Source: a virus (taxonomy: Duplodnaviria; Heunggongvirae; Uroviricota; Caudoviricetes). From it: DNA of 11,155 nucleotides. The stretch lies in the IMG/VR virus record IMGVR_UViG_2529292887_000008; one strand, 5' to 3'. The notes under the pieces were generated by a model. The model searched no databases. It saw only the letters and a list, made by a program, of their open reading frames with translations, and had not been told where the DNA came from. A program made the translations under genes and the position numbers. Shown here one piece after another: positions 1-11,155 of this stretch (within the stretch, counting starts at the first letter, position 1; the number at the start of each line of letters is the position of its first letter).

Positions 1-1230
1 ATGAGCAGAGCACTTAACAAACTGAGCGATACACAGCTGAGGAAAATCAACGGCACACCCGCCCAAAAAACAGCCTTTCTTAATGACGGTGGAAACCTGA
101 GCGTCAGGCATTCAACCAGTGGCCTTTTAACCTGGTATTTCACTTACAGGGCCGGAACGGGAAGGGGGGCACCACCGGAACGCATTAAGCTGGGAAATTA
201 TCCTGATCTGAGCCTGAAATCAGCCAGGGAAAAAGCCGCCCAGTGTCGCGCATGGCTGGCAGAGGGGAAAAATCCACGTCATGAAATGAATTACACCGTA
301 CAGGAAGCGTTAAAGCCGGTAACGGTTGGCGATGCGCTCACCTACTGGCTTGAGTCGTACGCAAAGGAAAACCGTGTGGATTATGACCCACTGAAAAAGC
401 GGCTAAATAATCACGTAATACAGCACATTGGCCCTATGCCGCTGGATAAATGCGAGCTACGGCACTGGCTGGCCTGTTTTGATCGGGTGGCAAAGAAAGC
501 CCCTGTTTCCGCCGGGTTCCTGCTACAGACATGCAAGCAGGCGCTTAAGTTCTGCAGGAAGCGGCGCTATGCAATCAGCAACGTTCTTGATGATATGAGT
601 GTGGCGGACGTTGGGAAAAAACCGGATATAAGTGAGCGTGTCTTAAGTAACAAAGAACTTGGCGAATTATTGCAGGCACTGGACAAAAAAATATTTTCCC
701 CTTACTACGTCGCACTAATCCGCCTCCTGATTGTTTTCGGATGCCGGACAGTAGAACTGAGGTTATCGGAGATCGGCGAGTGGGATTTTACCGAAATGCT
801 CTGGACCGTTCCGAAGGAGCACAGCAAAACGAAGGTAGCCATATTCCGGCCCATACCGGAAGCGATACTGCCGTTCGTCACGCAGCTGGTGGAGCAGAAC
901 AGGCACACGGGCTTATTGCTGGGGGAAGTGAAACAGGAAACCAGCGTATCGCAGTACGGCAGATTGGTGCACAGGAGGCTTAAACACCCTCACTGGTCAC
1001 TGCATGACATCCGGCGCACCTTTACAACCATGCTGAACGATTTAGGCGTTGATCCTCACGTCGTGGAGCAGCTTACAGGCCACCAGATGCCAGGAATGCA
1101 ACGCGTGTACAACCATTCCCGCTATATTGATGCGAAACGCAATGCGCTTGATATGTGGGTGGAGCGGTTGGAGATACTGGCGGGAACACATGAAAACGTA
1201 ACCACGCTACCAGTAACCAGAATAAAATAA
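1..1230 (+). CDS. int: Tyrosine site-specific integrase, P4-type (409 aa)
   Basis: N-terminal P4-Int-like arm-binding region (LSDTQLRK...LNDGGNLSVRHS...TWYFTYR...IKLGNYPDLSLKSAREKA) and C-terminal catalytic motifs (LHDIRRTFTT...GHQ...VYNHSRY). ORF begins at window position 1. Confidence 0.9.
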   Translation: MSRALNKLSDTQLRKINGTPAQKTAFLNDGGNLSVRHSTSGLLTWYFTYRAGTGRGAPPERIKLGNYPDLSLKSAREKAAQCRAWLAEGKNPRHEMNYTVQEALKPVTVGDALTYWLESYAKENRVDYDPLKKRLNNHVIQHIGPMPLDKCELRHWLACFDRVAKKAPVSAGFLLQTCKQALKFCRKRRYAISNVLDDMSVADVGKKPDISERVLSNKELGELLQALDKKIFSPYYVALIRLLIVFGCRTVELRLSEIGEWDFTEMLWTVPKEHSKTKVAIFRPIPEAILPFVTQLVEQNRHTGLLLGEVKQETSVSQYGRLVHRRLKHPHWSLHDIRRTFTTMLNDLGVDPHVVEQLTGHQMPGMQRVYNHSRYIDAKRNALDMWVERLEILAGTHENVTTLPVTRIK

Positions 1231-1278
1231 TTTTTTTCGTGTTTTTTCAGTATGCGCATACTGGATAAGTGCACAGAT

Positions 1279-1314
1279 ACAACGTGAAACAATGTGCAAC
1301 AACGTGACACAATC
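1279..1314. promoter_or_regulatory. Direct repeats AACGTGA(A/C)ACAAT at 1281-1293 and 1301-1313 in the int-alpA intergenic region
   Basis: Two 13-bp near-identical direct repeats spaced 20 bp apart; candidate regulator or recombinase binding sites. A 10-bp palindrome TATGCGCATA lies at 1251-1260. Confidence 0.3.
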
Positions 1315-1419
1315 ACGAACAAGAGGCCAAAAAGAATACAGATTTATAAGTTACTGATTTTTAATGCTTAGCTGGTTTTTTATACATTAGTGAATTACGC
1401 GTTAAAGCGTGCGAAAAAA

Positions 1420-1450
1420 GGCATAAAACAAGATTTTATGCCTTTGTATT
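1420..1450 (+). terminator. Hairpin plus T-tract, putative intrinsic terminator
   Basis: Stem GGCATAAAA (1420-1428) / TTTTATGCC (1434-1442), 5-nt loop, followed by TTTGTATT. Confidence 0.4.
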
Positions 1451-1604
1451 GATATGAATTTAAATGATTTTATCCTGATTATTCCTCTTTCTGTAAACCA
1501 TGCGACACCAACATTTGCCAACTCTGAATCATCCTGACACAATCAGACACATCCCAACGCAATAGAACACGAAATAACTCTTTAAGAAACGAAAGGGGGC
1601 AATA

Positions 1605-1793
1605 GTGTTAAGCACTGATCGGTTTATACGTGAAAAAGAATGCGAAAAGCTAACAGGCCTTAGCCGCTCATGCCGCTACCGCCTGGAAAAGGCCGGACAA
1701 TTCCCATCACGTCGTAAACTTGGTGGGCGTTCTGTTGGCTGGTCTTTATCTGAGGTTTTGGCCTGGAAGGATAGCTGCAAGGCAGTTCACTAA
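1605..1793 (+). CDS. alpA: AlpA-family (Phage_AlpA) DNA-binding transcriptional regulator, 62 aa, GTG start
   Basis: Motifs LTGLSRSCRYRLEKAGQFP...RKLGGRSVGWSLSEVLAWK match the AlpA helix-turn-helix family; RBS AAAGGGGG about 8 nt upstream of GTG at 1605; position immediately after int as in Gram-negative PICIs. Confidence 0.8.
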   Translation: MLSTDRFIREKECEKLTGLSRSCRYRLEKAGQFPSRRKLGGRSVGWSLSEVLAWKDSCKAVH

Positions 1794-1933
1794 AAAGACT
1801 GGCGGCACACAGTCGCCACACATCCACTAATACAGAGATATAACTATGAAGATTGAATATGCGCCCGAACGTGGGCGGGGATTCGTTCGCCCTGGTGAAA
1901 CTGAAAAACAACAAAATTGGGGTTTTTCAGGCA

Positions 1934-1962
1934 TAAAAAAAGCGGCCCCGATATGGAGCCGC
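1934..1962 (-). terminator. Intrinsic terminator for minus-strand module 2
   Basis: On the minus strand, stem GGCGGC...GCCGC (1942-1962) followed by a 7-nt T-run (complement of A-run 1934-1940), downstream of the CDS ending at 2037. Confidence 0.5.
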
Positions 1963-2036
1963 CTTTCTGAACAATTAACCTGCTGCGCCTTATGTGTATG
2001 TGATCCCAAACATAAGCACGGGAATGATAGCCGCTA

Positions 2037-2240
2037 TCAGGCTGGTGGGCAATTACCTTGCTTGTTGGGGCCGTATTGTGCTGCCATTTTCATCCGTTCA
2101 GAACGTGAATATTTTTTTAGAAACTCATCAAGGACAAAAGCGCATGGAGCGAATCTTTCTGATTCATGCTCGAGCGCCATATTTTCGTGCTCTCTGTTCG
2201 TTTTTTGCGATGGTGTATTGGTTGATTCTTTATTGGTCAT
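2037..2240 (-). CDS. Small hypothetical protein (67 aa), paralogue of 2698-2925
   Basis: Shares N-terminus MTN(K/N) and motif ERFAPCAFVLDEFLKKYSRS / EKFALEDFVDKYPRR and a C-terminal PP(A/G) with the 75-aa protein at 2698-2925; preceded by the same conserved ~45-bp leader. Confidence 0.5.
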   Translation of the reverse strand: MTNKESTNTPSQKTNREHENMALEHESERFAPCAFVLDEFLKKYSRSERMKMAAQYGPNKQGNCPPA

Positions 2241-2246
2241 TGTGTG

Positions 2247-2294
2247 TACCTGTAAAGCAATGCGCCGGAGTTCCTCACGCCACGGCGCTGATGT
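2247..2294 (-). promoter_or_regulatory. Conserved ~45-bp intergenic element (copy 2) between RHH gene and small-protein gene
   Basis: CCTGTAAAGCAATGCGCCGgAGttCCTCACgCCACGGCGCTGAT nearly identical to 2931-2980; contains inverted repeat GCGCCG...CGGCGC (6-bp stem, 15-nt loop) followed on the transcribed strand by AUUGCUUU. Confidence 0.45.
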
Positions 2295-2297
2295 TTT

Positions 2298-2477
2298 TTA
2301 TTCTTTGGGTTCAATACCGCGTTGCTGTAATTCTTTTCGGATTATTCGTTTTATCCAAGCAGCTAAAGAGTCATCACCGTCTTGTTGTTGTGCTTTTTCC
2401 ATCTTTTCCCGTAAGTCAGGATCTAAACGGAACTGGAAAGGAGGATTACCACGCCTTTCATTCTTGTGTGTTGACAC
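2298..2477 (-). CDS. Ribbon-helix-helix (Arc/CopG-like) DNA-binding protein, 59 aa, putative GTG start; absent from the ORF track
   Basis: Manual minus-strand translation: VSTHKNERRGNPPFQFRLDPDLREKMEKAQQQDGDDSLAAWIKRIIRKELQQRGIEPKE; predicted beta-strand FQFRLD plus two helices parallels the RHH protein at 2983-3162. In-frame ATG at 2402 would remove the beta-strand, so GTG 2477 is preferred. Confidence 0.45.
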   Translation of the reverse strand: MSTHKNERRGNPPFQFRLDPDLREKMEKAQQQDGDDSLAAWIKRIIRKELQQRGIEPKE

Positions 2478-2498
2478 GTCAATTACACCCCATATAAT
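2471..2498 (+). promoter_or_regulatory. Near-consensus sigma70 promoter (TTGACA - 16 bp - TATAAT), plus strand
   Basis: -35 TTGACA at 2471-2476 and -10 TATAAT at 2493-2498; overlaps the putative start of the minus-strand RHH gene. Confidence 0.45.
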
Positions 2499-2542
2499 GT
2501 GTTTATGTGTATATACACATTACACACAACTAGCACAAAAAA

Positions 2543-2578
2543 CAACGCCCCGCAGTGATGGGAACACATACGGGGCGT
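2543..2578 (-). terminator. Hairpin with downstream U-tract on minus strand (putative terminator between modules); also 5' part of repeated leader element copy A
   Basis: Stem ACGCCCCG (2543-2550) / CGGGGCGT (2571-2578); on the minus strand followed by TGTTTTTTGTGC. Confidence 0.4.
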
Positions 2579-2665
2579 CTAACCAAACCATTAATTGAGG
2601 TAACGATTATGGTTATAAAAGAGCATAGCTTACTCTTTATACACACACAAACGCCCCGGAAACGG

Positions 2666-2688
2666 AATAATCCGTTTCATAGTTCGGT
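2666..2688. terminator. Perfect 8-bp hairpin GAAACGGA-ATAA-TCCGTTTC just past the stop of the 2698-2925 gene
   Basis: Stem-loop read directly from sequence, 10 nt beyond the minus-strand CDS end; the flanks are T-rich on the plus strand and GU-rich on the minus strand. Confidence 0.4.
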
Positions 2689-2697
2689 TTTGTGCAC

Positions 2698-2925
2698 TCA
2701 TCCTGGCGGTCGGTTTTTGCCGGATTTAAGCCGCCGTGGGTATTTATCGACAAAATCTTCAAGGGCAAATTTTTCTGGTGGCACTAAGCGCGGCGCTGGT
2801 GGTGGTATTTTTGTTCTGGTTAGTTCTTCCTCAAGTCTGGCGCAGGCTTCTGACTGCCTTTGCCGGATGATTTCATCATCTTGCGTTTGCGAGTCTTGTA
2901 TTGGTGATAGTGTGTTGTTGGTCAT
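2698..2925 (-). CDS. Small hypothetical protein (75 aa), paralogue of 2037-2240
   Basis: MTNNTLSP...EKFALEDFVDKYPRRLKSGKNRPPG; shares motifs and the upstream conserved leader with the 67-aa paralogue. Confidence 0.5.
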   Translation of the reverse strand: MTNNTLSPIQDSQTQDDEIIRQRQSEACARLEEELTRTKIPPPAPRLVPPEKFALEDFVDKYPRRLKSGKNRPPG

Positions 2926-2930
2926 GATAC

Positions 2931-2980
2931 TGCCCTGTAAAGCAATGCGCCGTAGTACCTCACACCACGGCGCTGATAGT
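2931..2980 (-). promoter_or_regulatory. Conserved ~45-bp intergenic element (copy 1) between RHH gene and small-protein gene
   Basis: CCTGTAAAGCAATGCGCCGtAGtaCCTCACaCCACGGCGCTGAT; differs from copy 2 only at loop positions of the GCGCCG/CGGCGC hairpin. Confidence 0.45.
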
Positions 2981-2982
2981 GA

Positions 2983-3162
2983 TTATTCTGATTCTTTGGC
3001 CTTGCGACGCTGGCGGTATTCAACTTCCCGCTTTAATGCAGCTGTAACAAACTGCCCTGTACTTTCGCCGGGCATTTTTACCGCCTCAACATTGTTCATA
3101 ACTTCATGTGGAACCCTTGCCGCAACTGTTTGTGATTTTGCGTTTACTGCTTTTGTCGCCAT
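2983..3162 (-). CDS. Ribbon-helix-helix (Arc/CopG/MetJ-like) DNA-binding protein, 59 aa from ATG 3162 (ORF track starts at GTG 3171)
   Basis: MATKAVNAKSQTVAARVPHEVMNNVEAVKMPGESTGQFVTAALKREVEYRQRRKAKESE: beta-strand TVAARV, helix A, G-x-S/T turn, helix B; SD GAGGGG 8 nt upstream of ATG 3162. Confidence 0.6.
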   Translation of the reverse strand: MATKAVNAKSQTVAARVPHEVMNNVEAVKMPGESTGQFVTAALKREVEYRQRRKAKESE

Positions 3163-3212
3163 GTTGAGCACCCCTCATAAAAAACAAATGCAGTATGCAG
3201 GAAAAAAAATAA

Positions 3213-3288
3213 GTGTTCAACACTTGACGTGTTTAACACCTCGATTTAAATTGGTGTTCAACACCTTATTTAGGCAAGGTGTTGAAAC
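3213..3288. promoter_or_regulatory. Operator array (4 copies of palindromic GTGTT-N-AACAC) overlapping a plus-strand promoter
   Basis: GTGTTCAACAC 3213-3223, GTGTTTAACAC 3229-3239, GTGTTCAACAC 3254-3264, GTGTTGAAAC 3279-3288; candidate -35 TTGACG at 3224-3229 and -10 TAAATT 3247-3252 between the divergent RHH gene and the replication operon. Confidence 0.5.
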
Positions 3289-3354
3289 GACGAAACCCCG
3301 CACTGTAGGAGCAGTAACGGGGCTTCTAACCAACAACGTAAACGAGGAGCCGTT

Positions 3355-3552
3355 ATGGTTGCTGTAAATCATATACCACACCTTGTACACACACAAACTG
3401 CCTTTGTGTGGCGTTTTCTGGCACTGAGTGCCGGAGAATCTCAAATCATCCACGTAACCGCCTGGACGGAACGCGAAGCGCGTAGCCGTTGCCCGTCCGG
3501 TTGTGTTGCTGTATTTGCCGCCCGTATTCGTCAGGGGGTATGCCGTGCTTAA
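3355..3552 (+). CDS. Hypothetical protein (65 aa), first ORF of rightward operon
   Basis: Strong SD GAGGAG 5 nt upstream of ATG 3355; the first ~45 nt belong to a repeated leader element (see findings), so coding status is uncertain. Confidence 0.35.
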   Translation: MVAVNHIPHLVHTQTAFVWRFLALSAGESQIIHVTAWTEREARSRCPSGCVAVFAARIRQGVCRA

Positions 3553-3730
3553 AACCTTCCGCGTTTTTTCCCGTGCTGTTAACAAGCGCGGCTATACCGT
3601 TGGCATCACGCAGAACGTGAAGGCCGTTAATATGCAAGCGGCGATTGATTCAGTAATCAGTAATTCCGGTAAAGCAGGTTTATCACAAGTCATTATTTCA
3701 GCAGTGTATGAATTAAAAGAGGTGCATTAA
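3545..3730 (+). CDS. Hypothetical protein (61 aa from GTG 3545; ORF track frame opens at 3503)
   Basis: SD AGGGGG 8 nt upstream of GTG 3545, which overlaps the stop of the preceding ORF (GTGCTTAA). Confidence 0.4.
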   Translation: MLKTFRVFSRAVNKRGYTVGITQNVKAVNMQAAIDSVISNSGKAGLSQVIISAVYELKEVH

Positions 3731-3921
3731 TGAAGGAAATTACATTACACGAAGCCGCTGAACGTGCGCACCAGACAGAAATTATTTGCCGCCTTCTTGA
3801 GGTGTACCCTGATAAATTAAATGATGGTGATATATCCGCATTAGCTGGCCTTCTGGCAAAACTGTCAGGAAGTGTTGCGCTGTGGTTAATTGATGAGAGA
3901 GCCGAACGCTATGAAAAATAA
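3730..3921 (+). CDS. Hypothetical protein (63 aa)
   Basis: ATG overlaps preceding stop (TAATG at 3728-3732), suggesting translational coupling; protein-like composition. Confidence 0.5.
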   Translation: MKEITLHEAAERAHQTEIICRLLEVYPDKLNDGDISALAGLLAKLSGSVALWLIDERAERYEK

Positions 3922-4153
3922 TAAACTGGCGACCAGTGAATTAAGAAGCCTTGCCAACAGCGCAATATCTTTAAACAACGCAGCAAACGAAGTAATGAAT
4001 ATGTGGCTTCAGTCGCTGGTGAATAATGAACGCGATGAATCAACTGCAAGATTAATATTAGCCGTTTCTGAATTACTGGATAGTTCAACCAGCAAAATAG
4101 AGAGCATATCAGAGAAGATTAACGGCTTATCAGGTCACGCTATCGGAGAATAA
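3911..4153 (+). CDS. Hypothetical protein (80 aa from ATG 3911; track start 3890 is TTG)
   Basis: ATG 3911 overlaps the upstream stop (ATGAAAAATAA); predicted helical. Confidence 0.5.
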   Translation: MKNNKLATSELRSLANSAISLNNAANEVMNMWLQSLVNNERDESTARLILAVSELLDSSTSKIESISEKINGLSGHAIGE

Positions 4154-4158
4154 AAATA

Positions 4159-4458
4159 ATGAAACTTAAATATTCTGGCTTAACTGCCAGTGGCAACACT
4201 CACCCTAAATTTACGCGCGGTGATATTTACCGCGACCAGTACGGCGGCACGGTAATGATTAAGGGCGTGGCGGGACGGTGCGTAACTTACCGCCGTGAAG
4301 GTTACGAATATGATTGCGTGATGCCTGTTTATCAGTTCCGGCGTGATTTTTCTCTGGTACAGACCGCGCCGCATAACGTGCCCACCAGCAACGCCAGGGC
4401 ACGGGCAAACATCCAGAAGCTGAAAACCATGATTAACGGATTCAGGGGTAAAAAATGA
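4159..4458 (+). CDS. Hypothetical protein (99 aa)
   Basis: SD GGAGA 9 nt upstream of ATG 4159; stop overlaps the primase start (ATGA at 4455-4458). Confidence 0.55.
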   Translation: MKLKYSGLTASGNTHPKFTRGDIYRDQYGGTVMIKGVAGRCVTYRREGYEYDCVMPVYQFRRDFSLVQTAPHNVPTSNARARANIQKLKTMINGFRGKK

Positions 4459-6203
4459 AACTGGCACCGAACGTAAAAAAACAGCCACGCGGAATAAAAC
4501 ACAAAGACACAGAGGTAATTATCTTTGCGGGTAGTGATGCCTGGTCGCACGCGAAACAATGGCAGGAGCAGGATGGCCCCGCATCCGGCGATAATGTGCC
4601 GCCTGTGTGGCTTGGGCCAAAGCAGCTTGCCGAACTTGATGCGCTGAAAATTGTTCCGGATGGGAAAAAGCGCGTAAGGCTGTACCAGGCCGGAGAACTG
4701 GATTTAGTGGAGACCAAAAAGATTGGTCAGAAGCTGGCGGCGGCAGATATTCAGGACGCAAATTTTTACCACGAAGGAATGCACGTCCAGAAGTGTGAAA
4801 ACTGGCGGCGCTATCTGAATGCTGAGCGTGAAAATATTGCCGCAGGGCTTACCATGCCGGAGCAGAAAAATACGCAACTGGCACAAATGGCAGACAGTGA
4901 GCGCGCACAGATGCTTGCTGGTCGATTTGATGGCGTTTGTGTGCATCCGGAAAGTGAAATCGTTCACGTATGGCGCGGCGGGGTATGGTGTCCGGTCAGC
5001 ACAATGGAACTTAGCCGCGAAATGGTGGCGATCTATTCAGAGCACAGGGCCACTTTCAGCAAGCGCGTAATCAATAACGCCGTGGAAGCATTAAAAGTTA
5101 TTGCCGAACCAATGGGCGAGCCGTCCGGCGATTTGTTGCCGTTCGCCAATGGTGCGCTTGACCTGAAAACAGGGGAATTTTCCCCGCACACGCCGGAGAA
5201 CTGGATCACCACGCACAACGGCATTGAATACACGCCACCAGCACCAGGGGAGAATATCCGCGACAACGCGCCAAACTTTCATAAATGGCTTGATCACGCA
5301 GCCGGAAAAGACCCGCGCAAGATGATGCGTATATGTGCCGCGCTGTACATGATTATGGCGAACCGGTACGACTGGCAGATGTTTATTGAGGCCACCGGAG
5401 ACGGCGGGAGCGGTAAAAGTACATTCACACACATAGCCAGCCTTCTGGCAGGGAAACAGAACACGGTAAGCGCTGAAATGACATCGCTTGATGATGCTGG
5501 TGGACGTGCGCAGGTTGTCGGGAGTCGTCTTATCGTCCTGGCAGACCAGCCGAAATATACAGGCGAAGGAACGGGCATCAAGAAAATCACGGGCGGCGAC
5601 CCCGTGGAAATAAACCCGAAATATGAAAAGCGTTTCACGGCGGTAATCAGGGCGGTGGTGCTGGCGACCAATAATAACCCGATGATATTCACCGAACGGG
5701 CCGGAGGTGTGGCACGTCGTCGCGTGATTTTCCGTTTCGACAATATTGTTAGTGAGGCCGAAAAAGACAGGGAACTACCGGAAAAAATTGCGGCTGAAAT
5801 CCCCGTTATTATCCGCCGCTTGCTGGCGAACTTTACCGACCCTGAAAAGGCGAGGGCTTTACTACTGGAACAGCGTGACGGTGATGAAGCACTGGCAATA
5901 AAGCAACAGACGGATCCGGTTATTGAGTTTTGCCAGTTCCTGAATTTTCTGGAGGAAGCGCGCGGCCTGATGATGGGTGGCGGTGGTGATTCAGTGAAGT
6001 ACACGACCAGGAACAGCCTTTACCGCGTCTATCTGGCGTTTATGGCATACGCAGGCAGGAGCAAACCGCTAAACGTGGCTGAGTTCAGCAAGGCCATGAA
6101 GCCAGCGGCGAAAGTTTACGGGCATGAATATATTACGCGAAAAGTTAAGGGAGTAACGCAGACCAACGCAATTACAACAGACGATTGCGACGCGTTTTTA
6201 TAA
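4455..6203 (+). CDS. Replication initiator: P4-alpha / D5-family primase-helicase (582 aa)
   Basis: Walker A GDGGSGKST (nt ~5401-5427), Walker B-like RLIVLADQ, and overall resemblance to the phage/plasmid primase P4-family C-terminal domain; SD AGGGG upstream; iteron origin immediately downstream as in PICIs. Confidence 0.88.
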   Translation: MKLAPNVKKQPRGIKHKDTEVIIFAGSDAWSHAKQWQEQDGPASGDNVPPVWLGPKQLAELDALKIVPDGKKRVRLYQAGELDLVETKKIGQKLAAADIQDANFYHEGMHVQKCENWRRYLNAERENIAAGLTMPEQKNTQLAQMADSERAQMLAGRFDGVCVHPESEIVHVWRGGVWCPVSTMELSREMVAIYSEHRATFSKRVINNAVEALKVIAEPMGEPSGDLLPFANGALDLKTGEFSPHTPENWITTHNGIEYTPPAPGENIRDNAPNFHKWLDHAAGKDPRKMMRICAALYMIMANRYDWQMFIEATGDGGSGKSTFTHIASLLAGKQNTVSAEMTSLDDAGGRAQVVGSRLIVLADQPKYTGEGTGIKKITGGDPVEINPKYEKRFTAVIRAVVLATNNNPMIFTERAGGVARRRVIFRFDNIVSEAEKDRELPEKIAAEIPVIIRRLLANFTDPEKARALLLEQRDGDEALAIKQQTDPVIEFCQFLNFLEEARGLMMGGGGDSVKYTTRNSLYRVYLAFMAYAGRSKPLNVAEFSKAMKPAAKVYGHEYITRKVKGVTQTNAITTDDCDAFL

Positions 6204-6217
6204 TTTTTTGTAAAAGC

Positions 6218-6441
6218 CCTCTACCCCATCTACCTGAATGAAATAAATACATATTATTCAACATGATAAGTGGGTAGAGGGCCAGGTAGAAGGCTAATAA
6301 AAGCTCTCTACCTCTTCTACCTGATTTTATCAGTTTCAGGTAGCAGGGTAGACGGCAGGTAGAGGAGCTCAAAAAGCTATCTACCCGCTGAAAGCCGCGC
6401 CATTACTGACATGATGAGCATTCGGGTAGATGGGTAGAGGG
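6218..6441. repeat. Iteron cluster (putative replication origin): at least 12 copies of core GGTAGA in alternating orientation blocks
   Basis: CCTCTACC 6218-6225, CCATCTACC 6226-6234, GGGTAGAGG 6272-6280, CAGGTAGAAGG 6283-6293, CTCTCTACC 6304-6312, TCTTCTACC 6313-6321, CAGGTAGCAG 6337-6346, GGGTAGACGG 6347-6356, CAGGTAGAGG 6357-6366, CTATCTACCC 6378-6387, GGGTAGATGG 6424-6433, GGGTAGAGGG 6432-6441. Confidence 0.65.
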
Positions 6442-6486
6442 GGGGAGGCACAACTAAAAACTTTTTAAACGAGGGGGTGAAAATAA

Positions 6487-6801
6487 ATGCGCATACATCA
6501 AAATCACTTAACAAACATGCCAGCCGAAAACATGAATCAGGGGCGACAAATGACCAAAATTCGCAGAGACAGAACAGAGCCAAAATATAAAGCGTTAGAC
6601 ATGACTGAGCACACCTTAAAGGTGGCAATCAGAACGATAGACCGCCACACGCGGGAAGGATACGCGAAGGAACATCCCGAACTGATAAGCGCATTCATGA
6701 CCACAGCGGCGGCAAACTTTGCCACGCTGACAGAACGGGAGATTGCCGAAGCGGAACAGGTAACAACCATCAACGTTAAAACCGGAGAGGTGGAATCATG
6801 A
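6487..6801 (+). CDS. Hypothetical protein (104 aa; alternative starts at 6550 or 6601 possible)
   Basis: SD AGGGGG upstream of ATG 6487; stop overlaps ssb start (ATGA at 6798-6801). Confidence 0.5.
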   Translation: MRIHQNHLTNMPAENMNQGRQMTKIRRDRTEPKYKALDMTEHTLKVAIRTIDRHTREGYAKEHPELISAFMTTAAANFATLTEREIAEAEQVTTINVKTGEVES

Positions 6802-7208
6802 CAGCACAGATAGCCGCTTACGGGCGGCTGGTGGACGACCCGCAGGTAAAACAGACCAGCAAGGGCACACCGATGACGCTGGCGCGTATGGCGGTCCCCC
6901 TTCCGTGCAGCCAGGCAGATGACGGAACGGCTACGTTATGGCTATCGGTGATGGCATTTGGTAAGCAGGCCGACTTCCTGGCTAAACATCAAAAAGGCGA
7001 CGTTGCCAGCATATCTGGCGTGATGCAGATAAGCCAGTGGACCGGACAGAACGGGGAAACGCGGCAGGGTTATCAGGTTATTGCAGACAGCGTAATCAGT
7101 GCCCGTGCGGCACGTCCTGGCGGGAACAGACGCAAAACCACAGGCGCACAGGGTAATCAGCCACCAGCGGGAGACGATGACCCCTACGGTGATGATATTC
7201 CGTTCTGA
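6798..7208 (+). CDS. ssb: Single-stranded DNA-binding protein (SSB-like, 136 aa)
   Basis: C-terminal acidic tail DDDPYGDDIPF (the canonical SSB tip is DDDIPF), Gly/Gln/Pro-rich linker, N-terminal OB-fold-like region (AAYGRLVDDPQV...LWLSVMAFGKQA...); SD GGAGAGG upstream. Confidence 0.75.
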   Translation: MTAQIAAYGRLVDDPQVKQTSKGTPMTLARMAVPLPCSQADDGTATLWLSVMAFGKQADFLAKHQKGDVASISGVMQISQWTGQNGETRQGYQVIADSVISARAARPGGNRRKTTGAQGNQPPAGDDDPYGDDIPF

Positions 7209-7216
7209 ACGCACAG

Positions 7217-7238
7217 GCCGGAGAAAATCCGGCTTTTT
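7217..7238 (+). terminator. Intrinsic terminator
   Basis: Stem GCCGGA (7217-7222) / TCCGGC (7228-7233), loop GAAAA, then TTTTT (7234-7238). Confidence 0.65.
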
Positions 7239-7243
7239 GTACC

Positions 7244-7288
7244 CAAAAAAAGCCCGATAAGTACAGGAGGAAGCTTATCGGGCTTTTG
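7244..7288. terminator. Bidirectional intrinsic terminator
   Basis: A7 tract (7244-7250), stem AGCCCGATAAG (7251-7261) / CTTATCGGGCT (7273-7283), then TTTTG. Confidence 0.55.
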
Positions 7289-7361
7289 CTTACGAGGTTA
7301 ACAGCATGGTGACTACTGTTGCTGTAAATCATTTCATAATTTGCAACACAACTCAATTTTA

Positions 7362-7412
7362 TTGCGCAAAATGCAATCATGATTATAATCATAACTGGAT
7401 GAACATCCAGTT
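7362..7412 (+). promoter_or_regulatory. Promoter of capsid/packaging operon with overlapping palindromic operators
   Basis: -35 TTGCGC 7362-7367, 16-bp spacer, -10 TATAAT 7384-7389; 10-bp palindrome AATCATGATT at 7375-7384; 20-bp inverted repeat AACTGGAT-GAAC-ATCCAGTT at 7393-7412. Confidence 0.5.
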
Positions 7413-7445
7413 GTGATTTTTTAAGTCAAAGAGGAATTTCTGACT

Positions 7446-7652
7446 ATGGCAGAAGAGAAAAAAGGCGGTGTTTCGGTGTACATAAGCCCCGAAATCGTGG
7501 AGGTGCTCAAGCAGCGCCACAAAAAAAACTATGAGGCTGGCGTAGCGGCTGGACTGGATCCGCTGATGACGCCGGAGCCGTCGATAGGTTCACTTGTGCG
7601 CTCTTATTTACTTGCGGCGCTTGGGATGCATAAAAATTATGGGGGTGAATAA
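7446..7652 (+). CDS. Hypothetical protein (68 aa), possibly RHH-like
   Basis: SD AAGAGGA upstream; the stretch VSVYISPEIVEVLKQRHKK suggests a beta-strand followed by a helix; stop overlaps capsid gene start (TAATG). Confidence 0.5.
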   Translation: MAEEKKGGVSVYISPEIVEVLKQRHKKNYEAGVAAGLDPLMTPEPSIGSLVRSYLLAALGMHKNYGGE

Positions 7653-8707
7653 TGGCAGGCAAAGCAACGGCACTTAACACTAACCAGCTTTTTGCGTACC
7701 TGAATCGCGGGGATATTGCGGAATTTAAATTCAGTCCGCTGTTTACCACGCTGTTTTTCCCGAACGTGGCGACATTCAGCACCCAAAACATCATGCTGGA
7801 TACCCTGGACATTGAAGAAGTCACCATGTCGGCGTTTTGTTCGCCTATGGTTGGCAGCCAGGTACAGCGCGATAAAGGATACGAAACCAGCACGATTAAA
7901 CCTGGCTACATGAAGCCAAAGCACGAAATCGATCCAACAAAAACCATCATGCGCATGGCTGGAGAAGATCCGGCACAGCTTAACGACCCTACCTACCGAC
8001 GTATGCGCCTGATTACTGGCAACATGCGCCGCCAGGTAAACGCCATTAAAGCGCGCGTGGAATGGCTGGCGGTGAATGCGATAACGACCGGAAAAAACAT
8101 TATTGAGGGCGAAGGCATAGAACGCTATGAAATAGACTGGAAAATACCGGAAAACTGCATCATAGAGCAGGGCAAGGGTAAAAAATGGTCCGAGCAGGAT
8201 AAAGAGATGCACGACCCAATCTATGACATCGAGCTTTATGCTGATCAGGCTGGTTGCCCCGCAAACGTCATGATTATGGGCGCTGAGGTATGGCGCACGT
8301 TACGCAGCTTTAAAAAATTCCGTGAGCTGTACGATCTTTCCCGTGGTTCAGAATCCGCCGCAGAACTGGCCTGTAAAAACCTGGGCGAAGTGGTGAGCTT
8401 TAAAGGCTATCTGGGCGATATTGCCCTTATCGTCTATTCCGGCAAATACGCTGACAGCGACGGCACAGAAAAATATTTCCTTGAGCCTGATTTGCTGGTT
8501 CTGGGCAACACCAACAATAAAGGGCTGGTGGCCTATGGTGCGATAATGGATCAGGAAGCGGTAAGAACGGGCGCAACACAAAACATGTTTTACCCGAAAA
8601 ACTGGATTGAGGACGGCGATCCGGCGATTGAGTACGTGCAGACACACAGTGCACCGCAGCCGGTACCGGCAGATATTCGCAAATTTGTTACCGTCAAAAT
8701 TGGTTAA
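7652..8707 (+). CDS. Major capsid protein, lambda gpE family (351 aa)
   Basis: Conserved blocks versus lambda gpE as I recall it: EFKFSPLF..LFF, PGYMKPKHEIDP, EDPAQLNDPTYRRMR, WSEQDKEMHDPIYDIELYA, RGSESAAELACKNLGEVVSFKGYLGDIALIVYSGKY, VLGNTNNKGLVAYGAIMD, YPKNWIEDGDPAIEY...SAP; similar length (351 vs 341 aa). Confidence 0.88.
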   Translation: MAGKATALNTNQLFAYLNRGDIAEFKFSPLFTTLFFPNVATFSTQNIMLDTLDIEEVTMSAFCSPMVGSQVQRDKGYETSTIKPGYMKPKHEIDPTKTIMRMAGEDPAQLNDPTYRRMRLITGNMRRQVNAIKARVEWLAVNAITTGKNIIEGEGIERYEIDWKIPENCIIEQGKGKKWSEQDKEMHDPIYDIELYADQAGCPANVMIMGAEVWRTLRSFKKFRELYDLSRGSESAAELACKNLGEVVSFKGYLGDIALIVYSGKYADSDGTEKYFLEPDLLVLGNTNNKGLVAYGAIMDQEAVRTGATQNMFYPKNWIEDGDPAIEYVQTHSAPQPVPADIRKFVTVKIG

Positions 8708-8719
8708 CGGGGGGATTCT

Positions 8720-9055
8720 ATGGACACTCCATACATTGAGTTATTTGCAGGCAGTCAGCAGGTCGCCACGACGCTGGTACATTTTGCCGCTGATGCTGGC
8801 GTTATTCAGGAATTTACCCCGCTGATGCTGGCGGACAATGGCGAGTTTAAGCCGTGGGATGGTAAGGAATCTGGCAAGGCTGTTTATCTGACCTCGTACC
8901 CTGTGGACACGTCAAAGCAGAAATCAGCACAGTGTTACAAGACGGGGATATTCAATATTGCCGCCGTTAACTGGCCTGAGAGCGTCGACACCGATGCGAA
9001 AAAATGCGCCGCCTTTGCGGGTTCCGGCGTATCCGTTCAGCCGCTGGCCCGATAA
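8720..9055 (+). CDS. Head decoration protein, lambda gpD family (111 aa)
   Basis: Blocks TPLMLAD, WDG, YKTGIFN, WPE, AFAGSGVS match lambda gpD (TPLMLD, WDG, YKSGTF, WPE, AFAGTAIS); same length class (111 vs 110 aa); SD GGGGGG upstream. Confidence 0.78.
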   Translation: MDTPYIELFAGSQQVATTLVHFAADAGVIQEFTPLMLADNGEFKPWDGKESGKAVYLTSYPVDTSKQKSAQCYKTGIFNIAAVNWPESVDTDAKKCAAFAGSGVSVQPLAR

Positions 9056-9067
9056 GCAGGGGGAACG

Positions 9068-9481
9068 ATGGCAACGAATGAAAGCATCATGACGCTACCG
9101 CTGGCGAGTAAATTTAAAGCCGAAGCGCGGGCAATGGCTGACAGAGGTTTATCAACCTATGAGGCCGTATATCAACTAAACAAACTGGAAGAGCAGGACA
9201 AGCCGCGCGCTGATGCGATTATGGCGCTTCATGAGCATAAAGACTATCAGCCGCTGTTGCGTGCAATGGCAAACGTGCCTTGTATCGATGTTGGTACGGC
9301 TAAAAGCATCCTTAGCATGACCATAGAGCAGGAACGTCCGAAGGTTGCGCCGGAACTTACCGCAGCCTTTGAAAACTTTATGGACATGCACAGCCCGCAA
9401 GCCGTATCAGCTGGCATGGCATACGATGGCAGAAACCAGGGCGATGACGGCGACATCGATCGCATACTGAAAACCATCTGA
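9068..9481 (+). CDS. Hypothetical protein (137 aa), last gene of capsid operon
   Basis: SD AGGGGGA upstream; followed by an intrinsic terminator. No family assignable from the sequence alone. Confidence 0.6.
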   Translation: MATNESIMTLPLASKFKAEARAMADRGLSTYEAVYQLNKLEEQDKPRADAIMALHEHKDYQPLLRAMANVPCIDVGTAKSILSMTIEQERPKVAPELTAAFENFMDMHSPQAVSAGMAYDGRNQGDDGDIDRILKTI

Positions 9482-9487
9482 GACAAG

Positions 9488-9509
9488 GCCGGAGAAATCC
9501 GGCTTTTTT
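9488..9509 (+). terminator. Intrinsic terminator (near-duplicate of 7217-7238)
   Basis: Stem GCCGGA (9488-9493) / TCCGGC (9498-9503), then TTTTTT (9504-9509). Confidence 0.65.
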
Positions 9510-9510
9510 A

Positions 9511-9686
9511 CGGGTCCTTCCTGGAATTATGGCCCGTTACGGGGCGGCGACCTCGCGCGTTTTCGCTATTTATGAGCCTTTTCAGGGGGGTGGTGGTGGT
9601 TTTGTTGTTTGCTCTATCTTTATGAATGAAAAGGGAAAGATGCAAACAATACACCAACCTGAAGCAGTAATTAAGTTGGTGTATTA
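9511..9686 (+). other. cos site 1 (plus orientation): lambda-like cosQ-cosN with a non-lambda cosB
   Basis: CGGGTCCTTCCTGGAATTATGGCCCGTTACG followed by GGGCGGCGACCT (9542-9553; identical to the lambda 12-nt cohesive end as I recall it) and CGCGCGTTTTCGCTATTTATGA; thereafter diverged, with an 11-bp inverted repeat AATACACCAAC (9648-9658) / GTTGGTGTATT (9675-9685) abutting the terS start. Confidence 0.7.
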
Positions 9687-10229
9687 ATGAAATCTCATCT
9701 GATGAACAAAAAAAACATGGCGAAAAGCTGCCGTGTAAGTGCGACAGCGTTCGACAAGTGGGGAGTGACTCCCGTTGAACGTAAAGGCCGTGAGGCGTTT
9801 TATGATGTTGCCAGCGTGATAGACAATAGGGTTAACAATGCAATTAGCCAGCTTACAAACGACAAAGGCGATATTGATGATGATGAACTCTTACGAGTCA
9901 GGATCAGATTACTGACAGCACAGGCGGAGGCGCAGGAACTTAAAAACGAGCGCGATCGCGGTGACGTGATTGATACTGAGTTTTGCCTGTACGCGCTTTC
10001 AAAGCTGGCGAGTCAGATTTCATCAATCATGGACAGCCTCCCGCTTACTATGCAAAGGAGCTTCCCACAGATTACCCCCGCCATGCTGGACAGGCTTAAA
10101 AGGGAAGTGGTTAAAGCCTGTAATGCCAGTGCCAGAGTTGCCGACAACCTCCCACAGATACTGGCTGATTACTTGAAAGAAACAACCGGAAACGTACCGG
10201 AAAAGTTGCTACAGAAGAAAGGCAAGTAA
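9687..10229 (+). CDS. Small terminase subunit, lambda Nu1-like (180 aa; ATG 9702 aligns better with the Nu1 N-terminus)
   Basis: LTAQAEAQELKNERDRGDVIDTEFCLYALSKLASQISSIMDSLPLTMQRSFPQ and LKREVVKACNASA parallel lambda Nu1 (LTRAQADAQELKNARDSAEVVETAFCTFVLSRIAGEIASILDGLPLSVQRRFPE...FLKRDIIKAMNKAA); N-terminus MNKKNMAKS...FDKWG parallels MEVNKKQLADIFG...QNWQEQG. Confidence 0.82.
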   Translation: MKSHLMNKKNMAKSCRVSATAFDKWGVTPVERKGREAFYDVASVIDNRVNNAISQLTNDKGDIDDDELLRVRIRLLTAQAEAQELKNERDRGDVIDTEFCLYALSKLASQISSIMDSLPLTMQRSFPQITPAMLDRLKREVVKACNASARVADNLPQILADYLKETTGNVPEKLLQKKGK

Positions 10230-10256
10230 CAGAAGCGCAATTATTGAACAAAAATG

Positions 10257-10451
10257 AGAAAGGATCTGATAATGGCATTTTCTGGCTAAAATGCCTCGTG
10301 TCAGATCCTTTCTTTTTTTAATATTTTCATTGTTAAACAGTCTGTTACAGAGAAGAAGAACGGATCTGACTTTTGCCGGAAAATTTTCATAAACAGATAA
10401 AAACCGCGAGGCCGCCGCCCCGTAACGGGCCATAATTCCAGGAAGGACCCG
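10257..10451 (-). other. cos site 2 (minus orientation): lambda-like cosQ-cosN-cosB with altered R elements
   Basis: Reverse complement reads CGGGTCCTTCCTGGAATTATGGCCCGTTACG-GGGCGGCGGCCT-CGCGGTTTTTATCTGTTTATGAAAATTTTCCGG...CCGTTCTTCTTC...AAAAGAAAGGATCTGACA...TCAGATCCTTTCTC, collinear with lambda cosN-cosB (R3/I1/R2/R1) but with GGATCTGA-type R elements at 10262-10269, 10301-10308 and 10362-10369; cosN complement at 10409-10420. Confidence 0.7.
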
Positions 10452-10484
10452 ACGACACCAGGCTATCAGAACGATGGGGGCACA

Positions 10485-10766
10485 ATGACAGAAGCCGAAC
10501 TACTGCGATTAATCCGCCGCGTTACCGGAATCAGCCAGCAGCATGACGAACAGGGCACGCAACCGGACAGCGTGACCGCTGAAAATTATGCGCGTGTTGT
10601 TGCTGAGGTGATGCGCCGTGATGGTATTGAGCTTAACGGCGTGGATATGCGCAACATACGAACCAGAGTCCTTGAGTTGCTGGCATACCGTCGCCGCGTG
10701 GAGATGTATCGGGAGAAGGAGAAAATCACGTACCACTGGAAGAAGCCGGAACGGTTGCGGCGGTAA
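10485..10766 (+). CDS. Hypothetical protein (93 aa)
   Basis: SD GGGGGG 4 nt upstream of ATG 10485; protein-like composition; unknown family. Confidence 0.5.
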   Translation: MTEAELLRLIRRVTGISQQHDEQGTQPDSVTAENYARVVAEVMRRDGIELNGVDMRNIRTRVLELLAYRRRVEMYREKEKITYHWKKPERLRR

Positions 10767-10850
10767 CTCACTGAGATTAAAGCAAAGCTCAAAATTGCGC
10801 TGGCTGAATGATCATTATGATTACTTATGTTTACGCAGATGATTAAGGCC
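10762..10850. repeat. Direct repeat copy 1 (~80 bp) with embedded palindromes
   Basis: CGGTAACT...TTAAAGCAAAGCtCAAAATTGCGCTGGCTGAATgATCATTATGATTAC[ttatgtttac]GCAGATGATTAAGG; contains AATCATTATGATT (10811-10823). Confidence 0.6.
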
Positions 10851-10893
10851 TAAACCGTTGATTATTCCACAATCCCCCATTGGGGGAAGCTGG

Positions 10894-10971
10894 CGGTAAC
10901 TGGTTGAACTTAAAGCAAAGCGCAAAATTGCGCTGGCTGAATAATCATTATGATTACGCAGATGATTAAGG
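10894..10971. repeat. Direct repeat copy 2 (~78 bp) with embedded palindromes
   Basis: CGGTAACT...TTAAAGCAAAGCgCAAAATTGCGCTGGCTGAATaATCATTATGATTACGCAGATGATTAAGG; contains AGCGCAAAATTGCGCT and AATCATTATGATT (10944-10956). Confidence 0.6.
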
Positions 10972-11155
10972 AATGACCGAAGGCGGAAATTCGCCTGTGG
11001 TTGATGGGGGAGTTGCAGATCTGCAACTCGACCATGAAATTACGGAAACTACCCGTAGTTTGGGTAGTAAGAGCAACACCCAGATTTTGGGGCTTACTCG
11101 TGATACCCAAATTTGGGGTATCGGCGGCAACCATAACGACTTTCGTTACGGTTGA

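What the first reader, a model, noticed from the sequence alone, without database searches (positions are those of the whole stretch)
2037..3162. Tandem duplicated, diverged modules on the minus strand, each encoding an RHH DNA-binding protein followed by a small MTN-x protein
Two modules (RHH 2983-3162 + 75 aa 2698-2925; RHH 2298-2477 + 67 aa 2037-2240) share architecture and short protein motifs but have clearly diverged, including in the RHH beta-strand that normally specifies operator recognition (TVAARV versus FQFRLD). They sit between alpA and the replication operon, divergent from the operator-rich promoter at 3213-3288, where a satellite master repressor would be expected. An RHH gene followed by a small partner gene also resembles type II toxin-antitoxin or repressor/anti-repressor pairs. 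The duplication with divergence suggests two control circuits of different specificity, possibly responding to different helper phages, or an immunity/addiction function. I could not assign the small proteins to a family.
Basis: partly seen in the sequence, partly recalled or inferred. Interest (0 to 1): 0.72.

Follow-up and report, generated by a model that had tools for sequence, protein, structure and literature searches.

The report
Swappable repressor cassettes in a phage satellite
Two small gene cassettes in an E. coli phage-satellite island each encode a DNA-binding repressor matched to its own operator sites over a promoter facing the island's replication genes, so they are probably the missing "off switch" of these satellites and not toxin-antitoxin pairs.

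Summary
The four minus-strand ORFs exist at the stated coordinates. The window is an EcCICFT073-type PICI. RHH1 (2983-3162) is a YlcI/YnfO-family protein with a predicted ribbon-helix-helix fold. RHH2 (2298-2477) is a distant, Arc/Mnt-like relative. The two small proteins belong to one tiny orphan family found almost only in Escherichia/Shigella.

The modules are not a local duplication that diverged. They are exchangeable cassettes bounded by two conserved DNA blocks: a junction hairpin between the RHH stop and the small-gene start, and a terminator hairpin. In 52 cassettes from other islands, 16 RHH types pair freely with about five small-protein types.

Each RHH type has its own operator sequence at fixed positions (about -100, -75 and -30). 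The same beta-strand goes with the same operator in Salmonella, Klebsiella and Xenorhabdus satellites. The operators cover a divergent plus-strand promoter that faces the Icd-like/primase operon.

Best reading: the RHH proteins are type-specific immunity repressors, and the small gene is co-transcribed cargo. The toxin-antitoxin reading is not supported.

Unexpectedly, a plus-strand reading frame stays open through every cassette. This resembles the translation-dependent read-through of P4 vis-eta.

The parts
2983..3162 (-). RHH1: YlcI/YnfO-family ribbon-helix-helix protein (59 aa), the proposed repressor of cassette 1
2698..2925 (-). small1: 75-aa protein of an orphan family, with a long helix, a Pro-rich linker, a short FALEDFVDKY helix and a basic ...NRPPG tail
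   Evidence: the sense frame has the highest synonymous fraction (0.40) among 13 alleles
2298..2477 (-). RHH2: Arc/Mnt-like RHH protein (59 aa, GTG start), the proposed repressor of cassette 2
   Evidence: phrog_228 Arc-like 1.5e-6; YlcI/YnfO 20 bits, below cut-off; Mnt best PDB hit E 0.42; hhalign to the RHH1 family E 5e-4
2037..2240 (-). small2: 67-aa member of the same orphan family (FVLDEFLKKY core)
   Evidence: phrog_21027 2e-12; family alignments
2915..2989 (-). Junction block of cassette 1: RHH stop, GC-rich hairpin (2947-2973), ATTGCTTTACAGG with the SD, and ATGACCAA
   Evidence: sense-RNA fold -24.3 kcal/mol, z -2.4; found in 1674 of 5426 E. coli genomes
2230..2304 (-). Junction block of cassette 2 (hairpin about 2262-2288, with one mismatch)
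3213..3264 (.). Three RHH1-type operators, GTGTT(C/T)AACAC, at 3213-3223, 3229-3239 and 3254-3264; a degenerate fourth at about 3279-3289
   Evidence: 0 of 200 shuffles reach the count; the same operators accompany the same beta-strand in Salmonella and Klebsiella
3224..3252 (+). P1(+): TTGACG-17-TAAATT promoter facing the Icd-like/primase operon, bracketed and overlapped by the operators
3192..3220 (-). Candidate P1(-) promoter for RHH1 (-35 TTGAAC inside an operator, 17 nt, -10 CATACT; 8/12 to consensus)
   Evidence: read from the sequence; below the scan threshold
2471..2498 (+). P2(+): perfect consensus sigma-70 promoter TTGACA-16-TATAAT; its -35 overlaps the RHH2 start codon
   Evidence: 12/12; same position in other Arc-like cassettes
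2495..2522 (.). Candidate RHH2 operators: palindrome ATGTGTATATACACAT (2505-2520) flanked by TAATGTGT / ACACATTA
   Evidence: (I13)
2546..2577 (-). T1 hairpin: intrinsic terminator of cassette 1 on the minus strand (T-run follows); not a terminator on the plus strand
   Evidence: D2, D3; z -5.65 minus strand, z -3.87 plus strand
3294..3325 (-). Second copy of the T1 hairpin, in the 5' leader of the Icd-like operon; the stem co-varies in Salmonella, Klebsiella and Xenorhabdus
   Evidence: (D3)
1935..1963 (-). Intrinsic terminator of cassette 2 (GC stem plus T7 on the minus strand)
1846..2598 (+). Leader ORF1 (250 codons), antisense to all of cassette 2; its stop TGA 2596-2598 overlaps the SD GAGG 2597-2600 of ORF2
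   Evidence: no amino-acid constraint in its non-overlapped 5' part
2609..3367 (+). Leader ORF2 (frame open from 2534; ATG 2609 with an SD), antisense to all of cassette 1. Its N-terminus MVIKEH..HTQT is a paralogue of the Icd-like N-terminus. Its stop at 3365-3367 overlaps the Icd-like start
3355..3552 (+). Icd-like gene, first gene of the replication operon
   Evidence: NF033153 64.7 bits; PGAP annotation
1605..1793 (+). alpA, the helper-induced activator of Gram-negative PICIs, upstream of the leader ORFs
   Evidence: PMC6092414

Best explanation
The window carries two exchangeable 'immunity cassettes' in the variable zone between alpA and the replication operon of an EcCICFT073-type PICI.

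Each cassette has these parts:
- a back-to-back promoter pair;
- a ribbon-helix-helix repressor, whose N-terminal beta-strand recognises two to four copies of a cassette-specific operator;
- a conserved intercistronic hairpin;
- a small helical cargo protein;
- an intrinsic terminator that acts on the minus strand only.

Inferred mechanism: each RHH dimer array binds its own operators. This shuts off both its own leftward promoter (autoregulation) and the rightward promoter that feeds the Icd-like/primase/packaging operon. P1(+) lies at 3224-3252 and P2(+) at 2471-2498. The two RHH proteins therefore act as type-specific, Stl-like maintenance repressors. Two cassettes give two independently controlled entries into the operon.

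The small protein is not a cognate toxin or partner. It sits in a cargo slot and is expressed together with the repressor while the island is quiescent. It most likely acts through its conserved C-terminal peptide (FALEDFLxKYPRRLKxxKNRPPG), whose binding partner is unknown.

Conserved flanks (the junction block and the T1 hairpin with the Icd-like 5' end) let cassettes be swapped by homologous recombination.

Shown here: gene reality, RHH fold, operator/beta-strand covariation, promoter positions, shuffling.
Inferred: actual binding, repression of the operon, how helper phages lift repression.
For: - Family and fold.
- Operators: three perfect GTGTTNAACAC sites cover the -35 flank, the spacer and the +1 region of P1(+), and the -35 of the RHH1 promoter.
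- Covariation: in 16 RHH types the sites keep the same positions (about -100, -75, -30) but have type-specific sequences. Identical or near-identical beta-strands have the same operators in other genera. KSQTVAARVPH goes with GTGTTNAACAC in E. coli, Salmonella and Klebsiella. KSKKLEARVPH goes with GTGTCAGCCAC in E. coli and Xenorhabdus.
- Divergent promoter at a fixed position: the -35 starts 61 nt upstream of the start codon in 8 of 12 YlcI-type cassettes. TTGACA overlaps the start codon in 3 of 4 Arc-like cassettes. One of these is a 12/12 consensus promoter in the window.
- Conserved placement: the RHH gene sits divergent from the primase operon and next to alpA/int in Salmonella, Klebsiella and Xenorhabdus satellites.
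- Selection: third-codon-position excess in the sense frame (977/730/1539 differences).
- Shuffling of RHH and small-protein types.
Against: - There is no binding or expression data. Everything about repression is inferred from sequence.
- Published work shows that AlpA over-expression alone induces EcCICFT073 (PMC6092414). A repressor, if present, must therefore be overridable by AlpA.
- I could not locate EcCICFT073 in the CFT073 genome to check that it carries such a cassette.
- A plus-strand promoter above my threshold was not found for 4 of 12 YlcI-type cassettes or for 1 of 4 Arc-like cassettes.
- RHH2 family membership is sub-threshold.
- P(-) of cassette 2 was not identified.
- The function of the small proteins remains unknown.
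Confidence: 0.6

Rival explanations
1. Convergent-transcription toggle. The cassettes are embedded antisense inside a chain of translated plus-strand leader ORFs (alpA, ORF1, ORF2, Icd-like). Helper-induced alpA transcription reads through them. Coupled translation protects that transcript from termination. The read-through silences RHH expression by interference or antisense pairing, which flips the island to replication. This adds to the repressor model; it does not replace it.
For: - A wobble-aligned antisense frame is open over every cassette in 43 distinct cassette contexts (204-653 codons) and over whole alpA-to-Icd regions (up to 500 codons).
- In the variable non-coding 110 nt upstream of 16 RHH types, this frame has about 1-2 stops per 100 codons. 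The other five frames have 4-9 per 100.
- Simulation that keeps the minus-strand proteins gives P = 0.004 for cassette 1 and 0.03-0.055 for cassette 2.
- The frame is also open in Salmonella, Klebsiella and Xenorhabdus.
- Stop/SD/start overlaps occur at 2596-2611 and 3355-3367.
- The T1 terminators act on the minus strand only.
[quoted passage not shown] AlpA-family proteins can be antiterminators (PMC7969949, PMC9371919).
Against: - No transcript or ribosome data.
- Shadow ORFs of about 190-236 codons also occur antisense to primase and capsid genes in this window, so the coding parts alone are unremarkable.
- The cassette types share conserved segments and are not fully independent samples.
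- There is no amino-acid constraint on ORF1.
- The ORF1 SD is weak, and its ATG lies 53 nt after the alpA stop.
Confidence: 0.3
2. The cassettes are self-contained accessory units, moron-like or exclusion-type. The RHH only autoregulates its own small-gene operon and has no role in controlling the island's life cycle.
For: - The slot after the RHH gene holds different or no genes in different genera.
- The small-protein family is narrow (109 clusters at 90% identity, 27 at 50%), as expected of recently acquired cargo.
- Cassette 2 has no operon immediately next to it.
Against: - The operators cover the rightward promoter as well as the RHH promoter.
- The RHH gene is always next to the replication operon, even without cargo.
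- Cassette 2 keeps a perfect consensus rightward promoter followed by an open, SD-led ORF that runs to the Icd-like start.
Confidence: 0.15
3. Type II toxin-antitoxin pairs: RHH antitoxin first, small toxin second.
For: - Gene order, small size, and an autoregulating RHH upstream.
Against: - No toxin family hit in Pfam, NCBIfam, PHROGs or PADLOC.
- The small1 model is an extended helix plus a peptide, pTM 0.34, not a globular toxin.
- RHH types, including both C-terminal tail types, pair with every small-protein type.
- The RHH gene stands alone in Salmonella and Xenorhabdus.
- Truncated small genes occur with an intact RHH (L021).
Confidence: 0.04
4. The long plus-strand ORFs are the real genes, and the minus-strand ORFs are shadows.
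For: - Plus-strand ORFs of 250-500 codons.
- PGAP calls 'Icd-like / BRO-N, incomplete' pseudogenes on that strand in some genomes.
Against: - The plus-strand ORFs have no family match except the C-terminal Icd-like domain when it is in frame.
- The RHH frame has independent homologues and a confident fold.
- The sense frame is the most conserved: amino-acid identity 0.54 versus 0.49, and synonymous fraction 0.40 versus 0.31.
- Each minus-strand gene has an SD, and each cassette ends in a terminator.
- ORF1 shows no codon-position bias.
Confidence: 0.02

Closest known systems
SaPI/PICI master repressor Stl (Rpr) of Gram-positive PICIs
   Same: - A regulator transcribed divergently from the replication/packaging operon.
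- Highly diversified between islands.
- Expected to hold the island quiescent.
   Different: - Stl proteins are larger helix-turn-helix repressors. These are 57-101-aa RHH proteins.
- Here alpA lies on the other side, and the cassette is antisense to a plus-strand leader.
- Relief by a helper-phage protein is unknown.
Phage P22 immI region (Arc, Mnt, Ant, sar RNA)
   Same: - A small RHH repressor is the first gene of an autoregulated operon, followed by a second gene after an intercistronic hairpin.
- RHH2's best PDB sequence hit is Mnt.
- RHH2 matches an Arc-like PHROG.
   Different: - The downstream protein is unrelated to Ant.
- No sar-like antisense promoter was predicted, and there is no Rfam hit.
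- The operators also control a divergent promoter that feeds replication genes.
Satellite phage P4 immunity region (vis, eta/kil, CI RNA, alpha)
   Same: - An alpA/vis homologue, then a long ORF whose translation prevents termination, then replication genes.
- The immunity determinant is embedded in that ORF (PMC10111431).
   Different: - P4 immunity is an RNA (CI; Rfam C4/isrK). No such RNA is detected here.
- Here immunity is protein-based, encoded on the opposite strand, and comes as swappable cassettes.
Lambdoid immunity regions (mosaic repressor/operator modules)
   Same: - A hypervariable repressor recognition element plus matching operators, flanked by conserved DNA that allows exchange.
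- Three operators between back-to-back promoters.
   Different: - RHH proteins, not HTH.
- A single repressor, with no CI/Cro pair.
- 11-bp GTG-N5-CAC sites.
E. coli K-12 YlcI / YnfO (DLP12 and Qin cryptic prophages)
   Same: Same NCBIfam family as RHH1 (NF041551).
   Different: - No function was found for YlcI/YnfO in the searched literature.
- From memory, not checked here: they sit next to the small terminase gene, not in a satellite regulatory zone.
- The junction block and the small proteins are absent from 50,697 phage records.

Membership tests
Ribbon-helix-helix (MetJ/Arc/CopG) DNA-binding proteins | Beta-strand, helix, helix fold of about 45 residues | tested here: met
Ribbon-helix-helix (MetJ/Arc/CopG) DNA-binding proteins | Binds repeated short operators near its own promoter, with specificity set by the N-terminal beta-strand | tested here: met
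   In silico only. Two to five type-specific repeats at fixed positions. Operator sequence co-varies with beta-strand residues across 16 types and 4 genera.
NCBIfam NF041551 YlcI/YnfO family | Score above the curated cut-off (30 bits) | tested here: met
   RHH1 scores 59.7 bits.
NCBIfam NF041551 YlcI/YnfO family | Score above the curated cut-off (30 bits), for RHH2 | tested here: not met
   RHH2 scores 20 bits, E 5e-4. It is a distant relative only.
Type II toxin-antitoxin system | The downstream protein belongs to a toxin family or has a toxin fold | tested here: not met
   No credible hit above any curated cut-off in Pfam, NCBIfam, PHROGs or PADLOC. AF2 gives a non-globular model.
Type II toxin-antitoxin system | Cognate, co-inherited antitoxin-toxin pairing | tested here: not met
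   Free shuffling of RHH and small-protein types. RHH without a partner, or with an unrelated partner, in other genera.
Type II toxin-antitoxin system | Toxicity neutralised by the antitoxin | not testable with these tools
   Needs expression experiments.
PICI master repressor (functional class, Stl/Rpr-like) | Encoded divergently from, and with operators over, the promoter of the replication/packaging operon | tested here: met
PICI master repressor (functional class, Stl/Rpr-like) | Repression lifted by a helper-phage product | not testable with these tools
   No data. Published work shows only that alpA is helper-induced (PMC6092414).
P22 immI Arc-Ant-sar | Antisense sar RNA promoter in the intercistronic region, and an Ant-family downstream gene | tested here: not met
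   No plus-strand promoter near the junctions. No Rfam match. No Ant or KilA domains.
P4-type RNA immunity (CI/C4/isrK) | C4 or isrK covariance-model match in the zone between alpA and the replication genes | tested here: not met
   cmscan with E up to 1 found no C4 or isrK match anywhere in the window.
P4-type translation-dependent read-through (vis-eta) | A long open ORF downstream of the alpA homologue leading into replication genes | tested here: met
   The open frame is present and statistically supported. Translation and anti-termination themselves were not tested.

The most novel reading that the evidence does not exclude
Gram-negative PICIs do have master repressors. These are hypervariable RHH proteins carried on swappable cassettes, each with co-evolving operators. 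The cassettes are encoded antisense inside a translation-dependent, sequence-unconstrained leader ORF chain (alpA, ORF1, ORF2, Icd-like). Helper-induced rightward transcription and translation collide with repressor expression and override it. This would be a protein-based, opposite-strand counterpart of P4 RNA immunity. Two cassettes would work as an OR gate for different inducing signals.
Probability: 0.25. Interest if true: 0.85.

Novelty: new variant of a known kind. Interest (0 to 1): 0.7.

Why it matters
How Gram-negative PICIs are kept silent has been an open question. [quoted passage not shown]

What this analysis offers:
- A concrete candidate: the YlcI/YnfO / Arc-like RHH proteins.
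- Predicted operators for 16 specificity types.
- A direct experimental handle, namely swapping beta-strands and operators.

The junction block occurs in about 31% of complete E. coli genomes, up to 7 copies per genome. The system is therefore widespread. It may determine which satellites can coexist and which helpers mobilise them.

The open antisense frame suggests a rare case in which selection maintains translatability, but not protein sequence, across hypervariable genes on the opposite strand.

The analysis also gives the y-ome family YlcI/YnfO a testable function. It explains recurrent PGAP 'Icd-like/BRO-N incomplete' pseudogene calls as products of the long antisense frame.

Tried and rejected
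- Rfam at E up to 1 over the whole window: no C4, isrK, sar or other credible RNA family in 1800-3400.
- tblastn of both small proteins and blastn of the junction block against 50,697 phage records: no match. RHH1 gave one weak hit, in a 16.5-kb 'phage' record whose size suggests a satellite.
- PADLOC: nothing credible.
- PDB sequence searches with single RHH sequences: only chance-level hits.
- Covariation in the junction hairpin: the stem is invariant and the loop changes are not compensatory. Structure can be neither supported nor refuted this way.
- A sar-like antisense promoter inside the small genes: none predicted.
- The genome-contig scan used too loose a pattern. 27 of 28 hits are in unrelated, mostly GC-rich genomes and are probably chance. 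Only Shigella flexneri looks genuine.
- Two attempts to locate EcCICFT073 in the CFT073 chromosome by guessed coordinates failed. The link to the published AlpA reporter data remains indirect.
- The Klebsiella 84-aa partner is unrelated to the small-protein family.
- The near-operator at the alpA start codon (1605-1615, one mismatch) is probably coincidental. The alpA N-terminus is the same in islands with other RHH types.
Full report
**Context.** The window is a phage-inducible chromosomal island of the EcCICFT073 type.
- Its plus-strand genes are int (1-1230), alpA (1605-1793), an Icd-like gene (3355-3552), a DUF4222 gene, primase (4455-6203), SSB, major capsid (7652-8707), a decoration protein and a small terminase (9687-10229).
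- EcCICFT073 likewise carries capsid and decoration genes (PMC6092414).
- The finding lies in what Mageeney et al. call the dynamic 'Bro zone', between the integration and replication zones (PMC10111431).

**Observation.** All four minus-strand ORFs exist as stated, and PGAP annotates them in a 97%-identical island.
- RHH2 (2298-2477) is sub-threshold for that family (20 bits). It matches an Arc-like PHROG at 1.5e-6. Its best PDB sequence hit is Mnt, with the beta-strand in register. It aligns to the RHH1 family profile at E 5e-4.
- The two small proteins are nearly unalignable pairwise. They belong to one orphan family with the core P-x-x-F-x-L-[ED]-x-[FY]-[LV]. The canonical members carry a longer C-terminal motif, FALEDFLxKYPRRLKxxKNRPPG.
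- The family comprises 109 clusters at 90% identity and 27 at 50% identity in 1.84 billion representatives. Every cluster that carries an organism name is from Escherichia or Shigella. There is no Pfam domain.
- The small1 model is a long helix (8-39), a proline-rich linker, a short helix over the conserved core (54-61) and a disordered tail, with pTM 0.34. It is not a globular toxin-like fold.

- The RHH proteins do not align by BLASTP. Even so, a ~75-nt DNA block is shared by the two modules: 2230-2304 versus 2915-2989, 80% identical overall with a core of about 94%.
- The block runs from the last RHH codons through a GC-rich hairpin (GCGCCGTGG...CGGCGC), then ATTGCTTTACAGG (which carries the SD), to ATGACCAA.
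- It occurs in 1674 of 5426 complete E. coli genomes, up to 7 copies per genome, and in 43 IMG/VR contigs. It is absent from 50,697 phage records.
- As sense RNA the hairpin of module 1 is stable (-24.3 kcal/mol, z -2.4). It is followed by a U-rich tract and is flagged as terminator-like. As plus-strand RNA it is not distinctive.
- Its stem is invariant, so covariation cannot be assessed.

**Cassettes, not duplicates.** I extracted 52 cassettes from related loci.
- The RHH N-terminal ~45 residues and the upstream ~130 nt fall into 16 types in two subfamilies. One is YlcI/YnfO-like, 59 aa or a 101-aa long form. The other is Arc-like, 57-63 aa.
- The C-terminal tail (RRQRRKAKESE or QQRGIEPK[EG]), the junction and a terminator hairpin (T1: GGTTAGA[A/C]GCCCCG...CGGGGC plus a T-run) are conserved.
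- The small gene comes in about five types, and any RHH type can precede any small type. The window's RHH1 is followed by three different small-protein types elsewhere. RHH2 is followed by the 58-aa type in L010 and L039.
- Islands carry one or two cassettes in any subfamily order.
- The pair in the window is therefore the product of cassette acquisition through conserved flanks. It did not arise by tandem duplication followed by drift.

**Operators and promoters.**
- Cassette 1 has three perfect GTGTT(C/T)AACAC sites at 3213-3223, 3229-3239 and 3254-3264. None of 200 shuffles reaches the observed count.
- These sites flank the -35, fill the spacer and cover +1 of a rightward promoter, TTGACG-17-TAAATT at 3224-3252. 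The first site also contains the -35 (TTGAAC) of a leftward promoter for RHH1 (-10 CATACT at 3192-3197).
- Across the YlcI-type cassettes, the sites sit at about -100, -75 and -30 from the RHH start. They have the form GTG-N5-CAC, and N5 is type-specific.
- Proteins with the same beta-strand have the same operator, even in other genera with otherwise diverged DNA:
  - KSQT[V/I]AARVPH goes with GTGTTNAACAC in E. coli, Salmonella and Klebsiella.
  - KSKKLEARVPH goes with GTGTCAGCCAC in E. coli and Xenorhabdus.
  - QS[L/V]TARI goes with GTCTTACAC in two E. coli types.
- The rightward -35 starts exactly 61 nt upstream of the start codon in 8 of 12 YlcI-type cassettes.
- In Arc-like cassettes the -35 TTGACA overlaps the conserved MST start codons. 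In the window this gives a perfect 12/12 promoter at 2471-2498. It is followed by the palindrome ATGTGTATATACACAT (2505-2520) and TAATGTGT-type half-sites.
- Other Arc-like types have their own repeats, GGTAATTACC or AGGTGGTCACCT.
- This is the evidence that each RHH is the cognate repressor of a back-to-back promoter pair.

**Conserved core versus cargo.**
- RHH1 homologues occur in Salmonella, Klebsiella, Pectobacterium, Serratia, Proteus and Xenorhabdus.
- In the three genera whose contigs I examined (Salmonella, Klebsiella and Xenorhabdus), the gene sits divergent from the primase operon, beside alpA/int. In Salmonella and Xenorhabdus there is no downstream gene. In Klebsiella there is an unrelated 84-aa gene.
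- The RHH gene and its operators are therefore the conserved core. The position after the RHH is a cargo slot.
- Together with the shuffling and the absence of any toxin signature, this argues against a toxin-antitoxin pair.
- It also argues against a specific repressor/anti-repressor pair. An effector role towards a phage or host partner is not excluded.

**Coding strand.**
- In the variable part of twelve 59-aa RHH genes, differences by sense codon position are 977/730/1539. Amino-acid identity is highest in the sense frame: 0.54, against 0.49 for the wobble-aligned antisense frame and about 0.30-0.36 for the others.
- For 13 alleles of the 75-aa gene, the synonymous fraction is 0.40 in the sense frame, 0.31 in the wobble-aligned antisense frame and 0.08-0.13 elsewhere.
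- Each minus-strand gene has an SD, and each cassette ends in an intrinsic terminator.
- The minus-strand genes are real.

**The unexpected plus strand.**
- Long plus-strand ORFs run antisense through the cassettes: 1846-2598, and 2555/2609-3367, ending on the Icd-like start. In single-cassette islands, one ORF of 314-430 codons runs from alpA to the end of the Icd-like gene.
- PGAP turns these into 'Icd-like / BRO-N, incomplete' pseudogenes. Apart from the Icd-like C-terminus, they match no family.
- The frame is the one whose wobble positions coincide with those of the minus-strand genes.
- It is open over every cassette in 43 distinct contexts, 204-653 codons. It is also open in Salmonella (180-194 codons), Klebsiella (291) and Xenorhabdus (202).
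- Within coding parts this is only mildly surprising (P about 0.2-0.6 per gene), and shadow ORFs of about 190-236 codons also exist opposite primase and capsid.
- In the type-specific non-coding 110 nt upstream of the 16 RHH types, the result is different. This frame has 11 stops in 592 codons as computed, and about 6 after correcting the frame choice for two types. The other frames have 23-53 stops.
- Simulations that preserve the minus-strand proteins and the dinucleotide content of the spacers give P = 0.004 for cassette 1 and 0.03-0.055 for cassette 2.
- The non-overlapped 5' part of ORF1 shows no codon-position bias (11/13/12). Openness, not protein sequence, appears to be maintained.
- The ORFs are linked. 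The ORF1 stop (TGA 2596-2598) overlaps a GAGG SD for ATG 2609. ORF2 begins MVIKEH..HTQT, a paralogue of the Icd-like start MVAVNH..HTQT. The ORF2 stop (3365-3367) lies 10 nt after the Icd-like ATG.
- The T1 hairpins terminate only minus-strand transcripts.
- The closest precedent is P4. [quoted passage not shown]
- I therefore propose that helper-induced alpA transcription, and transcription from derepressed P2(+) and P1(+), is read through the cassettes under ribosome protection. It may interfere with RHH expression. I give this about 0.3 confidence.

**Comparison with what is known.**
- The module works like an immunity repressor/operator region. It resembles lambdoid mosaic immunity regions and P22 Arc/Mnt, and it resembles SaPI Stl in role. 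It occupies the position of P4's RNA immunity.
- It is not a member of the Stl family, which is HTH. It fails the tested defining features of P22 immI, having no Ant and no sar. It has no C4/isrK RNA.
- The PICI literature I could search does not describe it. Searches for PICI together with ribbon-helix-helix, and for YlcI/YnfO, returned nothing relevant. The founding paper says that a global repressor in Gram-negative PICIs is unclear.

**Verdict.**
The TA part is not.
- The small proteins remain functionally unassigned cargo.
- The open antisense frame is a separate result, with statistical support, that needs experiment.

Noticed in passing
window 2471-2498 (+): A perfect 12/12 sigma-70 consensus promoter (TTGACA-16-TATAAT) points rightward. 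Its -35 overlaps the RHH2 start codon. The MST start (ATG/GTG TCA ACA) of Arc-like cassettes encodes this -35 on the other strand.
   Followed up: yes
window 1846-2598 and 2534-3367 (+); L045 4512-5456; L046 4422-5714: Very long plus-strand ORFs run antisense to whole cassettes and stay open across 16 unrelated cassette types and in four genera. They show no amino-acid constraint. They are linked by stop/SD/start overlaps to each other and to the Icd-like gene.
   Followed up: yes
window 2546-2577 and 3294-3325: Two copies of a terminator-like hairpin with the conserved flank TCTAACCA. In plus-strand RNA the AACCA flank can pair with the AUGGUU start of ORF2 or the Icd-like gene, which could occlude the start codon. 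The stem co-varies in Salmonella, Klebsiella and Xenorhabdus.
   Followed up: partly
L045-L047 (E. coli O157:H7 and others): PGAP annotates 'host cell division inhibitor Icd-like protein / BRO-N domain, incomplete' pseudogenes on the strand opposite the RHH cassette. These appear to be artefacts of the long open antisense frame. In O157:H7 the RHH and small genes themselves are left unannotated.
   Followed up: partly
window 1605-1615: A one-mismatch copy of the RHH1 operator (GTGTTAAGCAC) coincides with the alpA start codon. It is probably coincidental, because the alpA N-terminus is the same in islands with other RHH types.
   Followed up: partly
L048/L049 3055-3294 (Salmonella satellites): A 76-aa gene in the operon downstream of the RHH-controlled promoter hits Pfam PF25738 'Derepression'. 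This hints at a P4 epsilon-like helper-derepression function in these satellites. I did not check whether the window has a homologue among ORFs 3503-4153.
   Followed up: no
YlcI-type long-form RHH genes (e.g. L002, L009, L022): Some cassettes encode a 101-aa RHH with an extra about 42-residue insertion (AEGSGENPLVSSLDAL...IGIKAAEEIGQL...) before the conserved tail. This may be an added oligomerisation or sensor domain.
   Followed up: no
window 6215-6296 (-) and 1381-1459 (+): Weak, sub-threshold Rfam hits (MIR2617, BSnc120) mark strong hairpins downstream of the primase gene and downstream of int. They are probably an origin-region or terminator structure, not RNA genes.
   Followed up: no
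L021 (second cassette): One 67-aa-type small gene is truncated to 49 aa by a frameshift while its RHH gene stays intact. This fits the small gene being dispensable cargo.
   Followed up: no

Follow-up and report, generated by a model that had tools for sequence, protein, structure and literature searches.

A conserved non-coding stem-loop between RHH and partner genes of Escherichia phage-satellite islands: a possible leaky terminator and recombination joint

Hairpins within operons can act as attenuators or stabilisers, as with the rplL-rpoB attenuator and the stem-loop that follows the major pilin gene in the pap and fim operons, while the arc-ant intercistronic region of phage P22 immI carries the sar antisense RNA. 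The REP/BIME extragenic palindromes of E. coli can protect upstream mRNA, and in lambdoid phages the modules that can be exchanged meet at conserved boundary or linker sequences. Here we describe a 44-nt element which has features in common with each of these systems, and which is present twice in a stretch of 11,155 nucleotides (the window; IMG/VR virus record IMGVR_UViG_2529292887_000008). It is a real and previously undescribed element of a familiar kind, carried by Escherichia phage-satellite islands. As with the intra-operon attenuators, a GC-rich hairpin comes right after the first cistron, the second cistron is reached by read-through and an excess of the upstream product is expected; unlike them, the element has a weaker U-tract, a stop codon spacing fixed at 9 nt and conservation of sequence, beyond that of structure, across many unrelated flanking alleles. 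The layout resembles that of P22 arc-ant, in which the gene for a small RHH repressor of the Arc type is followed by a short intercistronic region with a regulatory role and by a second gene needing limited expression, whereas an antisense promoter was not found, the hairpin is better in the sense orientation and the partner is unrelated to Ant. The REP/BIME sequences are likewise short GC-rich imperfect palindromes between co-transcribed genes with many copies per pangenome, but the element differs in sequence, has a single context (after the RHH genes of satellite islands) and occurs in 1-7 copies per genome; a dispersed palindrome of this type was rejected, as the first stem base lies exactly 9 nt past the stop codon of an RHH-type ORF of at least 45 codons in 235 of the 237 copies listed. 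Like the lambdoid linkers the element is short, conserved and bordered by alleles that have diverged greatly and occur in many combinations; what sets it apart is its structure, a strand-biased RNA hairpin whose distances from stop and start codons are fixed.

The motif ATCAGCGCCGTGGNGTGAGGNACTNCGGCGCATTGCTTTACAGG (minus-strand sense) has two exact matches in the window, where shuffles lead one to expect 0.00, and these are within 2-3 nt of the sites at which a first-pass annotation had placed two conserved copies (Table 1). That annotation counted four substitutions between the copies, all in the hairpin loop; the aligned copies differ at three positions (2268/2953, 2272/2957 and 2279/2964), and while these do fall between the GCGCCG and CGGCGC arms, they are part of an upper stem and not of a neutral loop. 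On the minus strand the hairpin is followed by AUUGCUUUACAGG, 8 nt and the partner AUG. The adjacent genes have indeed diverged strongly: BLASTP gives no alignment between RHH1 and RHH2, and the partners are 23% identical (E = 0.038). Weaker likeness between the copies (80% over 75 nt, 2230-2304 versus 2915-2989) reaches into the last RHH codons on one side and, on the other, into the start of the partner (MTN in both). In copy 2 the interval between the arms adds five pairs, giving the longer stem and 5-nt loop of Table 1; the 27-nt hairpin folds at -17.8 kcal/mol in the sense and -12.4 kcal/mol in the antisense orientation, and for a 70-nt segment the value is -24.3 kcal/mol (z = -3.0). The three substitutions in copy 1 break three of these extra pairs, with a fold of -14.2 kcal/mol (z = -0.5).

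Table 1. Features of the two RHH-partner modules in the window.
Feature	Position	Strand	Details
Intrinsic terminator ending the RHH1-partner 1 unit	1933..1969	-	GGCGGCUCC-AUAUC-GGGGCCGC followed by U7; -26.4 kcal/mol, z = -4.6
Partner 1	2037..2240	-	ORF, 67 aa; motif HESERFAPCAFVLDEFLKKY; AUG 21 nt after hairpin
Element core, copy 1	2249..2292	-	AUCA, 27-nt hairpin, AUUGCUUUACAGG; exact motif; CM 72.1 bits, E = 7e-20
Hairpin, copy 1	2262..2288	-	6-bp lower stem GCGCCG/CGGCGC; upper stem mostly disrupted; MFE -12.2 kcal/mol on either strand
RHH1	2298..2477	-	Arc-like/YlcI-YnfO-like small regulator; tail ..QQRGIEPKE; stop 9 nt before hairpin
Terminator-like hairpin downstream of partner 2	2535..2578	-	Followed by GUUGUUUUUUG; -25.2 (minus) versus -18.4 (plus) kcal/mol
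Partner 2	2698..2925	-	ORF aligning to the partner family, 75 aa; motif PPEKFALEDFVDKYPRR; AUG 21 nt after hairpin
Element core, copy 2	2934..2977	-	Exact motif; CM 74.9 bits, E = 8e-21; in the terminator-like list of the consensus scan
Hairpin, copy 2	2947..2973	-	11-bp stem with two G·U pairs; loop UGAGG
RHH2	2983..3162	-	YlcI/YnfO family; tail ..RRKAKESE; stop 9 nt before hairpin; start in ORF list GTG 3171

RHH2 matches NF041551 (E = 2e-16), in agreement with the RefSeq annotation of a locus with 99.6% DNA identity (L001), while RHH1 matches PHROG 228 'Arc-like repressor' (E = 1.5e-6) and NF041551 with an E-value of 5e-4, under the cut-off. The AlphaFold model of RHH2 (pLDDT 81) consists of a short segment and two helices, a secondary structure compatible with RHH; as neither a Foldseek search of the PDB nor phmmer on its sequences gave a significant hit, the RHH label rests on family annotation. 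The partners had no significant hit in Pfam, NCBIfam or PADLOC, and the partner model is helical with low confidence (pLDDT 66). The family of partner 1 comprises 15 clusters, found exclusively in E. coli and every one named 'hypothetical protein', and diversity at the three codon positions of the partner motif (0.107/0.064/0.258) fits coding sequence. A type II toxin-antitoxin operon, with an RHH antitoxin and a toxin, was considered and rejected, as the partners match no known toxin family.

The element was found in 1,672 of 5,426 complete E. coli genomes (~31%), where the annotated features under the matches are YlcI/YnfO, Icd-like or hypothetical island genes. Complete Escherichia genomes have some 2,700 copies in all; E. 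coli 2013C-3181 carries both modules, and O157:H7 EDL933/Sakai is another carrier. No DNA match to it was found in 50,697 phage records, a CM search of RHH orthologues outside Escherichia (Salmonella, Pectobacterium, Serratia, Klebsiella, Proteus, Xenorhabdus and others) gave no element, and cmscan of the whole window with Rfam 15 (E <= 10) gave no hit over 2249-2292 or 2934-2977. Literature on PICIs and literal sequence searches contained no mention of the element or of the RHH or partner genes. The geometry is constant: besides the spacing from the RHH stop codon, 209 of the 237 listed copies have an ATG exactly 21 nt 3' of the stem, and 209 of 237 have no indels across 63 nt, with a weak partner Shine-Dalgarno sequence (CAGG) within the conserved tail. 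Among the copies examined a co-directional gene always follows the element, which in turn lies upstream of 212/212 partner-family ORFs. We used viral contigs scanned via their Icd-like gene, and thus chosen independently of the element (the Icd-anchored sample), and RHH orthologue loci were looked up in addition. In the Icd-anchored sample a co-directional ORF is found behind 50/50 element-bearing RHH genes and behind 4/10 of those lacking the element, three of the four being apparently spurious (hypergeometric test by hand, p ~4e-6).

The first-pass annotation judged the element to be better conserved than the flanking genes, and this holds true beyond the two copies, across many unrelated RHH and partner alleles. 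Nucleotide diversity in the Icd-anchored sample was 0.040 for the lower stem, 0.093 for the loop and 0.232 for the upper stem, compared with 0.42 for the bases directly 5' of the core, 0.45 for the 8-nt 3' spacer, 0.60 for the RHH body and 0.32 for the partner 5' region, so that diversity falls steeply within a few bases of the element edges, and the lower stem is below even the third codon positions of the best-conserved partner motif. The upper stem is less conserved than either the apical loop UGAGG or the flanks (AUCA and AUUGCU), and loop variants remain G-rich (UAAGG, UGGGG, CGGUG). Among all variants, most of which come from pattern-selected loci so that the apparent conservation of the specified bases is inflated, the lower stem and apical loop are conserved as sequence, with very few G-C/C-G swaps. 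This sequence conservation exceeds what a purely structural terminator needs. With regard to pairing, 88.3% of the pair cells in 31 distinct variants hold standard pairs on the RHH-sense strand versus 74.8% on the antisense strand, and mean hairpin MFE is -13.7 versus -10.2 kcal/mol; G8·U20 is present in 25/31 variants, and G·U replacements are seen at pairs 2, 3, 5, 6, 7 and 9. Shuffles reach 85.3% paired cells, with 0/500 attaining the observed value, and slid controls 22-56%. Changes on both sides of a pair occur in seven cells, at pairs 1, 2, 10 and 11, in about three lineages only; the number of cells was equalled in 1/500 shuffles and the number of pairs, four, in 44/500. The upper stem is disrupted in copy 1 and many other variants, which suggests that hairpin strength is not under tight selection.

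As is expected of an intrinsic terminator, the transcribed strand has a GC-rich stem-loop, with a stem of 6-11 bp on a GCGCCG/CGGCGC base. What follows it is much poorer: the element tails are AUUGCUUU in 99 copies (5 U of 8) and AUUGCUAU in 128 copies (4 of 8), and in the rare tails CAAUCAUA and ACAGGGUU (2-3 U) the U-tract is nearly absent, whereas the true terminators of the window have U6-U7 runs. With such a tract efficient intrinsic termination is unlikely, and there may be none. A scan of the window gave no promoter-like site between RHH and partner, and hence the partner must be read through the hairpin. The hairpin downstream of partner 2 is conserved in related loci, where its interior varies; the same DNA doubles as the + strand leader hairpin of a truncated Icd-like remnant. 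In other genera the RHH orthologues have the same layout (int-alpA, RHH and a divergent primase), and those without a downstream gene have terminator-like hairpins just past the stop codon, many of them textbook examples such as AACCCTCTTAAAGAGGGTTGTTTC and AAAGGCAACGTTCGCAGCGTTGCCTTTTTC. While these other Enterobacterales satellites (L160-L169, L250-L256) thus share the architecture, with a hairpin ~10-60 nt past the RHH stop codon, their terminators are unrelated in sequence, many have long U-runs and the next gene is mostly convergent, in contrast to the degenerate U-tract and co-directional next gene of the Escherichia element. This difference lends indirect support to the attenuator that the first-pass annotation had put forward.

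The genes on either side of the element vary in combination. In total 16 RHH classes (one an empty-key artefact) and 11 downstream classes occur in 40 combinations, and, as judged from these sequences, it is largely established that at least 15 RHH classes and about ten downstream-gene classes reassort at the element, which serves as the patch of homology. At core positions 10, 17 and 21 eight allele combinations are possible, of which seven occur. Chi or Chi-like CCACCAGC sequences are located immediately 5' of some variants and also past module ends, and recombination between repeated KEQE*/CCACCAGC ends accounts for presence or absence of the element together with the partner. With hypervariable RHH cassettes on one side and variable downstream genes on the other, the element is the sole stretch that is well conserved, and so it is very probably also the joint at which cassettes recombine, which helps to keep its sequence uniform and explains the tandem, mismatched pair of modules in the window. 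A single recent gene-conversion tract, which the first-pass annotation had raised as a source, without selection, of the identity between the two copies, does not account for the conservation, although recombination at the element clearly adds to its uniformity.

We give slightly less than even odds (a probability of about 0.45) to the reading in which the element, as a decayed and leaky terminator or as a hairpin protecting the 3' end, uncouples RHH expression from that of the partner and in addition serves as a recombination joint. The element would form a non-coding stem-loop on the minus-strand RHH-partner mRNA and act as a weakened intrinsic terminator, made up of a GC-rich hairpin and one of the two common poor U-tracts. 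Part of the polymerases would halt at the hairpin, or the transcript would be trimmed back to it, and a short, hairpin-protected RHH message would result; the remaining polymerases would pass into the partner gene and end at the strong U7 terminator. The net effect would be more RHH than partner from one promoter.

The likeliest of the other explanations, albeit rather unlikely, is that the 44 nt have been homogenised by repeated homologous recombination and gene conversion between modules (concerted evolution) and that the hairpin itself plays no part as RNA. The wide reassortment of RHH and downstream classes, the patchy mosaics in the core, the Chi-like sequences, the explanation of element and partner presence by recombination at module ends and a lower stem conserved in sequence rather than in structure all agree with this; it leaves the original conservation of the patch in need of a cause, however, and conversion tracts are not expected to be so short and sharp that diversity drops from ~0.42-0.45 to 0.04 within a few bases. 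Nor does it fit well with the indel-free 63 nt, with rare lower-stem changes that are G·U or compensatory, or with pairing that is better on the sense strand. Concerted evolution could in its turn equally account for the conservation on which a sequence-specific riboregulatory hairpin is based. Here the conserved 5' arm, the UGAGG loop (purine-rich and SD-like) and the AUUGCU tail would be recognised by a trans factor, be it the ribosome, a small RNA or an RNA-binding protein of host or helper phage, which would so control partner translation, mRNA cleavage or read-through. We consider this unlikely: the low diversity of loop and flanks relative to the upper stem, the G-rich loop variants, the fixed distances to stop codon and SD and the junction GC|AUU, which fits what we take to be the RNase E preference (RN|WUU), speak for it, whereas no candidate partner sequence or protein was found, loop variants exist, GGA (CsrA-type) motifs are not conserved in loop or SD, and the element has no Rfam match. 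Inspection by eye for CsrA-type dual GGA sites, boxA/boxB (nut-like) sequences and IHF or CRP half-sites found no such motif conserved among the variants. Somewhat less probable again is that Escherichia phage satellites have in the hairpin a dedicated riboregulatory switch: whether the partner is made would depend on a host or helper-phage factor that reads the conserved 5' arm, the SD-like loop and the tail AUUGCU, which would tie helper-phage infection to island derepression, and the same sequence would be a portable joint for swapping immunity-like specificities. With such a switch the partner might be, for instance, an antagonist or cofactor of the RHH repressor.

The remaining alternatives concern the other strand, the DNA itself and the reading frames. 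It is improbable that the hairpin terminates a short + strand antisense RNA, similar to P22 sar, which would start in the partner 5' end and cover the partner ribosome-binding site. While copy 1 is followed by UGAUGUUUUUUAUUC on the + strand, and the PHROG match of RHH1 and the gene order are arc-ant-like, neither copy has a + strand promoter-like site upstream, conservation is lacking in the 5' region of the partner (diversity 0.32), the + strand hairpin is the weaker one in 27/31 variants, and the + strand U-run begins 5-6 nt past the stem and is absent in KESE-type copies such as copy 2. Strand asymmetry also bears on a site in double-stranded DNA, i.e. an inverted repeat GCGCCG-N15-CGGCGC to be bound by AlpA, integrase, IHF or some other conserved protein of the island or the host, which we think very improbable: both arms are conserved at the sequence level and the conserved ATCA flank presumably has a loose likeness to an IHF half-site, but G·U-type changes and strand-asymmetric pairing make no sense for duplex DNA, the interior is asymmetric, and the location is between two co-transcribed genes rather than at a promoter or att site. 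Finally, we can give hardly any credence to coding sequence, either as an RHH-partner fusion by stop-codon read-through or as a +1-frame ORF ending at AUGA over the partner start. In both window copies and most variants, frame 0 runs on without a stop and in phase with the partner AUG; the +1 frame for its part continues across the element as far as the UGA of AUGAC. However, in a six-frame count of 54 substitution events no frame was enriched in synonymous or third-position changes (10-18 of ~52 were synonymous, with ~25% expected), common variants (L006 and L009 types) have an in-frame TGA or TAA, and there is no conserved slippery site. The element is thus non-coding.

The 2018 description of Gram-negative phage-inducible islands identified AlpA as activator, while the global repressor was unclear (PMC6092414). 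An obvious candidate for this repressor is the divergent RHH gene, which has palindromic repeats resembling operators, and the hairpin described here is the sole feature of the RHH operon that is invariant over at least 15 specificity classes. Should it be no more than a leaky terminator, this is ordinary biology; if it sets the RHH:partner ratio, it provides a simple handle for testing the role of the partner. The element is in either case a ready marker for annotating RHH-partner modules, present as it is in close to a third of complete E. coli genomes, and it appears to be a clean case in nature of a small, structured RNA doubling as a recombination joint in cassette exchange.

The window is a PICI/P4-like phage-satellite island of Escherichia, with a plus-strand operon that begins with the Icd-like gene and includes DUF4222 and a D5-type primase, and two tandem two-gene modules on the minus strand between alpA and this Icd-led operon. 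Each module consists of a small repressor-like gene (RHH1 or RHH2) and, directly downstream, its partner gene. The predicted RHH label rests on NF041551 for RHH2, the PHROG 'Arc-like repressor' for RHH1 and compatible AlphaFold secondary structure, while no significant match was found among the solved structures searched. An E. coli locus of 99.6% identity is annotated in the same way in RefSeq, as a 'YlcI/YnfO family protein' and hypothetical proteins. The partner family was found in E. coli only, with 15 clusters among 5.8 billion proteins; its members share a single conserved helix (ERFAPCAFALExFLKEY), and their N-terminus varies and is often rich in arginine (ARKRRRRK in many alleles).

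Coordinates of genes, terminators and Chi sites in the window
Feature	Position	Strand	Remarks
Integrase	1-1230	+	
AlpA	1605-1793	+	PF05930, E = 5e-18
Terminator after partner 1	1969->1933	-	strong; U6-U7 run
Partner 1 (module 1)	2037-2240	-	
RHH1 (module 1)	2298-2477	-	PHROG 'Arc-like repressor', E = 1.5e-6
Terminator after partner 2	2578->2535	-	strong; U6-U7 run
Partner 2 (module 2)	2698-2925	-	
RHH2 (module 2)	2983-3162	-	NCBIfam NF041551, E = 2e-16
Icd-like gene, first of operon	3355-3552	+	NF033153
Chi sites	885, 2041, 2795, 5496, 6827, 8524	+	
Chi sites	4382, 5235, 7161	-	

The element between RHH and partner, ATCAGCGCCGTGGNGTGAGGNACTNCGGCGCATTGCTTTACAGG in minus-strand sense, has two exact matches in the window (copy 1 at 2249-2292 and copy 2 at 2934-2977; 0.00 expected). 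The first-pass annotation described these copies as differing by four substitutions, all in the loop of a GCGCCG/CGGCGC hairpin between heavily diverged genes. The near-identity holds, with three differences rather than four (2268/2953, 2272/2957 and 2279/2964), and the divergence of the flanking genes is borne out, as RHH1 and RHH2 cannot be aligned and the partners are 23% identical at the protein level. Copy 2 forms an 11-bp stem capped by a UGAGG loop (-24.3 kcal/mol for the 70-nt segment, z = -3.0), and in copy 1 the three differences disrupt three upper-stem pairs and leave the 6-bp GCGCCG/CGGCGC base, so that the supposed loop is in part upper stem.

The element is not confined to these two copies: among 5,426 complete genomes of E. 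coli, a 65-nt query finds it in 1,672, at 2,728 places and up to seven times per genome. IMG/VR pattern scans yielded, among the matches listed, canonical copies. In a sample of loci anchored on the neighbouring Icd-like protein, in the choice of which the element played no part, 63 of 74 loci carry it on the divergent strand. It was absent from 50,697 phage records, and among 72,556 plasmid records was found in Escherichia only (seven E. coli and one E. albertii). One E. coli 'plasmid' record, NZ_CP148328.1 (10,790 bp), has the element under a YlcI/YnfO gene (match H71), and since its size matches that of a whole island the assembled 'plasmid' may be a satellite excised in circular form. In a search with a covariance model of 31 distinct variants, matches were limited to the two window copies and one Shigella locus, with none in 17 loci with RHH orthologues from other genera or E. 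ruysiae. The element is restricted to Escherichia satellites, and no description of it was found in Rfam or in the literature searched.

Its position is fixed: the distance from the stop codon of an ORF of at least 45 codons to the first stem base is exactly 9 nt in 235/237 copies, and that from the last stem base to an ATG exactly 21 nt in 209/237, with the 63-nt interval free of indels. The upstream ORFs belong to at least 15 RHH classes with unrelated bodies, which have the last 8-10 codons in common, with two types of tail (..RRKAKESE-stop and ..RGIEPKG/E-stop). Downstream lies usually a partner-family gene, sometimes a small lipoprotein-like ORF or, about 300 nt further on, a membrane-protein gene; among the fetched loci, each of the 212 ORFs of the partner family is preceded by the element. 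In the Icd-anchored sample a co-directional ORF follows 50/50 RHH genes with the element, whereas six of the ten without it have none and three of the other four ORFs look spurious. The element is therefore a property of the junction between RHH and the next gene, not of RHH by itself.

On the RHH-sense strand, standard pairs fill 88.3% of pair cells across the 31 variants, vs 74.8% on the opposite strand, and the hairpin is stabler in sense in 27 (mean MFE -13.7 vs -10.2 kcal/mol), with the G8·U20 wobble retained in 25. Changes in the lower stem are mostly to G·U (pairs 2 and 5 as U·G, 3 and 6 as G·U), with true compensation in one lineage (UUGCCG...CGGUAA; U-A replaces G-C at pair 1 and C-G at pair 2) and further both-sided changes at pairs 10 and 11. 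Seven cells are changed on both sides, a number equalled by 1/500 shuffles, while slid controls are 22-56% paired; the upper stem is often imperfect, copy 1 included. The double changes are carried by about three lineages, and the comparative support for maintained pairing is real but thin. In the Icd-anchored sample, nucleotide diversity rises from 0.040 in the lower stem through 0.093 (loop) and 0.15 (tail) to 0.23 in the upper stem, against 0.42 just 5' of the core, 0.45 in the 8-nt 3' spacer and 0.60 in the RHH body. The best-conserved partner motif, with 0.107/0.064/0.258 by codon position, has the pattern expected of genuine coding sequence, and with third positions at 0.258 the element is more conserved than nearby synonymous sites. 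The element is real, under constraint and read on the RHH mRNA strand. As a coding sequence it was rejected, with no frame on either strand having a coding-type substitution pattern and with in-frame stops in common variants.

Orthologues of RHH2 (53-85% identical) occur in Salmonella, Pectobacterium, Serratia, Klebsiella, Proteus, Xenorhabdus and further Enterobacteriaceae, in islands sharing the int-alpA / RHH / divergent primase layout, and the covariance-model search found the element in none of them. Where the next gene in these genera is convergent, the RHH stop is followed by unrelated hairpins, many of them textbook intrinsic terminators (AACCCTCTTAAAGAGGGTTGTTTC, AAAGGCAACGTTCGCAGCGTTGCCTTTTTC, AAGGGCGGCCCCGGTCGCCCTTTTC); in one Klebsiella island the next ORF abuts the RHH stop, with neither gap nor hairpin. 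The tail of the element is AUUGCUUU or AUUGCUAU, in contrast to the U6-U7 runs of the window's own terminators, and is not U-rich at all in rare variants; scanning the window revealed no promoter-like site between RHH and partner. From position, architecture and analogy, the simplest reading would be a decayed, leaky terminator kept as an intercistronic hairpin: some transcription would end at the hairpin, or the RNA would be trimmed back to it, giving an RHH message capped by the hairpin, and the remaining transcription would run on into the partner. A leaky terminator, however, needs less sequence conservation than the lower stem, loop and AUUGCU show. Recognition by a factor may contribute to this excess, and a specific regulatory switch is a minority possibility; homogenisation by recombination is certainly at work. 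The 16 RHH classes (one an empty-key artefact) and 11 downstream classes are seen in 40 combinations. At core positions 10, 17 and 21, seven of the eight allele combinations that could arise are present, as expected from patchy heteroduplex repair across the element. In loci without element and partner, the RHH tail runs straight into CCCACCAGC..., normally post-partner sequence, and therefore indicates deletion or insertion between repeated KEQE-stop/CCACCAGC ends. The window's two modules pair different RHH and partner classes, and module 1 includes the Icd-like leader and start once more, in truncated form (~2547-2685), the expected footprint of cassette insertion via recombination at conserved blocks.

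Presence or absence of element and partner between direct repeats is seen in L247 and L249 vs L225, L243 and L195 (fetched loci), where RHH and partner both end in ..KEQE-stop then C(C)A(T/C)CACCAGC, and element-less RHH genes go directly into post-partner CCCACCAGCAAGCC.... Chi (GCTGGTGG) occurs nine times in 11,155 bp vs 0.45 expected from shuffles, with two sites close to the 3' ends of the two partner genes, and its complement CCACCAGC borders module ends and some element variants in related loci. A perfect sigma-70 consensus promoter (TTGACA-16-TATAAT, 2471-2498, +) faces the truncated Icd-like leader/ORF remnant (2610-2685, +) and would drive antisense transcription through partner 2 and RHH2; promoter and remnant suggest a second cassette, inserted as module 1. 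Palindromes that resemble operators overlap the divergent promoters (3213-3286 and 2495-2522), with 3-4 copies of GTGTTCAACAC in module 2 and the different TAATGTGTTTAT/ATATACACATTA in module 1. Each RHH class seems to come with operators of its own, as would fit cassettes of immunity-like specificity. Between the Icd-like start codon and the RHH promoter there is a second conserved hairpin (2547-2578 and 3295-3325, plus ~2622-2652 and ~3368-3398); its minus-strand form is the stabler (-25 vs -17/-18 kcal/mol) and is always followed by a U-rich tail, and the hairpin's interior varies by lineage yet still pairs. With a minus-strand block common to both modules (GTTTGTGTGTGTA...TATGAT/TATGCT) it could form an ~80-nt antisense RNA over the Icd-like ribosome-binding site. 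Several IMG/VR islands have a duplicated Icd-like N-terminus with a ~360-nt insert between that reads through (...NIGEKNRLIATSKNGYDSRAPHKTG...GGYLNHTEEAANMAT...), for which the candidates are a non-coding RNA, a mobile insert and a real domain.

An intercistronic terminator-like hairpin that doubles as a module joint is of a kind already familiar.

What the first reader, a model, noticed from the sequence alone, without database searches (positions are those of the whole stretch)
2298..2477. Sub-threshold RHH gene missed by the ORF track
Manual minus-strand translation gives a 59-aa protein with clear RHH organisation from a GTG at 2477 (only 34 aa from the first ATG at 2402, which would remove the beta-strand). 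It falls just under the ORF-track length cut-off, and its putative start is overlapped by the strong plus-strand promoter at 2471-2498, an arrangement compatible with autoregulation or transcriptional interference.
Basis: seen in the sequence. Interest (0 to 1): 0.5.

Follow-up and report, generated by a model that had tools for sequence, protein, structure and literature searches.

The report
Arc/Mnt-like regulator gene in satellite switch
The 59-codon minus-strand ORF is a real, conserved gene for a small Arc/Mnt-like DNA-binding protein that sits in the control region of an EcCICFT073-type phage satellite (PICI), which makes it a testable candidate for the repressor that Gram-negative PICIs have so far lacked.

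Summary
ORF 2298-2477(-) starts at GTG and encodes 59 aa. A perfect sigma-70 consensus promoter lies on the + strand at 2471-2498, and its -35 hexamer is the complement of nt 2-7 of the ORF.

The gene is real and is translated from the GTG position:
- about 117 homologues, modal length 59 aa, occur across Enterobacterales, Orbaceae and Pasteurellaceae;
- codons 2-25 give dN/dS of about 0.06;
- the aligned start is ATG in Xenorhabdus and in two sister subfamilies.

It was 'missed' only because of a 60-aa cut-off. RefSeq already lists it as a hypothetical protein.

Context explains the promoter overlap. The gene is the leftward member of an overlapping promoter pair between alpA and the icd-like/primase operon of an EcCICFT073-type island. 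The start-codon/-35 overlap recurs in about 60 of 67 loci. Each subfamily, defined by its beta-strand, has its own repeat motif over the promoters.

I infer a repressor of the rightward promoter that also represses itself. This is not shown.

In this window the cassette is a second, upstream copy, in tandem with a YlcI/YnfO-type cassette. Each cassette also carries a covariation-supported antisense sRNA gene. Both lie inside a long open frame on the opposite strand that resembles P4 eta.

The parts
2298..2477 (-). RHH_B coding sequence, 59 aa, GTG start. Arc/Mnt-like ribbon-helix-helix protein.
2486..2491 (-). Shine-Dalgarno-like GGGGTG, 8 nt upstream of GTG 2477.
   Evidence: Read. A G-rich block sits at the same place in homologues.
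2471..2498 (+). Rightward promoter P(+)_B: TTGACA, 16 nt, TATAAT. Predicted transcription start about 2505. The -35 lies inside RHH codons 1-3.
   Evidence: One search shows that the consensus -10 is specific to the tandem-type islands; single-module islands have TGTAAT or GGTAAT.
2494..2523 (.). Candidate operator: inverted repeat TAATGTGT (2495-2502), 12 nt, ACACATTA (2515-2522), with an inner ACACAT. It covers the -10 and start regions of both P(+)_B and the predicted RHH promoter.
   Evidence: Invariant block in 20 loci from many genera. The 8-mer occurs only at these two places in the window. The motif is exclusive to the FQFRL subfamily.
2517..2545 (-). Predicted promoter of the RHH gene, P(-): TTGTTT (2545-2540), 17 nt, TAATGT (2522-2517). 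Predicted start about 2510.
   Evidence: Read. TTG and TAATGT are invariant and the spacing is conserved. No transcript data.
2536..2615 (-). Candidate cis-antisense sRNA of about 79 nt. Stem-loop 1 displays CCUC, complementary to the SD of the icd-type start on the other strand. Stem-loop 2 (2537-2579) plus a U-run is an intrinsic terminator.
2622..2650 (-). Predicted promoter of the antisense sRNA: TTGTGT (2650-2645), 17 nt, TATGCT (2627-2622).
   Evidence: A TAnnnT hexamer at a fixed position in 36 of 36 distinct loci.
2609..2654 (+). Stub of an icd-like start (ATG 2609, MVIKEHSLLFIHTQT...). Homology to the real icd-like 5' end (3355-) stops near 2654, which is the junction of the two cassettes.
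   Evidence: The junction is present in 110 of 5426 E. coli genomes.
2037..2240 (-). g67, a small basic protein downstream of the RHH gene in the same leftward unit. It is preceded by a 75-nt segment (2230-2304) that is 80% identical to 2915-2989.
   Evidence: (phrog_21027).
1797..1819 (-). Terminator-like hairpin plus T-run that would end the leftward RHH_B-g67 unit just after the alpA stop codon.
2983..3162 (-). Cassette A regulator: YlcI/YnfO family protein, 59 aa, also predicted to have an RHH fold.
   Evidence: 59.5 bits against a cut-off of 30.
3213..3264 (.). Cassette A promoter and operator region: three GTGTTYAACAC palindromes (3213, 3229, 3254) around P(+)_A, which is TTGACG, 17 nt, TAAATT (3224-3252).
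3285..3361 (-). Cassette A copy of the candidate antisense sRNA (promoter TTGTGT 3396-3391, TATGAT 3373-3368). It opposes the SD and ATG of the icd-like gene (3355-3552, +).
1846..2598 (+). Long open frame of 250 codons, antisense to g67 and RHH_B. It ends in the conserved TCTAACC just before the icd' SD.
2555..3367 (+). Second long open frame of 270 codons, antisense to g75 and the YlcI-type gene. It ends 13 nt into the icd-like gene.

Best explanation
ORF 2298-2477(-) is a translated gene that starts at GTG 2477 and encodes a 59-aa Arc/Mnt-like ribbon-helix-helix DNA-binding protein (RHH_B). It is the leftward gene of an overlapping promoter pair in the control region of an EcCICFT073-type phage-inducible chromosomal island. 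That region lies between int-alpA and the icd-like/DUF4222/primase operon.

Most likely mechanism (inferred). Dimers of the protein bind the conserved inverted repeat TAATGTGT-N12-ACACATTA at 2495-2522. This repeat spans the -10 and start site of the strong rightward promoter (2471-2498) and of the gene's own weak promoter (predicted -10 at 2517-2522). The protein would therefore hold the rightward promoter off and limit its own synthesis, as Arc and Mnt do at the P22 immI region. The two polymerase-binding sites overlap almost completely, so the promoters also compete directly.

In this window the cassette is an extra, upstream copy. It comprises the regulator, the promoters and operator, the antisense sRNA gene and an icd' stub. 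It sits in tandem with a second cassette of different specificity (YlcI/YnfO type, 2983-3400). Transcripts from 2471-2498 must therefore run antisense through that second cassette before reaching the icd-like/primase operon.

Shown: the gene is real, its start position, the predicted RHH fold, the conserved promoter/start overlap, subfamily-specific repeats, and synteny. Inferred: DNA binding to that repeat, repression, and autoregulation.
For: - Gene and start. There are 117 homologues, modal length 59 aa, with a conserved N-terminus MSTHKNERRGNPPFQFRLDP. Codons 2-25 give pN 0.098 against pS 0.685. Third codon positions vary in 55 of 59 columns and second positions in 17 of 59. The aligned start is GTG or ATG in nearly all loci, and several have a stop codon directly upstream.
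- Position. The order int-alpA-...-RHH, then divergently icd-like...primase, recurs in many genera. E. coli F11 and Evo1 and Shigella L004 have the single-cassette form. EcCICFT073 has the YlcI-type regulator at the same place.
- Promoter overlap. The antisense TTGACA equals ORF nt 2-7 in about 60 of 67 loci, and Ser2 is TCA in 62 of 67.
- Operators. An invariant repeat block occurs across genera. Motif and beta-strand subfamily associate exclusively: 34/39, 12/13 and 12/12, with no cross-occurrence.
- Literature. No repressor is known for Gram-negative PICIs (PMC6092414).
Against: - There is no transcript, protein or binding data of any kind.
- No Pfam hit and no sequence hit to solved structures. 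Foldseek E-values are not significant. The AF2 monomer does not form the beta-strand.
- Operator and beta-strand are cis-linked, so their co-variation could be co-inheritance.
- In this tandem arrangement the rightward promoter faces only an icd' stub. Two ATTAC pentamers that are conserved in the single-cassette islands are changed here.
- The closest genome (99.8% identical) has GTG changed to GTA at the start, so this copy may be dispensable.
- AlpA, not loss of a repressor, is the documented trigger in EcCICFT073.
Confidence: 0.6

Rival explanations
1. Decaying duplicate. The gene is intact but the whole cassette B is a recombination leftover. Control of the island rests with cassette A (YlcI type) and AlpA, and the consensus promoter at 2471-2498 is an orphan.
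For: The promoter faces a truncated icd' stub. The start codon is lost in the nearest relative, L001. Two operator pentamers are altered in all tandem-type loci. EcCICFT073 functions with cassette A alone.
Against: The ORF, SD, both promoters, the sRNA promoter and the terminator are all intact here. The junction persists in 110 E. coli genomes at 90-100% identity. A relic would not be expected to gain a perfect 12/12 promoter.
Confidence: 0.17
2. RHH antitoxin of a type II toxin-antitoxin pair with the downstream g67 (2037-2240).
Against: The gene downstream of the RHH homologue differs or is absent in other genera: small lipoprotein-like peptides, a terminator, or large cargo genes. g67 has no toxin or defence family hit. 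The 57-nt gap is unlike typical TA coupling. The conserved partner of the RHH gene is the divergent promoter, not a toxin.
Confidence: 0.06
3. An RHH DNA-binding protein whose main target lies elsewhere, for example a helper-phage promoter (interference) or alpA/int, rather than the adjacent rightward promoter.
For: Satellites do encode regulators of helper genes (PLE CapR is cited in PMC10111431). The cassette A palindrome has a one-mismatch copy on the alpA start codon, so cross-talk with alpA is conceivable for these regulators.
Against: The RHH_B repeat 8-mer occurs nowhere else in the window. The repeats lie exactly over the adjacent promoters in all three subfamilies.
Confidence: 0.12
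4. Only the 34-aa product from ATG 2402 is made, or the frame is not translated and the real coding strand is the + strand long ORF.
For: GTG is a weaker start codon. A 250-codon + strand frame is open across the region and shows stop avoidance. A few database entries call the 34-aa form.
Against: The N-terminal 25 codons are under strong purifying selection in the minus frame. ATG replaces GTG at the same position in other lineages. The + frame product has no family hit and a Cys-rich, antisense-like composition. The + frame shares third positions with the RHH frame, which explains its apparently lower dN/dS.
Confidence: 0.03

Closest known systems
Phage P22 immI repressors Mnt and Arc (ribbon-helix-helix)
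   Same: Small RHH proteins. The strand motif matches in register (Mnt FNFRMPMEVREKL against FQFRLDPDLREKM). The gene sits at an overlapping, oppositely oriented promoter pair, with a symmetric repeat over the promoters. From my own knowledge, Arc binds between the -35 and -10 of Pant and represses both Pant and Pmnt, and Mnt represses Pant.
   Different: No Pfam Arc hit. Only one regulator per cassette. The protein lacks Mnt's C-terminal tetramerisation helix (59 aa in total). The -35 of the opposing promoter lies inside the start codon. The element is a satellite, not a phage. Binding is untested.
YlcI/YnfO family (NCBIfam NF041551), including the regulator at the same position in EcCICFT073 and at 2983-3162 here
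   Same: Same length (59 aa), same position and orientation in the cassette, and the same predicted RHH fold. The flanking DNA is homologous.
   Different: The sequences are not detectably homologous: BLASTP gives nothing and hhalign gives E=0.06. RHH_B scores 20 bits against a cut-off of 30. The operators differ (GTGTTYAACAC), and the promoter is about 60 nt further from the start codon.
Stl/Rpr master repressors of Gram-positive PICIs (SaPIs)
   Same: A divergently transcribed regulator between int and the replication module. It would play the same logical role if RHH_B represses the rightward operon (PMC6092414).
   Different: Unrelated fold and size. Gram-negative PICIs are reported to be switched on by AlpA, and a repressor has not been identified. 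No evidence here for a helper-encoded anti-repressor.
Satellite P4 immunity region (P_LE, CI RNA, eta/kil downstream of the alpA homologue)
   Same: A long open frame starts just after alpA and contains an internal promoter. Its C-terminal part is also made as a short protein (icd-like here, Kil in P4). A small RNA is involved (PMC10111431, section 20).
   Different: The RNA here is a true cis-antisense transcript, not a processed sense RNA. There is no Rfam C4 or isrK hit. A protein regulator gene lies antisense inside the long frame, which is not described for P4.
Antisense RNAs of phage immunity regions (P22 sar; P1/P7 c4)
   Same: A short structured RNA complementary to the ribosome-binding region of the first gene of an anti-repressor or icd-type operon (my own knowledge of sar and c4; structure evidence).
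   Different: No sequence or structure match to any Rfam family. Its existence as a transcript is untested.

Membership tests
Ribbon-helix-helix (Arc/MetJ-type) DNA-binding proteins | A beta-alpha-alpha core of about 45 residues | tested here: met
Ribbon-helix-helix (Arc/MetJ-type) DNA-binding proteins | Sequence-profile match to a described RHH family | tested here: inconclusive
   PHROG 228 Arc-like repressor, E=1.5e-6. There is no Pfam family at E<=1 and no PDB sequence hit.
Ribbon-helix-helix (Arc/MetJ-type) DNA-binding proteins | Dimer forms a two-stranded antiparallel sheet that reads the major groove | not testable with these tools
   Only a monomer could be modelled; the strand region has pLDDT 48-64.
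YlcI/YnfO family (NF041551) | Score at or above the curated cut-off of 30 bits | tested here: not met
   20 bits, E=5e-4. The neighbour at 2983-3162 scores 59.5 bits. The profile-profile comparison of the two families gives E=0.061.
Type II toxin-antitoxin, RHH antitoxin | Conserved adjacent toxin gene in the same operon | tested here: not met
   The downstream gene is variable or absent across 36 loci. g67 has no toxin or PADLOC family.
Gram-negative PICI of the EcCICFT073 type (host element) | int, alpA, then DUF4222-primase, then capsid, decoration and small-terminase-like genes, all rightward | tested here: met
   The same order and the same roxA-side site are seen in the closest genome and in CFT073.
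Repressor of an overlapping promoter pair (P22 immI-like switch) | Operator overlapping both promoters, with repression shown | not testable with these tools
   The geometry is predicted only. P(+) is at 2471-2498; the predicted P(-) -10 is at 2517-2522; the inverted repeat is at 2495-2522.
P4 eta/kil-type long read-through ORF (context) | A long frame from just after alpA through the internal promoter into the short early protein | tested here: inconclusive
   Stop-free spans of 114-599 codons occur in the same relative frame in 26 of the 32 other loci examined. EcCICFT073 has a 428-codon ORF. Antisense stops inside RHH genes number 20 observed against 50.8 expected, while control genes give a ratio of 1.08. 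Translation is untested and there is no family hit.

The most novel reading that the evidence does not exclude
The RHH_B family and its positional equivalents (YlcI/YnfO type, as in EcCICFT073) are the missing immunity or master repressors of Gram-negative PICIs. Each is part of a compact cassette: an RHH repressor; a rightward promoter whose -35 is written into the repressor's start codon; and a cis-antisense sRNA against the first early gene. The whole cassette lies antisense inside a P4-eta-like frame that is read when AlpA drives transcription from upstream, so induction would silence the repressor by convergent transcription. Islands such as this one carry two cassettes of different specificity in series, a two-lock arrangement.
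Probability: 0.25. Interest if true: 0.78.

Novelty: new member of a known kind. Interest (0 to 1): 0.55.

Why it matters
[quoted passage not shown] This work identifies a conserved, uncharacterised small RHH gene at the exact hub of the regulatory region in dozens of genera. It gives a defined start codon, predicted promoters and a candidate operator, and it shows that the model island EcCICFT073 has an equivalent gene at the same position. That makes the question directly testable by EMSA, reporter fusions and deletion. It also warns that 60-aa ORF cut-offs hide the key regulators of such elements. Finally, the region packs three overlapping layers: a protein gene, an antisense sRNA, and a long opposite-strand frame.

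Tried and rejected
- P1 c4 / P4 CI-type RNA in the leader. Rfam gave no match on the whole window at E<=1 and only chance-level hits on 2480-2680 at E<=10. Rejected.
- Family searches for the 59-aa protein. Pfam gave nothing useful. A PDB sequence search with the family profile gave nothing. PADLOC gave nothing.
- Paralogy with the 2983-3162 protein. BLASTP gave no alignment and hhalign gave E=0.061. Paralogy cannot be claimed; the two are only positional and fold equivalents.
- RNA element between the RHH gene and g67. The conserved 57-nt spacer folds no better than shuffles (z = -0.4). It is conserved in sequence only.
- Toxin-antitoxin reading. Rejected because of the variable downstream genes.
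- Long + strand frames as known proteins. No Pfam or PHROG hit upstream of the icd-like part. One call failed because of a wrong frame.
- Locating EcCICFT073. The first attempt fetched the icd helper prophage instead; the second found the island.
- Literature searches. Searches for an RHH protein in PICIs, for YlcI/YnfO, for P22 immI details, for icd-like antisense RNAs and for EcCICFT073 inducers returned nothing usable. The library lacks most subscription papers.
- Census of the exact promoter variant. A 45-nt megablast is unreliable because of the 28-nt word size.

Full report
**1. The observation**

The ORF list gives 2298..2477 on the minus strand, a GTG start and 59 aa: MSTHKNERRGNPPFQFRLDPDLREKMEKAQQQDGDDSLAAWIKRIIRKELQQRGIEPKE. 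The first in-frame ATG is codon 26 (2402). Starting there would leave 34 aa without the FQFRL segment. No other canonical start lies between 2477 and that segment.

On the + strand, TTGACA (2471-2476), a 16-nt spacer and TATAAT (2493-2498) match the sigma-70 consensus at 12 of 12 positions. This is the only such match in the window, against 0.01 expected from shuffles.

**2. Is it a gene, and where does translation start?**

RefSeq already annotates the ORF. It is WP_000103621.1, 'hypothetical protein', 59 aa, in related E. coli genomes.

A protein search found 117 homologues in Escherichia, Shigella, Citrobacter, Klebsiella, Serratia, Pantoea, Pectobacterium, Yersinia, Proteus, Providencia, Xenorhabdus, Photorhabdus, Edwardsiella, Gilliamella/Frischella and Pasteurellaceae. 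Their modal length is 59 aa. The N-terminal half upstream of ATG 2402 is conserved at the protein level.

Eighty genomic loci were fetched. They show the following.
- The aligned first codon is GTG in most members of this subfamily, and ATG in Xenorhabdus and in two sister subfamilies.
- Several loci have a stop codon immediately upstream.
- A few Citrobacter loci that lost the GTG have an ATG at codon 5.

In 25 aligned genes, pN is 0.119 and pS is 0.768. For codons 2-25 alone, pN is 0.098 and pS is 0.685 (dN/dS about 0.06). Third positions vary in 55 of 59 codons and second positions in 17 of 59.

Translation from the GTG position is therefore well supported. A product made only from ATG 2402 is not.

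**3. Fold**

- Pfam gives nothing, and NCBIfam YlcI_YnfO_N scores below its cut-off (20 bits against 30).
- PHROG 228 'Arc-like repressor' matches at E=1.5e-6.
- The family profile aligns with P22 Mnt over the strand, helix A, the loop and helix B (E=7.8e-4). It aligns with Arc over the strand and helix A (E=2.7e-3).
- AlphaFold2 with the family alignment gives helices 20-33 and 38-52 after an extended, lower-confidence N-terminal segment (pLDDT 78). That is expected for a monomer of a fold whose strand pairs across a dimer.
- Foldseek E-values are not significant, although RHH proteins dominate that list as well.

I accept an Arc/Mnt-like RHH fold. DNA binding is untested.

**4. Context**

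The window is an EcCICFT073-type PICI. Its rightward genes are int (1-1230), alpA (1605-1793), icd-like (3355-3552), DUF4222, primase (4455-6203), major capsid (7652-8707), decoration protein and a terminase-small-subunit-like gene. Four small leftward genes lie between alpA and icd-like.

In CFT073 the island lies next to roxA, as does the closest relative of the window. At the equivalent position CFT073 carries a YlcI/YnfO-family gene plus a small partner gene.

Across genera the RHH homologue lies between alpA/int and a divergently oriented icd-like...primase operon. E. coli F11 and Evo1 and Shigella flexneri SFBU1023 show the simple form, alpA then RHH, facing icd-like.

The published description of Gram-negative PICIs says that a global repressor has not been identified and that AlpA is an activator (PMC6092414). 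A later survey describes integration, Bro, replication and late zones, with C4/isrK-type RNAs in some islands. It does not mention this protein (PMC10111431).

**5. Two cassettes in tandem**

Aligning 2200-2700 with 2885-3420 shows colinear homology at both ends and divergence in the middle.
- Left end: the start of the downstream small gene, a 75-nt segment that is 80% identical, and the 3' end of the regulator gene.
- Right end: a GC-rich hairpin, TCTAACCAA, an SD, an ATG and the first codons of the icd type.
- Middle: the regulator coding sequence and the promoter region differ.

Cassette B (about 2230-2654) therefore duplicates the architecture of cassette A (about 2915-3400) with a different regulator and different repeats. 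It ends in an icd' stub (ATG 2609).

**6. The promoter overlap is a family feature**

In about 60 of 67 loci from all three subfamilies, the best promoter on the opposite strand has its -35 TTGACA on ORF nt 2-7 (xTG TCA Axx). A -10 follows 16-18 nt further on (16 or 17 in most loci). Ser2 is TCA in 62 of 67 loci, although third positions elsewhere are saturated.

The conserved, disordered N-terminus 'MST' thus probably reflects a constraint at the DNA level.

In single-cassette islands this promoter is the one that faces icd-like. In this window the equivalent promoter of cassette A is 3224-3252. The perfect -10 at 2493-2498 is specific to the tandem-type cassette B; single-cassette islands have TGTAAT or GGTAAT.

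**7. Candidate operators and the gene's own promoter**

An alignment of 20 intergenic regions from many genera has an invariant block, GTAATGTGT-N4-ACACAT-AA-ACACATTAC.

In the window this block is 2523-2494 on the minus strand. The 8-mer ACACATTA occurs only twice in the window, as the inverted repeat TAATGTGT (2495-2502), 12 nt, ACACATTA (2515-2522). The repeat covers the -10 and predicted start (about 2505) of the rightward promoter.

It also covers a conserved leftward promoter candidate: TTGTTT (2545-2540), 17 nt, TAATGT (2522-2517), predicted start about 2510. The two polymerase sites overlap almost entirely.

The sister subfamilies have different beta-strands (KQIALRV and PQYQMRL) and different repeats at the same places: GTCATACAC/TGTCAACC, and GGTAATTACC. 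One GGTAATTACC copy lies between the -35 and -10 of the rightward promoter. Motif and strand type associate exclusively: 34/39, 12/13 and 12/12, with no cross-occurrence. This is what matched repressor-operator pairs would show, but cis linkage alone could also produce it.

**8. Mechanism proposed**

The protein binds the repeat as a dimer of dimers. It represses the rightward promoter and, because the repeat also covers its own promoter, limits its own synthesis. This resembles Arc and Mnt at P22 immI (my own knowledge of that system). Confidence in this functional reading is about 0.6.

In the tandem arrangement, rightward transcripts from 2471-2498 must cross cassette A antisense to g75 and the YlcI-type gene before reaching the operon. 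The two cassettes could therefore act in series. That is speculation.

Points against a necessary role for this copy:
- the stub that the promoter faces;
- two altered pentamers in the repeat block;
- loss of the start codon (GTG to GTA) in the 99.8%-identical genome, where PGAP then calls a 65-aa product from ATA.

**9. Rivals**

- Toxin-antitoxin reading: weak. The downstream gene is variable or absent across genera, and g67 has no toxin or defence hit.
- Relic cassette: possible, about 0.17.
- A target elsewhere (helper phage or alpA): not excluded.
- A 34-aa or non-coding reading: contradicted by the comparative data.

**10. Two further layers found while following the evidence**

(a) A candidate antisense sRNA. 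The leader region between the promoters and the icd-type start folds into two stem-loops. These are more stable on the RHH-sense strand in 53 of 54 loci, by 9.3 kcal/mol on average, because of G-U pairs.
- RNAalifold finds 22 pairs, 13 of them with compensatory changes.
- 96.8% of cells are paired, against 86.4% in shuffles and 36-53% when partners are slid. There are 85 double-change cells against 17.
- The first loop displays CCUC opposite the icd SD. The second stem-loop is followed by a U-run.
- A TAnnnT hexamer sits at a fixed distance upstream in 36 of 36 distinct loci.
- The window copies are about 2615-2536 (folding z = -6.0) and about 3361-3285.
- No Rfam family matches.

This looks like a conserved cis-antisense sRNA of about 79 nt directed against the translation start of the first early gene.

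(b) A long open frame on the + strand. It runs antisense across the regulator gene and the whole control region: 1846-2598 and 2555-3367 here.
- In 26 of the 32 other loci examined, the equivalent frame is open for 114-599 codons. It is often continuous with the icd-like ORF.
- In EcCICFT073 it is a 428-codon ORF, from 53 nt after alpA to the end of icd-like.
- Stops in that frame inside RHH genes number 20 observed against 50.8 expected under synonymous permutation. In 180 control genes the ratio is 1.08.
- The upstream part has no family hit.

The layout resembles P4 eta/kil as summarised in PMC10111431. If AlpA-driven transcripts are translated through this frame, they would run head-on into the RHH gene. 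Translation of the frame is untested.

**11. Verdict**

The finding is correct and the gene is real. As an object it is a new, uncharacterised member of a well-known kind, the Arc/Mnt-like RHH regulators of mobile elements. It is already annotated as a hypothetical protein.

Its value lies in the context. It is a concrete candidate for the unidentified repressor of Gram-negative PICIs. It is embedded in a densely overlapping control cassette that is duplicated, with different specificity, in this island.

Noticed in passing
window 2536-2615 (-) and 3285-3361 (-); loci L004-L083 about 60-140 nt upstream of the RHH start: Conserved two-hairpin RNA on the RHH-sense strand, antisense to the SD and ATG of the icd-like gene. 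It has its own TAnnnT -10 (36 of 36 loci) and a terminator. Covariation: 13 of 22 pairs have compensatory changes, and G-U pairs fix the strand. No Rfam family matches.
   Followed up: yes
window 1846-2598 (+) and 2555-3367 (+); L087 14767-16053 (+) in EcCICFT073: Long stop-free frame from just after alpA, running antisense through the small leftward genes and the control region, often fused to the icd-like ORF. Antisense stops are avoided inside RHH genes (20 observed against 50.8 expected; controls 1.08). The layout resembles P4 eta/kil. The N-terminal peptide Y.PE.GRGFVRP is shared between the window and CFT073.
   Followed up: partly
window 2230-2654 compared with 2915-3400: Two regulatory cassettes in tandem. 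Their flanks are homologous, but the regulator and operators differ (Arc/Mnt-like against YlcI/YnfO-type). The junction near 2654 lies just upstream of the sRNA promoter -35. The junction is present in 110 of 5426 E. coli genomes. Single-cassette versions exist in Shigella, F11, Evo1 and CFT073.
   Followed up: yes
window 3213-3264 and 1605-1615: Three GTGTTYAACAC palindromes surround the cassette A rightward promoter (0.39 matches expected by chance in the window). A one-mismatch copy (GTGTTAAGCAC) lies on the alpA start codon, which hints that the YlcI-type protein might also act on alpA.
   Followed up: partly
L001 3176-3178 (NZ_CP027312, 99.8% identical to the window): The RHH start codon is GTA instead of GTG. 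This also changes the opposing -35 to TTGATA. PGAP then annotates a 65-aa product from an ATA codon (WP_199851550.1).
   Followed up: partly
L006, L012, L020, L046 about 4184-4345; L047 4256-5341; L078 4222-4787; L029 4199-4777: The slot downstream of the RHH gene is a cargo site that differs between genera. Contents include 47-53-aa lipoprotein-like peptides (MKK...C..CGSNEHDLL), a 361-aa protein, a Doc-like pair, or just a terminator.
   Followed up: no
window 2037-2240 (-), 2698-2925 (-); L004 4238-4414; L087 15243-15431 (-): Small basic proteins sharing HESERFAP[CS].F.L..[FY]LK.Y follow either regulator type in E. coli and Shigella islands. They are preceded by a conserved spacer of about 57 nt that has no significant fold (z = -0.4).
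   Followed up: partly
window 2493-2498 compared with L004, L084 and L085: The perfect TATAAT -10 and the middle-site change (CATTAC to ATATAC) are shared by all tandem-type cassette B copies and are absent from single-cassette islands. The upstream copy therefore carries a stronger promoter and an altered repeat block.
   Followed up: partly

Follow-up and report, generated by a model that had tools for sequence, protein, structure and literature searches.

A truncated duplicate of an icd-like leader and a predicted cis-antisense RNA in an Escherichia coli phage-inducible chromosomal island

Results

Two tandem repressor modules precede an icd-like gene

The window, by which we mean the whole 11,155-nt stretch of DNA analysed (IMG/VR record IMGVR_UViG_2529292887_000008), is an E. 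coli phage-inducible chromosomal island (PICI), a phage satellite. Its genes follow the order int (1-1230), alpA (1605-1793, with a match to PF05930 AlpA), two tandem repressor modules, an icd-like gene, primase and capsid genes. At least 80% of the window is found at 90-97% identity in 13 complete genomes, and the RefSeq annotation of near-identical islands names an integrase, a primase, a major capsid protein, a decoration protein and a small terminase. The succession int, alpA, primase/rep, capsid and small terminase is that of Gram-negative and capsid-forming PICIs. No portal or protease gene was seen within the 11-kb window and a BLAST search against phage genomes gave no match.

Each repressor module consists of two small minus-strand genes and a rightward promoter, with a ribbon-helix-helix-like gene as the promoter-proximal one in both cases. 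Module A contains a small gene at 2037-2240 (phrog_21027, 2.2e-12) and a repressor-like gene, RHH-A, at 2298-2477 (phrog_228 Arc-like repressor, 1.5e-6); its match to NF041551 (5e-4) lies under the curated cut-off. Module B contains a small gene at 2698-2925 and a gene of the YlcI/YnfO ribbon-helix-helix family, RHH-B, at 2983-3171 (NF041551, 59.5 bits with a cut-off of 30; phrog_949, 7.8e-22). We read the ribbon-helix-helix proteins of both modules as repressors; a PDB sequence search with the repressor-like protein gave no significant match. The rightward promoter of module A, P_A (2471-2498, plus strand), is a perfect 12/12 consensus promoter (TTGACA, 16 nt, TATAAT), just as the original prediction had it, and the 5′ end of the divergently oriented RHH-A gene overlaps its -35 hexamer. 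The corresponding promoter of module B, P_B (3224-3252, plus strand), reads TTGACG, 17 nt, TAAATT. Palindromes surround both promoters and are probably the operators for the two ribbon-helix-helix proteins: three palindromes of the GTGTTCAACAC type (3213-3264) lie on either side of P_B, and downstream of P_A, at 2507-2520, there is a palindrome of 14 bp, TGTGTATATACACA.

Two further kinds of hairpin are found on the leftward operons. In both modules a conserved GC-rich hairpin GCGCCG...CGGCGC followed by AUUGCUUUAC (minus strand, 2262-2288 and 2947-2973) separates the repressor-like gene from the small gene downstream of it, and looks like an internal attenuator or terminator of these operons. 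A terminator-like hairpin also follows the module B operon; it lies at about 2659-2680 and not at 2666-2688 as first proposed.

The icd-like gene lacks an upstream C4 RNA

The icd-like gene (3355-3552, plus strand) encodes 65 amino acids of which residues 17-60 match the Icd-like family NF033153 with 64.7 bits (cut-off 25). It is the first gene after the regulatory region and heads the rightward replication/packaging operon, with primase and the remaining genes downstream. In position it corresponds to kil of P4, which likewise comes first and encodes 65 aa, and whose product begins with MATT as does a subclass of these Icd-like proteins. The protein also matches positions 127-186 of the 188-residue phrog_29966, and since this is the C-terminal part of that family, long eta-like versions with a C-terminal Icd part are evidently annotated in phages. 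A scan of a species-representative genome collection with the Icd protein returned one locus only. Within the gene itself a terminator-like hairpin is present at 3390-3420 (plus strand; CACACAAAC-TGCC-TTTGTGTG followed by GCGTTTTCTG, with a GCGUUUUCUG tail), which was also called in the related island L006 and is absent from icd genes located after a C4 RNA.

In P4 and in three sister islands (L080, L083 and L086) the isrK and C4 RNAs are encoded directly upstream of the homologous gene, an arrangement already noted for such islands (PMC10111431), and with the C4 model these four served as positive controls (72-79 bits). The models for C4 (RF01695), isrK (RF01394) and c4-a1b1 (RF03163) found no match in the whole window at E values up to 1, nor within 2480-3460 at E values up to 10, and no family was detected when the window and the leader region were scanned against Rfam. 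The window, devoid of isrK and C4, thus belongs to a subfamily that is missing the C4/CI RNA system in front of the icd-like gene.

In many related islands (L001, L007, L009, L012, L019, L023, L025, L048, L051, L059, L063, L070, L077, L161 and L163) a further icd-like gene lies downstream of the first icd, with a C4-type RNA ahead of it; this unit is absent from the window. In these second units the heptamer of the C4 loop and the nucleotides immediately 5′ of the gene's Shine-Dalgarno (SD) sequence covary, for example CCAGATGA with TCATCTGG or CTACAGT with ACTGTAG. The loop of the GC-rich hairpin in front of the window's icd-like gene, ACTGTAGGAGC (3300-3314), is identical to one C4 target variant (L012). 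Pairing of this kind is unlikely to be general: complementarity of 8 nt or more was found in just one of 16 distinct combinations of C4 loop and hairpin, and C4 targeting of the leader hairpin was discarded as a general mechanism.

The leader of the icd-like gene is repeated in truncated form

A repeated leader element had been proposed for this region, composed of a GC-rich hairpin, TCTAACCA, an SD sequence, ATGGTT and a downstream TACACACACAAAC, and all of these motifs are indeed in place in both copies. The hairpins are located at about 2546-2577 in copy A and 3296-3322 in copy B, the latter being the leader of the icd-like gene. They are followed by TCTAACCA at 2578-2585 and 3325-3332, its sole two copies in the window with 0.21 expected by chance, and by ATGGTT at 2609-2614 and 3355-3360, each time downstream of an SD sequence. 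The 3′ motif TACACACACAAAC (2640-2652 and 3386-3398) starts exactly 31 nt after the A of the ATG in both copies, as had been claimed. No further match to it exists in the window even when one mismatch is allowed (0.01 expected; two copies reached in 0/200 shuffles). Over 165 aligned columns the two copies have a mean column identity of 78%. Leader B occurs in 1093 of 5426 complete E. coli genomes, while the copy A region (2560-2760) is matched over at least 80% of its length in 120 of them.

The sense part of copy A (2578-2652, plus strand) comprises TCTAACCA, the SD sequence GAGG (2597-2600), the ATG at 2609 and 15 icd/kil-type codons ending in TACACACACAAAC. Copy A thus keeps P_A, the leader and these 15 codons (MVIKEHSLLFIHTQT), and then joins the 3′ end of the second module, where the frame continues with GCCCCGGAAACGGAATAATCCGTTTC, the tail of the module B operon. 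Only the 5′ arm of the intragenic icd hairpin is retained. Copy A is not a member of the Icd-like family NF033153 because just codons 1-15, ahead of the domain, are present. The junction between CAAAC and GCCCCGGAAACGG (CAAAC followed by GCCCCGG) is identical in all 21 copies found. A leader 78% identical to copy A is carried by an intact 65-aa icd gene in L087; the codons specific to copy A itself occur in the truncated form only (13 IMG/VR contigs). Copy A is very probably a duplicate of an icd/kil-type 5′ end that has been cut. The shared junction and the intact homologue in L087 indicate that at this position a further regulatory module was placed ahead of one that was already there. Two islands depart from this configuration. 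In L089 the junction lies further to the right, the truncated copy running through the whole intragenic hairpin before module B begins (L089 2480-2620), and L053, which has no copy A, shows a deletion between two AACGCCCCG direct repeats (L053 2540-2600).

The conserved structure of the leader is that of the minus strand

Structure was compared on the two strands using 21-23 distinct hairpin variants, 45 distinct whole leaders and, for pair counts, an alignment of 28 sequences. The hairpin alone folds with a mean of −23.4 kcal/mol as minus-strand RNA and −17.5 kcal/mol as plus-strand RNA, the minus strand being the more stable in 19 of 21 variants. For the whole element the means are −34.0 and −23.9 kcal/mol, respectively, with the minus strand favoured in all 45 leaders. 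In the window the minus-strand folds reach −40 kcal/mol for copy A and −45.6 kcal/mol for copy B, corresponding to z-scores of −5.8 and −6.0, as against −4.3 and −2.5 on the plus strand. In the 28-sequence alignment 97.8% of the paired cells can pair on the minus strand, compared with 85.8% for the same positions on the plus strand, a comparison that favours the minus strand insofar as the consensus structure was derived on it. Sixty cells are G•U pairs on the minus strand and none would be G•U on the plus strand. Both-side changes were seen at 7 pairs, and the observed values were reached by none of 500 shuffles while slid controls were 39-46% paired; the sequences compared are closely related and mosaic, and these counts represent non-independent events. 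Pairing of the hairpin is maintained through compensatory changes and, in L080, even through a complete replacement of the stem.

Two hairpins are formed by the minus-strand RNA in every leader type. Hairpin 1 exposes an anti-SD sequence (CCUC or CUCC) in its loop and has an outer stem in which A(A/G)CCA pairs with UGGUU. Its 3′ arm is UGGUUAGA, the complement of TCTAACCA, which pairs with the complement of AUGGUU. Hairpin 1 thereby explains the presence of two conserved motifs, TCTAACCA and ATGG(T/C)T, and the T/C difference in the latter is tolerated as a G•U pair on the minus strand only. Hairpin 2 is the GC-rich hairpin of the original prediction with its U-tract, and on the minus strand it constitutes a terminator with a stem of 14-16 bp. 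Of the ten nucleotides past the hairpin, an average of 5.5 are T on the minus strand, compared with 1.0 for the plus strand, and the U-tract is confined to the minus strand. For the homologous site in L006, a terminator scan called a minus-strand terminator of 15 bp. We consider it likely that the minus strand specifies a functional RNA structure with a terminator.

When the window was scanned with a covariance model, R1, built from these leaders, exactly two matches were obtained, each of them on the minus strand; P4 and the islands with C4 only gave none. The first, at 2531-2618 (94.9 bits), contains a predicted antisense RNA, asRNA-A (2534-2615), with hairpin 1 (CCUC loop), the terminator hairpin at 2546-2577 and the U-tract; its 5′ end was deduced from the position of a -10 hexamer described below. 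The second, at 3279-3364 (84.8 bits), contains predicted asRNA-B (3281-3361), which covers the SD sequence and the AUG of icd.

It is conceivable that the element acts instead as part of the mRNA, as a stabilizing 5′ UTR hairpin or a leader-peptide attenuator, and that no antisense RNA exists. The hairpin does lie 35-65 nt downstream of both P_A and P_B, AACCA could pair with UGGUU and so hide the AUG, and the terminator-like hairpin 35 nt after the icd ATG would suit an attenuator. The wobble cells are nevertheless difficult to reconcile with such a role, since all 60 would be A•C mismatches on the plus strand and none is reversed, the plus-strand fold is weaker by about 10 kcal/mol in 45/45 leaders and the plus strand has no U-tract after the hairpin; we judge this explanation improbable. 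By inspection we also looked at CsrA sites, a boxA-like motif and a tRNA-like CCA end on the plus strand, but dismissed them as they are not common to all hairpin types and the structure belongs to the other strand. Of the earlier proposal, the duplicated regulatory element holds, while its placement as an RNA element on the plus strand does not. Since the conserved structure is that of the minus strand, the RNA element is likely a small RNA antisense to the leader itself, and neither a plus-strand leader RNA nor a plus-strand transcript antisense to the module.

A candidate promoter lies at a fixed distance from the start codon

Candidate promoters for the two antisense RNAs are found on the minus strand at 2622-2650 for copy A (-35 TTGTGT, complement of 2645-2650; 17 nt; -10 TATGCT, complement of 2622-2627) and at 3368-3396 for copy B (-35 TTGTGT, complement of 3391-3396; 17 nt; -10 TATGAT, complement of 3368-3373). 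The position of the -10 hexamer, TATGAT or TATGCT, is constant throughout the 23 distinct variants, with 13 nt between it and the end of CAT. In 21 of these variants TTGTGT is found 17 nt upstream; in L080 its place is taken by an extended -10, TGGTATGAT. The hexamers are the complements of a conserved CATA and of the ACACAA inside TACACACACAAAC, and thereby account for the two conserved blocks of fixed spacing with a diverged stretch between them. The candidate promoter matches just 7-8 of 12 consensus positions and overlaps codons. Lying in coding sequence, it could owe its conservation to codon constraint, and synonymous variation among these close relatives is too sparse to separate the two. 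Copy A is instructive in this respect: the residues P8 and L10, conserved in 57-58 of 58 intact genes, are lost from the truncated copy, which retains the hexamers and their spacing all the same. The Hfq-CRAC table for O157 Sakai (Tree et al. 2014) lists no sRNA in small P4-like elements, an observation of little weight given that the leader is unmapped in Sakai.

The fixed -10 hexamer also bears on whether the hairpin might be just a leftward terminator or insulator, in copy A ending the module B operon, with no dedicated small RNA. The minus-strand terminator features would be the same in that case, and copy A does lie downstream of the module B operon on this strand. However, the same hairpin is present in single-module islands which have no leftward gene to its right, and neither the -10 hexamer of all 23 variants nor a second conserved minus-strand hairpin showing an anti-SD loop in every leader type would be expected of a terminator. 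There is, in our view, little chance that termination is the sole function.

Long plus-strand frames span both modules

The plus strand opposite the repressor modules is occupied by two long open frames. ORF1 (1846-2598, 250 codons) runs antisense to module A and its TGA stop (2596-2598) overlaps the SD sequence of copy A. ORF2 (2609-3367, 252 codons) starts at the copy A ATG, crosses module B in antisense orientation and terminates 10 nt beyond the icd ATG, so that the two frames abut each other and icd. The 270-aa ORF reported earlier was recovered at 2555-3367 with a GTG start, the ATG at 2609 being in its frame. The products of ORF1 and of the 270-aa ORF are Cys/Ser-rich, of low complexity and without a match in Pfam, NCBIfam or PHROGs, which agrees with the earlier view that copy A is not the start of a conventional protein gene.

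The openness of these frames exceeds chance. When the four minus-strand proteins and their codon usage were held fixed, 3.2-3.7 stops were expected and none was seen (P = 0.011-0.016). With the intergenic parts included, the longest plus-strand run is 821 nt versus a null mean of 404 nt (P = 0.002), and the two longest runs sum to 1586 nt versus 708 nt (reached in 0/3000). Among 51 distinct related loci the median longest run is 924 nt on the plus strand and 327 nt on the minus strand, and in six of them (L020, L022, L047, L067, L078 and L087) the open frame continues into icd. In every two-module locus examined (module B 76-99% identical to that of the window), the frame of the copy A ATG extends for 615-1065 nt without a stop, and in those loci where the downstream start was located it ends between −27 and +13 nt from the icd ATG. 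The length of the ORF and its end point differ among islands.

Could this frame encode a functional protein and the minus-strand gene calls be spurious? A frame open beyond chance would be compatible with that, as would a 186-aa plus-strand 'hypothetical protein' which PGAP annotates over module A in one genome (L089 1950-2510). The same pipeline assigns two minus-strand genes in L001, so the annotation of module A is inconsistent between genomes. Against a protein-coding role, it is the minus-strand products that match NF041551, phrog_949 and the Arc-like phrog_228, the plus-strand products having no such match, and the length and end of the frame vary from island to island. The mean BLOSUM score per codon is likewise higher in the minus frame for all four genes, by small margins. 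Codon-position substitution counts were uninformative for the choice of strand because the third positions of ORF2 and of the minus-strand genes coincide. We regard a functional 270-aa protein as very improbable. The minus-strand genes are real despite the open plus frame, and the alternative posed at the outset, that either the 270-aa frame or the minus-strand genes must be invalid, was a false choice: the plus frame is open beyond chance and the minus-strand genes have family matches. ORF2 is probably translated as a 'spacer' frame in the style of P4 eta and does not represent a protein family.

A simpler explanation would be that copy A is an inert recombination scar, a recent leftover of an icd 5′ end, with the long plus frame as a by-product of its antisense position. 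The truncation is certain, copy A sequences are near-identical across islands as fits a recent origin, and the coincidence of third positions between ORF2 and the minus-strand genes is a frame relation known for few stops. Yet stops remain fewer and the longest run longer than under a null in which the minus-strand proteins are fixed, the frame is open across the two-module loci and ends near the icd ATG, and the promoter hexamers were retained where conserved codons were lost. An inert scar thus appears unlikely to us, and copy A is probably a truncated yet still working second cassette.

Discussion

Overall, the best explanation for this locus is in our opinion a pair of control cassettes with a cis-antisense RNA lock on icd, a reading towards which we lean with some reserve. 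Its conserved core would most likely be an unannotated sar-like cis-antisense RNA gene of about 80 nt. We infer that such an RNA is transcribed and represses icd, and that translation of the opposing frame has a role of its own.

In the model we propose, each copy would be a cassette that controls where translation of the satellite's rightward operon first starts, composed of a promoter repressed by a divergent ribbon-helix-helix protein, an icd/kil-type SD sequence and AUG, and an antisense RNA gene on the opposite strand. The antisense RNA would start about 6 nt inside the coding region, from the -10 TATGAT/TATGCT and the -35 TTGTGT, and pair with the SD sequence and the AUG, blocking translation of icd. 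Left untranslated, the icd mRNA would be terminated either at the terminator-like hairpin within the gene or by Rho, and an early stop within icd would leave the replication and packaging genes silent. Copy A very probably arose when a second repressor module was stacked upstream and an icd-type gene was cut after codon 15. It retains P_A, the SD sequence and the ATG, along with the complete predicted antisense RNA gene and its candidate promoter. Its ATG opens the 252-codon stop-free frame over module B up to the icd start. As this frame has no stop before the icd start, transcripts from P_A or alpA could remain translated until icd, much like those of P4 eta. Openness of the plus frame beyond chance, together with the eta precedent, makes us think that the copy A ATG does serve as a start codon, and that what matters about its frame is the act of translation and not the product. 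The divergence between copies A and B is concentrated in the would-be target-pairing stretch and the interior of the hairpin, for which reason the two antisense RNAs should not cross-react. The mechanism taken in its entirety seems to us about evenly balanced between right and wrong.

The immI region of phage P22 encodes the Mnt and Arc repressors together with the sar antisense RNA; PMC5415839 lists sar. The present locus resembles it in having a ribbon-helix-helix repressor divergent from a strong promoter, and a predicted short cis-antisense RNA that would originate inside the start of the controlled gene, pass over its ribosome binding site and end at an intrinsic terminator. Two traits of a sar-type RNA are seen here, the R1 matches on the minus strand (2531-2618 and 3279-3364) spanning the SD sequence and the ATG, and the 14-16 bp stems being followed by a U-tract. 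It contrasts with P22 in that there is no detectable sequence similarity, the target is of the icd/kil type instead of ant, the element is a satellite and not a phage, and the RNA is here a predicted one.

With the CI-kil system of P4 (seqA, seqC; eta/kil) and c4-icd-ant of P1/P7 the locus shares a 65-aa Icd/Kil-like gene at the same position of the element and, in our proposal, a control of translation start that is coupled to transcription termination. Unlike P4 and P1, the window has neither C4 nor isrK, and its RNA would be encoded in cis on the opposite strand instead of being processed from the same transcript. In P4 the immunity region is spanned by the long ORF eta, which has kil nested within it and whose translation prevents termination (PMC10111431). 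Here, too, the immunity region is traversed by a long upstream plus-strand ORF that has stayed open; ORF2 differs from eta in not being in frame with icd. ORF1 starts 52 nt after alpA, a gap which excludes coupling of the kind reported for P4. The type I toxin-antitoxin pairs symE/symR and hok/sok offer a further parallel, in that a small and possibly toxic protein would have its SD sequence and AUG under a short structured cis-antisense RNA. Unlike those genes, the icd-like gene heads a long operon and the main effect of repression would likely be on downstream expression.

More tentatively, and with somewhat less than even confidence, we suggest that a new family of two-hairpin cis-antisense RNAs, about 80 nt long, replaces C4/CI RNA as the immunity-type regulator of icd/kil in a large subfamily of E. 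coli islands, with several mutually non-complementary cassette types, tandem stacking of two independent locks and a plus strand that remains translatable opposite the repressor genes and so saves read-through transcripts.

How Gram-negative phage-inducible islands are silenced and switched on is poorly known beyond the requirement for AlpA, and if the proposal is true, locking the replication operon at its first gene by an antisense RNA would provide a concrete and testable switch. The RNA would be a widespread unannotated E. coli small RNA, with matches in O157:H7 and other Shiga-toxin-producing strains, and the mosaic leader variants could then be interpreted as types of immunity or specificity. 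For frames that are open antisense to real genes, it is translation itself and not the product that appears to be selected, a point of relevance for genome annotation.

Follow-up and report, generated by a model that had tools for sequence, protein, structure and literature searches.

Three 11-bp palindromes in the early control region of a Gram-negative phage-inducible chromosomal island (PICI) are probably the binding sites of a divergently encoded, ribbon-helix-helix (RHH)-like candidate repressor of 59 aa. These sites, named O1 to O3, lie in and around the predicted promoter of the replication operon, next to the gene of the proposed repressor. The window, which denotes here the whole 11,155-bp stretch of DNA that was analyzed, was compared with related islands in bacterial genomes and viral contigs. 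Across these loci, the operator sequence and a short segment of the adjacent protein change together.

Judged by gene content, the window represents a Gram-negative PICI of the EcCICFT073 type. It combines int, alpA, a regulatory zone, DUF4222 and primase genes, and a packaging-interference/capsid module, the layout of Gram-negative PICIs of approximately 10-15 kb. Gene order and gene sizes agree with those of EcCICFT073 in E. coli CFT073 (NC_004431.1), which carries the same regulatory module with GTGGGCCACAC operators. An SSB-size ORF, a capsid-like 351-aa protein, and a TerS-size ORF follow the replication genes. The genes that frame and form the control region are the following.

1-1230: integrase (ORF list, domain search)
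1605..1793, plus strand: AlpA (PF05930, by Pfam), the island's published activator, 1.4 kb from the sites
Between AlpA and the rightward operon, minus strand: small genes (ORF list)
2298-2610: second Arc-like RHH/promoter module (RHH2), just upstream of the operator array, with a putative promoter at 2471-2498
2698-2925: small gene following the RHH gene (ORF list)
2983..3162, minus strand: 59-aa YlcI/YnfO-family, RHH-like protein (MATKAVNAKSQTVAARVPHEV...), candidate repressor (NF041551), with its ATG at 3162
3355..6203, plus strand: rightward operon under the predicted P_R (ORF list, Pfam, NCBIfam), with an order identical to that in EcCICFT073
3355-3552, plus strand: Icd-like gene, first of the rightward operon (ORF list, Pfam, NCBIfam)
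Between the Icd-like gene and DUF4222, plus strand: small ORFs (ORF list)
4159-4458, plus strand: DUF4222 (Pfam, NCBIfam)
4455-6203, plus strand: P4-type primase (Pfam, NCBIfam)

RHH2 matches the PHROG family 'Arc-like repressor'. A small protein with the pattern FAPCAF..L..FLK.Y follows the 59-aa-type RHH gene in EcCICFT073 and also occurs after RHH2. Part of the 801-bp region 2900-3700 is matched in 1384 of 5426 complete E. coli genomes, or about a quarter. With the 59-aa protein as query and each species represented by a single genome, 15 loci were recovered, in Edwardsiella, Pectobacterium, Xenorhabdus, and Klebsiella. A further 47 loci were recovered from IMG/VR with the O1-N5-O2 pattern, all of them satellite-like with int, DUF4222, and primase genes nearby. 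Numbered loci carry the prefix L below.

The operators and the two promoters that they overlap are arranged as follows.

3192..3220, minus strand: leftward promoter P_L of the RHH gene, read from the sequence as a putative element
3213..3223, no strand: operator O1, GTGTTCAACAC, an exact palindrome found in all class-A relatives
3224..3252, plus strand: predicted rightward promoter P_R, with TTGACG (3224-3229), a 17-nt spacer, and TAAATT (3247-3252) (promoter scan)
3229..3239, no strand: operator O2, GTGTTTAACAC, an exact palindrome
3254..3264, no strand: operator O3, GTGTTCAACAC, an exact palindrome

Exact GTGTTNAACAC palindromes thus occur three times, with start-to-start distances of 16 and 25 bp. 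When one mismatch is allowed, the 11,155-bp window holds a single match beyond the three exact copies, with 0.34 expected, and none of 200 shuffled windows reached four such matches. The element GTGTTAAGCAC at 1605 was considered as an extra operator and rejected. It falls on the alpA start codon within coding sequence, and it is identical in an island of another specificity class (class B, below) that has a different operator.

P_R is the sole sigma-70-like consensus match in 2900-3700, and all three sites are placed on or against it. O1 adjoins the upstream side of the -35 hexamer, and O2 covers the last -35 base together with the first 10 nt of the 17-nt spacer. O3 begins 2 nt past the -10 hexamer and spans the expected transcription start, predicted near 3259. 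Equivalent promoters are predicted in EcCICFT073 (TTGACG-18-TATAGT) and in the E. coli locus L017 (TTGACG-17-TAATAT). The TTGAC motif is kept across specificity classes, and every class has an operator at the O2-homologous position, directly after it.

On the opposite strand, the putative P_L would comprise a -10 element CATACT (reverse complement of 3192-3197), a 17-nt spacer, and a -35 element TTGAAC (reverse complement of 3215-3220) that lies inside O1. Its consensus score of 8/12 is under the threshold of the promoter scan. A CAGTAT(A/G) block about 30 nt upstream of the RHH start is conserved in all classes, and an operator copy overlaps it in most. In most of the other classes, the third operator is located on the P_L -10/+1 region (GGTGGCTGACAGTATAC and similar), a placement that supports an autoregulatory site at P_L.

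Conservation separates the operators from the sequence around them. O3 is exact at 25 bp from O2 in 47 of 47 IMG/VR loci, which were retrieved by the O1-N5-O2 pattern with O3 left out of the query. Among 29 unique related intergenic sequences, variation in O3 is confined to the central base, and 32 of 49 non-site spacer columns are variable. This pattern indicates that three operator copies are under selection, not four. The sequence-only reading had described an array of four near-identical sites spaced 16, 25, and 25 bp apart. Three exact copies and the first two distances stand. The proposed fourth site (3279-3289) does not, and the last distance of 25 bp falls with it. That reading had also placed dyad-symmetric sites over the -35/spacer and +1 regions of a plus-strand promoter heading the replication operon, beside a divergently transcribed RHH-like gene, and this description agrees with the present analysis, as does the expectation that related islands would share the array. 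Its remark that the array differs from lambda, 434, and P22 cI-type operators is likewise supported.

The segment taken for a fourth site, GTGTTGAAACG, differs from the operator by 3 mismatches. At that stringency, the window contains 45 matches versus 43 expected, so this segment taken alone is at chance level. It varies in 9 of 11 columns among the same 29 intergenic sequences, where the majority form is GGTGCAGAAACG. The segment coincides instead with the 3' arm of a predicted hairpin, the first of two structures in the 5' leader of the rightward transcript.

3257..3286, plus strand: 5'-terminal leader hairpin (inverted repeat, part of the RNA minimum-free-energy structure), whose 3' arm is the supposed fourth site
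3296..3334, plus strand: second conserved leader stem-loop with a near-invariant CTTCTAACCAAC (RNAalifold), upstream of the Icd-like ribosome-binding site

The first hairpin is formed by a perfect 11-nt inverted repeat, TTCAACACCTT at 3257-3267 and AAGGTGTTGAA at 3276-3286, with a loop of 8 nt. Because O3 is itself palindromic, its complement resembles another operator copy, and this accounts for the apparent fourth member of the array. Relatives have shorter stems of other sequences at the same place (CACCTTG/CAAGGTG, ACCTTGA/TCAAGGT, ACCAA/TTGGT, and GACAC/GTGTC). Such variable short stems fit a stem-loop with a structural role at the 5' end better than a site for protein binding. A fourth operator at 3279-3289 was accordingly rejected. 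The predicted leader fold has a free energy of -32.2 kcal/mol (z = -3.7). Its second stem, CCCCG..ACTG/CAGT..CGGGG at 3296-3322, precedes CTTCTAACCAAC; RNAalifold on 17 sequences found 9 pairs in this stem, 6 of them with compensatory double changes. Hairpin variants assort independently of the RHH class.

Known leader RNA elements were also considered and discarded for the window. No Rfam family matches the leader, and a search of the window for C4 and isrK (RF01695, RF01394) was negative, even with the cutoff relaxed to E <= 10 for the 241-nt region. In the positive control, L019, both RNAs were recovered, C4 with 77.6 bits and isrK with 66 bits, and their place there is just downstream of the shared RHH/operator/promoter module. 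No complementarity was found between the L019 C4 RNA and the leader hairpin.

The divergent 59-aa protein matches NF041551 with 59.7 bits versus a cutoff of 30 (E = 2.1e-16) over residues 9-50. RefSeq applies the YlcI/YnfO name also to homologues in E. coli genomes and in EcCICFT073 (C_RS30120). The family is small, since an exhaustive profile search yielded only 81 cluster representatives. Proteins of the RHH family have a G-x-S/T/N turn that opens helix 2 and an alternating basic/polar strand that sets specificity. The aligned 59-aa proteins show corresponding features. The N-terminus MATKAVNAKS, R16, and G32-E33-S34 are invariant, positions 11-15 are variable, and residues 13, 15, and 17 stay hydrophobic, which is the pattern that an RHH beta-strand alternating between DNA-facing and core-facing residues would show.

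Fold searches give a more modest picture. Neither the 59-aa protein nor its close relatives match any Pfam family, including RHH_1 and Arc, and phmmer and hmmsearch against the PDB returned nothing significant for the 59-aa protein. The AF2 monomer (pLDDT 79) contains helices at 19-28 and 35-58; at its N-terminus, confidence is low and the model shows no strand. Foldseek of this model against the PDB also gave nothing significant. A missing strand is a known limitation of RHH proteins modelled without their dimer partner. With hhalign, KSQTVAARVPHEV is placed on the Arc beta-strand KMPQFNLRWPREV at a probability of only 4.5%, and alignment to the second RHH protein of the window is consistent in register and not significant. 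The weak matches of remote relatives are all to RHH proteins, namely RHH_1/CopG, PSK_trans_fac (Rv0623-like), HicB-like, TacA, and the PDB entries 3no7 and 4me7 (EndoAI). Their scores are sub-threshold (4.5e-4 for RHH_1, 2.9e-4 for PSK_trans_fac, and E = 1.2 for 4me7), and they align in the expected strand-helix-helix register. Overall, an RHH fold of the 59-aa protein is likely, though unproven.

Comparison among loci points to this adjacent protein as the binder of the GTGTTNAACAC sites. Over approximately 8 specificity classes and 75 loci, changes in the operator core are matched by changes in residues 11-16, the predicted beta-strand, and the repeated element of each class sits at the same promoter positions. 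These loci share descent, so that their counts overstate the number of independent events, an effect mitigated by their mosaic backgrounds. The strand and operator pairs are listed below.

Class A, strand QT[VIL]AAR (QTVAAR in the window) with operator GTGTTNAACAC: window, L002, L003, and 47 IMG/VR loci (50 loci)
Class B, strand [KR]KLEAR (KKLEAR) with operator GTGGCTGACAC: Xenorhabdus, P. polonicum, and E. coli L017-L019
Strands KRFDVR, KKIDVR, and KRIDAR with operator GTGTC-N-GACAC, where KRFDVR pairs with GTGTCCGACAC: L020/21 and L070-73
Strands QSLKSR (L022) and QALKAR (EcCICFT073) with operator GTGGGCCACAC: L022 and L079
Strand QALRAR with operator GTGTAGACCAC: L074/75
Strand QSVTAR with operator GTGTAAGACAC: L076/77
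Strand AQKKIR with operator GTGGGGGTRCAC: Klebsiella L014

Across classes, the outer GTG/CAC of the operator and R16 are constant, and variation in the central 5 bp goes with variation at residues 12 and 14. Wherever the O1-O2 pattern was found in IMG/VR, a class-A RHH gene lies immediately downstream (47 of 47), with at least 97% identity in 44. Among 2.9 million IMG/VR viral contigs and the GenBank phages, no O1-O2 pair was found that lacked an adjacent RHH gene.

A natural cassette swap helps to narrow the choice of binder. L017 has an int-proximal region identical to that of the window, an AlpA with 100% identity, and a near-identical Icd-like gene, and its RHH protein (KKLEAR) and operators (GTGGCTGACAC) are those of class B. 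Identity between the two islands is 97-100% over window positions 1001-3000, 57-62% over 3001-3300, 86% over 3301-3400, and 100% over 3401-3500. This profile delimits a sharply bounded swapped cassette of about 330 bp that, by the alignment, takes in the operators and the leader together with the greater part of the RHH gene. Since the RHH protein and the operators are exchanged while AlpA is identical and the Icd-like product near-identical, neither of the latter can be the specificity determinant. The reverse situation is found in the 47 class-A loci, which have the same operators with AlpA at 33-98% identity or undetected, integrase at 22-100%, Icd-like protein at 37-100%, and primase at 27-98%. 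In L020/L021, the RHH/operator module is joined to a KilA-N gene and occurs without the Icd-like gene and without the leader hairpin, which argues that the module is self-contained. On the strength of the L017 swap and these mosaic backgrounds, AlpA, the Icd-like protein, the primase, and the integrase were rejected as binders, and host factors were likewise excluded as setting the specificity of the sites. Among the loci compared, the adjacent 59-aa protein is the only constant partner of the operators.

These comparisons bear directly on the rival explanations. Induction depends on AlpA, an excisionase-type winged-helix activator that turns on island genes (PMC6092414), and AlpA is encoded close to the palindromes. 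Binding of the palindromes by AlpA nevertheless has almost nothing to recommend it, because L017 combines the same AlpA with different operators, because operators remain identical where AlpA is only 33-68% identical or undetected, and because L019 shares the L017 operators although its 68-aa AlpA-like protein is unrelated and its integrase differs. A Cro-like action of the first rightward product on the sites would agree with the position of the Icd-like gene, which resembles that of cro, and with the 'transcriptional repressor' label of phrog_1743 and phrog_6196, two families that match this protein. It is equally hard to credit given the pairing of a near-identical Icd-like protein with other operators in L017, its divergence among loci with unchanged operators, and its absence from L020/L021. 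The factor through which helper phages induce these islands is not known (PMC6092414), and iterons can take the form of repeats close to replication genes. Binding by a host or helper-phage protein, or a function of the sites as iterons or origin elements, still seems very improbable. Within one host species, the operator sequence varies in step with the island-encoded protein, primases diverge while the sites stay unchanged, and the sites are locked to promoter hexamers. Helper-phage copies of the module were sought and discounted; the IMG/VR copies are found only in satellites, and blastn and tblastn detected neither the operator region nor the 59-aa protein in 50,697 GenBank phages.

A different rival accepts the RHH-like protein as the binder and assigns it another role. 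It might mainly autoregulate its own small operon, in the manner of a type II antitoxin or accessory protein, or serve as an activator or Cro-like lytic regulator. RHH proteins are common as antitoxins, and the weak remote matches described above are to antitoxin families. A small gene lies behind the RHH gene, the FAPCAF..L..FLK.Y protein recurs in EcCICFT073 and after RHH2, and in most classes one operator is on the -10/+1 region of the RHH gene's own promoter. Against this stands the placement of two of the three sites, in every class, inside the core of the divergent P_R and not in the RHH promoter. The downstream partner is moreover not constant; its size is 108, 57, 248, or 126 aa, or it is absent and a convergent gene lies there. 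In addition, one site between -35 and -10 with another on +1 is a repressing geometry. We consider this alternative unlikely, with rather more in its favor than the other three.

The preferred reading, repression of P_R by the 59-aa protein, can be laid out as a mechanism. One RHH dimer would bind each palindrome. The variable strand side chains 12 and 14 would read the central 5 bp, and invariant R16, the invariant N-terminal arm, or both would read the outer GTG/CAC. Occupancy of O2 (-35/spacer) and O3 (+1) would block RNA polymerase at P_R, and the replication operon of Icd-like and primase genes would thereby stay silent in the resting island. Binding of O1, on the -35 element of the protein's own weak P_L, would produce negative autoregulation. 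The spacings of 16 and 25 bp put neighboring sites on different helical faces; hence, cooperative tetramers of the Arc type are not obviously possible. The cassette of RHH gene and operators (~330 bp) is exchanged between islands in the manner of a phage immunity region.

Induction of the island would require that the block at P_R be overcome, probably via helper-induced AlpA. In EcCICFT073, helper-induced AlpA is necessary and sufficient for induction, and over-expression of AlpA alone induces replication (PMC6092414). Any repression by the RHH protein must therefore be bypassable. Speculatively, AlpA-driven read-through from upstream could achieve this, or AlpA could override the repressor in another way. 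The view of the array as the master control switch of the island, put forward in the sequence-only reading, is too strong, since AlpA is a required activator (PMC6092414) and a second Arc-like RHH/promoter module is located just upstream, at 2298-2610.

The 2018 description of Gram-negative PICIs left their global repressor unclear (PMC6092414), and a 2026 survey names YlcI/YnfO only as a 'prophage-associated protein' (PMC13612085). No prior description of the 59-aa protein or its sites was found in the open-access literature. From the comparisons made here, the RHH-like protein emerges as a candidate repressor of Gram-negative PICIs, in which no such regulator was known. A broader claim would make the YlcI/YnfO RHH-like protein the missing master repressor, or Stl counterpart, of Gram-negative PICIs and P4-like satellites, with at least 8 specificities carried on swappable 'immunity' cassettes of ~330 bp. 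We regard this broader claim as tentative, with somewhat less than an even chance of being right. If it is true, the cassettes would set which co-resident satellites cross-repress, and they would be the point where AlpA or helper factors act to induce the island. The candidate is specific, consisting of a 59-aa protein, three 11-bp sites, and a predicted code that relates strand positions 12 and 14 to the central 5 bp, and EcCICFT073, the experimental model, carries this module too. The natural specificity variants are predicted to form a ready collection of short orthogonal repressor/operator pairs. Conceptual surprise is limited, because an RHH repressor on a promoter is a classical device.

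The operator architectures of Arc/Mnt, CopG, and the lambdoid phages are textbook repressor systems, and each shares part of the arrangement described here. Like Arc and Mnt of P22 immI, the 59-aa protein is small (~50-80 aa in these systems), and its N-terminal ...h-x-h-R-h-P-x-E-h... segment would likewise form a strand ahead of two helices. Short symmetric operators (O_arc/O_mnt) over closely spaced divergent promoters are also shared, as is autoregulation, which is predicted here. Arc differs in occupying one 21-bp operator as a tetramer, in contrast to three separate 11-bp palindromes, and in targeting an antirepressor gene, whereas the proposed target here is a satellite replication operon. 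CopG (RepA) of pMV158 is an RHH repressor, the role predicted here, with a pseudo-symmetric operator over the promoter of a replication operon; the level of the replication initiator is set in this way, as it would be here. CopG shares a transcript with repB and acts on its own operon, whereas the present system has a divergent regulator and three dispersed sites.

Closer in layout is the cI-OR1-3-cro region of lambdoid phages, which also places a tripartite operator between back-to-back promoters and whose repressor and operators are likewise exchanged as a specificity cassette in near-identical genomes. The lambdoid repressor has another DNA-binding fold and a LexA-like cleavage domain that is absent here, and its operators measure 17 bp versus 11 bp. 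No Cro counterpart was identified in the control region of the window. P4 immunity (CI RNA, seqA/seqC; C4, isrK) shares the genomic neighborhood in related satellites (PMC10111431). It acts by RNA-mediated termination, whereas protein-DNA control at transcription initiation is proposed here.

The remaining comparison is with Stl/Rpr of the Gram-positive PICIs (SaPIs). Stl is a larger HTH protein relieved by helper-phage proteins (PMC6092414), in contrast to the 59-aa RHH-like protein of the window. For Gram-negative PICIs, AlpA is the only documented route of induction, and no anti-repressor is known (PMC6092414). Both regulators are encoded next to int and divergently from the excision/replication operon (PMC6092414), and they share a presumed role, which is to keep the island silent until a helper acts.

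The leader of the replication operon contains a stem-loop upstream of the ribosome-binding site of the Icd-like gene, and it is followed by a near-invariant YTCTAACCA (3296-3334 for the two together). Across 17 sequences, the stem displays compensatory changes, with double changes in six of its nine pairs. On the opposite strand, the same element reads as a terminator-like hairpin. Its variants assort independently of RHH class, that is, of the operator specificity class of the proposed repressor. The stem-loop matched no Rfam family, and no complementarity to the C4 RNA of one relative was found.

A second copy of this hairpin lies within another regulatory module (2298-2660), arranged in tandem just upstream of the first RHH gene and the operators. 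The module comprises the following elements:

2298-2477, minus strand: second RHH gene, Arc-like (PHROG 'Arc-like repressor' match, E = 1.5e-6)
2471-2498, plus strand: promoter TTGACA-16-TATAAT, a perfect consensus (12/12)
2495-2522: near-palindrome with the core ATGTGTATATACACAT, located after the promoter
about 2546-2586: the repeated leader hairpin together with GTCTAACCAA, 81% identical to 3308-3333
from ATG at 2609: ORF with the product MVIKEHSLLFIHTQT, 3' of the second hairpin copy

The promoter overlaps the start codon of the second RHH gene. Transcripts from this predicted promoter would be antisense to the gene for a 75-aa protein and to the first RHH gene, heading to the replication operon. 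The peptide MVIKEHSLLFIHTQT looks like what is left of an Icd-like N-terminus.

In two related loci from Xenorhabdus (L012 and L016), the intergenic region upstream of the RHH gene is shorter, a single operator copy is left, and the hexamers of the rightward promoter P_R are absent. This shortening looks like a deletion via recombination between the operator repeats, in islands undergoing decay.

Further inverted repeats occur elsewhere in the window:

6215-6296: long, nearly perfect hairpin immediately 3' of the primase gene
9511-9586 and 10376-10451: inverted repeat of 76 nt, 87% complementary, flanking a TerS-size gene (9687-10229)
10251-10370: additional nested inverted repeats

The hairpin at 6215-6296 surfaced solely through a microRNA match that was below threshold and spurious; it might serve as a terminator or belong to the origin.

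At the Rfam thresholds used, the window contains no C4, isrK, or RF02996 element. In relatives (L019:3492-3677; L003:5853-5921; L022:6893-6961), C4 antisense RNA and isrK are located within a gene of the Ash family, which lies downstream of the shared RHH/operator module, and RF02996, the 'int-alpA RNA' motif, occupies the interval from int to alpA.

Both RHH genes in the window are followed by a GC-rich hairpin and then by a small gene, the two small genes being paralogous:

2262-2290 and 2947-2973: GC-rich hairpins, the latter listed by a scan of the region as 2973-2947
2037-2240 and 2698-2925: small genes (67 aa and 75 aa, respectively)

Near their C-termini, the two proteins have in common ...F(A/V)L(E/D)(D/E)F(V/L)(D/K)KY..., and they might act as partners of the RHH proteins. 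The prototype island EcCICFT073 likewise encodes a relative of these small proteins, of 57 aa, after its RHH gene.

Follow-up and report, generated by a model that had tools for sequence, protein, structure and literature searches.

The window analysed here, that is the whole stretch of 11,155 nucleotides from the viral record IMGVR_UViG_2529292887_000008, is a Gram-negative phage-inducible chromosomal island, a phage satellite. It encodes an integrase (1-1230), AlpA (1605-1793), a D5_N/DUF5906 primase (4455-6203) whose gene is followed by iterons, an SSB (6798-7208), a lambda E-like capsid protein (7652-8707) together with a D-like decoration protein, and a Nu1-like small terminase (9687-10229). 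Between int and alpA lie three ACAAYGTG repeats in 10-bp phase (1279-1318) that may be binding sites for the integrase or AlpA. The small terminase gene is flanked by an inverted repeat of 76 nt (9511-9586 / 10376-10451, 87% complementary) that could delimit an invertible segment or represent a duplicated packaging-site sequence, and two direct repeats of 66 nt with 89% identity (10759-10824 / 10892-10957) are found close to the right end. The regulatory region is 99.5% identical to that of a locus of E. coli 2013C-3181, located beside roxA, where it is attached to a different replication module.

This regulatory region is composed of tandem modules. Each of them comprises two small minus-strand genes, a ribbon-helix-helix one and an 'MTN...' one, followed by a promoter and then by a cassette, which is the subject of this study. 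In the downstream module, the early promoter PB (TTGACG-17-TAAATT, 3224-3252, plus strand) is the top plus-strand site of its region with a PWM score of 9.72. It is overlapped by three palindromic GTGTTYAACAC operators (3211-3221, 3229-3239 and 3254-3264), with a half-site nearby (3279-3289). The ylcI gene, which encodes a YlcI/YnfO ribbon-helix-helix protein of 62 aa (2983-3171, minus strand), is divergent from PB, and we infer that its product binds the PB operators. The promoter of the upstream module, PA (TTGACA-16-TATAAT, 2471-2498, plus strand), has 12 of 12 consensus matches and the palindrome ATGTGTATATACACAT (2505-2520) just downstream. A transcript from PA would cross both module-B genes (75 aa and YlcI) in antisense orientation and then enter the icd-like gene described below. 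Another repeat of the tandem modules, 2230-2304 / 2915-2989 (80% identity), contains a GCGCCG...CGGCGC hairpin between the minus-strand ribbon-helix-helix and MTN... genes, listed as terminator-like at 2973-2947 by the terminator scan.

The first-pass annotation had described a repeated leader element, common to two copies A and B, in which a hairpin, an SD, ATGGTT and TACACACACAAAC follow each other, and had placed copy B right after the operator array, at the opening of the replication operon. Every part of this description is found in the sequence, and the three operators and PB directly precede copy B. This copy consists of the hairpin (3292-3326; 14 bp with one bulge on the minus strand, where we read it as the terminator stem-loop of a leftward RNA), TCTAACCA (3325-3332), ACGAGG/SD (3342-3349, the SD GAGGAG being at 3344-3349), ATGGTT (3355-3360) and TACACACACAAAC (3386-3398). 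In copy A, an orphan cassette (2537-2652, minus strand, with its U tail at 2537-2543), the hairpin is at 2544-2579, TCTAACCA at 2578-2585, the SD at 2597-2600, ATGGTT at 2609-2614 and TACACACACAAAC at 2640-2652. Local alignment of copy A (2541-2652) with copy B (3288-3398) gives 71% identity over 107 columns, with a score of 47 that was reached by 0 of 1000 shuffles (14.5 +/- 2.2). TCTAACCA occurs twice in the window, in copies A and B only, for 0.21 occurrences expected. The A/B repeat is a piece of a larger tandem duplication that covers the whole regulatory module. The ATG of copy A is not the start of a short ORF, as its frame continues to 270 aa (2555-3367, plus strand); this ORF is antisense to two annotated genes and looks spurious.

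A third, partial copy, C, had also been proposed and is indeed present (7245-7356, minus strand). It has ACGAGG (7292-7297), ATGGT (7306-7310) and the exact 15-mer GTTGCTGTAAATCAT (3358-3372 in copy B, 7318-7332 in copy C), the window having just six repeated regions of this length. This copy is a diverged icd 5' fragment with a two-way terminator hairpin (7251-7284), preceded by an A run and followed by a T run. A leader peptide could be ruled out for this copy: the ATG is absent from most related islands, so that its ORF is not conserved. The relatives that keep the ATG differ inside the 15-mer (e.g. GTTGCCGGAAATCAT).

Copy B overlaps the first gene of the replication operon, an ORF of 65 aa (3355-3552, plus strand) for which the choice between a true gene and a regulatory leader had been left open. 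It is a true gene. Its product has significant similarity over most of its length to the Icd-like family (PHROG 29966 at 8.5e-32, PHROG 1743 at 5.4e-23, with PHROG 6196 also matched). In a protein search, 112 cluster representatives were recovered with identities of 63% or more, nearly all of them named Icd-like, and PGAP annotates an Icd-like protein in the 99.5% identical locus. The next conserved gene begins at a GTG (3545) overlapped by the stop codon of this ORF. Membership of a conserved protein family and this overlap together rule out a leader peptide or attenuator ORF. By tblastn against 50,697 phage records, the Icd-like protein was found in one record only, as a domain fused to a longer protein, with no cassette nearby. 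The Icd protein of phage P1 is a cell-division inhibitor. The window protein resembles it by its matches to PHROGs 29966, 1743 and 6196, division inhibition being putative here, but the family differs by its modular N-termini, of which the family alignment shows at least five variants.

That alignment also clarifies the coding part of the repeated element. ATGGTT corresponds to icd codons 1-2 and TACACACACAAAC to codons 11-15 (M-V and V/I-H-T-Q-T of the Icd-like N-terminus). The Icd-like N-terminus of the window is MVAVNHIPHLVHTQTAF, and that of P0038, MAIKEHSLLFIHTQTAF, is the intact form of the MVIKEHSLLFIHTQT of copy A. From the family alignment and the full-length version in P0038, ATGGTT and TACACACACAAAC are coding and copy A reads as an icd gene cut after codon 15, its frame being broken at 2653. 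The same junction is found in at least six other loci, behind three different hairpin variants. The first-pass annotation would be refuted if, in related islands, the element only reflected coding conservation of a real protein family. This is the case for ATGGTT and TACACACACAAAC, but not for the hairpin and TCTAACCA, which are non-coding and show compensatory changes.

The hairpin and the invariant TCTAACCA are a separate non-coding element. As anticipated, it recurs in related islands: the hairpin with C(G/T)TCTAACCA is carried by 98 of 127 related loci, behind at least eight unrelated promoter/operator modules and upstream of two icd leader types or of an 'ash'-type ORF, and TCTAACCA is invariant in 29 of 29 aligned cassettes. 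With a query of 93 nt, the cassette was detected in 1031 of 5426 complete E. coli genomes, including O157:H7 EDL933 (NZ_CP008957.1, 1,682,877-1,682,956), some genomes having up to six copies. No Rfam family was found at the site (whole window at E<=1; the 121 bases 3265-3385 at E<=10), and blastn of 3172-3560 against the 50,697 phage records gave no match. The 14-base pattern CGGGGCNTCTAACCA returned from genome contigs, among the matches listed, chance hits in unrelated phyla only, and no relevant paper came up in our literature searches on the hairpin sequence and on PICI antisense RNA. We ruled out a tRNA-like or RNase P substrate ('stem + ...ACCA'): the CCA is 4-6 nt off the stem and the structure is on the opposite strand.

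The hairpin had implicitly been read as a structure of the mRNA leader, but its pairing is kept on the opposite strand. In the comparative alignment of 29 distinct cassettes across related islands, the hairpin is conserved with compensatory changes. There are six such stem variants (e.g. CCCCG/CGGGG vs CCCGG/CCGGG, or ACUG/CAGU vs AGUG/CACU), and both sides are changed at four pairs of the terminator helix. The minus-strand hairpin is the more stable one in 19 of 21 distinct variants, with a mean of -22.6 vs -16.4 kcal/mol, and in copy B with -21.9 vs -16.6 kcal/mol. The EDL933 hairpin, which is the sixth variant, pairs perfectly over 15 bp as minus-strand RNA (-27.0 kcal/mol), whereas its plus-strand fold contains mismatches (-16.3 kcal/mol). 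Across the 29 distinct cassettes, standard pairs represent 97.6% of the terminator helix on the minus strand vs 83.0% on the plus strand, slid controls reaching 42-59% pairing. On the minus strand, 55 of its 377 cells are G·U and none is A·C. The cassettes share ancestry, so these counts are not to be taken as independent events.

On the same strand, a U-rich tract is found 3' of the stem in every promoter module, though the modules are otherwise unrelated (e.g. GUUGUUUUUUGUG in copy A and CUUUGCUUUUUUAAG in EDL933). In copy B, the U-rich tail UUUC GUCGUUUC extends to 3284. The U run that follows the stem scores 6/8 in copy A and is good in EDL933 and most modules, while it is interrupted in copy B-type tails (4/8, UUUCGUCGUUUC). 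The stem-loop itself is stable and G+C-rich on the minus strand (14-16 bp, -20 to -27 kcal/mol, with covariation). Thus, with a minus-strand structure and a U-rich tract, the hairpin is best read as an intrinsic terminator of leftward transcription. Neither the copy A nor the copy B hairpin was listed by the terminator scan of the window, probably owing to the bulge and to the loop limit.

A second helix can be formed in the minus-strand RNA, in which the complement of the start-codon region (5'-AACCA) pairs with an invariant UGGUU(A), TCTAACCA (3325-3332) providing the 3' strand. This helix is 99.3% paired, its G·U pairs are mismatches in the mRNA and, whatever the type of cassette, only 0-2 nt separate its start from the predicted start site. 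The whole predicted RNA is stabler than its sense complement in 29 of 29 cases (-33.6 vs -22.5 kcal/mol). Altogether, the RNA structure bears the marks of selection on the antisense strand.

A candidate antisense promoter is located in copy B at 3368-3396 on the minus strand, with a -35 TTGTGT (3396-3391), a 17-nt spacer and a -10 TATGAT (3373-3368). Its score of 7.24 makes it the top minus-strand site in 3200-3480, scores of at least 7 being found at only 0.49 sites per kb per strand. The other two copies likewise have the top minus-strand promoter match of their own region at this place, these scores being consensus matches: 6.14 in copy A (-10 TATGCT 2627-2622, -35 TTGTGT 2650-2645) and 6.47 in copy C (TTGAGT-17-AATGAT, 7356-7328). 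Furthermore, a -10-like hexamer TAT(G/A/T)(A/C)T is present on the minus strand of 50 of 50 distinct cassettes, 33-40 nt upstream of UGGUUAGA. Its variants are confined to positions 4 and 5 and include changes of His to Tyr (TATAAT) and of His to Asn (TATTAT). Since a conserved His codon overlaps the hexamer, constraint on the protein may account for part of this conservation. The spacing between hexamer and hairpin is likewise maintained in the 'ash'-type leaders, although their ATG is shifted by 6-7 nt and they use a different frame of the shared DNA (AAATCATA..CCACAC). In icd-type cassettes, TTGTGT stands 17 nt upstream of the hexamer and corresponds to the ACACAA of the motif singled out in the first-pass annotation. 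This -35 is weak (3/6) and missing in ash-type and L338-type cassettes. Finally, the gene-specific table of Cappable-seq data for uninduced EDL933 (PMC10469882) has start sites for int and alpA and none for the icd-like gene, which, as far as this table goes, agrees with a silent sense promoter.

In the ash-type leaders (n=42), variation is concentrated in two loops, with 11 distinct 7-nt loops among 36. Those of L203-L246 have a 5-bp hairpin, CGAUA/UAUCG, with a variable 7-nt loop between TCTAACCA and the SD, the flanking 60 nt being >95% conserved. In the window, a plus-strand hairpin CACACAAA/UUUGUGUG followed by GCGUUUUCUGG (3390-3420) is found within icd codons 12-19. Its stem includes the -35 of the candidate antisense promoter, and icd genes located behind a C4 RNA do not have it. 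This hairpin could act as an attenuator, formed on leader binding, but its folding energy is unremarkable (z -0.69).

The surroundings of icd in relatives bring in a known antisense RNA. The C4 model (RF01695) matches the relatives L002, L328, L330, L332 and L333 with 69-82 bits, upstream of icd. Matches to C4/isrK are documented in Gram-negative PICIs (PMC10111431). In the window, C4, isrK and a1b1 gave no match (E<=1), and C4 (RF01695, clan CL00128) gave none in 3265-3385 (E<=10). The icd genes whose product starts with MATTP... have neither the cassette nor the His6 motif, and they are located directly behind a C4 RNA (69-79 bits). The presence of C4 before cassette-less icd genes indicates that icd start regions are regularly under antisense RNA control, and the cis-antisense RNA that we predict would take the place of C4 in the window. 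L002 shares the operators and hairpin of the window; behind them come an ash-type ORF, the isrK/c4-a1b1 targets, a C4 RNA (82 bits) and, last, icd. The isrK/c4-a1b1 targets and C4 are at 3024-3225 in L002 and at about 1259-1449 in L328, L330, L332 and L333, upstream of icd; L333 has a second C4 copy downstream of icd (1837-1924).

We propose, with a confidence that we put at about even, that the cassette is the gene of a cis-antisense RNA of ~76 nt that would cover the icd ribosome site and start codon in the manner of P22 sar or IS10 RNA-OUT. As the hairpin folds in the opposite-strand RNA, it most likely serves to terminate a small antisense RNA that is so far undescribed. From the structure and its strand, the covariation, the U tail, the promoter-like motif at constant spacing and a distribution complementary to that of C4, we infer that this RNA is produced and pairs with the mRNA, with the consequences outlined below. 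The non-coding half of the repeated element is probably the 3' end of this new and widespread antisense RNA, whose mechanistic kind is known.

In copy B, the predicted RNA (3284-3361, minus strand, ~76-80 nt) is complementary to the icd SD and AUG. It would be transcribed from a weak promoter within the first icd codons, with a -10 TATGAT made of codons 5-7 around His6 and a -35 TTGTGT inside TACACACACAAAC. Starting around 3360, 7 nt downstream of the hexamer, it would run leftward over the start codon and the SD to end around 3285, at the hairpin and the U-rich tract. It is predicted to fold into two hairpins, the 5' one presenting the anti-SD in its loop and the 3' one being the terminator. 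PB would fire toward this antisense promoter, ~100 bp away. With PB repressed, the antisense RNA would pair with leaky icd mRNA and block icd translation; expression of the replication genes further down would drop as well, through the translational coupling of icd to its neighbour. Upon induction of the island, transcription from PB would be strong enough to override and occlude this weak antisense promoter. Copy A would be the same cassette left before a truncated icd, and copy C a diverged fragment with its own terminator.

The minus-strand structure and its U tail would also be expected of a leftward intrinsic terminator or insulator without a dedicated small RNA, which would shield the operator/promoter region and the divergent repressor gene from stray or read-through antisense transcription. 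In the tandem arrangement, the copy A hairpin would then end the leftward YlcI/75-aa operon of module B, and the 75-aa gene, which runs leftward, does have its stop at 2698, ~120 nt before this hairpin. The candidate promoter, a moderate consensus match, is also compatible with this explanation. Nonetheless, single-module islands have no leftward gene to the right of the hairpin. Moreover, the second helix, also specific to the antisense strand, has its start at the predicted start site and requires an RNA with a 5' end close to the icd ATG, and the spacing between the -10-like hexamer and the hairpin is constant across the 50 cassettes. We consider a terminator or insulator alone to be rather unlikely.

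We also looked at the copies as recombination scars, in which the hairpin/TCTAACCA and a (CA)n run would serve as linkers for the exchange of regulatory and replication modules, with no regulatory role. Indeed, BLAST match boundaries cluster around position 3338 of the window, right after TCTAACCAAC, and the same hairpin joins at least eight promoter modules to three or four kinds of downstream genes. The copy A junction, after ACACAAAC, has a single origin and then spread, and the unconserved ORF of copy C points in the same direction. Against this, the compensatory changes and the one-sided G·U pairs reveal selection for RNA pairing beyond that for sequence identity. Recombination as the sole role of the element is unlikely; the two roles, as linker and as RNA, are compatible.

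The reading of the first-pass annotation, a structure of the rightward mRNA leader (a stabiliser, a protein-binding site or a translational switch) with the short ORF as a regulatory leader, appears improbable to us. The plus strand does fold (-16.6 and -18.4 kcal/mol, z -2.6 and -3.6), AACCA can pair with the AUGGUU region and hide the start codon, and the element is always at the 5' end of the early transcript. However, the 55 of 377 terminator-helix cells that are G·U on the minus strand are A·C mismatches on the plus strand, with none the other way, the start-codon helix is likewise mismatched there, and the ORF encodes a conserved protein and is coupled to the gene that follows. Finally, a second, establishment-type promoter for the divergent repressor, similar to lambda PRE, with icd-internal transcripts that would pass the imperfect copy B hairpin and reach ylcI (2983-3171), is highly improbable: while ylcI does lie downstream of the candidate promoter in the same orientation and copy B-type tails are poor U tracts (UUUCGUCGUUUC), a stable G+C-rich stem of 14-16 bp, selected on that very strand, stands between them and the cassettes behind other modules have good U tracts.

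Coming back to the cis-antisense RNA, one of its closest parallels is offered by the C4 RNA of P1/P7 and the CI RNA of P4, with the same regulated gene at the same position and an RNA that masks the icd start at the head of the operon. C4 differs in that its gene lies on the sense strand, upstream of icd, and in that the RNA matures by processing of the leader and works via two short loops, whereas the RNA predicted here would be encoded opposite its target and fully complementary to it.

The sar RNA of P22 immI is an antisense RNA of 68-69 nt directed against the ribosome-binding site of ant. As for Pant and Psar in P22, a weak promoter faces a strong repressible early promoter, here PB, and the predicted RNA would cover the ribosome-binding site of the downstream gene and end at an intrinsic terminator. 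The sense promoter is moreover controlled by ribbon-helix-helix repressors, Arc and Mnt, in P22, as it would be here by an Arc-like protein of 59 aa and the YlcI/YnfO protein of 62 aa. In a review, sar is listed as inhibiting anti-repression (PMC5415839). The target differs, being the icd-like gene here and ant in P22, and we found no similarity to sar by sequence or covariance model.

RNA-OUT of IS10 is an antisense RNA of ~70 nt whose promoter is inside the first codons of the regulated gene; it covers the SD and AUG and forms a stable stem-loop. The cassette would share the position of the promoter in the first codons, the coverage of the SD/AUG, a stable stem-loop and the facing arrangement of pIN and pOUT, all of these being predicted here. 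It differs in that RNA-OUT belongs to an insertion sequence and is a single long stem-loop, and no homology of the cassette to RNA-OUT was found.

The regulation of Gram-negative phage-inducible islands is currently described via AlpA and helper-phage inducers and, to our knowledge, an RNA layer is known in such islands only for the P4-type CI/C4 RNAs. If the proposal is true, an unannotated small antisense RNA would be present in about a fifth of sequenced E. coli, including O157:H7 EDL933, and antisense RNA would gate the first gene of satellite replication operons as an alternative to C4 at the same control point.

We can extend this model to a more speculative one, which we hold to be improbable as it stands. 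The cassettes would form an antisense RNA family in which the variable hairpin loops are a specificity code against cross-regulation of co-resident satellites, and the orphan copy A, perhaps with copy C, would be a trans-acting regulator that joins both tandem repressor modules and the late operon in one RNA-based switch. The duplex of the predicted copy A RNA with copy B mRNA is calculated at -80 kcal/mol, about half of the -159 kcal/mol of the cognate duplex, with shuffles at -38 +/- 4 kcal/mol.

The late operon has a control region of its own. The late promoter at 7362-7389 (TTGCGC-16-TATAAT) is overlapped by the near-palindrome ATTGCGCAAAATGCAAT and directly followed by a hairpin ACTGGATGAACATCCAGT plus TGTGATTTTTT; this region (7361-7425) is kept in about 80 related loci. 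A late promoter with a promoter-proximal terminator recalls lambda PR'-tR', a layout which suggests that the capsid operon needs an antiterminator, possibly borne by the helper phage.

Follow-up and report, generated by a model that had tools for sequence, protein, structure and literature searches.

A cluster of short repeats lies directly 3' of a putative primase-helicase gene (pri) in an 11,155-bp stretch of viral DNA, here called the window, and the question it raises is whether these repeats are a replication origin, to what kind of element they belong and what sets their specificity. We read positions 6220-6438 as the replication origin (ori) of an EcCICFT073-type phage-inducible chromosomal island (PICI), with a probability of roughly 0.86, on the support of observations made here or already in print: the clustering of the repeats, their selective conservation, the homology of the initiator to PDB 1KA8, the covariation of the iterons with the initiator and the orthology to CFT073. 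The element is almost certainly of a known kind, a satellite replication origin (PICI ori) in an ordinary, catalogued class of islands; in EcCICFT073 an origin built in this way was described, and its function tested, in 2018 (PMC6092414). As a replication origin the region adds little, and the gains are practical; further work might be worthwhile only on a 21-nt block in one of its spacers.

Judged from its sequence, the window is an EcCICFT073-type PICI. It presents an integrase gene, a regulator of the AlpA type, a rightward operon and a packaging signal of the helper type within about 10-12 kb, the attachment site of its closest relative is a catalogued one, and its gene order (int, AlpA-like HTH, Icd-like, DUF4222, pri, the repeats, a hypothetical gene, SSB, lambda-E-like capsid, decoration, terS) is identical to that of EcCICFT073, the prototype Gram-negative PICI, which carries the capsid gene c1499 and the decoration gene c1500. 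The main features of the island are:

1-1230: tyrosine integrase, followed by small regulator genes
4159-4458: DUF4222 protein
4455..6203, + strand: pri-rep, 582 aa, with D5_N at aa 151-281, SF3 helicase/DUF5906 at aa 314-415 and the Walker A motif GDGGSGKS at aa 315-322
5910..6176, + strand: C-terminal winged-helix domain of Pri (aa 486-574), putative iteron reader
6487-6801, + strand: 104-aa ORF, hypothetical
6798..7208, + strand: single-strand DNA-binding protein (SSB; Pfam SSB, PHROG 44), syntenic in CFT073 and other islands
7652-8707: lambda-E-like major capsid protein, followed by the decoration protein and the small terminase
9542-9553: exact lambda cosN 12-mer, just upstream of terS

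The nearest relative in a complete genome shares 96.9% identity across 95% of the window; its island lies in tqsA, and its gene list matches that of the window, the AlpA-like HTH and Icd-like genes included. Table S1 of Fillol-Salom 2018 (PMC6092414) lists PICIs of about 11 kb at tqsA (EcCI042 and EcCIK1516), the yejM PICI EcCIATCC25922 (our locus L004) and PICIs at cspD-clpS, the site also seen in L003 and L007, and the island class had therefore already been catalogued. Two long ORFs, 1846-2598 and 2555-3367, are unlikely to be real genes: at this place the closest annotated relative carries small genes on the opposite strand. No defence systems were found among the unassigned ORFs with PADLOC.

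The exact hexamer GGTAGA occurs 11 times in the window, and all 11 copies fall within the 219 bp of 6220-6438; dinucleotide-preserving shuffles of the window (n = 200) contained 2.48 copies on average and 6 at most, and none of the 200 reached 11. A twelfth copy, at 6339-6344, is the one-change variant GGTAGC. Even the pentamer GTAGA/TCTAC is found only once beyond the cluster (position 751), against about 22 occurrences expected by base composition. With '-' standing for TCTACC read on the + strand, the copies form the series 6220-, 6229- / 6273+, 6285+ / 6307-, 6316- / 6339+, 6347+, 6358+ / 6380- / 6425+, 6433+; the consensus of the oriented copies is (C)RGGTAGAnGG, about 10 nt long, and neighbouring iterons of the same orientation are spaced by 8-12 bp. 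The stop codon of pri-rep (6201-6203) is followed after 17 bp by the first iteron, and the array, flanked by gene blocks of one orientation, leaves 48 bp to the start codon of the following gene. The initial annotation had described at least 12 copies of a GGTAGA core, arranged as pair, pair, pair, triplet, single and pair, over 6218-6441 and directly downstream of the initiator gene; number, order, extent and location all proved accurate, with the single qualification that the twelfth copy is the variant. The origin can confidently be annotated as 6204-6486.

Since short repeats generally occur in intergenic DNA, it could be argued that the cluster consists of chance or decaying repeats, or that it serves packaging (cos/pac) or attachment, and in any of these cases plays no part in replication. 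To the shuffling result, which speaks against chance, conservation can be added. The intergenic region was aligned in 14 distinct alleles from E. coli, Shigella and IMG/VR, and invariant columns amounted to 53/72 in the iteron cores versus 35/156 in the other intergenic positions (Fisher p = 3e-13, a value that is descriptive only, the alleles being mutually related). These columns group as the end of pri, the iteron cores, the 21-nt block and the sequence around the ribosome-binding site of the gene that follows, so that cores are kept while spacers diverge. Across all lineages 9-10 of the twelve cores are retained, those at 6285 and 6339 being specific to particular lineages, and the low conservation score of the 6273 copy is due to a one-base alignment shift. 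One-base indels are present in the spacers (for example in L001), and the intergenic region is therefore non-coding. The cluster cannot be the packaging site, since the lambda cosN 12-mer is present in exact form elsewhere, at 9542-9553 upstream of terS, and the attachment core of the tqsA-site class was not found in the window. The probability that we assign to this whole group of explanations is negligible.

The alternation of blocks has a simple geometry: the array is a dyad, two mirror-image units about position ~6330, composed of the following parts:

6220-6225 and 6229-6234, - strand: cores of the outer iteron pair, left arm; 11/12 core columns invariant in the 14 alleles
6235-6272: left spacer, 38 bp, 79% AT versus 51% in the window; putative unwinding site
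6273-6278 and 6285-6290, + strand: opposed iterons, left arm; the 6285 copy lineage-specific
6307-6312 and 6316-6321, - strand: inner iteron pair, left arm; 11/12 core columns invariant
6321-6333: small palindrome CTGATTTTATCAG, read from the sequence, at the dyad centre
6339-6344 (GGTAGC), 6347-6352 and 6358-6363, + strand: inner iteron triplet, right arm; 6347 and 6358 conserved, 6339 lineage-specific
6380-6385, - strand: single opposed iteron, right arm; 5/6 columns invariant
6386-6424: right spacer, 39 bp, 46% AT, holding the 21-nt block
6388..6408, + strand: the non-iteron block CTGAAAGCCGCGCCATTACTG, overlooked in the initial annotation
6425-6430 and 6433-6438, + strand: outer iteron pair, right arm; inverted copy of the left outer pair
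6456-6489, + strand: translation-initiation region of the next gene (AAAACTTTTTAAACGAGGGGG ... ATG 6487), invariant in the 14 alleles; right bound of the origin

The ATG at 6487 opens the ORF 6487-6801, and in CFT073 the CDS is annotated from the equivalent ATG. Measured from 6330 to their near ends, the outer pairs lie at 96/95 and 105/103 and the opposed copies at 52/50; the outer pairs are 94% complementary (inverted repeat I2), and there are further inverted-repeat pairs (I5, I11 and I13). As single-stranded DNA, 6212-6446 has a predicted fold with z = -6.8 in which the arms are paired with each other. An AT-rich spacer stands at the equivalent place in L162, L010, L236 and in the crr of P4, and L228, L230 and L234 carry the two units in reverse order. 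Because of this swapped order, and because the P4 crr duplicates a similar unit, the units look like separable modules, and a dyad of two such units is the better description of the origin.

The initiator gene was examined for its domains. Pri is matched by Pfam D5_N, DUF5906 and Pox_D5 and by TIGR01613; its aa 193-430 match PDB 7OLA, the helicase of SaPI5 PriRep (E=1e-14), and its aa 486-574 match PDB 1KA8, the origin-binding domain of P4 alpha (E=8.5e-6), while the C-terminus has the Pox_D5 match together with a weak match to the RFX winged helix. Pri is 91-97% identical to Pri of CFT073 and of other E. coli PICIs, and its last 100 residues are almost invariant among islands of the GGTAGA type. 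The N-terminal domain, about 145 aa, gave a different picture. A search of aa 1-~152 returned no family match in Pfam or NCBIfam, and a catalytic primase domain was not recognised; a first search for homologues returned only proteins that were at least 98% identical, too close for a useful alignment, long P4-like homologues align to Pri only from residue ~117-142, and the AlphaFold2 single-sequence model (pLDDT 54) was too poor to use. This domain shuffles independently, ranging from 39 to 100% identity while the core holds 92-99%, and in L067 an N-terminal domain of the Pri type is fused to an AAA_25 helicase. In the 450 bp downstream of most primase relatives from Pantoea, Erwinia and Serratia no evident cluster of iterons was seen, which left these relatives uninformative.

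A bearing on function comes from CFT073. In complete E. coli genomes the query 6150-6500 (351 bp) matches 435 of 5,426 (~8%), the match being chromosomal in every case and 283 of the 435 falling at 60-80% identity; CFT073-type alleles are 77% identical in nucleotide sequence over 100% of the query, are syntenic and have the same iteron core. Fillol-Salom 2018 (PMC6092414) placed the origin immediately 3' of the initiator gene, with two iteron sets around an AT-rich region, and a CFT073 plasmid with pri and ori replicated at 44 C, whereas those with pri and delta-ori or with delta-pri and ori did not (PMC6092414). The published primers locate the deleted ori fragment at about 7001-7307 of the CFT073 locus (L005), that is, the GGTAGA region plus 65 bp: the delta-ori construct stops at the pri stop codon (primer rep-3c, L005:6980-7000), the pri-ori construct runs to about L005:7307 (primer rep-2c, a match with a one-base discrepancy), and the primer for the pri deletion includes CAGGTAGACAGGGTAGACAG, which corresponds to the first two iterons. 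From this mapping the required CFT073 fragment is the orthologue of 6204-~6510 in the window. It is this orthology, to a fragment needed for Pri-dependent replication, that bears out the position and organisation of a satellite origin claimed in the initial annotation.

The iteron comparison with EcCICFT073, which had been recommended there, gives the same core and the same layout. The two loci share the site between pri and the small ORF/SSB, the order of the orientation blocks (TCTACC/GGTAGA in L005 as in the window), the 21-nt block and an island architecture that includes the lambda-E-like capsid and decoration genes, and the Pri proteins are 91% identical with C-terminal domains that are almost identical. 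They differ in several details. The origins are about 77% identical at the nucleotide level, and replication was tested on the CFT073 fragment; the left arm has 2+2 iterons in the window allele versus 1+3 in CFT073, and the right inner block is a triplet versus a pair; at 6273/6285 CFT073-type alleles have one iteron, with a T-run replacing the second; the core flanks are GGGTAGAGGG/CAGGTAGAAG in the window versus GGTAGACAG/GGTAGATAG in CFT073; and the attachment site is tqsA for the closest relative of the window versus ycfD-phoQ for EcCICFT073.

A comparison with P4, also proposed at the outset, is apt, given that the C-terminal origin-binding domain of alpha (1KA8) is homologous to that of Pri and that crr, directly 3' of alpha, holds iterons in mixed orientation. 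P4 alpha reportedly binds its type-1 iterons through this C-terminal domain. A crr unit is also similar in composition to a unit of the window (iterons, opposed iteron or iterons, an AT-rich spacer and a pair). However, crr is a cis-acting enhancer, and initiation in P4 takes place at a second cluster (ori) 4.5 kb away, so that location 3' of pri alone does not prove initiation there. The GGTAGA cluster might accordingly be a crr-like enhancer acting in cis, or half of a bipartite origin, with opening and priming taking place elsewhere or together with a second element, and the swapped order of the two separable units in L228, L230 and L234 would agree with different roles for them. Yet no second cluster of GGTAGA or GTAGA exists anywhere in the island: P4 has ori and crr 4.5 kb apart, while the window has one cluster and the stray pentamer at 751. 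The cluster moreover holds its own 79% AT spacer, and in CFT073 pri and the orthologous fragment alone were enough for plasmid replication (PMC6092414). We consider an enhancer or half-origin quite unlikely and retain the reading of the cluster as the origin. Other differences from P4 are the type-1 iteron itself (TGTTCACC, a type found only in more distant relatives, versus GGTAGA in the window), the arrangement of crr as two direct 120-bp repeats versus two inverted units, and the length of alpha, 777 aa versus 582 aa for Pri, in which no counterpart of the N-terminal primase region of alpha was recognised.

SaPI origins have 6-12 short iterons, and an AT-rich region in them is flanked on either side by two or more, the two sides pointing in opposed directions (Qiao et al. 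2022, PMC9371898), and in the window 12 iterons are found, with 6220-/6229- and 6273+/6285+ flanking the 79% AT spacer. The other traits of the PICI/SaPI Rep-ori systems are likewise found, namely an origin immediately 3' of the initiator gene and an SF3 helicase with a C-terminal winged helix. As in SaPIbov1, SaPI1 and SaPI5 the ori is 3' of the Rep/PriRep gene, and the helicase core matches 7OLA; the SaPI origins differ in that they belong to another host phylum, have unrelated iteron sequences and contain a single central AT-rich region, whereas the window has a second spacer with a conserved GC-rich block. In the published model of PICI/SaPI origins the melting site lies between opposed iteron sets (PMC6092414; PMC9371898), and SaPI Rep is modelled as binding penta- or hexanucleotide iterons through its C-terminal winged helix and acting as two self-loading hexamers (Qiao et al. 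2022, PMC9371898).

By analogy with these systems, a mechanism can be proposed for the island. After induction, Pri-Rep of the window allele would bind the ~10-bp RGGTAGAnGG iterons through the winged-helix domain (aa 486-574), and the two-unit layout may steer two oppositely oriented SF3 helicase oligomers, possibly assembling as a double hexamer. The AT-rich spacer 6235-6272 would then be melted and the helicase would load itself, as proposed for SaPI Rep and P4 alpha; the unwound strands would be coated by the island SSB (6798-7208), and the concatemers arising from replication would be packaged at the lambda-type cos site (9542-9553).

The place of the array between co-oriented gene blocks, 48 bp short of a start codon, would suit operators as well, and iteron arrays of plasmids often also autoregulate; the repeats might thus serve mainly as operators for Pri, AlpA or the 104-aa product of 6487-6801, replication being secondary. 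Against this, neither a sigma-70-like promoter nor an intrinsic terminator was found by a scan of 6000-6700, Gram-negative PICIs are described as a single rightward transcription unit (PMC6092414), and the orthologous CFT073 fragment is needed for replication (PMC6092414). It should also be considered that the iteron sequence covaries with the C-terminal domain of Pri, as set out below. A mainly regulatory role is in our opinion highly improbable.

Relatives of the island carry other iterons: P4-type (G)GTGAACA in vB_KppS-Ant (L162), Morganella (L010, which carries the variant TGTTCAT), Serratia (L014), L234 and L236, and CAGTGCC in the Aeromonas locus L011. An alignment of C-terminal domains splits the (G)GTGAACA group (…PR(K/R)YLYHAYL…) from the GGTAGA group (…TRNSLYRVYL…). 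In a series of IMG/VR homologues, tabulated as representatives drawn from 80 loci, GGTAGA is kept in 21/21 whose C-terminal domain is at least 53% identical, while tabulated homologues about 30% identical in this domain have TGAACA or GGTATAC iterons. The comparison of L236 with L243 is the clearest: N-terminus and helicase core are 100% identical, the C-terminal domain is 85% identical, and the iteron is ATGAACAC in the former and ATGTATACC in the latter at identical positions. The initial annotation had suggested that the alternating-orientation arrangement could define origin specificity, a suggestion that does not hold, because the same layout is found in relatives with GGTGAACA iterons (L162, L010, L236) and with GGTATAC (L243). 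As the layout is common to all these iteron classes and the iterons covary with the C-terminal domain, specificity appears, from these alignments, to track the iteron sequence together with that domain. It is the iteron sequence and the C-terminal ~100 residues of Pri, rather than the pattern of orientations, from which specificity should be read.

The array had also been put forward as a marker for related islands. It does tag one pri-ori module, but this module is found joined to several different packaging modules, and the marker is of partial use only.

A classical iteron plasmid origin (pSC101, R6K, RK2, P1) was considered and rejected. Those origins have direct repeats of ~17-22 bp, an initiator of the Rep_3/TrfA type and DnaA boxes, whereas the repeats of the window are ~10 bp long and in both orientations, and the initiator is an SF3 helicase; by eye, no match to TTATNCACA, the criterion for a DnaA box, was better than two mismatches. 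The lambda-type origins in O-like genes (Sf6/HK022/HK620, CUS-3/Stx2a-phage) resemble the window in having iteron arrays by an AT-rich segment, and a subset of them also has the 15-mer GCCGCGCCATTACTG in a spacer of ~36-39 bp between two iteron sets. They differ in lying inside the initiator gene and in having direct repeats, those of the window being inverted, and their initiators (Phage_rep_O + P, or an O-like protein with a DnaB-like helicase) are unrelated to Pri.

This 15-mer is the core (6394-6408) of the block CTGAAAGCCGCGCCATTACTG in the right spacer, which is invariant or nearly so in the E. coli alleles (16/23 columns versus 22% of the other spacer columns). The core is exact in the Aeromonas tecta locus L011, despite different iterons. 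An exact scan of IMG/VR found the 15-mer in at least 120 stretches, with 103 unique contexts among the matches listed, and we estimate that chance alone would give matches of the order of a hundred for a 15-mer in a collection of that size. About half of the 103 contexts, among the matches listed, have no repeats, many of them being inside P2-gpA-like genes; in 52 contexts among the matches listed the 15-mer lies in a spacer of ~36-39 bp between iteron sets, of at least nine iteron classes. The initiators next to it are unrelated: lambda O + P (L070), an O-like protein with a DnaB-like helicase (L051), Prim-Pol/PriCT (L157), a Toprim primase with a D5-like helicase (L106), an AAA_25 helicase (L067) and a P4-alpha-like protein (L011). 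Origins with the 15-mer span phages and satellites of E. coli, Shigella and Aeromonas.

A link to P2 was considered and set aside. About one third of the IMG/VR matches, among the matches listed, are inside P2-gpA-like genes and have no iterons; the motif is absent from the P2 genome, whose annotated nick site (GCCGCGCC before the nick, TCGG after it) shares an 8-mer only, and we take this class to be a coincidental match whose numbers reflect how common the gene is. The motif is also absent from P22, P4, L162, L010 and L228-L231, and lambda itself is not known to carry it. As the P22 ori, with TCGGTAAA iterons, has no motif, the motif is not general to O-like origins; in some of the origins devoid of it, its position is taken by an AT-rich spacer or by a perfect hairpin. 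In the spacer holding the motif, inspection by eye revealed no convincing DnaA box, IHF, Fis, sigma-70/sigma-54 promoter, Chi, dif or Ter site. A perfect TACTG-N10-CAGTA, the form of a LexA box, is found in the CFT073 allele only and not in the window allele. In open full texts, where sequences in figures are not searchable, the 12-mer GCGCCATTACTG on both strands returned nothing relevant, only unrelated papers, and no description of the CTGAAAGCCGCGCCATTACTG block was found in them.

It is conceivable, at somewhat less than even odds, that CTGAAAGCCGCGCCATTACTG is an undescribed origin element independent of the type of initiator. Our best guess is that it would serve a common host factor as its site, or mark a fixed point of priming or loading, and that many mobile replicons of enterobacteria have adopted it; it is a lead, not a result. 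If functional, the block would point to a host dependency common to lambdoid phages and their satellites, and it would offer a sequence tag for finding origins whatever the initiator. Among the origins that carry the motif, the L051 type is that of Sf6/HK022/HK620, annotated merely as 'putative; repeat region reminiscent of the phage lambda origin', and the L056 type is present in CUS-3 and in many Stx2a phages; going 5' from the motif, the segment richest in AT is reached after 60-150 bp in most representatives.

The origin (6220-6438) consists of two mirror-image units arranged around a dyad at about 6330, and their spacers measure 38 bp (AT-rich) and 39 bp (carrying a motif block). As the order of the units is swapped in some relatives (L228, L230 and L234, within the first 360 bp after the initiator gene pri), the two look like separable modules, for which ori and crr of P4 are the comparables. 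The 39-bp spacer holds an invariant block outside the iterons:

6388-6408, right-hand spacer of the origin: block CTGAAAGCCGCGCCATTACTG, with a 15-mer core at 6394-6408

We found this 15-mer core again between the iteron arrays of at least nine further iteron classes, among the matches listed, and the initiators of the origins that share it are unrelated to one another. It is present in an Aeromonas locus (L011:4103-4117) and also in L051, L056, L070, L079, L106, L156 and L157; the O-gene origins of Sf6/HK022 type and of Stx2a phages are among the carriers. In the CFT073-type allele the spacer reads TACTGGCATGGTGGCCAGTA (L005:7199-7218), a perfect TACTG-N10-CAGTA of LexA-box form overlapping the conserved block at its end, while the same stretch of the window, TACTGACATGATGAGCATTC, is without TACTG-N10-CAGTA.

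Concerning the iterons, the Pri proteins encoded by two IMG/VR loci (L236 and L243) have the same N-terminus and helicase core, their C-terminal domains are 85% identical, and at the same positions after the pri stop codon the iterons are ATGAACAC in L236 but ATGTATACC in L243. Since a few TGAACA copies remain in L243, this locus looks like a specificity switch caught in transition. The origin contains 11 copies of the pentamer GTAGA/TCTAC, and the rest of the window has a single one (position 751), with about 22 expected from base composition. This scarcity outside the origin may mean that stray initiator sites are avoided, or it may simply follow from the fact that words with TAG are rare in E. 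coli anyway.

Pri itself is a primase in name, and its primase activity is putative:

4455-4890: N-terminal domain of Pri, amino acids 1-145, with no family match in Pfam or NCBIfam

The identity of this domain ranges from 39 to 100% and varies independently of the helicase core; at L067:2969-4372 a domain of the same type is fused to an AAA_25 helicase, which replaces the SF3 helicase.

One pri-ori module is combined with at least four different morphogenesis modules downstream of the SSB gene (L001, L003, L006 and L008 compared with the window):

module 1: lambda-E-like capsid, decoration protein and terS
module 2: ClpP-capsid fusion
module 3: terS and another capsid
module 4: HK97 capsid, protease and portal

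An ori of the window type occurs in about 8% of complete E. coli genomes, in up to three copies per genome, and with such multiple copies one may ask whether islands in the same cell engage in cross-talk.

Two long overlapping ORFs gave no match in Pfam, PHROG or PADLOC:

1846-2598, + strand: long ORF
2555-3367, + strand: long ORF

They are probably not genes, because the closest annotated relative has small opposite-strand genes in the corresponding stretch (YlcI/YnfO-like and hypotheticals).

Sequences related to lambda cosN are found at three positions:

9542-9553, + strand: exact cosN 12-mer GGGCGGCGACCT, a short way upstream of the gene for the small terminase (9687-10229)
10409-10420, - strand: near-match with one mismatch, the other copy flanking this gene
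5591-5602, + strand: near-match with one mismatch, inside pri

The copies around the small-terminase gene fit packaging at cos sites by lambdoid helper phages, and the one inside pri is probably due to chance.

Follow-up and report, generated by a model that had tools for sequence, protein, structure and literature searches.

The window analysed here is the whole 11,155-nucleotide stretch of viral DNA (Caudoviricetes; IMG/VR record IMGVR_UViG_2529292887_000008), and judged by its genes alone it is an EcCICFT073-type Gram-negative PICI. A tyrosine integrase gene (1-1230) and an AlpA-family regulator gene (1605-1793; PF05930) are accompanied by two modules of small minus-strand genes, arranged in tandem and each with a leader hairpin after it, by a plus-strand Icd-like gene (3355-3552), the orthologue of which carries the PGAP name 'host cell division inhibitor Icd-like protein', by a D5_N-type primase gene (4455-6203) and by an SSB gene (6798-7208). 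The capsid operon begins on the plus strand with a ribosome binding site, AGAGGA (7430-7435), and a first gene of 68 amino acids (7446-7652), and continues with a lambda E-like capsid gene (7652-8707), a lambda D-like decoration gene (8720-9055), two further ORFs and a Nu1-like gene (9687-10229). The assignment rests on the joint presence of int, alpA, a primase gene followed by an origin, homologues of capsid and decoration proteins and a Nu1/Rpp-like gene, on the absence of tail and lysis genes, and on a size of about 11 kb. EcCICFT073 itself encodes capsid (c1499) and decoration (c1500) homologues (PMC6092414), and the HK97-type capsid-forming PICIs, such as EcCIEDL933, differ from the lambda E/D-like set of the window. 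In E. coli OkiPb01694 an island 97% identical to the window adjoins tqsA, and its PGAP annotation agrees with the gene content described above. The region between ssb and the capsid operon was detected in 620 of 5426 complete E. coli genomes (about 11%, or roughly 1 in 9), mostly at 80-90% identity, and several such islands often reside in one genome (median of 2 matching places). Conservation was evaluated across 92 non-redundant related loci, which remained of 95 taken from E. coli genomes and IMG/VR once duplicate records had been discarded. BLAST searches of a phage collection with the capsid control region and with the Icd leader region returned no match.

Alignment of the ssb-to-capsid intergenic regions revealed a fixed layout in which two terminators are followed by a GAGG, by about 30 nt of variable spacer, by a conserved block and by a promoter. 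The first terminator, T1 (7215-7239, plus strand), is an intrinsic terminator at the end of the ssb operon (-14.2 kcal/mol, z -3.0, then TTTTT) and is conserved in relatives. The second, T2 (7243-7291), is bidirectional, with an A-run, a 15-bp stem and a T-run (-22.6 kcal/mol, z -3.9); it always accompanies the capsid promoter module and is present in all alignments, even when perC or other genes are inserted upstream. The variable spacer follows (7292-7326, plus strand) and holds an SD-like ACGAGG, an ATG at 7306 and the allele-specific part of a partial copy of the Icd-like gene start, referred to here as copy C. The conserved upstream block (7327-7361, plus strand), which starts AATCATTTCATAATTTGCAAC, gave a regular-expression match in 92 of 92 loci and is found in divergent capsid modules as well. 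This block might bind an activator or act as an UP-like region; inspected by eye, it fits none of the P2/P4-type late-promoter site (TGT-N12-ACA), the IHF consensus and the CRP consensus. A sigma-70-type promoter is predicted at 7362-7389 on the plus strand, with a -35 element TTGCGC (7362-7367), a 16-nt spacer and a -10 element TATAAT (7384-7389). The pattern TTGCnn-16-TATAAT occurs in 92 of 92 loci, the -10 element being TAAAAT in two of these. We infer a transcription start near 7396, which places copy C at roughly -105 to -64. The stretch 7294-7416 is probably the control region of the capsid/packaging operon rather than a gene.

Directly downstream of the -10 element lies a 20-bp imperfect palindrome of the form CTG-N10-CAG, AACTGGATGAACATCCAGTT (7393-7412), which we predict to be a LexA operator (SOS box). 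It had been noticed earlier as a 20-bp palindrome and was not recognised as a LexA box at that time. The predicted box starts 4 nt after TATAAT and overlaps the inferred transcription start. Scored with a position weight matrix built from 18 published boxes (Table 4, PMC3009722), it reaches 20.2 bits, within the leave-one-out range of the 18 boxes (6.6-27.6 bits). Leave-one-out scores for recA, sulA and ruvA were 20.4, 20.0 and 18.4 bits, respectively, and on the same basis the predicted box outscores the ruvA, lexA, uvrD and dinB sites. It is the top-scoring site of the window, and only 1 of 500 shuffles reaches 20.2 bits. The box is kept at a fixed offset from the promoter in 88 of the 92 loci, with CTG and CAG invariant, and some of its variants shift towards the consensus. 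A threshold of 13 bits applied to 816 kb of related loci picked out almost nothing beyond sites at the capsid promoter and in the int-alpA spacer. Taken together, these sequence comparisons suggest that LexA probably represses the capsid/packaging operon of this E. coli PICI family directly.

The closest counterparts of the predicted operator are the E. coli SOS boxes of the CTGG...CCAG type, represented by ruvA (CGCTGGATATCTATCCAGCA) and cho (CACTGGATAGATAACCAGCA). These share with it the CTGGAT...ATCCAG arms, a matrix score in the range of proven sites and a position that, in the window, would cover the -10/start region. The window's box differs from them in its four central bases, which are GAAC and not A/T-rich, and in its residence on a mobile island found in about 11% of complete E. 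coli genomes. Several observations weigh against LexA control. The box carries CTGG/CCAG rather than the commoner CTGT/ACAG, and its centre is less TA-rich. The most divergent relatives, namely ETEC1732, TUM1881 and the HK97-type module of KY176, keep the promoter without the box. In addition, PICI induction requires AlpA and a helper phage, not SOS as such (PMC6092414).

The longer palindrome at 7387-7418 might alternatively act as an RNA hairpin, either an attenuator or an antitermination-dependent terminator, or as the operator of an island or phage protein other than LexA. A terminator scan does flag a 14-pair stem followed by a T-run, the predicted fold is stable (-17.7 kcal/mol, z -6), and AlpA-family proteins are antiterminators in Pseudomonas. 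Nevertheless, with the inferred start at about 7396, within the 5' arm, most of the stem would be left untranscribed, and the T-run is separated from the core stem by 4 nt. Changes in the lower stem are uncompensated (G x A in the majority allele). Moreover, the variant CATACAG, present in 4 loci, costs the RNA stem a central pair and gives a higher LexA score, and the CTG and CAG triplets never vary. Because of the CATACAG variants and the uncompensated lower-stem changes, a protein operator explains the palindrome better than a terminator hairpin, and we regard the hairpin or a non-LexA operator as unlikely.

Under the LexA reading, the replication (ssb) operon would end at the double terminator, followed by a poorly constrained spacer and then by the conserved block. 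A near-consensus sigma-70 promoter would come next, with the LexA box immediately 3' of its -10 element, and LexA bound over the transcription start would keep the capsid operon silent. SOS induction would then lead to LexA cleavage and release transcription of the capsid/packaging operon. SOS is also the usual induction signal of helper prophages. The arrangement resembles that of the staphylococcal SaPIs, whose operon I is described as LexA-controlled (Ubeda 2007, as cited in PMC6092414 and PMC6739421). Both are packaging/capsid operons of a satellite, both lie downstream of the replication module and both have a promoter of their own, with LexA control predicted for the island described here. 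In SaPIs the host SOS repressor guards that promoter, so that expression coincides with induction of the helper prophage, and the same would apply here. The two systems differ in that the host here is Gram-negative and the box is of the E. coli CTG-N10-CAG type, and in that the proteins encoded are lambda E/D-like and Nu1-like. The literature searched contained no mention of LexA, SOS boxes or a capsid-operon promoter for E. coli PICIs. Capsids of cf-PICIs have been reported to be made after mitomycin C treatment without an inducing helper (bioRxiv 10.1101/2025.02.11.637232), a result that is suggestive at most for LexA control of the present operon, as those islands carry a different capsid module.

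Copy C shares a 15-mer, GTTGCTGTAAATCAT, with the start of the Icd-like gene. As the earlier note had observed, the same 15-mer stands at two operon heads; the window holds exactly two copies, at 3358-3372 and 7318-7332, both on the plus strand and identical. In the Icd-like gene (MVAVNH) the first copy makes up codons 2-6. Each copy is preceded by the same context, ACGAGG-N7/8-ATGGT. In the Icd-like gene start, ACGAGG (3342-3347) is separated by 7 nt from the ATG at 3355, and in copy C, ACGAGG (7292-7297) is separated by 8 nt from the ATG at 7306, all on the plus strand. The ACGAGG-N8-ATG arrangement given in the note is therefore present as described, with the correction that ACGAGG begins at 7292, 2 nt before the element's proposed start at 7294. 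Relative to the Icd-like start, copy C contains an extra 9 nt (GACTACTGT) in frame after ATGGT.

The 15-mer alone, judged against shuffled sequences, is only modestly unusual: an exact same-strand 15-mer repeat of any kind occurred in 6% of 300 dinucleotide shuffles of the window. The sequences on either side of the two 15-mers aligned locally no better than shuffles did. At the level of sequence families, the copy C family (GTTGC[CT]G[TG]AAATCAT) matches the corresponding part of the type-1 Icd start (GTTGC[CT]GTAAATCAT) at 14-15 of 15 positions. Chance identity, which the note had named as one outcome that would undo its proposal, is the less likely reading: both copies have ACGAGG and ATGGT before them, and with the family-level match this favours a common origin over chance. 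AATCAT, the last six bases of the 15-mer, belongs to the promoter block conserved in every allele. In IMG/VR, 15 of 15 occurrences of the longer string beginning ATGGTGACTACTGTT lie upstream of a capsid promoter and none at a gene start. An exact-pattern scan of contigs with TTTCATRATTTGCAAYR returned only chance matches in unrelated taxa, the pattern being too short. The likeliest source of copy C, on these comparisons, is the 5' end of a type-1 Icd-like gene, of which it would be a relic joined to the promoter region at the shared AATCAT; a fragment of an Icd-like 5' end would have become fixed in one lineage of the spacer.

Copy C was also compared with the leader modules of Icd-like genes in E. 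coli PICIs. Two such modules, composed of a hairpin, a CTAACCA box, a ribosome binding site and an ATG, lie at approximately 2540-2611 and 3297-3357, the hairpin and CTAACCA box before the Icd-like gene spanning approximately 3297-3334. Behind the CTAACCA box, which is invariant, the Icd-like starts are of five or more sequence types, the type-1 start being ATGGTTGC[CT]GTAAATCAT. Copy C resembles these modules in having a hairpin that ends in GGGCTT, a GAGG 7-8 nt before ATGGT and, in the minority spacer allele described below, codons resembling MVAVNH. It differs in that it possesses neither a CTAACCA box nor a following Icd-like ORF, and in that its hairpin is an ordinary bidirectional terminator. 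The box (T/G)TCTAACCA is found 3' of the hairpin in 44 of 44 distinct leader sequences, and copy C has GGGCTTTTGCTTA instead. Icd-like ORFs are about 60-70 aa long and contain an N/Q-H-T/I-P motif; in the copy C frame only the first nine codons (MVTTVAVNH) are alike and the remainder is promoter DNA.

To the extent that copy C serves as a shared site, its distribution should follow that of its proposed partners, and the spacer alleles bear on this point. The majority allele (ii), GAGG-T6-[AT]TGGTGCACTGACACACATGATCGGGAT, is unrelated to copy C, and the minority allele (i), TAACAG[CT]ATGGTGACTACTGTTGC[CT]G[GT]AA, is the one to which copy C belongs; the exact minority allele of the window occurs in about 20 of the 5426 E. 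coli genomes. Counting only loci that span the entire early region, allele i was found in 7 loci with and 7 without a type-1 Icd start, and allele ii in 12 with and 29 without (Fisher p = 0.2). The Icd-start 15-mer is present in 12 loci that have the unrelated majority allele at the capsid spacer. An exact-pattern scan for copy C identified two loci (L219 and L224) in which it occurs together with a type-2 Icd start, and a third in which the part of the locus covered shows no leader and no type-1 start. The C/T polymorphism at position 6 of the 15-mer is unlinked between the two sites, with three loci (L001, L140 and L141) having C at the Icd site and T in copy C. Islands with copy C also include some in which AlpA shares only about 64% identity with that of the window and the regions upstream of alpA are unrelated. 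Searches for a second copy of the majority allele elsewhere in its own islands yielded none, only scattered 11-14-mers. A perC gene lies upstream in 45 of 67 loci with allele ii and in 2 of 19 with allele i, a difference confounded by relatedness.

Copy C co-varies neither with the Icd-like start of its own island nor with the type of AlpA, and on this account we interpret it as most likely a relic rather than a shared site or RNA motif. It most likely has no conserved role as coding sequence, as a protein-binding site or as an RNA motif. Two observations do not sit easily with a mere relic. A GAGG followed by [AT]TGGTG is common to both spacer alleles. Furthermore, the window-type sub-allele (at most 1 mismatch) has a type-1 Icd start alongside it in 6 of 7 loci, compared with 13 of the 48 others (Fisher p = 0.005), which could point to a relationship. 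That association is weakened by the inheritance of both sites as parts of one contiguous block, and three further loci dilute it.

The earlier note had proposed that the recurrence of the 15-mer reflects a common binding site or a shared regulatory RNA motif. As a binding site, the 15-mer or its core CTGTAAATCAT would be recognised by an island regulator, for example AlpA, and would coordinate several operon heads after helper-phage induction. The operon heads in question are the alpA promoter, the Icd-like gene start and the capsid promoter. A related box, CTGTAAA(C/T)CAT, does lie upstream of the alpA -35 element (1491-1501) and is exact in several relatives; the window has three plus-strand matches to it against 0.18 expected, and AlpA is known to activate its own promoter in EcCICFT073 (PMC6092414). 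However, alpA promoters of the same family conserve only TTCTGTAAA, which overlaps copy C by 7 nt, and the spacing to the TTTGCxA element differs. The alpA box occurs with both capsid alleles, including the majority allele that lacks the motif, and copy C, as described above, persists alongside the divergent AlpA with unrelated alpA upstream regions. The Icd copy, for its part, is situated at the start codon, about 100 nt into the transcript, where its variation is ordinary synonymous change. We consider coordination by AlpA or a comparable regulator through this sequence to be quite improbable.

Copy C could also be the template or the target of a regulatory RNA, encoding a minus-strand antisense transcript or presenting a second target to the RNA of the leader hairpin. 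T2 would be a good terminator for minus-strand transcription (7 U's), and the LexA box is enclosed by a weak promoter-like site on the minus strand, ATCACA-18-TATGAT (7417-7388). The leader hairpin displays compensatory changes, its loop GCAGUAAC could pair with GUUGCUGU (by inspection), and the frequent presence of multiple islands in one E. coli genome would offer targets in trans. In its antisense form this proposal amounts to an SOS-induced minus-strand RNA of about 130 nt, running from the LexA-guarded region, with its start near the symmetric -10 element, to T2 and carrying 15 nt antisense to type-1 Icd-like starts. Were such an RNA real, the island could modulate an early operon, its own or that of co-resident islands. 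The minus-strand promoter, however, is weak and is not conserved in relatives. Leader-hairpin types and Icd-start types re-assort at the CTAACCA box without loop-target co-variation, copy C and Icd type do not co-vary either, and the majority allele has no second copy in its islands. Scanned against Rfam at E <= 1, the whole window gave only chance-level matches, with C4 or any other relevant family absent, and a search of the window for the reverse complement of the 15-mer with up to 2 mismatches found none. A regulatory RNA role for copy C is very improbable on this evidence, and the 130-nt antisense transcript in particular is just as doubtful.

The immunity RNAs of P1 (c4-icd-ant) and P4 (CI) are antisense RNAs processed from the leader of the operon they control. 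The window shares with them a structured leader before an icd-like gene and short repeats at more than one site. It differs from them in having no Rfam C4 match, no complementary 15-mer and no loop-target co-variation, and the resemblance is one of layout only. With the alleles assorting independently, no link to AlpA type and neither an Rfam match nor a complementary copy, the common binding site or shared RNA motif put forward in the note was not borne out.

The ATG at 7306 opens a plus-strand frame of 36 codons (7306-7416; MVTTVAVNHFIICNTTQFYCAKCNHDYNHNWMNIQL, 36 aa). This frame is real, as had been reported, although its stop codon (7414-7416) does not fall inside the 20-bp palindrome; it lies 2 nt beyond, within the longer imperfect palindrome at 7387-7418. 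Analysis of the 92 loci demonstrated that neither the start, the frame nor the stop is conserved. The frame after GAGG is 3 codons long in 51 loci, 5-6 in 18, 22 in 4, 36 in 7 and 38 or 45 in 3, and 9 of the 92 have no start codon after GAGG. Variation among the 36-aa forms is entirely non-synonymous or stop-changing. The PGAP annotation of about 21 genomes contains nothing at this position, and a Pfam search with the 36-aa peptide gave no match. The frame begins after two terminators and crosses the only predicted promoter; since no promoter is predicted upstream of it, a sense transcript could arise from terminator read-through only. Judged by these comparisons, the 36-codon frame is non-coding and is not a gene. 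A genuine Cys-containing micro-protein made from ssb-operon read-through transcripts is hardly credible, as the plausible SD sequence (ACGAGG, 8 nt before the ATG), the 36 open codons and the in-frame 9-nt difference from the Icd start are set against a frame that is 3-6 codons long in 69 of 92 loci and truncated to 22 or extended to 45 elsewhere, non-synonymous substitutions, no annotation or family match, two strong terminators upstream and a reading frame filled by promoter and operator sequence conserved as DNA. The view in the note that this is a DNA-level element rather than a gene agrees with our results, given the unconserved start, length and stop, the absence of annotation and of a Pfam match, the terminators upstream and the promoter downstream.

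The 15-mer and mini-ORF, in the form first proposed, are best regarded as an ordinary lineage-specific relic in the spacer upstream of a promoter. The useful outcome is instead a testable prediction, namely that the capsid/packaging-interference operon has a strong promoter of its own together with a LexA operator. If this is true, part of the late programme of the satellite would sense DNA damage directly, independently of AlpA and the helper phage, in parallel to the staphylococcal SaPIs, and such control could help explain the appearance of satellite structural proteins after mitomycin C independently of a helper.

Every Icd-like start was found to have a structured leader hairpin 5' of it. 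This hairpin occurs in the window at approximately 2540-2611 and 3297-3357, and 44 distinct copies were recovered from the related loci. Compensatory changes were detected at two pairs, one being A-U in 12 sequences and C-G in 8, and the other G-C in 17 and C-G in 3. The hairpin matched no Rfam family; its layout together with the Icd-like start is similar to that of P1 c4-icd. The hairpin is followed on its 3' side by an invariant (T/G)TCTAACCA box, which is the point where hairpin types and Icd-start types re-assort and which looks like a recombination joint.

The two hairpins of the window belong to an early regulatory module, consisting of small minus-strand genes, a promoter and the leader, that is duplicated in tandem (2230-2304 versus 2915-2989 with 80% identity; 2561-2586 versus 3308-3333). 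The upstream copy retains a perfect consensus promoter (TTGACA-16-TATAAT, 2471-2498) 5' of an Icd-like start at ATG 2609 (MVIKEHSLLFIHTQT...), with no intact Icd-like ORF behind that ATG. At the Icd operon itself, the promoter (TTGACG-17-TAAATT, 3224-3252) is surrounded by four copies of an operator-like palindrome, GTGTT(C/T/G)AACAC (3213-3223, 3229-3239, 3253-3265 and 3278-3288). These palindromes are probably sites for the small YlcI/YnfO-family protein encoded divergently from the operon on the minus strand (2983-3171).

A PWM scan of the window and the related loci located a second cluster of LexA-box-like sites in the spacer between int and alpA. The window carries TACTGGATAAGTGCACAGAT (1259-1278, 12.8 bits) and AGCTGGTTTTTTATACATTA (1370-1389, 16.1 bits), the latter with CAT as its second half-site. 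Sites were likewise present in this spacer in relatives, for example at L138:1048, L150:377 and L014:1788, and higher-scoring boxes such as AACTGTACAAAAAACCAGTA (19.4 bits) were detected there. On the 3' side of the window's sites, a hairpin with a T-run (approximately 1420-1446) ends a short unit, and a scan of the window returned a weak, sub-threshold Rfam sRNA match at 1381-1459. These sites could serve an SOS-regulated small transcript or the control of int and alpA.

Additional repeats were identified near the primase and Nu1-like genes. Iteron-like direct and inverted repeats (6211-6237, 6298-6324 and 6225-6240/6419-6434) lie immediately 3' of the primase gene, matching the reported position of PICI replication origins (PMC6092414). 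Inverted repeats of 76 nt, 87% complementary, stand on either side (9511-9586 and 10376-10451) of the Nu1-like gene (9687-10229) and may delimit a cassette, or else a segment open to inversion or exchange. A 66-nt direct repeat with 89% identity (10759-10824 and 10892-10957) follows 3' of the same gene, and may be the counterpart of the two cosN-like sites described in EcCICFT073 (PMC6092414).

In both alleles of the variable spacer before the capsid promoter, GAGG is followed 6-8 nt on by [AT]TGGTG (7292-7311 in the window, with the corresponding site in every spacer allele). Despite this conservation, the frame so opened mostly spans 3 codons (M-V-H-stop). In most relatives (e.g. L002-L004 and L014), the interval from ssb to terminator T2 contains a perC-family gene; this gene is absent from the window and present in 45 of 67 majority-allele loci versus 2 of 19 loci with the copy-C allele, an association confounded by relatedness. 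In L014 (E. coli JNEC-KY176, 7900-8300), T2, a copy-C-like spacer, the conserved block and the promoter appear in succession, with no LexA box in the module. The capsid module downstream differs from that of the window, being HK97-type (capsid, protease, portal, TerL). The occurrence of the same promoter module before a different capsid module indicates that it has been exchanged independently of the structural genes.

What the first reader, a model, noticed from the sequence alone, without database searches (positions are those of the whole stretch)
7446..9481. Satellite carries its own lambda-type major capsid (gpE) and decoration (gpD) genes, with no portal, protease, scaffold or large terminase in the window
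Within an int-alpA-primase-ori satellite backbone, a four-gene operon encodes a full-length gpE homologue (7652-8707) followed by a gpD homologue (8720-9055), in E-then-D order (lambda is D-then-E), flanked by two unknown ORFs (68 aa, 137 aa). A satellite that supplies only the shell and decoration proteins would have to co-assemble with helper portal, scaffold and protease, which points to capsid remodelling or size redirection by capsid-protein substitution. That differs from the known P4 Sid/Psu and SaPI CpmAB strategies, and from capsid-forming PICIs that encode a complete head module. The 68-aa and 137-aa ORFs are candidate size-determination, scaffold or FI-like accessory factors.
Basis: partly seen in the sequence, partly recalled or inferred. 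Interest (0 to 1): 0.78.

Follow-up and report, generated by a model that had tools for sequence, protein, structure and literature searches.

The report
Known PICI capsid-decoration operon
This is the capsid-plus-decoration gene cluster already described in 2018 in the E. coli phage satellite EcCICFT073: it is real, widespread and under selection, but published knock-outs found it dispensable for transfer, so the finding is not new and its role is still open.

Summary
7652-8707 is a lambda gpE-type coat protein (Pfam 1e-50) and 8720-9055 a gpD-type decoration protein (2.5e-17). A near-identical element interrupts the host gene tqsA, so no portal, protease or large terminase lies beyond the window.

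It is not new. The four-gene block is orthologous to c1498-c1501 of EcCICFT073, the model Gram-negative PICI (coat 96%, decoration 100%, 137-aa protein 98% identical). The coat protein has a crystal structure (PDB 3BQW). Fillol-Salom 2018 described these genes, deleted them without effect on transfer or on interference with lambda, and saw only phage-sized packaged DNA. A 2020 study replaced the whole block with cas9.

One claim in the title is wrong: the 137-aa ORF is a stand-alone Nu3-type scaffolding domain (hhalign 98.5%).

What this study adds:
- Satellite coat and decoration proteins form their own clade, 49-96% identical to each other and at most 47% to any phage protein.
- They are under purifying selection (omega about 0.1-0.3).
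- They are always in E-then-D order, in 598 of 5426 E. coli genomes.
- A LexA-box-like site sits on the operon's promoter.

Best guess, at moderate confidence: an auxiliary, satellite-made shell kit built on helper portals.

The parts
7362..7389 (+). Putative sigma-70 promoter of the capsid operon: TTGCGC (7362-7367), 16-nt spacer, TATAAT (7384-7389). It lies within a motif (ATTGC-N7-GCAAT ... GATTATAAT) conserved upstream of orf68 in satellites from E. coli, Salmonella and Edwardsiella.
   Evidence: Read from the sequence. Conservation is seen in the upstream regions printed. The consensus scanner did not report it, because only 3 of 6 positions match in the -35 hexamer. Inferred, not shown.
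7393..7412 (.). LexA-box-like palindrome AACTGGATGAACATCCAGTT (CTG-N10-CAG) overlapping the predicted transcription start, inside a 14-bp-stem palindrome (7387-7418).
   Evidence: It is identical in L001 and in CFT073. Equivalent boxes lie at the same distance from orf68 in the Salmonella satellite (14 of 20 matches to consensus) and, with unrelated flanking sequence, in the Lelliottia satellite (14 of 20). P(best score >=14 in a 133-nt window) = 0.006.
7446..7652 (+). orf68, orthologue of EcCICFT073 c1498. A small two-helix protein of unknown function whose stop codon overlaps the coat gene's ATG by one base.
   Evidence: PHROG 3255, function unknown. 68% identical to CFT073 c1498 = AAN79967.1. 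It ends exactly at the coat gene start in six satellite lineages. AF2 pLDDT 73, helices 15-34 and 47-59, no Foldseek match in the PDB.
7652..8707 (+). Satellite-lineage major capsid protein, lambda gpE family (orthologue of c1499; PDB 3BQW).
   Evidence: Pfam PF03864 at 1.1e-50. 43% identical to lambda gpE. 96% identical to CFT073 c1499. phmmer E 1.9e-231 to 3BQW. At most 46% identical to any of 50,697 phage records. omega about 0.10-0.15.
8720..9055 (+). Satellite-lineage head decoration (cement) protein, lambda gpD / phage 21 SHP family (orthologue of c1500).
   Evidence: Pfam PF02924 at 2.5e-17. 100% identical to CFT073 c1500. PDB hits 1TD0 and 1C5E. omega about 0.12-0.31.
9068..9481 (+). 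orf137, orthologue of c1501. A stand-alone Nu3-type scaffolding domain: two ~37-aa 'IMxL..A...' repeats, then the motif FENFMDMHSPQAV, then an acidic tail.
   Evidence: PHROG 53 (head maturation protease), profile positions 495-567 of 583, E 5e-9. tblastn hits only the 3' end of genes annotated C/Nu3. 37-39% identical to residues 416-493 of 501-aa C proteins. The repeat architecture is visible. hhalign 98.5%, E 1.8e-15, 126 columns.
9488..9509 (+). Intrinsic-terminator-like hairpin closing the four-gene operon: GCCGGA-gaaa-TCCGGC followed by TTTTTT.
   Evidence: Read directly from the sequence. The scanner did not list it.
9511..9586 (+). cos1: cosN GGGCGGCGACCT at 9542-9553, identical to the lambda cohesive end, with flanks like lambda cosQ and cosB. 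Left arm of a 76-nt inverted repeat.
9687..10229 (+). Full-length Nu1-type small terminase. It occupies the slot that holds RppA (c1503) in EcCICFT073.
   Evidence: Pfam Phage_Nu1 at 2.3e-23. 35% identical to lambda Nu1 over the full length. 50% identical to the C-terminal half (residues 59-168) of PhiR12 Nu1, the region where TerL binding maps in lambda TerS (residues 100-181). At most 46% identical to any phage TerS. No similarity to RppA.
10376..10451 (-). cos2 in inverted orientation (cosN-like GGGCGGCGGCCT at 10409-10420 on the minus strand). Right arm of the inverted repeat.
10485..10766 (+). orf93, a conserved satellite protein of unknown function at the right end.
   Evidence: PHROG 1561, function unknown. 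84% identical to the CFT073 orthologue and 65% to the one in L009.

Best explanation
WHAT IT IS (confidence about 0.95). The region is the conserved post-replication operon of a classical EcCICFT073-type Gram-negative phage-inducible chromosomal island (PICI) integrated in tqsA. It is orthologous to c1498-c1501. It encodes a satellite-lineage shell kit: a gpE-type coat protein, a gpD-type cement protein and a 137-aa stand-alone Nu3-type scaffolding domain. A 68-aa protein of unknown role precedes them and is translationally coupled to the coat gene. Downstream lie the packaging determinants: two lambda-type cos sites in inverted orientation around the satellite's own Nu1-type TerS.

HOW IT MOST LIKELY WORKS (inferred, confidence about 0.4). 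On SOS induction the operon is expressed, probably after LexA leaves a box on its promoter. The coat protein, templated by the Nu3-like scaffold, assembles satellite-made procapsid shells that must be nucleated on a helper portal and matured by the helper gpC protease. Helper TerL, directed by the satellite TerS at the satellite cos site, fills these shells. The cognate decoration protein then cements the expanded shell, and helper connectors and tails complete the particle.

This route is auxiliary rather than obligatory, because the island can also be packaged as roughly four-copy concatemers in helper-made T=7 heads. That would explain why laboratory deletions show no transfer defect. Shell size is not known.
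For: Identity:
- Coat 96%, decoration 100%, orf137 98%, orf68 68% and orf93 84% identical to the CFT073 genes, in the same order.
- 3BQW match.
- Insertion in tqsA with host genes on both sides.

The proteins are functional, not decaying:
- Nine satellite lineages from E. coli, Salmonella, Edwardsiella, Lelliottia and Serratia all keep intact coat and decoration genes.
- omega is 0.10-0.15 for the coat and 0.12-0.31 for decoration, with synonymous sites saturated.
- The four-gene block occurs at 90% DNA identity or more in 598 of 5426 complete E. coli genomes (one further match at 80-90%); 592 of the 598 hold 80% or more of the block.
- It is present in 80 of 80 sampled IMG/VR contigs, with decoration in 79.

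An old satellite lineage, not a recent capture:
- Satellite coats are 49-96% identical to one another but 38-47% to phage coats, including the coat of a satellite's own embedding helper (46% in L013).
- Gene order E then D is shared by all the satellites and is the reverse of lambdoid D then E.

Shell-building logic (inference from established lambda biology): gpD only acts on expanded, DNA-filled gpE lattices, and Nu3 only acts inside assembling procapsids. Co-conservation of a cognate cement and a scaffold domain therefore implies that real shells are made. The scaffold assignment rests. A Lelliottia relative carries a complete S49 gpC protease in the same slot.

Dependence on the helper: no portal or TerL in any of the nine contexts. 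Among the 80 viral contigs none has a TerL, and only the three apparently helper-embedded ones (L044, L045, L083) have helper head genes alongside the island.

SOS control: LexA-like box at the promoter in three lineages.
Against: - Deleting c1499 or c1500 did not change transfer by the resident CFT073 helper prophage or interference with lambda. Expressing the genes one at a time did not inhibit lambda (PMC6092414 and PMC6739421).
- With lambda as helper, all packaged DNA was phage-sized. After induction of CFT073 no 'PICI monomer' band was seen.
- An island with the whole c1498-c1501 block replaced by cas9 was still packaged by phi80 delta-cos and delivered (PMC10530653).
- No particle containing the satellite coat protein has been reported in the papers found.
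- Compatibility of a coat protein only about 45% identical to the helper's with the helper portal and protease is untested.
- The LexA-like box is missing from three of the six orf68-carrying lineages sampled and from all the AlpA-type ones.

Caveat on the published negatives: transfer assays used islands marked as c1501::tetA or c1499::cat. One gene of this operon was therefore probably already disrupted in every assay. c1501 = orf137 is inferred from consecutive accessions and from the 'c1498-c1501' block name.
Confidence: 0.45

Rival explanations
1. Size or shape redirection of the helper's own capsid, as with Ccm or CpmB. The satellite coat homologue and/or the short Nu3-like protein co-assemble with the helper's gpE. 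orf137 would compete with helper C/Nu3 for the same docking site, giving small capsids that hold one satellite genome and exclude the helper genome.
For: - SaPIbov5 Ccm is a precedent for a capsid homologue, and SaPI1 CpmB for an alternative internal scaffold that directs small capsids.
- PmCI172, which also encodes a coat homologue, makes small capsids.
- orf137 keeps the C-terminal motif of helper C/Nu3 proteins (FENFMDMHSP versus FEHFMANHSP) but is much shorter.
- orf137 matches the 501-aa C proteins of the CFT073-prophage / PhiR12 type and does not match lambda C. A null result with lambda is therefore expected.
Against: - Only phage-sized DNA was seen with lambda, and no monomer-sized band in induced CFT073.
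- Deletions did not relieve interference; RppA accounts for it.
- A cognate decoration protein would be superfluous if only helper lattices were being remodelled.
- About 45% identity makes mixed capsomers uncertain.
Confidence: 0.2
2. Spare parts. The genes act as a backup or complementation set that lets the satellite use helpers whose coat, decoration or scaffold genes are interrupted (helper-embedded PICIs) or defective (cryptic lambdoid prophages). They have no role with an intact helper.
For: - Relatives sit inside helper late genes: L010 inside gene E, and L013 and L044 inside the portal gene.
- This would explain the absence of a phenotype with intact helpers.
Against: - The window's element and EcCICFT073 are chromosomal, not helper-embedded.
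- L013 interrupts the portal gene yet carries coat and decoration genes, not a portal gene.
- The satellite coat is no closer to its own helper's coat (46%) than to any other phage coat. That is odd for a replacement part that must fit the helper's portal, scaffold and cement, although the satellite does bring its own cement and scaffold.
Confidence: 0.15
3. Not a packaging function at all. The coat and decoration proteins would act as interference or defence factors against non-helper lambdoid phages (poison subunits), or as decoys for capsid-sensing host immunity.
For: - PICIs commonly carry anti-phage functions in the post-replication region (background knowledge).
- The strong conservation despite dispensability for transfer fits a benefit expressed outside the transfer assay.
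Against: - Overexpressing individual genes of this region other than rppA did not reduce lambda plaquing.
- The deletions did not restore lambda plaquing.
- A poison or decoy would not need a cognate cement protein or a scaffold domain.
- None of the papers found here's searches reports such an activity for these genes.
Confidence: 0.1
4. An ordinary prophage fragment, or a complete head module continuing beyond the window.
For: The genes belong to phage structural families. IMG/VR classifies such contigs as viral.
Against: - Host genes flank the 11.7-kb element on both sides.
- There is no near DNA match to any of 50,697 phage records.
- Nine independent contexts lack portal and TerL inside the element.
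- 77 of 80 IMG/VR loci have no helper head gene within reach.
Confidence: 0.01

Closest known systems
EcCICFT073 (E. coli CFT073 PICI), genes c1498-c1501; Fillol-Salom et al. 2018 ISME J (PMC6092414); coat protein crystal structure PDB 3BQW
   Same: Same backbone and gene order: int, alpA, DUF4222, primase, SSB, orf68, coat, decoration, orf137, cos, X, cos, orf93. Protein identities are 96% (coat), 100% (decoration), 98% (orf137), 90% (primase), 94% (SSB) and 84% (orf93). The palindrome/LexA-like box upstream of orf68 is identical.
   Different: The slot between the cos sites holds a 180-aa full-length Nu1-type TerS here, not the 144-aa RppA (c1503). orf68 is only 68% identical. There is no PerC gene between ssb and orf68. 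The integration site is tqsA, whereas EcCICFT073 lies next to phoQ.
SaPIbov5 Ccm (capsid-homologue size redirection) and SaPI1 CpmB (alternative internal scaffold)
   Same: A satellite encodes a homologue of the helper's coat protein (Ccm) or a short alternative scaffolding protein (CpmB) while relying on the helper portal, protease and terminase.
   Different: No sequence relationship was found. The helpers are Gram-positive phages. Ccm and CpmB have demonstrated small-capsid phenotypes, whereas the EcCICFT073 orthologues showed none with lambda. This element also carries a cognate decoration protein.
Capsid-forming PICIs (cf-PICI, prototype EcCIEDL933; Alqurainy et al., bioRxiv 10.1101/2022.09.08.507074)
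   Same: The same int-alpA-rep left half, and a satellite-encoded coat protein.
   Different: [quoted passage not shown] This element has no portal, protease, connectors, HNH or TerL.
Helper-embedded PICIs (11capE and relatives; Tommasini, Mageeney & Williams 2023, PMC10111431)
   Same: The same four-zone organisation, with a 'late zone' carrying a gpE-type capsid gene. The relatives L010, L013 and L044 found here are of this type.
   Different: The window's element sits in a chromosomal gene (tqsA), not in a helper late gene.
P4 (Sid, Psu, Delta)
   Same: A small integrative satellite with a P4-alpha-like D5_N primase and AlpA-type regulator that uses the helper's cos packaging.
   Different: No Sid or Psu homologue was detected. 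P4 remodels the helper coat protein gpN with an external scaffold and encodes no coat protein. The genome organisation differs (PMC6092414).

Membership tests
Classical Gram-negative PICI (EcCICFT073 type) | Tyrosine integrase at the left end, with site-specific insertion into a host gene | tested here: met
   Arm-DNA-bind_3 and Phage_integrase domains at 1-1230. A near-identical element splits tqsA.
Classical Gram-negative PICI (EcCICFT073 type) | AlpA-family regulator downstream of int | tested here: met
   PF05930 at E 5e-18 for 1605-1793.
Classical Gram-negative PICI (EcCICFT073 type) | Own primase/replicase (pri-rep) followed by the ori region | tested here: met
   D5_N, DUF5906 and Pox_D5 domains at 4455-6203, 90% identical to the EcCICFT073 primase. 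The ori itself was not mapped.
Classical Gram-negative PICI (EcCICFT073 type) | Size about 10-15 kb, lacking most phage structural and lysis genes | tested here: met
   About 11.7 kb between the tqsA fragments. Only coat, decoration, Nu3-like and TerS homologues are present.
Classical Gram-negative PICI (EcCICFT073 type) | Helper-type cos site and/or own TerS or Rpp | tested here: met
   cosN identical to lambda's at 9542-9553, a second inverted cos site, and a Nu1-type TerS.
Classical Gram-negative PICI (EcCICFT073 type) | Helper-phage-induced excision, replication and high-frequency transfer | not testable with these tools
   Shown experimentally only for EcCICFT073 (PMC6092414). Two TerS-encoding E. 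coli islands tested in that paper transferred poorly under the same conditions.
Capsid-forming PICI (cf-PICI) | Encodes portal, head maturation protease, head-tail connectors, TerL and HNH in addition to the coat protein | tested here: not met
   None of these is among the ORFs of 40 aa or more. Host genes flank the element.
Lambda gpE major capsid family (PF03864) | Full-length match to the profile; HK97 fold | tested here: met
   E 1.1e-50, profile positions 14-328 of 329. E 1.9e-231 to the crystal structure 3BQW and E 4.9e-81 to lambda capsid 7VI9.
Lambda gpD / SHP decoration family (PF02924) | Match to the HDPD profile and to solved gpD/SHP structures | tested here: met
   E 2.5e-17. 1TD0 at 5.6e-13 and 1C5E at 3.5e-9. 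Trimer formation and capsid binding were not tested.
Lambdoid C/Nu3 scaffolding domain | One or more ~37-aa repeats of the type (I/V)M..(E/D)A.G.E....L...PGMT...A..L, followed by F-x-x-F-M-x-x-H-S-P and an acidic tail | tested here: met
   Two degenerate repeats plus FENFMDMHSPQAV plus DDGDID. hhalign 98.5%, E 1.8e-15 over 126 columns against phage C/Nu3 C-termini. PHROG 53 C-terminus at 5e-9. Scaffolding activity was not tested.
Lambdoid C/Nu3 scaffolding domain | Nested in, or fused to, an S49 protease gene | tested here: not met
   orf137 is a free-standing gene with no protease domain. A Lelliottia relative has a complete S49 gene in the same slot.
Ccm-type capsid-homologue size redirection (SaPIbov5) | Satellite-encoded coat homologue required for small capsids and incorporated into them | not testable with these tools
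   The coat homologue is present. The published test with lambda on the EcCICFT073 orthologue gave phage-sized DNA only.
Rpp-type packaging redirection (RppA/B/C) | Protein of about 144-153 aa with a TerS-like wHTH and its own dimerisation helix, lacking the TerL-binding C-terminus | tested here: not met
   The slot holds a 180-aa protein that aligns with lambda Nu1 over its full length. It shows no BLAST similarity to RppA and no PDB hit to RppC.
P4-like satellite | Sid external scaffold, Psu, and Delta/Ogr-type activator | tested here: not met
   No Pfam or PHROG match of that kind in any ORF tested.

The most novel reading that the evidence does not exclude
The coat, cement and mini-scaffold trio, possibly under direct LexA control, could represent a third satellite strategy. 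It would lie between 'steal the whole capsid' (classical PICIs, P4) and 'build the whole capsid' (cf-PICIs): the satellite makes its own shell but steals the portal, maturation protease, packaging motor, connectors and tail.

With cognate helpers (those with 501-aa C proteins whose Nu3 tail orf137 mimics), that shell might be smaller than T=7 and hold one or two copies of the 11.7-kb genome. On this reading the published null results reflect non-cognate helpers (lambda, phi80) and marker insertions inside the operon.
Probability: 0.2. Interest if true: 0.65.

Novelty: already known. Interest (0 to 1): 0.3.

Why it matters
About one in nine complete E. coli genomes carries this block (598 of 5426). 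A coat gene is the commonest 'late' gene of Gram-negative PICIs, yet nobody has found what it does.

The analysis here shows three things. The genes are an old, satellite-specific lineage under purifying selection, not debris from recent capture. The neighbouring c1501-type gene is a Nu3-type scaffold. The operon may be SOS-controlled, as SaPI operon I is.

Together these turn a vague 'no phenotype' into a testable hypothesis: satellite-made shells on helper portals, assayed with cognate helpers and unmarked islands. If that is confirmed, it would fill the gap between capsid-stealing and capsid-forming satellites. It would also bear on the use of this block as a disposable cargo site in engineered PICIs. 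As a discovery claim, however, the finding itself is not new.

Tried and rejected
1. Prophage fragment or hidden head module: rejected by the flanking host genes and by the absence of any near DNA match to phages.

2. orf68 as gpW (also 68 aa) or as a ribbon-helix-helix regulator. There is no similarity to lambda W and no Pfam or NCBIfam hit. The AF2 model has two helices and no strand, and Foldseek found no PDB match at E < 1. Function remains unknown.

3. orf137 as FI-like: no similarity to lambda FI or to the CFT073-prophage FI.

4. orf137 as a remnant of a satellite S49 gene such as the one in Lelliottia: BLAST found no direct similarity to that protein's C-terminus. The Lelliottia C-terminus does share the repeat architecture by eye and was included in the phage-side profile.

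5. The 180-aa or 93-aa proteins as Rpp: no PDB or BLAST similarity.

6. A genome-contig scan with the single coat protein returned nothing confirmable. Exact-protein contig look-ups and IMG/VR were used instead.

7. Whole-library HMMER with orf137 found only close relatives, plus one 134-aa and one 195-aa Nu3-like protein. The family is narrow at the sequence level.

8. Rfam at gathering thresholds found no RNA family in the window.

9. Literature searches for a later functional study of c1499/c1500, or for LexA control of Gram-negative PICI operons, found none in the held library.

10. Predicting the T-number of the satellite shell from sequence or genome length was considered and dropped as unreliable. 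One copy (11.7 kb) is near a T=3-like capacity, and four copies (46.7 kb) fill a lambda head, so length does not discriminate.


Full report
OBSERVATION

The window is one co-oriented element:
- integrase (1-1230)
- AlpA (1605-1793)
- a block of small ORFs
- DUF4222 (4159-4458)
- D5_N/DUF5906 primase (4455-6203)
- SSB (6798-7208)
- the four ORFs of the finding

ORF 7652-8707 matches Pfam Phage_cap_E at E 1.1e-50 almost end to end. It is 43% identical to lambda gpE. ORF 8720-9055 matches the gpD family at 2.5e-17 and is 36% identical to lambda gpD. Nothing in the window resembles a portal, an S49 protease or a large terminase.

The closest complete genome is E. coli OkiPb01694, at 96.9% identity over 95% of the window. 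There the element is about 11.7 kb and splits the host gene tqsA. pntAB lies on one side and mdtJI on the other. No phage record shares DNA with the module.

IT IS ALREADY DESCRIBED

The coat protein matches PDB entry 3BQW, 'putative capsid protein of prophage', at E 1.9e-231. In E. coli CFT073 the same gene string lies next to phoQ: 68-aa ORF, coat, decoration, 137-aa ORF, a 144-aa ORF, 93-aa ORF. This is EcCICFT073, the model Gram-negative PICI.

Protein identities between the window and CFT073 are:

| Protein | Identity |
|---|---|
| Coat | 96% |
| Decoration | 100% |
| 137-aa ORF | 98% |
| 93-aa ORF | 84% |
| 68-aa ORF | 68% |
| Primase | 90% |
| SSB | 94% |

What the papers report:
- Fillol-Salom et al. 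[quoted passage not shown] They deleted each gene. Neither interference with lambda nor transfer by the resident prophage changed, and all DNA packaged with lambda was phage-sized.
- Interference and packaging specificity were later assigned to RppA (c1503, 144 aa).
- The Dokland 2019 review repeats the capsid-homologue observation.
- Tommasini et al. 2023 count a capsid gene in 21 of 29 reference Gram-negative PICIs.
- Ibarra-Chavez et al. 2020 replaced the whole c1498-c1501 block with cas9, and the island was still delivered by a phi80 delta-cos helper.

The CFT073 68-aa protein is AAN79967.1, one accession before c1499 = AAN79968. The finding's four ORFs are therefore exactly c1498-c1501.

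First, the 137-aa ORF is a scaffold homologue.
- It hits the C-terminal end (profile positions 495-567 of 583) of PHROG 53, 'head maturation protease', at 5e-9.
- tblastn against all phages finds only the 3' ends of genes annotated C/Nu3.
- Residues 49-131 align with residues 416-493 of the 501-aa C proteins of the CFT073 icd prophage and of PhiR12, at 37-39% identity.
- Lambdoid C/Nu3 tails consist of one to three ~37-aa repeats (…IMxLxEAxGxE…PGMT…A..L…), then F-x-x-FM-x-x-HSP, then an acidic tail. orf137 has two degenerate repeats, then FENFMDMHSPQAV, then DDGDID.
- A profile-profile comparison gives 98.5% probability, E 1.8e-15, over 126 columns.
- There is no detectable match to lambda's own C/Nu3.

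Second, the window also carries packaging determinants.
- A cos site whose 12-nt cohesive end is identical to lambda's lies at 9542-9553.
- A second cos-like site lies in inverted orientation (10409-10420, minus strand). Together they form a 76-nt inverted repeat.
- Between them is a 180-aa small terminase that aligns with lambda Nu1 over its whole length, where EcCICFT073 has RppA. The alignment includes the C-terminal region, where TerL binding maps in lambda TerS.

So this island is a TerS variant of the EcCICFT073 type. Among 80 IMG/VR contigs carrying this coat gene, 36 have the TerS and 19 have RppA.

NEW COMPARATIVE EVIDENCE

Homologues of the coat protein at 50-96% identity occur in E. 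coli, Salmonella, Edwardsiella, Lelliottia, Serratia and other enterobacteria. I examined nine genomic contexts. All are int-alpA-primase islands with coat followed by decoration, and none has a portal or TerL inside the island.

Variants seen:
- a full S49 gpC-type protease after the decoration gene (Lelliottia, L014)
- an AlpA-like gene in that slot, with no orf68 (L009, L011, L012)
- islands embedded in a helper's E gene (L010) or portal gene (L013, L044)
- one island inside a P2-like tail cluster (L012)

Satellite coats are 49-96% identical to each other. They are only 38-47% identical to lambda, the CFT073 prophage, PhiR12, or even the helper that embeds the satellite (46%). Those phage coats are 59-95% identical among themselves. 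Of the 407 phage records (out of 50,697 in the collection) that match the coat protein, all fall below 60% identity, and the best listed match is 46%. Decoration proteins show the same pattern.

All copies are intact. Synonymous sites are saturated in most pairs. Where it can be measured, omega is 0.10-0.15 for the coat and 0.12-0.31 for decoration; window versus CFT073 coat gives dN 0.021 and dS 0.209.

The four-gene block is present in 598 of 5426 complete E. coli genomes, at 90% DNA identity or more in all but one. The E-then-D order, opposite to lambdoid phages, is shared by every satellite. These data argue for one old acquisition maintained by selection, not for repeated recent capture or decay.

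MECHANISM

Shown: the identity of the proteins, their conservation, and the absence of portal, protease and TerL.

Established lambda biology: gpD binds only expanded gpE lattices and stabilises filled heads. Nu3 acts only inside assembling procapsids. A DNA-packaging head needs a portal, and lambda head maturation needs gpC.

Inferred: a satellite that keeps a coat protein together with its own cognate cement and a scaffold domain is making real shells. Because it lacks a portal, protease, motor, connectors and tail, those shells must be completed with helper parts. The satellite TerS and cos site would direct helper TerL to satellite DNA.

The published knock-outs show this route is not required for transfer, because helper-made heads also take the island. 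Four copies total about 46.7 kb, 96% of a lambda genome. I therefore rate it an auxiliary route, at about 0.4.

Two caveats soften the published negatives:
- The helpers used for DNA sizing and for the cas9 island were lambda and phi80. orf137 resembles the tail of the 501-aa C proteins, not lambda C.
- The transfer assays used islands marked as c1501::tetA or c1499::cat, so one operon gene was probably already interrupted.

Rivals:
- Ccm/CpmB-like size redirection of helper capsids (0.2)
- spare parts for interrupted or defective helpers (0.15)
- a non-packaging interference or decoy role (0.1)

REGULATION (noticed in passing)

Two terminator-like hairpins follow ssb, and another follows orf137. 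The four genes therefore look like one transcription unit.

Upstream of orf68 is a conserved promoter-like motif with a perfect TATAAT. Immediately after it comes the palindrome AACTGGATGAACATCCAGTT, a CTG-N10-CAG LexA-box pattern that matches the consensus at 13 of 20 positions. It is identical in CFT073. A Salmonella satellite has a 14-of-20 box at the same place, and a Lelliottia satellite has a different 14-of-20 box (CACTGTTTTTTCATACAGTT) there as well. A score of 14 or more occurs in 0.6% of random 133-nt windows from the fetched loci.

Other lineages lack the box. This resembles LexA control of SaPI operon I. None of the papers I could search mentions it for Gram-negative PICIs.

WHAT LED NOWHERE

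- orf68 has no detectable relatives outside these satellites. Its AF2 model (pLDDT 73, two helices) matches nothing in the PDB.
- Rfam found nothing in the window.
- A first genome-collection scan with the single coat protein failed.

VERDICT

The feature is already known: it is orthologous at 96-100% protein identity to genes described and knocked out in 2018, one of which has a solved structure.

The residual interest lies in the unresolved function. It also lies in three small additions made here: c1501 is a Nu3-type scaffold, the coat and decoration genes form a satellite-specific clade under purifying selection, and the operon has a candidate SOS box. Interest 0.3.

Noticed in passing
window 7393-7412 (within palindrome 7387-7418); also L003:5409-5428, L006 ~9722, L014 ~9729: LexA-box-like CTG-N10-CAG palindrome overlapping the predicted promoter and transcription start of the capsid operon. 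It lies at the same distance from orf68 in the E. coli, Salmonella and Lelliottia satellites and is absent from other lineages. It suggests SOS control like that of SaPI operon I. The papers searched do not mention it.
   Followed up: partly
window 9511-9586 and 10376-10451: Two lambda-type cos sites form a 76-nt inverted repeat (87% complementary) around the terS gene. cos1 has the exact lambda cohesive end. cos2 (one mismatch in cosN, more lambda-like cosB) points the other way. The gene between them is TerS here and RppA in EcCICFT073, which suggests cassette exchange between the repeats.
   Followed up: partly
window 9687-10229: The satellite small terminase is full length and at most 46% identical to any phage TerS (best match N15). 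Its C-terminal half is 50% identical to PhiR12 Nu1. Among 80 IMG/VR contigs with this coat gene, 36 carry this TerS type and 19 carry RppA.
   Followed up: partly
window 7320-7390 and the equivalent upstream regions of L003, L006, L007, L008, L013: Conserved promoter-region motif ATTGC-N7-GCAAT followed by (C/G)ATGATTA(T/A)AAT upstream of orf68, across satellites whose coat proteins are only 63-68% identical. It is duplicated in the Edwardsiella island. It could be a binding site for an unknown activator.
   Followed up: no
L014:11409-12752 (Lelliottia sp. SL45): A related satellite carries a complete 447-aa S49 gpC-type protease/scaffold gene directly after coat and decoration, in the slot held by orf137 in the window. 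It still has no portal or TerL. It is intermediate between classical and capsid-forming PICIs.
   Followed up: partly
L012 (Salmonella enterica GCA_005980655.1), island at about 4292-14000: A satellite with a gpE-type coat (51% identical) and decoration gene sits inside the tail-gene cluster of a P2-like prophage. P2-type phages use an unrelated coat family, so the coat gene cannot be a copy of this neighbouring prophage's own coat gene.
   Followed up: no
L010 (E gene split at 2511-2786 / 13309-14073); L013 (portal split at 765-1625 / 11908-12681); L044: Helper-embedded PICIs were recovered among the relatives. One interrupts the helper's own capsid gene while carrying the satellite coat gene. 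Two interrupt the portal gene yet carry no portal gene.
   Followed up: partly
window 2230-2304 and 2915-2989: A 75-nt direct repeat (80% identity, 685 nt apart) lies between minus-strand small ORFs in the region between alpA and the primase. It indicates a duplicated cassette. The flanking small proteins compared are not similar, and no Rfam family matched.
   Followed up: partly
window 7208-7446 versus L003:4948-5462: EcCICFT073 has a PerC-family regulator gene between ssb and orf68. The window lacks it and has two terminator-like hairpins there (7217-7241 and 7245-7292).
   Followed up: no

Follow-up and report, generated by a model that had tools for sequence, protein, structure and literature searches.

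Our analysis showed that the window, the whole 11,155-nucleotide stretch of DNA analysed here, is a cos-type phage-inducible chromosomal island (PICI) of the EcCICFT073 family, in which two convergent lambda-type cos sites enclose the gene of a Nu1-family small terminase. Comparison with relatives indicates that the specificity factor of these islands, a Nu1-type TerS or Rpp, is a modular cassette bounded by sites that permit its inversion and not its loss, and that the inter-cos DNA has been flipped repeatedly in nature. Three points are apparently new: the cos sites enclose a gene that is a swappable cassette (a Nu1-like terS here, rppA or rppB elsewhere); an island-specific cosB1 is linked to terS, and a complete phage-type cosB2 is exchanged behind identical TerS alleles; and complete E. 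coli genomes show the inter-cosN segment in either orientation. PICIs transfer genes for virulence and defence from one enterobacterium to another, and the way in which they capture the helper packaging machinery sets the range of their hosts and helpers.

Island identity and gene content

The features identified outside the cos module are listed below.

1..1230, + strand: tyrosine integrase, island left end (Pfam Arm-DNA-bind_3 7.8e-18, Phage_integrase 4.7e-17)
1605..1793, + strand: AlpA-type regulator (Pfam Phage_AlpA 5e-18)
4455..6203, + strand: D5-type primase/replicase (Pfam D5_N 6e-15, DUF5906, Pox_D5)
7652-8707, + strand: lambda E-like capsid gene (Pfam Phage_cap_E 1e-50)
8720-9055, + strand: lambda D-like decoration protein gene (Pfam HDPD 2.5e-17)
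9068-9481, + strand: gene of a 137-aa protein, end of the head-gene block 7652..9481 (phrog_1999 match)
9487..9509, + strand: hairpin and T-run 3′ of the 137-aa gene (GGCCGGAGAAATCCGGCTTTTTT), read by eye
10485..10766, + strand: conserved 93-aa gene, right flank of cos2 (phrog_1561 1.9e-56)

An SSB gene was also found in the window. The gene order is that of the CFT073 locus (L002), with an integrase followed by AlpA, a primase of the island's own and a synteny that includes the capsid (c1499) and decoration (c1500) genes, and both islands carry a convergent cos pair. The CFT073 annotation gives the gene syntenic with the D5-type primase as a DNA primase family protein. Direct and inverted repeats (D11, I8, I21) at 6211-6434, just 3′ of the primase, mark a candidate origin region. 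The synteny of the 93-aa gene is kept in the CFT073 and O157 islands, both of which sit at the roxA-phoQ site. The element, which the original prediction had called a small replicon, is not simply that but a chromosomal satellite island.

The head-related genes of the window are limited to the E-like, the D-like and small ones. The 137-aa protein also matches the C-terminal part of phrog_53, a head maturation protease, and is 88-100% identical over 80 loci; a scan of species-representative genomes with this protein gave zero confirmed relatives. No terL, portal or tail gene was found among the ORFs and Pfam matches of the window. We considered whether the element is a capsid-forming PICI (cf-PICI, EcCIEDL933 type), whose defining features were drawn from a preprint, and rejected this identity because the window is without HNH, TerL, portal, protease and an HK97-type capsid module. 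Searches of the 180-aa, 137-aa and 93-aa proteins against PDB sequences and of the cassette and flank proteins against NCBIfam gave zero matches, and the Rfam and tRNA scans across the window were empty.

The hairpin at 9487..9509 is a possible terminator, which would insulate the cassette. It is absent from the output of a consensus terminator scan of 9300-10600. The promoter and terminator consensus scan of this region gave nothing informative, with no promoter 5′ of terS. A near-copy of the hairpin lies at 7215-7238 (repeat D19).

The two cos sites and the gene between them

The module reads [cosQ-cosN-cosB1] -> terS -> <- [cosB2-cosN-cosQ], and its parts are as follows.

9511..9586, + strand: inverted-repeat arm 1, the cos1 core (cosQ, cosN, then an I2-like TTTATGA stretch)
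9512-9518, + strand: cosQ1 core GGGTCCT
9542-9553, + strand: cosN1, GGGCGGCGACCT
9554..9686, + strand: cosB1, island-specific (“T type”), with a G/T-rich block at about 9585-9605 and a dyad
9648-9658 and 9675-9685, + strand: the cosB1 dyad, AATACACCAAC and GTTGGTGTATT
9687..10229, + strand: terS, island small terminase (Nu1 family, 180 aa; Pfam Phage_Nu1 2.3e-23, phrog_57)
10230..10408, − strand: cosB2, phage-type (“P1 type”), with R3, R2 and R1 all present
Reverse complement of 10262-10269, − strand: cosB2 R1, TCAGATCC
Reverse complement of 10301-10308, − strand: cosB2 R2, GGATCTGA
Reverse complement of 10362-10369, − strand: cosB2 R3, TCAGATCC within TCAGATCCGTTCTTCTTC
10376..10451, − strand: inverted-repeat arm 2, the cos2 core (cosN and cosQ)
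10409-10420, − strand: cosN2, GGGCGGCGGCCT in the minus-strand reading, with one substitution, at 10412
Reverse complement of 10444-10450, − strand: cosQ2 core GGGTCCT
9558..10404: cosB1, terS and cosB2 together, bounded by the shared cos cores; found in either orientation in relatives

The repeat search gave arms of 76 nt at 9511-9586 and 10376-10451, 87% complementary and spaced by 789 nt. Direct comparison of the arms showed 66/76 matches, and 46/48 across 9511-9558. The repeat far exceeds chance, since the window holds 41 exact inverted 20-mer matches, compared with at most one in 50 shuffles. Both copies have a GGGTCCT cosQ upstream of the 12-nt cosN (GGGCGGCGACCT) of a lambda-type cos, and they face inward around terS, so the inverted repeat and the pair of cosQ-cosN units expected from the original prediction are real. 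Their common cosQ-cosN core is that of lambdoid phages and is the predicted substrate of the helper's large terminase. The A-to-G substitution at 10412 in cosN2 is private to the window: the nearest genome is without it, and all other scanned loci that have cos2 read GACCT at this position. The pair, first thought unusual, is the norm in the EcCICFT073 family: both sites are present in the majority of the 80 related loci retrieved.

The lambda cos consists of cosQ, cosN, I2 and cosB (R3-I1-R2-R1), and is served by the Nu1/gpA terminase. cos1 shares cosQ, cosN and an I2-like stretch with it. As had been predicted, the two cosB regions differ: copy 1 departs from copy 2 after TTTATGA and carries the AATACACCAAC/GTTGGTGTATT dyad. 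Against the three R elements of a lambda-type cosB, only this dyad and the G/T-rich block are visible at cos1, and no phage record matched cosB1 past the cosQ-cosN-I2 part. cosB1 adjoins terS in all terS-type loci scanned, and in a sister cosB, type X, both dyad half-sites are changed with the symmetry kept. Across these loci the comparison shows cosB1 to be island-specific and always to travel with the island's Nu1-type TerS.

The TerS protein matched phrog_57 over residues 1-174 (E = 3.2e-53), that is, over its full length as a lambda Nu1-type small terminase, and Pfam Phage_Nu1 over residues 33-148 (E 2.3e-23). Homology places a possible true start at the ATG of 9702 (MNKKNMAK...). It is 41% identical to PhiR5_1 Nu1, with a conserved C-terminal half and a divergent N-terminus. 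The latter can be aligned to Nu1 (NKK..A..W..P..KG), although its helix residues differ and its wing is shorter, and the N-terminal domain is nearly invariant across the scanned terS-type loci. A single-sequence AlphaFold model had pLDDT < 50 at residues 1-30 and is unreliable there, so that it gave no confirmation of an N-terminal winged-helix fold. An Rpp identity of this 180-aa protein was rejected upon BLASTP against CFT073 RppA (E = 1.3), and a search against the RppC chains in PDB gave no match at E <= 0.01.

On the minus strand copy 2 runs through TTTATGAAAATTTTCCGG, TCAGATCCGTTCTTCTTC, GGATCTGA and TCAGATCC in this order, and the alignment showed cos2 to be collinear with lambda cos along its whole length, with R elements different from those of lambda, in agreement with the original prediction. 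As in lambda, R3 and R1 are co-oriented, R2 is inverted and a GTTCTTCTTC block is present. However, the R elements are of the CGTTTCC type in lambda and TCAGATCC in cos2, and here there are two opposed sites, cos2 being without a terminase gene downstream in its own orientation. A weak IHF-like match at 10319-10331 is correctly placed in cos2; the count of the IHF consensus across the window is at chance level.

A cosB of the P1 type lies directly 5′ of Nu1 in phage SerU-LTIIb, and its R elements lie directly 5′ of a lambdoid Nu1 in 40 viral contigs, whose Nu1 proteins share the helix DVRT(I/V)TAWQSQ. These sequences show cosB2 to be a complete cosB of phage type; lambdoid phages have cosB regions of its specificity class immediately 5′ of their own Nu1. 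Likewise, the cosB of CFT073 cos2 is native to lambdoid phages in which a gpA-like TerL comes after a 169-aa TerS. Identical TerS alleles are paired with either P1- or P3-type cosB2, and intact phage-type modules (P1, P3, P4, P2) have repeatedly been substituted at the cosB2 position. This pattern indicates that cosB2 changes from one phage type to another without a matching change in the specificity factor of the island itself. About one fifth of the terS-type islands examined lack cos2 owing to a clean indel, about 250 bp in size.

Inversion of the cassette

Both orientations of the inter-cos segment were found in relatives, which supports its reading as an invertible segment in the original prediction. 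At least 5 (5-8) genomes, at two chromosomal sites, have the terS cassette flipped, versus 486 with the canonical orientation. For the rppA cassette, 15 complete genomes are flipped and 69 canonical; the flipped 15 are 100% identical at the junction, and one has an inner 719 bp that is the 100% reverse complement of CFT073. A class with a degenerate cassette occurs both ways in a roughly even split, and its orientation is interleaved with flank similarity (flipped loci were compared by MAFFT alignment). The exchange point lies inside a 25-bp shared core containing cosN, to which all exchanges of the degenerate class map. In one locus (L054) a rare cosN substitution is shared by the two arms, which points to gene conversion between them, and the cosQ parts of both arms are homogenised in the window and in locus L087. 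No paper in the library searched describes an inverted segment, be it between cos sites or in an rpp module.

An assembly chimera, a concern of the original prediction, deserves practically no credence. As many as 486 complete E. coli genomes have the canonical junction, which rules out an assembly artefact; a chimera is likewise refuted by the same junctions in complete RefSeq genomes, which number in the hundreds, and in independent viral contigs, of which there are dozens. The inversions are most simply a by-product of the convergent cos arrangement, and may well reflect homologous recombination (by RecA, or by a Red/Rad52-type recombinase of the helper) across the cos repeats, with terminase at most supplying the breaks. 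The arms of 76-77 nt with 82-87% identity and a 25-bp perfect core are consistent with this, as are the gene conversion in L054 and the homogenised cosQ parts. However, a perfect match of 25 bp sits only at the lower limit for RecA-dependent exchange, and the mapping of all degenerate-class exchanges to the cosN core is what terminase cutting and re-ligation predict. This core is also the sole long identical stretch, so that exchange within it fits both mechanisms.

Only tentatively do we raise the possibility that the packaging enzyme itself makes the flips, through terminase cutting at both convergent cosN sites followed by ligation. After a double cut, both ends of the freed 0.87-kb cassette would be the same, 5′-GGGCGGCGACCT, and the rest of the island would keep two identical complementary ends; ligation would then restore the cassette in either orientation and never delete it. 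Were terminase to drive the flips, it would form, with two convergent cos sites, a DNA inversion system that needs no recombinase. This would be a new route to inversion, relevant to the design of double-cos vectors, and it would explain why the island-specific and phage-copied sites of this family are in convergent and not tandem order. A programmed switch, flipping in the manner of Hin, Gin or Cin to govern terS/rpp expression or packaging direction, is very improbable. It would accord with the two orientations found in nature, and with a strong bias where the cassette gene is intact (486 vs 5-8; 69 vs 15) and near-even proportions where it is degenerate. However, no invertase or recombinase gene adjoins the module, the integrase about 8 kb off being the only recombinase in the window, and the lack of a dedicated invertase makes such a switch unlikely. 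The flips are moreover rare and mostly inherited clonally, as the identical rppA junctions show, and a flipping cassette takes its own upstream cosB1 region along, so that expression need not change. The module is like Hin, Gin, Cin and Fim in that a short segment between inverted repeats is seen in both orientations, but here a dedicated recombinase is lacking, packaging sites serve as the repeats, and the flips look rare and incidental.

Packaging routes and relation to known systems

We consider it probable that the island is packaged by two routes, its TerS acting with helper TerL at cos1 and the helper's own terminase acting at cos2, with inversion as a by-product. The pairings of cosB1 with TerS and of cosB2 with a helper Nu1 are drawn from linkage and homology. 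The divergent, putatively DNA-binding N-terminal domain of TerS would read cosB1, and the conserved C-terminal half would recruit helper TerL (gpA), with packaging rightward from cos1. Packaging leftward from cos2 would be open to a helper with a Nu1 that fits cosB2, with island factors not required. The island would in this way combine redirection and mimicry, so its helper range could widen; the helper-type plus island-type specificity envisaged in the original prediction is supported by the comparative data. In the convergent layout neither translocating terminase would encounter the other site in the terminating orientation, and exchange or double cutting between the sites could only invert the cassette, never delete it.

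The published family model, Rpp plus cos1, left cos2 unexplained. Our comparison suggests that cos2 is a copy of a real phage cos, with a specificity other than that of lambda or phi80 and a role in mimicry. The pair of EcCICFT073 cos sites with divergent cosB was published earlier (Fillol-Salom et al. 2018, ISME J, PMC6092414; 2019, Mol Cell, PMC6739421). There, RppA-TerS reads the cosB of cos1, each of cos1 and cos2 supports plasmid transduction by lambda and phi80, and island transfer is abolished when both sites are deleted (PMC6092414, PMC6739421). Deletion of cos2 increased lambda-mediated transfer and did not reduce transfer by lambda or phi80 (PMC6092414, PMC6739421), which indicates that cos2 can be costly with a non-cognate helper.

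It is improbable that cos2 is a non-functional relic, a phage-derived recombination scar beside a cos1 that alone matters. The existence of cos1-only islands, the private substitution in cosN2 of the window and the EcCICFT073 deletion result would fit such a relic, and all three also count against packaging by two routes, the cos1-only islands through the dispensability of cos2. However, the cosQ-cosN core is within a few substitutions in all loci having cos2, and exact in most; the three R elements are intact in a lambda-like arrangement; and cosB2 has been swapped for intact phage-type modules with no decay. The cloned EcCICFT073 cos2 supports transduction, moreover, and abolishing transfer needs both sites deleted. 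We retain packaging by two routes as the preferred reading.

The window and EcCICFT073 share their island family, synteny, the right-flank 93-aa gene and a convergent cosQ-cosN repeat bounding one small gene, with an island-specific cosB at cos1 and a different one at cos2. The EcCICFT073 repeat, around rppA, measures 77 nt and is 82% complementary. They differ in that the cassette gene is rppA in EcCICFT073, whereas here it encodes a full Nu1-type TerS (180 aa) unrelated to RppA in sequence, so that a TerS-Rpp heterodimer is not needed; cosB1 and cosB2 are here both of other sequence types. Both PICI cosB regions have been termed “completely divergent” from phage ones (PMC6092414, PMC6739421). 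In contrast, the cosB of cos2, here and in CFT073, matches the native cosB of other lambdoid groups.

The strategies themselves have parallels among SaPIs. In pac islands an island-encoded small terminase redirects helper TerL, and SaPIbov5 and SaPIbov4 carry an island copy of the helper packaging (cos) site, SaPIbov4 reportedly having two putative cos sites. The island described here differs in having lambda-type cos as opposed to pac or HNH-cos and unrelated proteins, and in holding both strategies in one module of about 0.94 kb.

Two convergent cos sites on a chromosomal island

A repeat finder revealed a single outstanding inverted repeat in the window, whose 76-nt arms (9511-9586 and 10376-10451) are 87% complementary and separated by 789 nt. 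Direct comparison of the arms, here called copy 1 (cos1, plus strand) and copy 2 (cos2, minus strand), gave 66/76 matches, with 46/48 across 9511-9558. Both arms contain GGGTCCT (9512-9518, and the reverse complement of 10444-10450), the core of lambda cosQ. About 23 nt beyond it lies the 12-mer of lambda cosN:

9542-9553, cosN1, GGGCGGCGACCT
10409-10420, minus strand, cosN2, GGGCGGCGGCCT

Alignment with the annotated cos of lambda(DE3) showed that copy 2, read on the minus strand, is lambda-collinear through TTTATGAAAATTTTCCGG and then the R3 block TCAGATCCGTTCTTCTTC; an A/T-rich spacer separates these from R2 and R1, which form an inverted pair (GGATCTGA / TCAGATCC). Copy 1 tracks lambda only up to TTTATGA; the sequence after this is unrelated and closes with the dyad AATACACCAAC (9648-9658) / GTTGGTGTATT (9675-9685). 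These comparisons confirmed the original prediction that two inward-facing cosQ-cosN copies with different cosB, one lambda-collinear and one with a dyad, surround the small-terminase gene terS. The repeat is real and no assembly artefact, the other explanation that had been raised, since exact inverted 20-mer matches number 41 in the window and at most 1 in 50 shuffles, and the canonical left junction was found in 486 complete E. coli genomes.

At 10412 the window has an A-to-G substitution at position 9 of cosN2. It is private to the window and absent from the nearest genome, and all other scanned cos2 loci have GACCT there. Given this substitution, the cut cos1 and cos2 ends of the window would mismatch. 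A 52-aa ORF (9529-9687) overlapping cosN1 and cosB1 carries a hypothetical-protein annotation in part of the RefSeq genomes (e.g. L085, 4138-4296) and is probably spurious.

Gene content of the window
1-1230, tyrosine integrase
1605-1793, AlpA
4455-6203, D5-type primase
between the primase and capsid genes, SSB
7652-8707, lambda E-like capsid protein
8720-9055, D-like decoration protein
9068-9481, 137-aa protein
9687-10229, Nu1-family gene (terS)
10485-10766, conserved 93-aa gene

An O157:H7 strain and CFT073 both have an island of this gene order at roxA-phoQ; that of CFT073 is EcCICFT073, the prototype Gram-negative phage-inducible chromosomal island. The 137-aa protein has a hit to the C-terminal portion of the phrog_53 profile (positions 495-567 of 583), the family of head maturation proteases, and may therefore be a Nu3-like scaffold. 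Counting the E-like and D-like genes as well, the island holds part of a lambda head module.

Other repeats were also seen. Three iteron-like ACAA(C/T)GTG units with 10-bp spacing lie between int and alpA (1279-1318). A 75-nt direct repeat (2230-2304 and 2915-2989; 80% identity, 685 nt apart) falls inside two unannotated ORFs (1846-2598 and 2555-3367), neither matched in a Pfam search, and could mean that an accessory gene was duplicated or that a regulatory element recurs. Directly after the primase gene, 6211-6434 holds an iteron-like 27-nt direct repeat and the inverted repeat CCCATCTACCTGAATG, which probably mark the origin. Just 3' of the 93-aa gene, 10759-10971 is a tandem-like duplication, with a 66-nt repeat (89% identity, period 133) and then a 24-nt repeat (96% identity, period 123), and had no Rfam match.

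In EcCICFT073, a 77-nt, 82%-complementary inverted repeat encloses one gene, c1503 (rppA), and its arms hold the same cosQ-cosN core as those of the window. The published supplementary figure gives the name cos1 to the copy that precedes rppA and prints the one that follows it, as its reverse complement, under the name cos2 (PMC6092414, PMC6739421). Since core, layout and the published sites agree, the convergent double cos of the window is the known cos1/cos2 pair of the EcCICFT073 family, and no new kind of system. Nor is the arrangement unusual, as had been proposed, for a convergent pair is present in most of 80 related viral-contig loci, collected via the 137-aa protein. Both copies are thus conserved in most relatives, but some terS islands lack cos2.

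It has been reported for EcCICFT073 that lambda and phi80 transduce plasmids into which cos1 or cos2 has been cloned singly, that island transfer needs cos1, that lambda-mediated transfer rises without cos2 and is abolished without both, and that an RppA-TerS heterodimer reads the cosB of cos1 (PMC6092414, PMC6739421). The window differs in its cassette gene, which is a Nu1-type terS instead of rppA. Within the literature searched, three points seem to be new: this Nu1-type TerS variant of the cos module, the identification of cos2 as a genuine phage cos that can be exchanged, and the inversion of the cassette in nature.

The cassette gene and the cosB types

The 180-aa protein encoded between the sites matches phrog_57 over residues 1-174 (E = 3e-53) and Pfam Phage_Nu1 (2e-23), and is predicted to be a full-length Nu1-type small terminase. 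An Rpp identity was rejected (BLASTP against RppA, E = 1.3), and no chain was matched in a sequence search of PDB. The protein is 41% identical to Nu1 of phage PhiR5_1. Its C-terminal half, which in lambda Nu1 binds gpA, is well conserved in this comparison, and alignments showed its N-terminal DNA-binding region (by homology) to be divergent, with a shorter wing. No conclusion is based on the lambda Nu1 sequence included in one of these alignments.

Spacing of the cos sites by cassette class, among the 80 related loci
about 869 bp, terS cassette, as in the window
741 bp, rppA cassette
761 bp, 146-aa Rpp cassette
about 526-627 bp, degenerate cassettes

As these classes carry different genes, the gene between the sites is swappable. 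The packaging module itself also appears to move among islands: in a comparison of L207 (strain HY220605) with the window and locus L001 it is 99.7% identical, and the islands differ in integrase, insertion site (tqsA versus roxA-phoQ) and replication module (RepA helicase versus D5 primase). The second cos of the 146-aa Rpp islands L014, L015, L024, L028, L048, L054 and L077 has an island-type cosB, X, which resembles the terS-linked type and not the phage type. Lacking terS, these islands might depend on another island's TerS for packaging.

The cosB1 of the window (T type) had no phage match past the I2-like stretch. It goes with terS in all terS-type loci scanned, among which the N-terminal domain of TerS hardly varies. 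The sister type X carries the dyad AATACAACAAC/GTTGTTGTAT, where a change in one half-site is paired with the complementary change in the other, as would be expected of a dyad-symmetric protein site. A third copy of the half-site core TGGTGTATT was seen at 2211, within a 21-nt stretch (2211-2231) that is 86%-complementary to the cosB1 dyad region (9636-9656); the match is either accidental or, possibly, marks a further site for TerS or a regulator.

Identical TerS alleles pair with cosB2 of P1 type (with TCAGATCC) or P3 type, and related islands carry a further type, P4. The P1 type is native to lambdoid phages: phage SerU-LTIIb and 40 viral contigs all have it immediately before Nu1. The accompanying Nu1 proteins have the N-terminal helix DVRT(I/V)TAWQSQ in common and variable C-terminal halves. 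The P3 type resembles the cosB of a CFT073 prophage, whose cos was named phi4 in the 2018 paper (PMC6092414). The cosB of EcCICFT073 cos2 (L002:8085-8345) is of P2 type, with CCGGACAT elements. Among L208-L287, P2 cosB is followed by a 169-aa TerS (MATQTEVARHLSL...) in 55 of 74 contigs, with a gpA-like ORF (500 aa or longer) next in 45 cases, and it is native to another lambdoid group. The papers of 2018 and 2019 recognised no phage cosB in EcCICFT073 (PMC6092414, PMC6739421), a statement that this result refines.

The cos2 site forms a separate module, about 250 bp long. In the cos1-only terS islands (L088 of strain N10, L019, L026, L039, L049 and L051) it is gone by a clean indel, with 14 nt from the terS stop to the 93-aa gene. 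By these comparisons cosB1 is linked to the island specificity factor and cosB2 is a phage-type site exchanged independently, which largely supports the earlier suggestion of island-type and helper-type specificities.

Natural inversion of the segment between the sites

In the degenerate class, the segment between the cos cores (both cosB and the cassette) occurs in both orientations within identical flanks, also among complete genomes, and is 99.5-100% identical as reverse complement. Differences on the cosQ side remain with the flanks and those right after CCTCGCG travel with the insert, which places the exchange point inside the 25-bp shared CCCGTTACGGGGCGGCGACCTCGCG, cosN included. When loci are grouped by the similarity of their flanks the two orientations are intermixed, an argument for repeated inversion.

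For the rppA cassette, the flipped junction was found at 100% identity in 15 complete genomes, which are clonal, and the canonical one in 69. At the phoQ site of strain WP4-S17-ESBL-08, RppA has the same accession as in CFT073 with the gene on the opposite strand, and the 719-bp inner segment is the 100% reverse complement of that of CFT073. Flipped terS cassettes were found at two chromosomal sites, yejO and tqsA/mdtJ, in at least 5 (5-8) complete genomes, against 486 canonical. The segment between the cos sites thus inverts, precisely and in three cassette classes (L040-L053; L087 = NZ_AP022049.1; L085, L086), in line with the invertible segment that had been suggested. The orientation bias is strong with an intact cassette gene and about even with a degenerate one (counts not phylogenetically independent), which suggests recurrent flipping with one orientation mildly favoured. 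The flips could arise either by homologous recombination across the short cos repeat or by cutting and religation by terminase; in L054 both arms carry the same rare cosN substitution, which fits either route.

A model of packaging

Both cos1 and cos2 appear to hold an intact substrate for a lambdoid TerL. We infer that the island TerS would bind cosB1 through its own N-terminal domain and recruit helper gpA by its conserved C-terminus, so that packaging would start at cos1 and run rightward. With a helper whose own Nu1 fits cosB2, no island factor would be needed for leftward packaging to start at cos2. To a motor coming from one site, the other would be wrongly oriented for cosQ-dependent termination, and so the units packaged would all be whole islands. 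Recombination between the convergent sites, or cuts at both, could invert the cassette and never delete it; the two ends of the large fragment would be identical, not complementary. If both sites of one unit were cut, each motor would run off the 0.87-kb fragment, which possibly explains the raised lambda-mediated transfer of the cos2 deletion.
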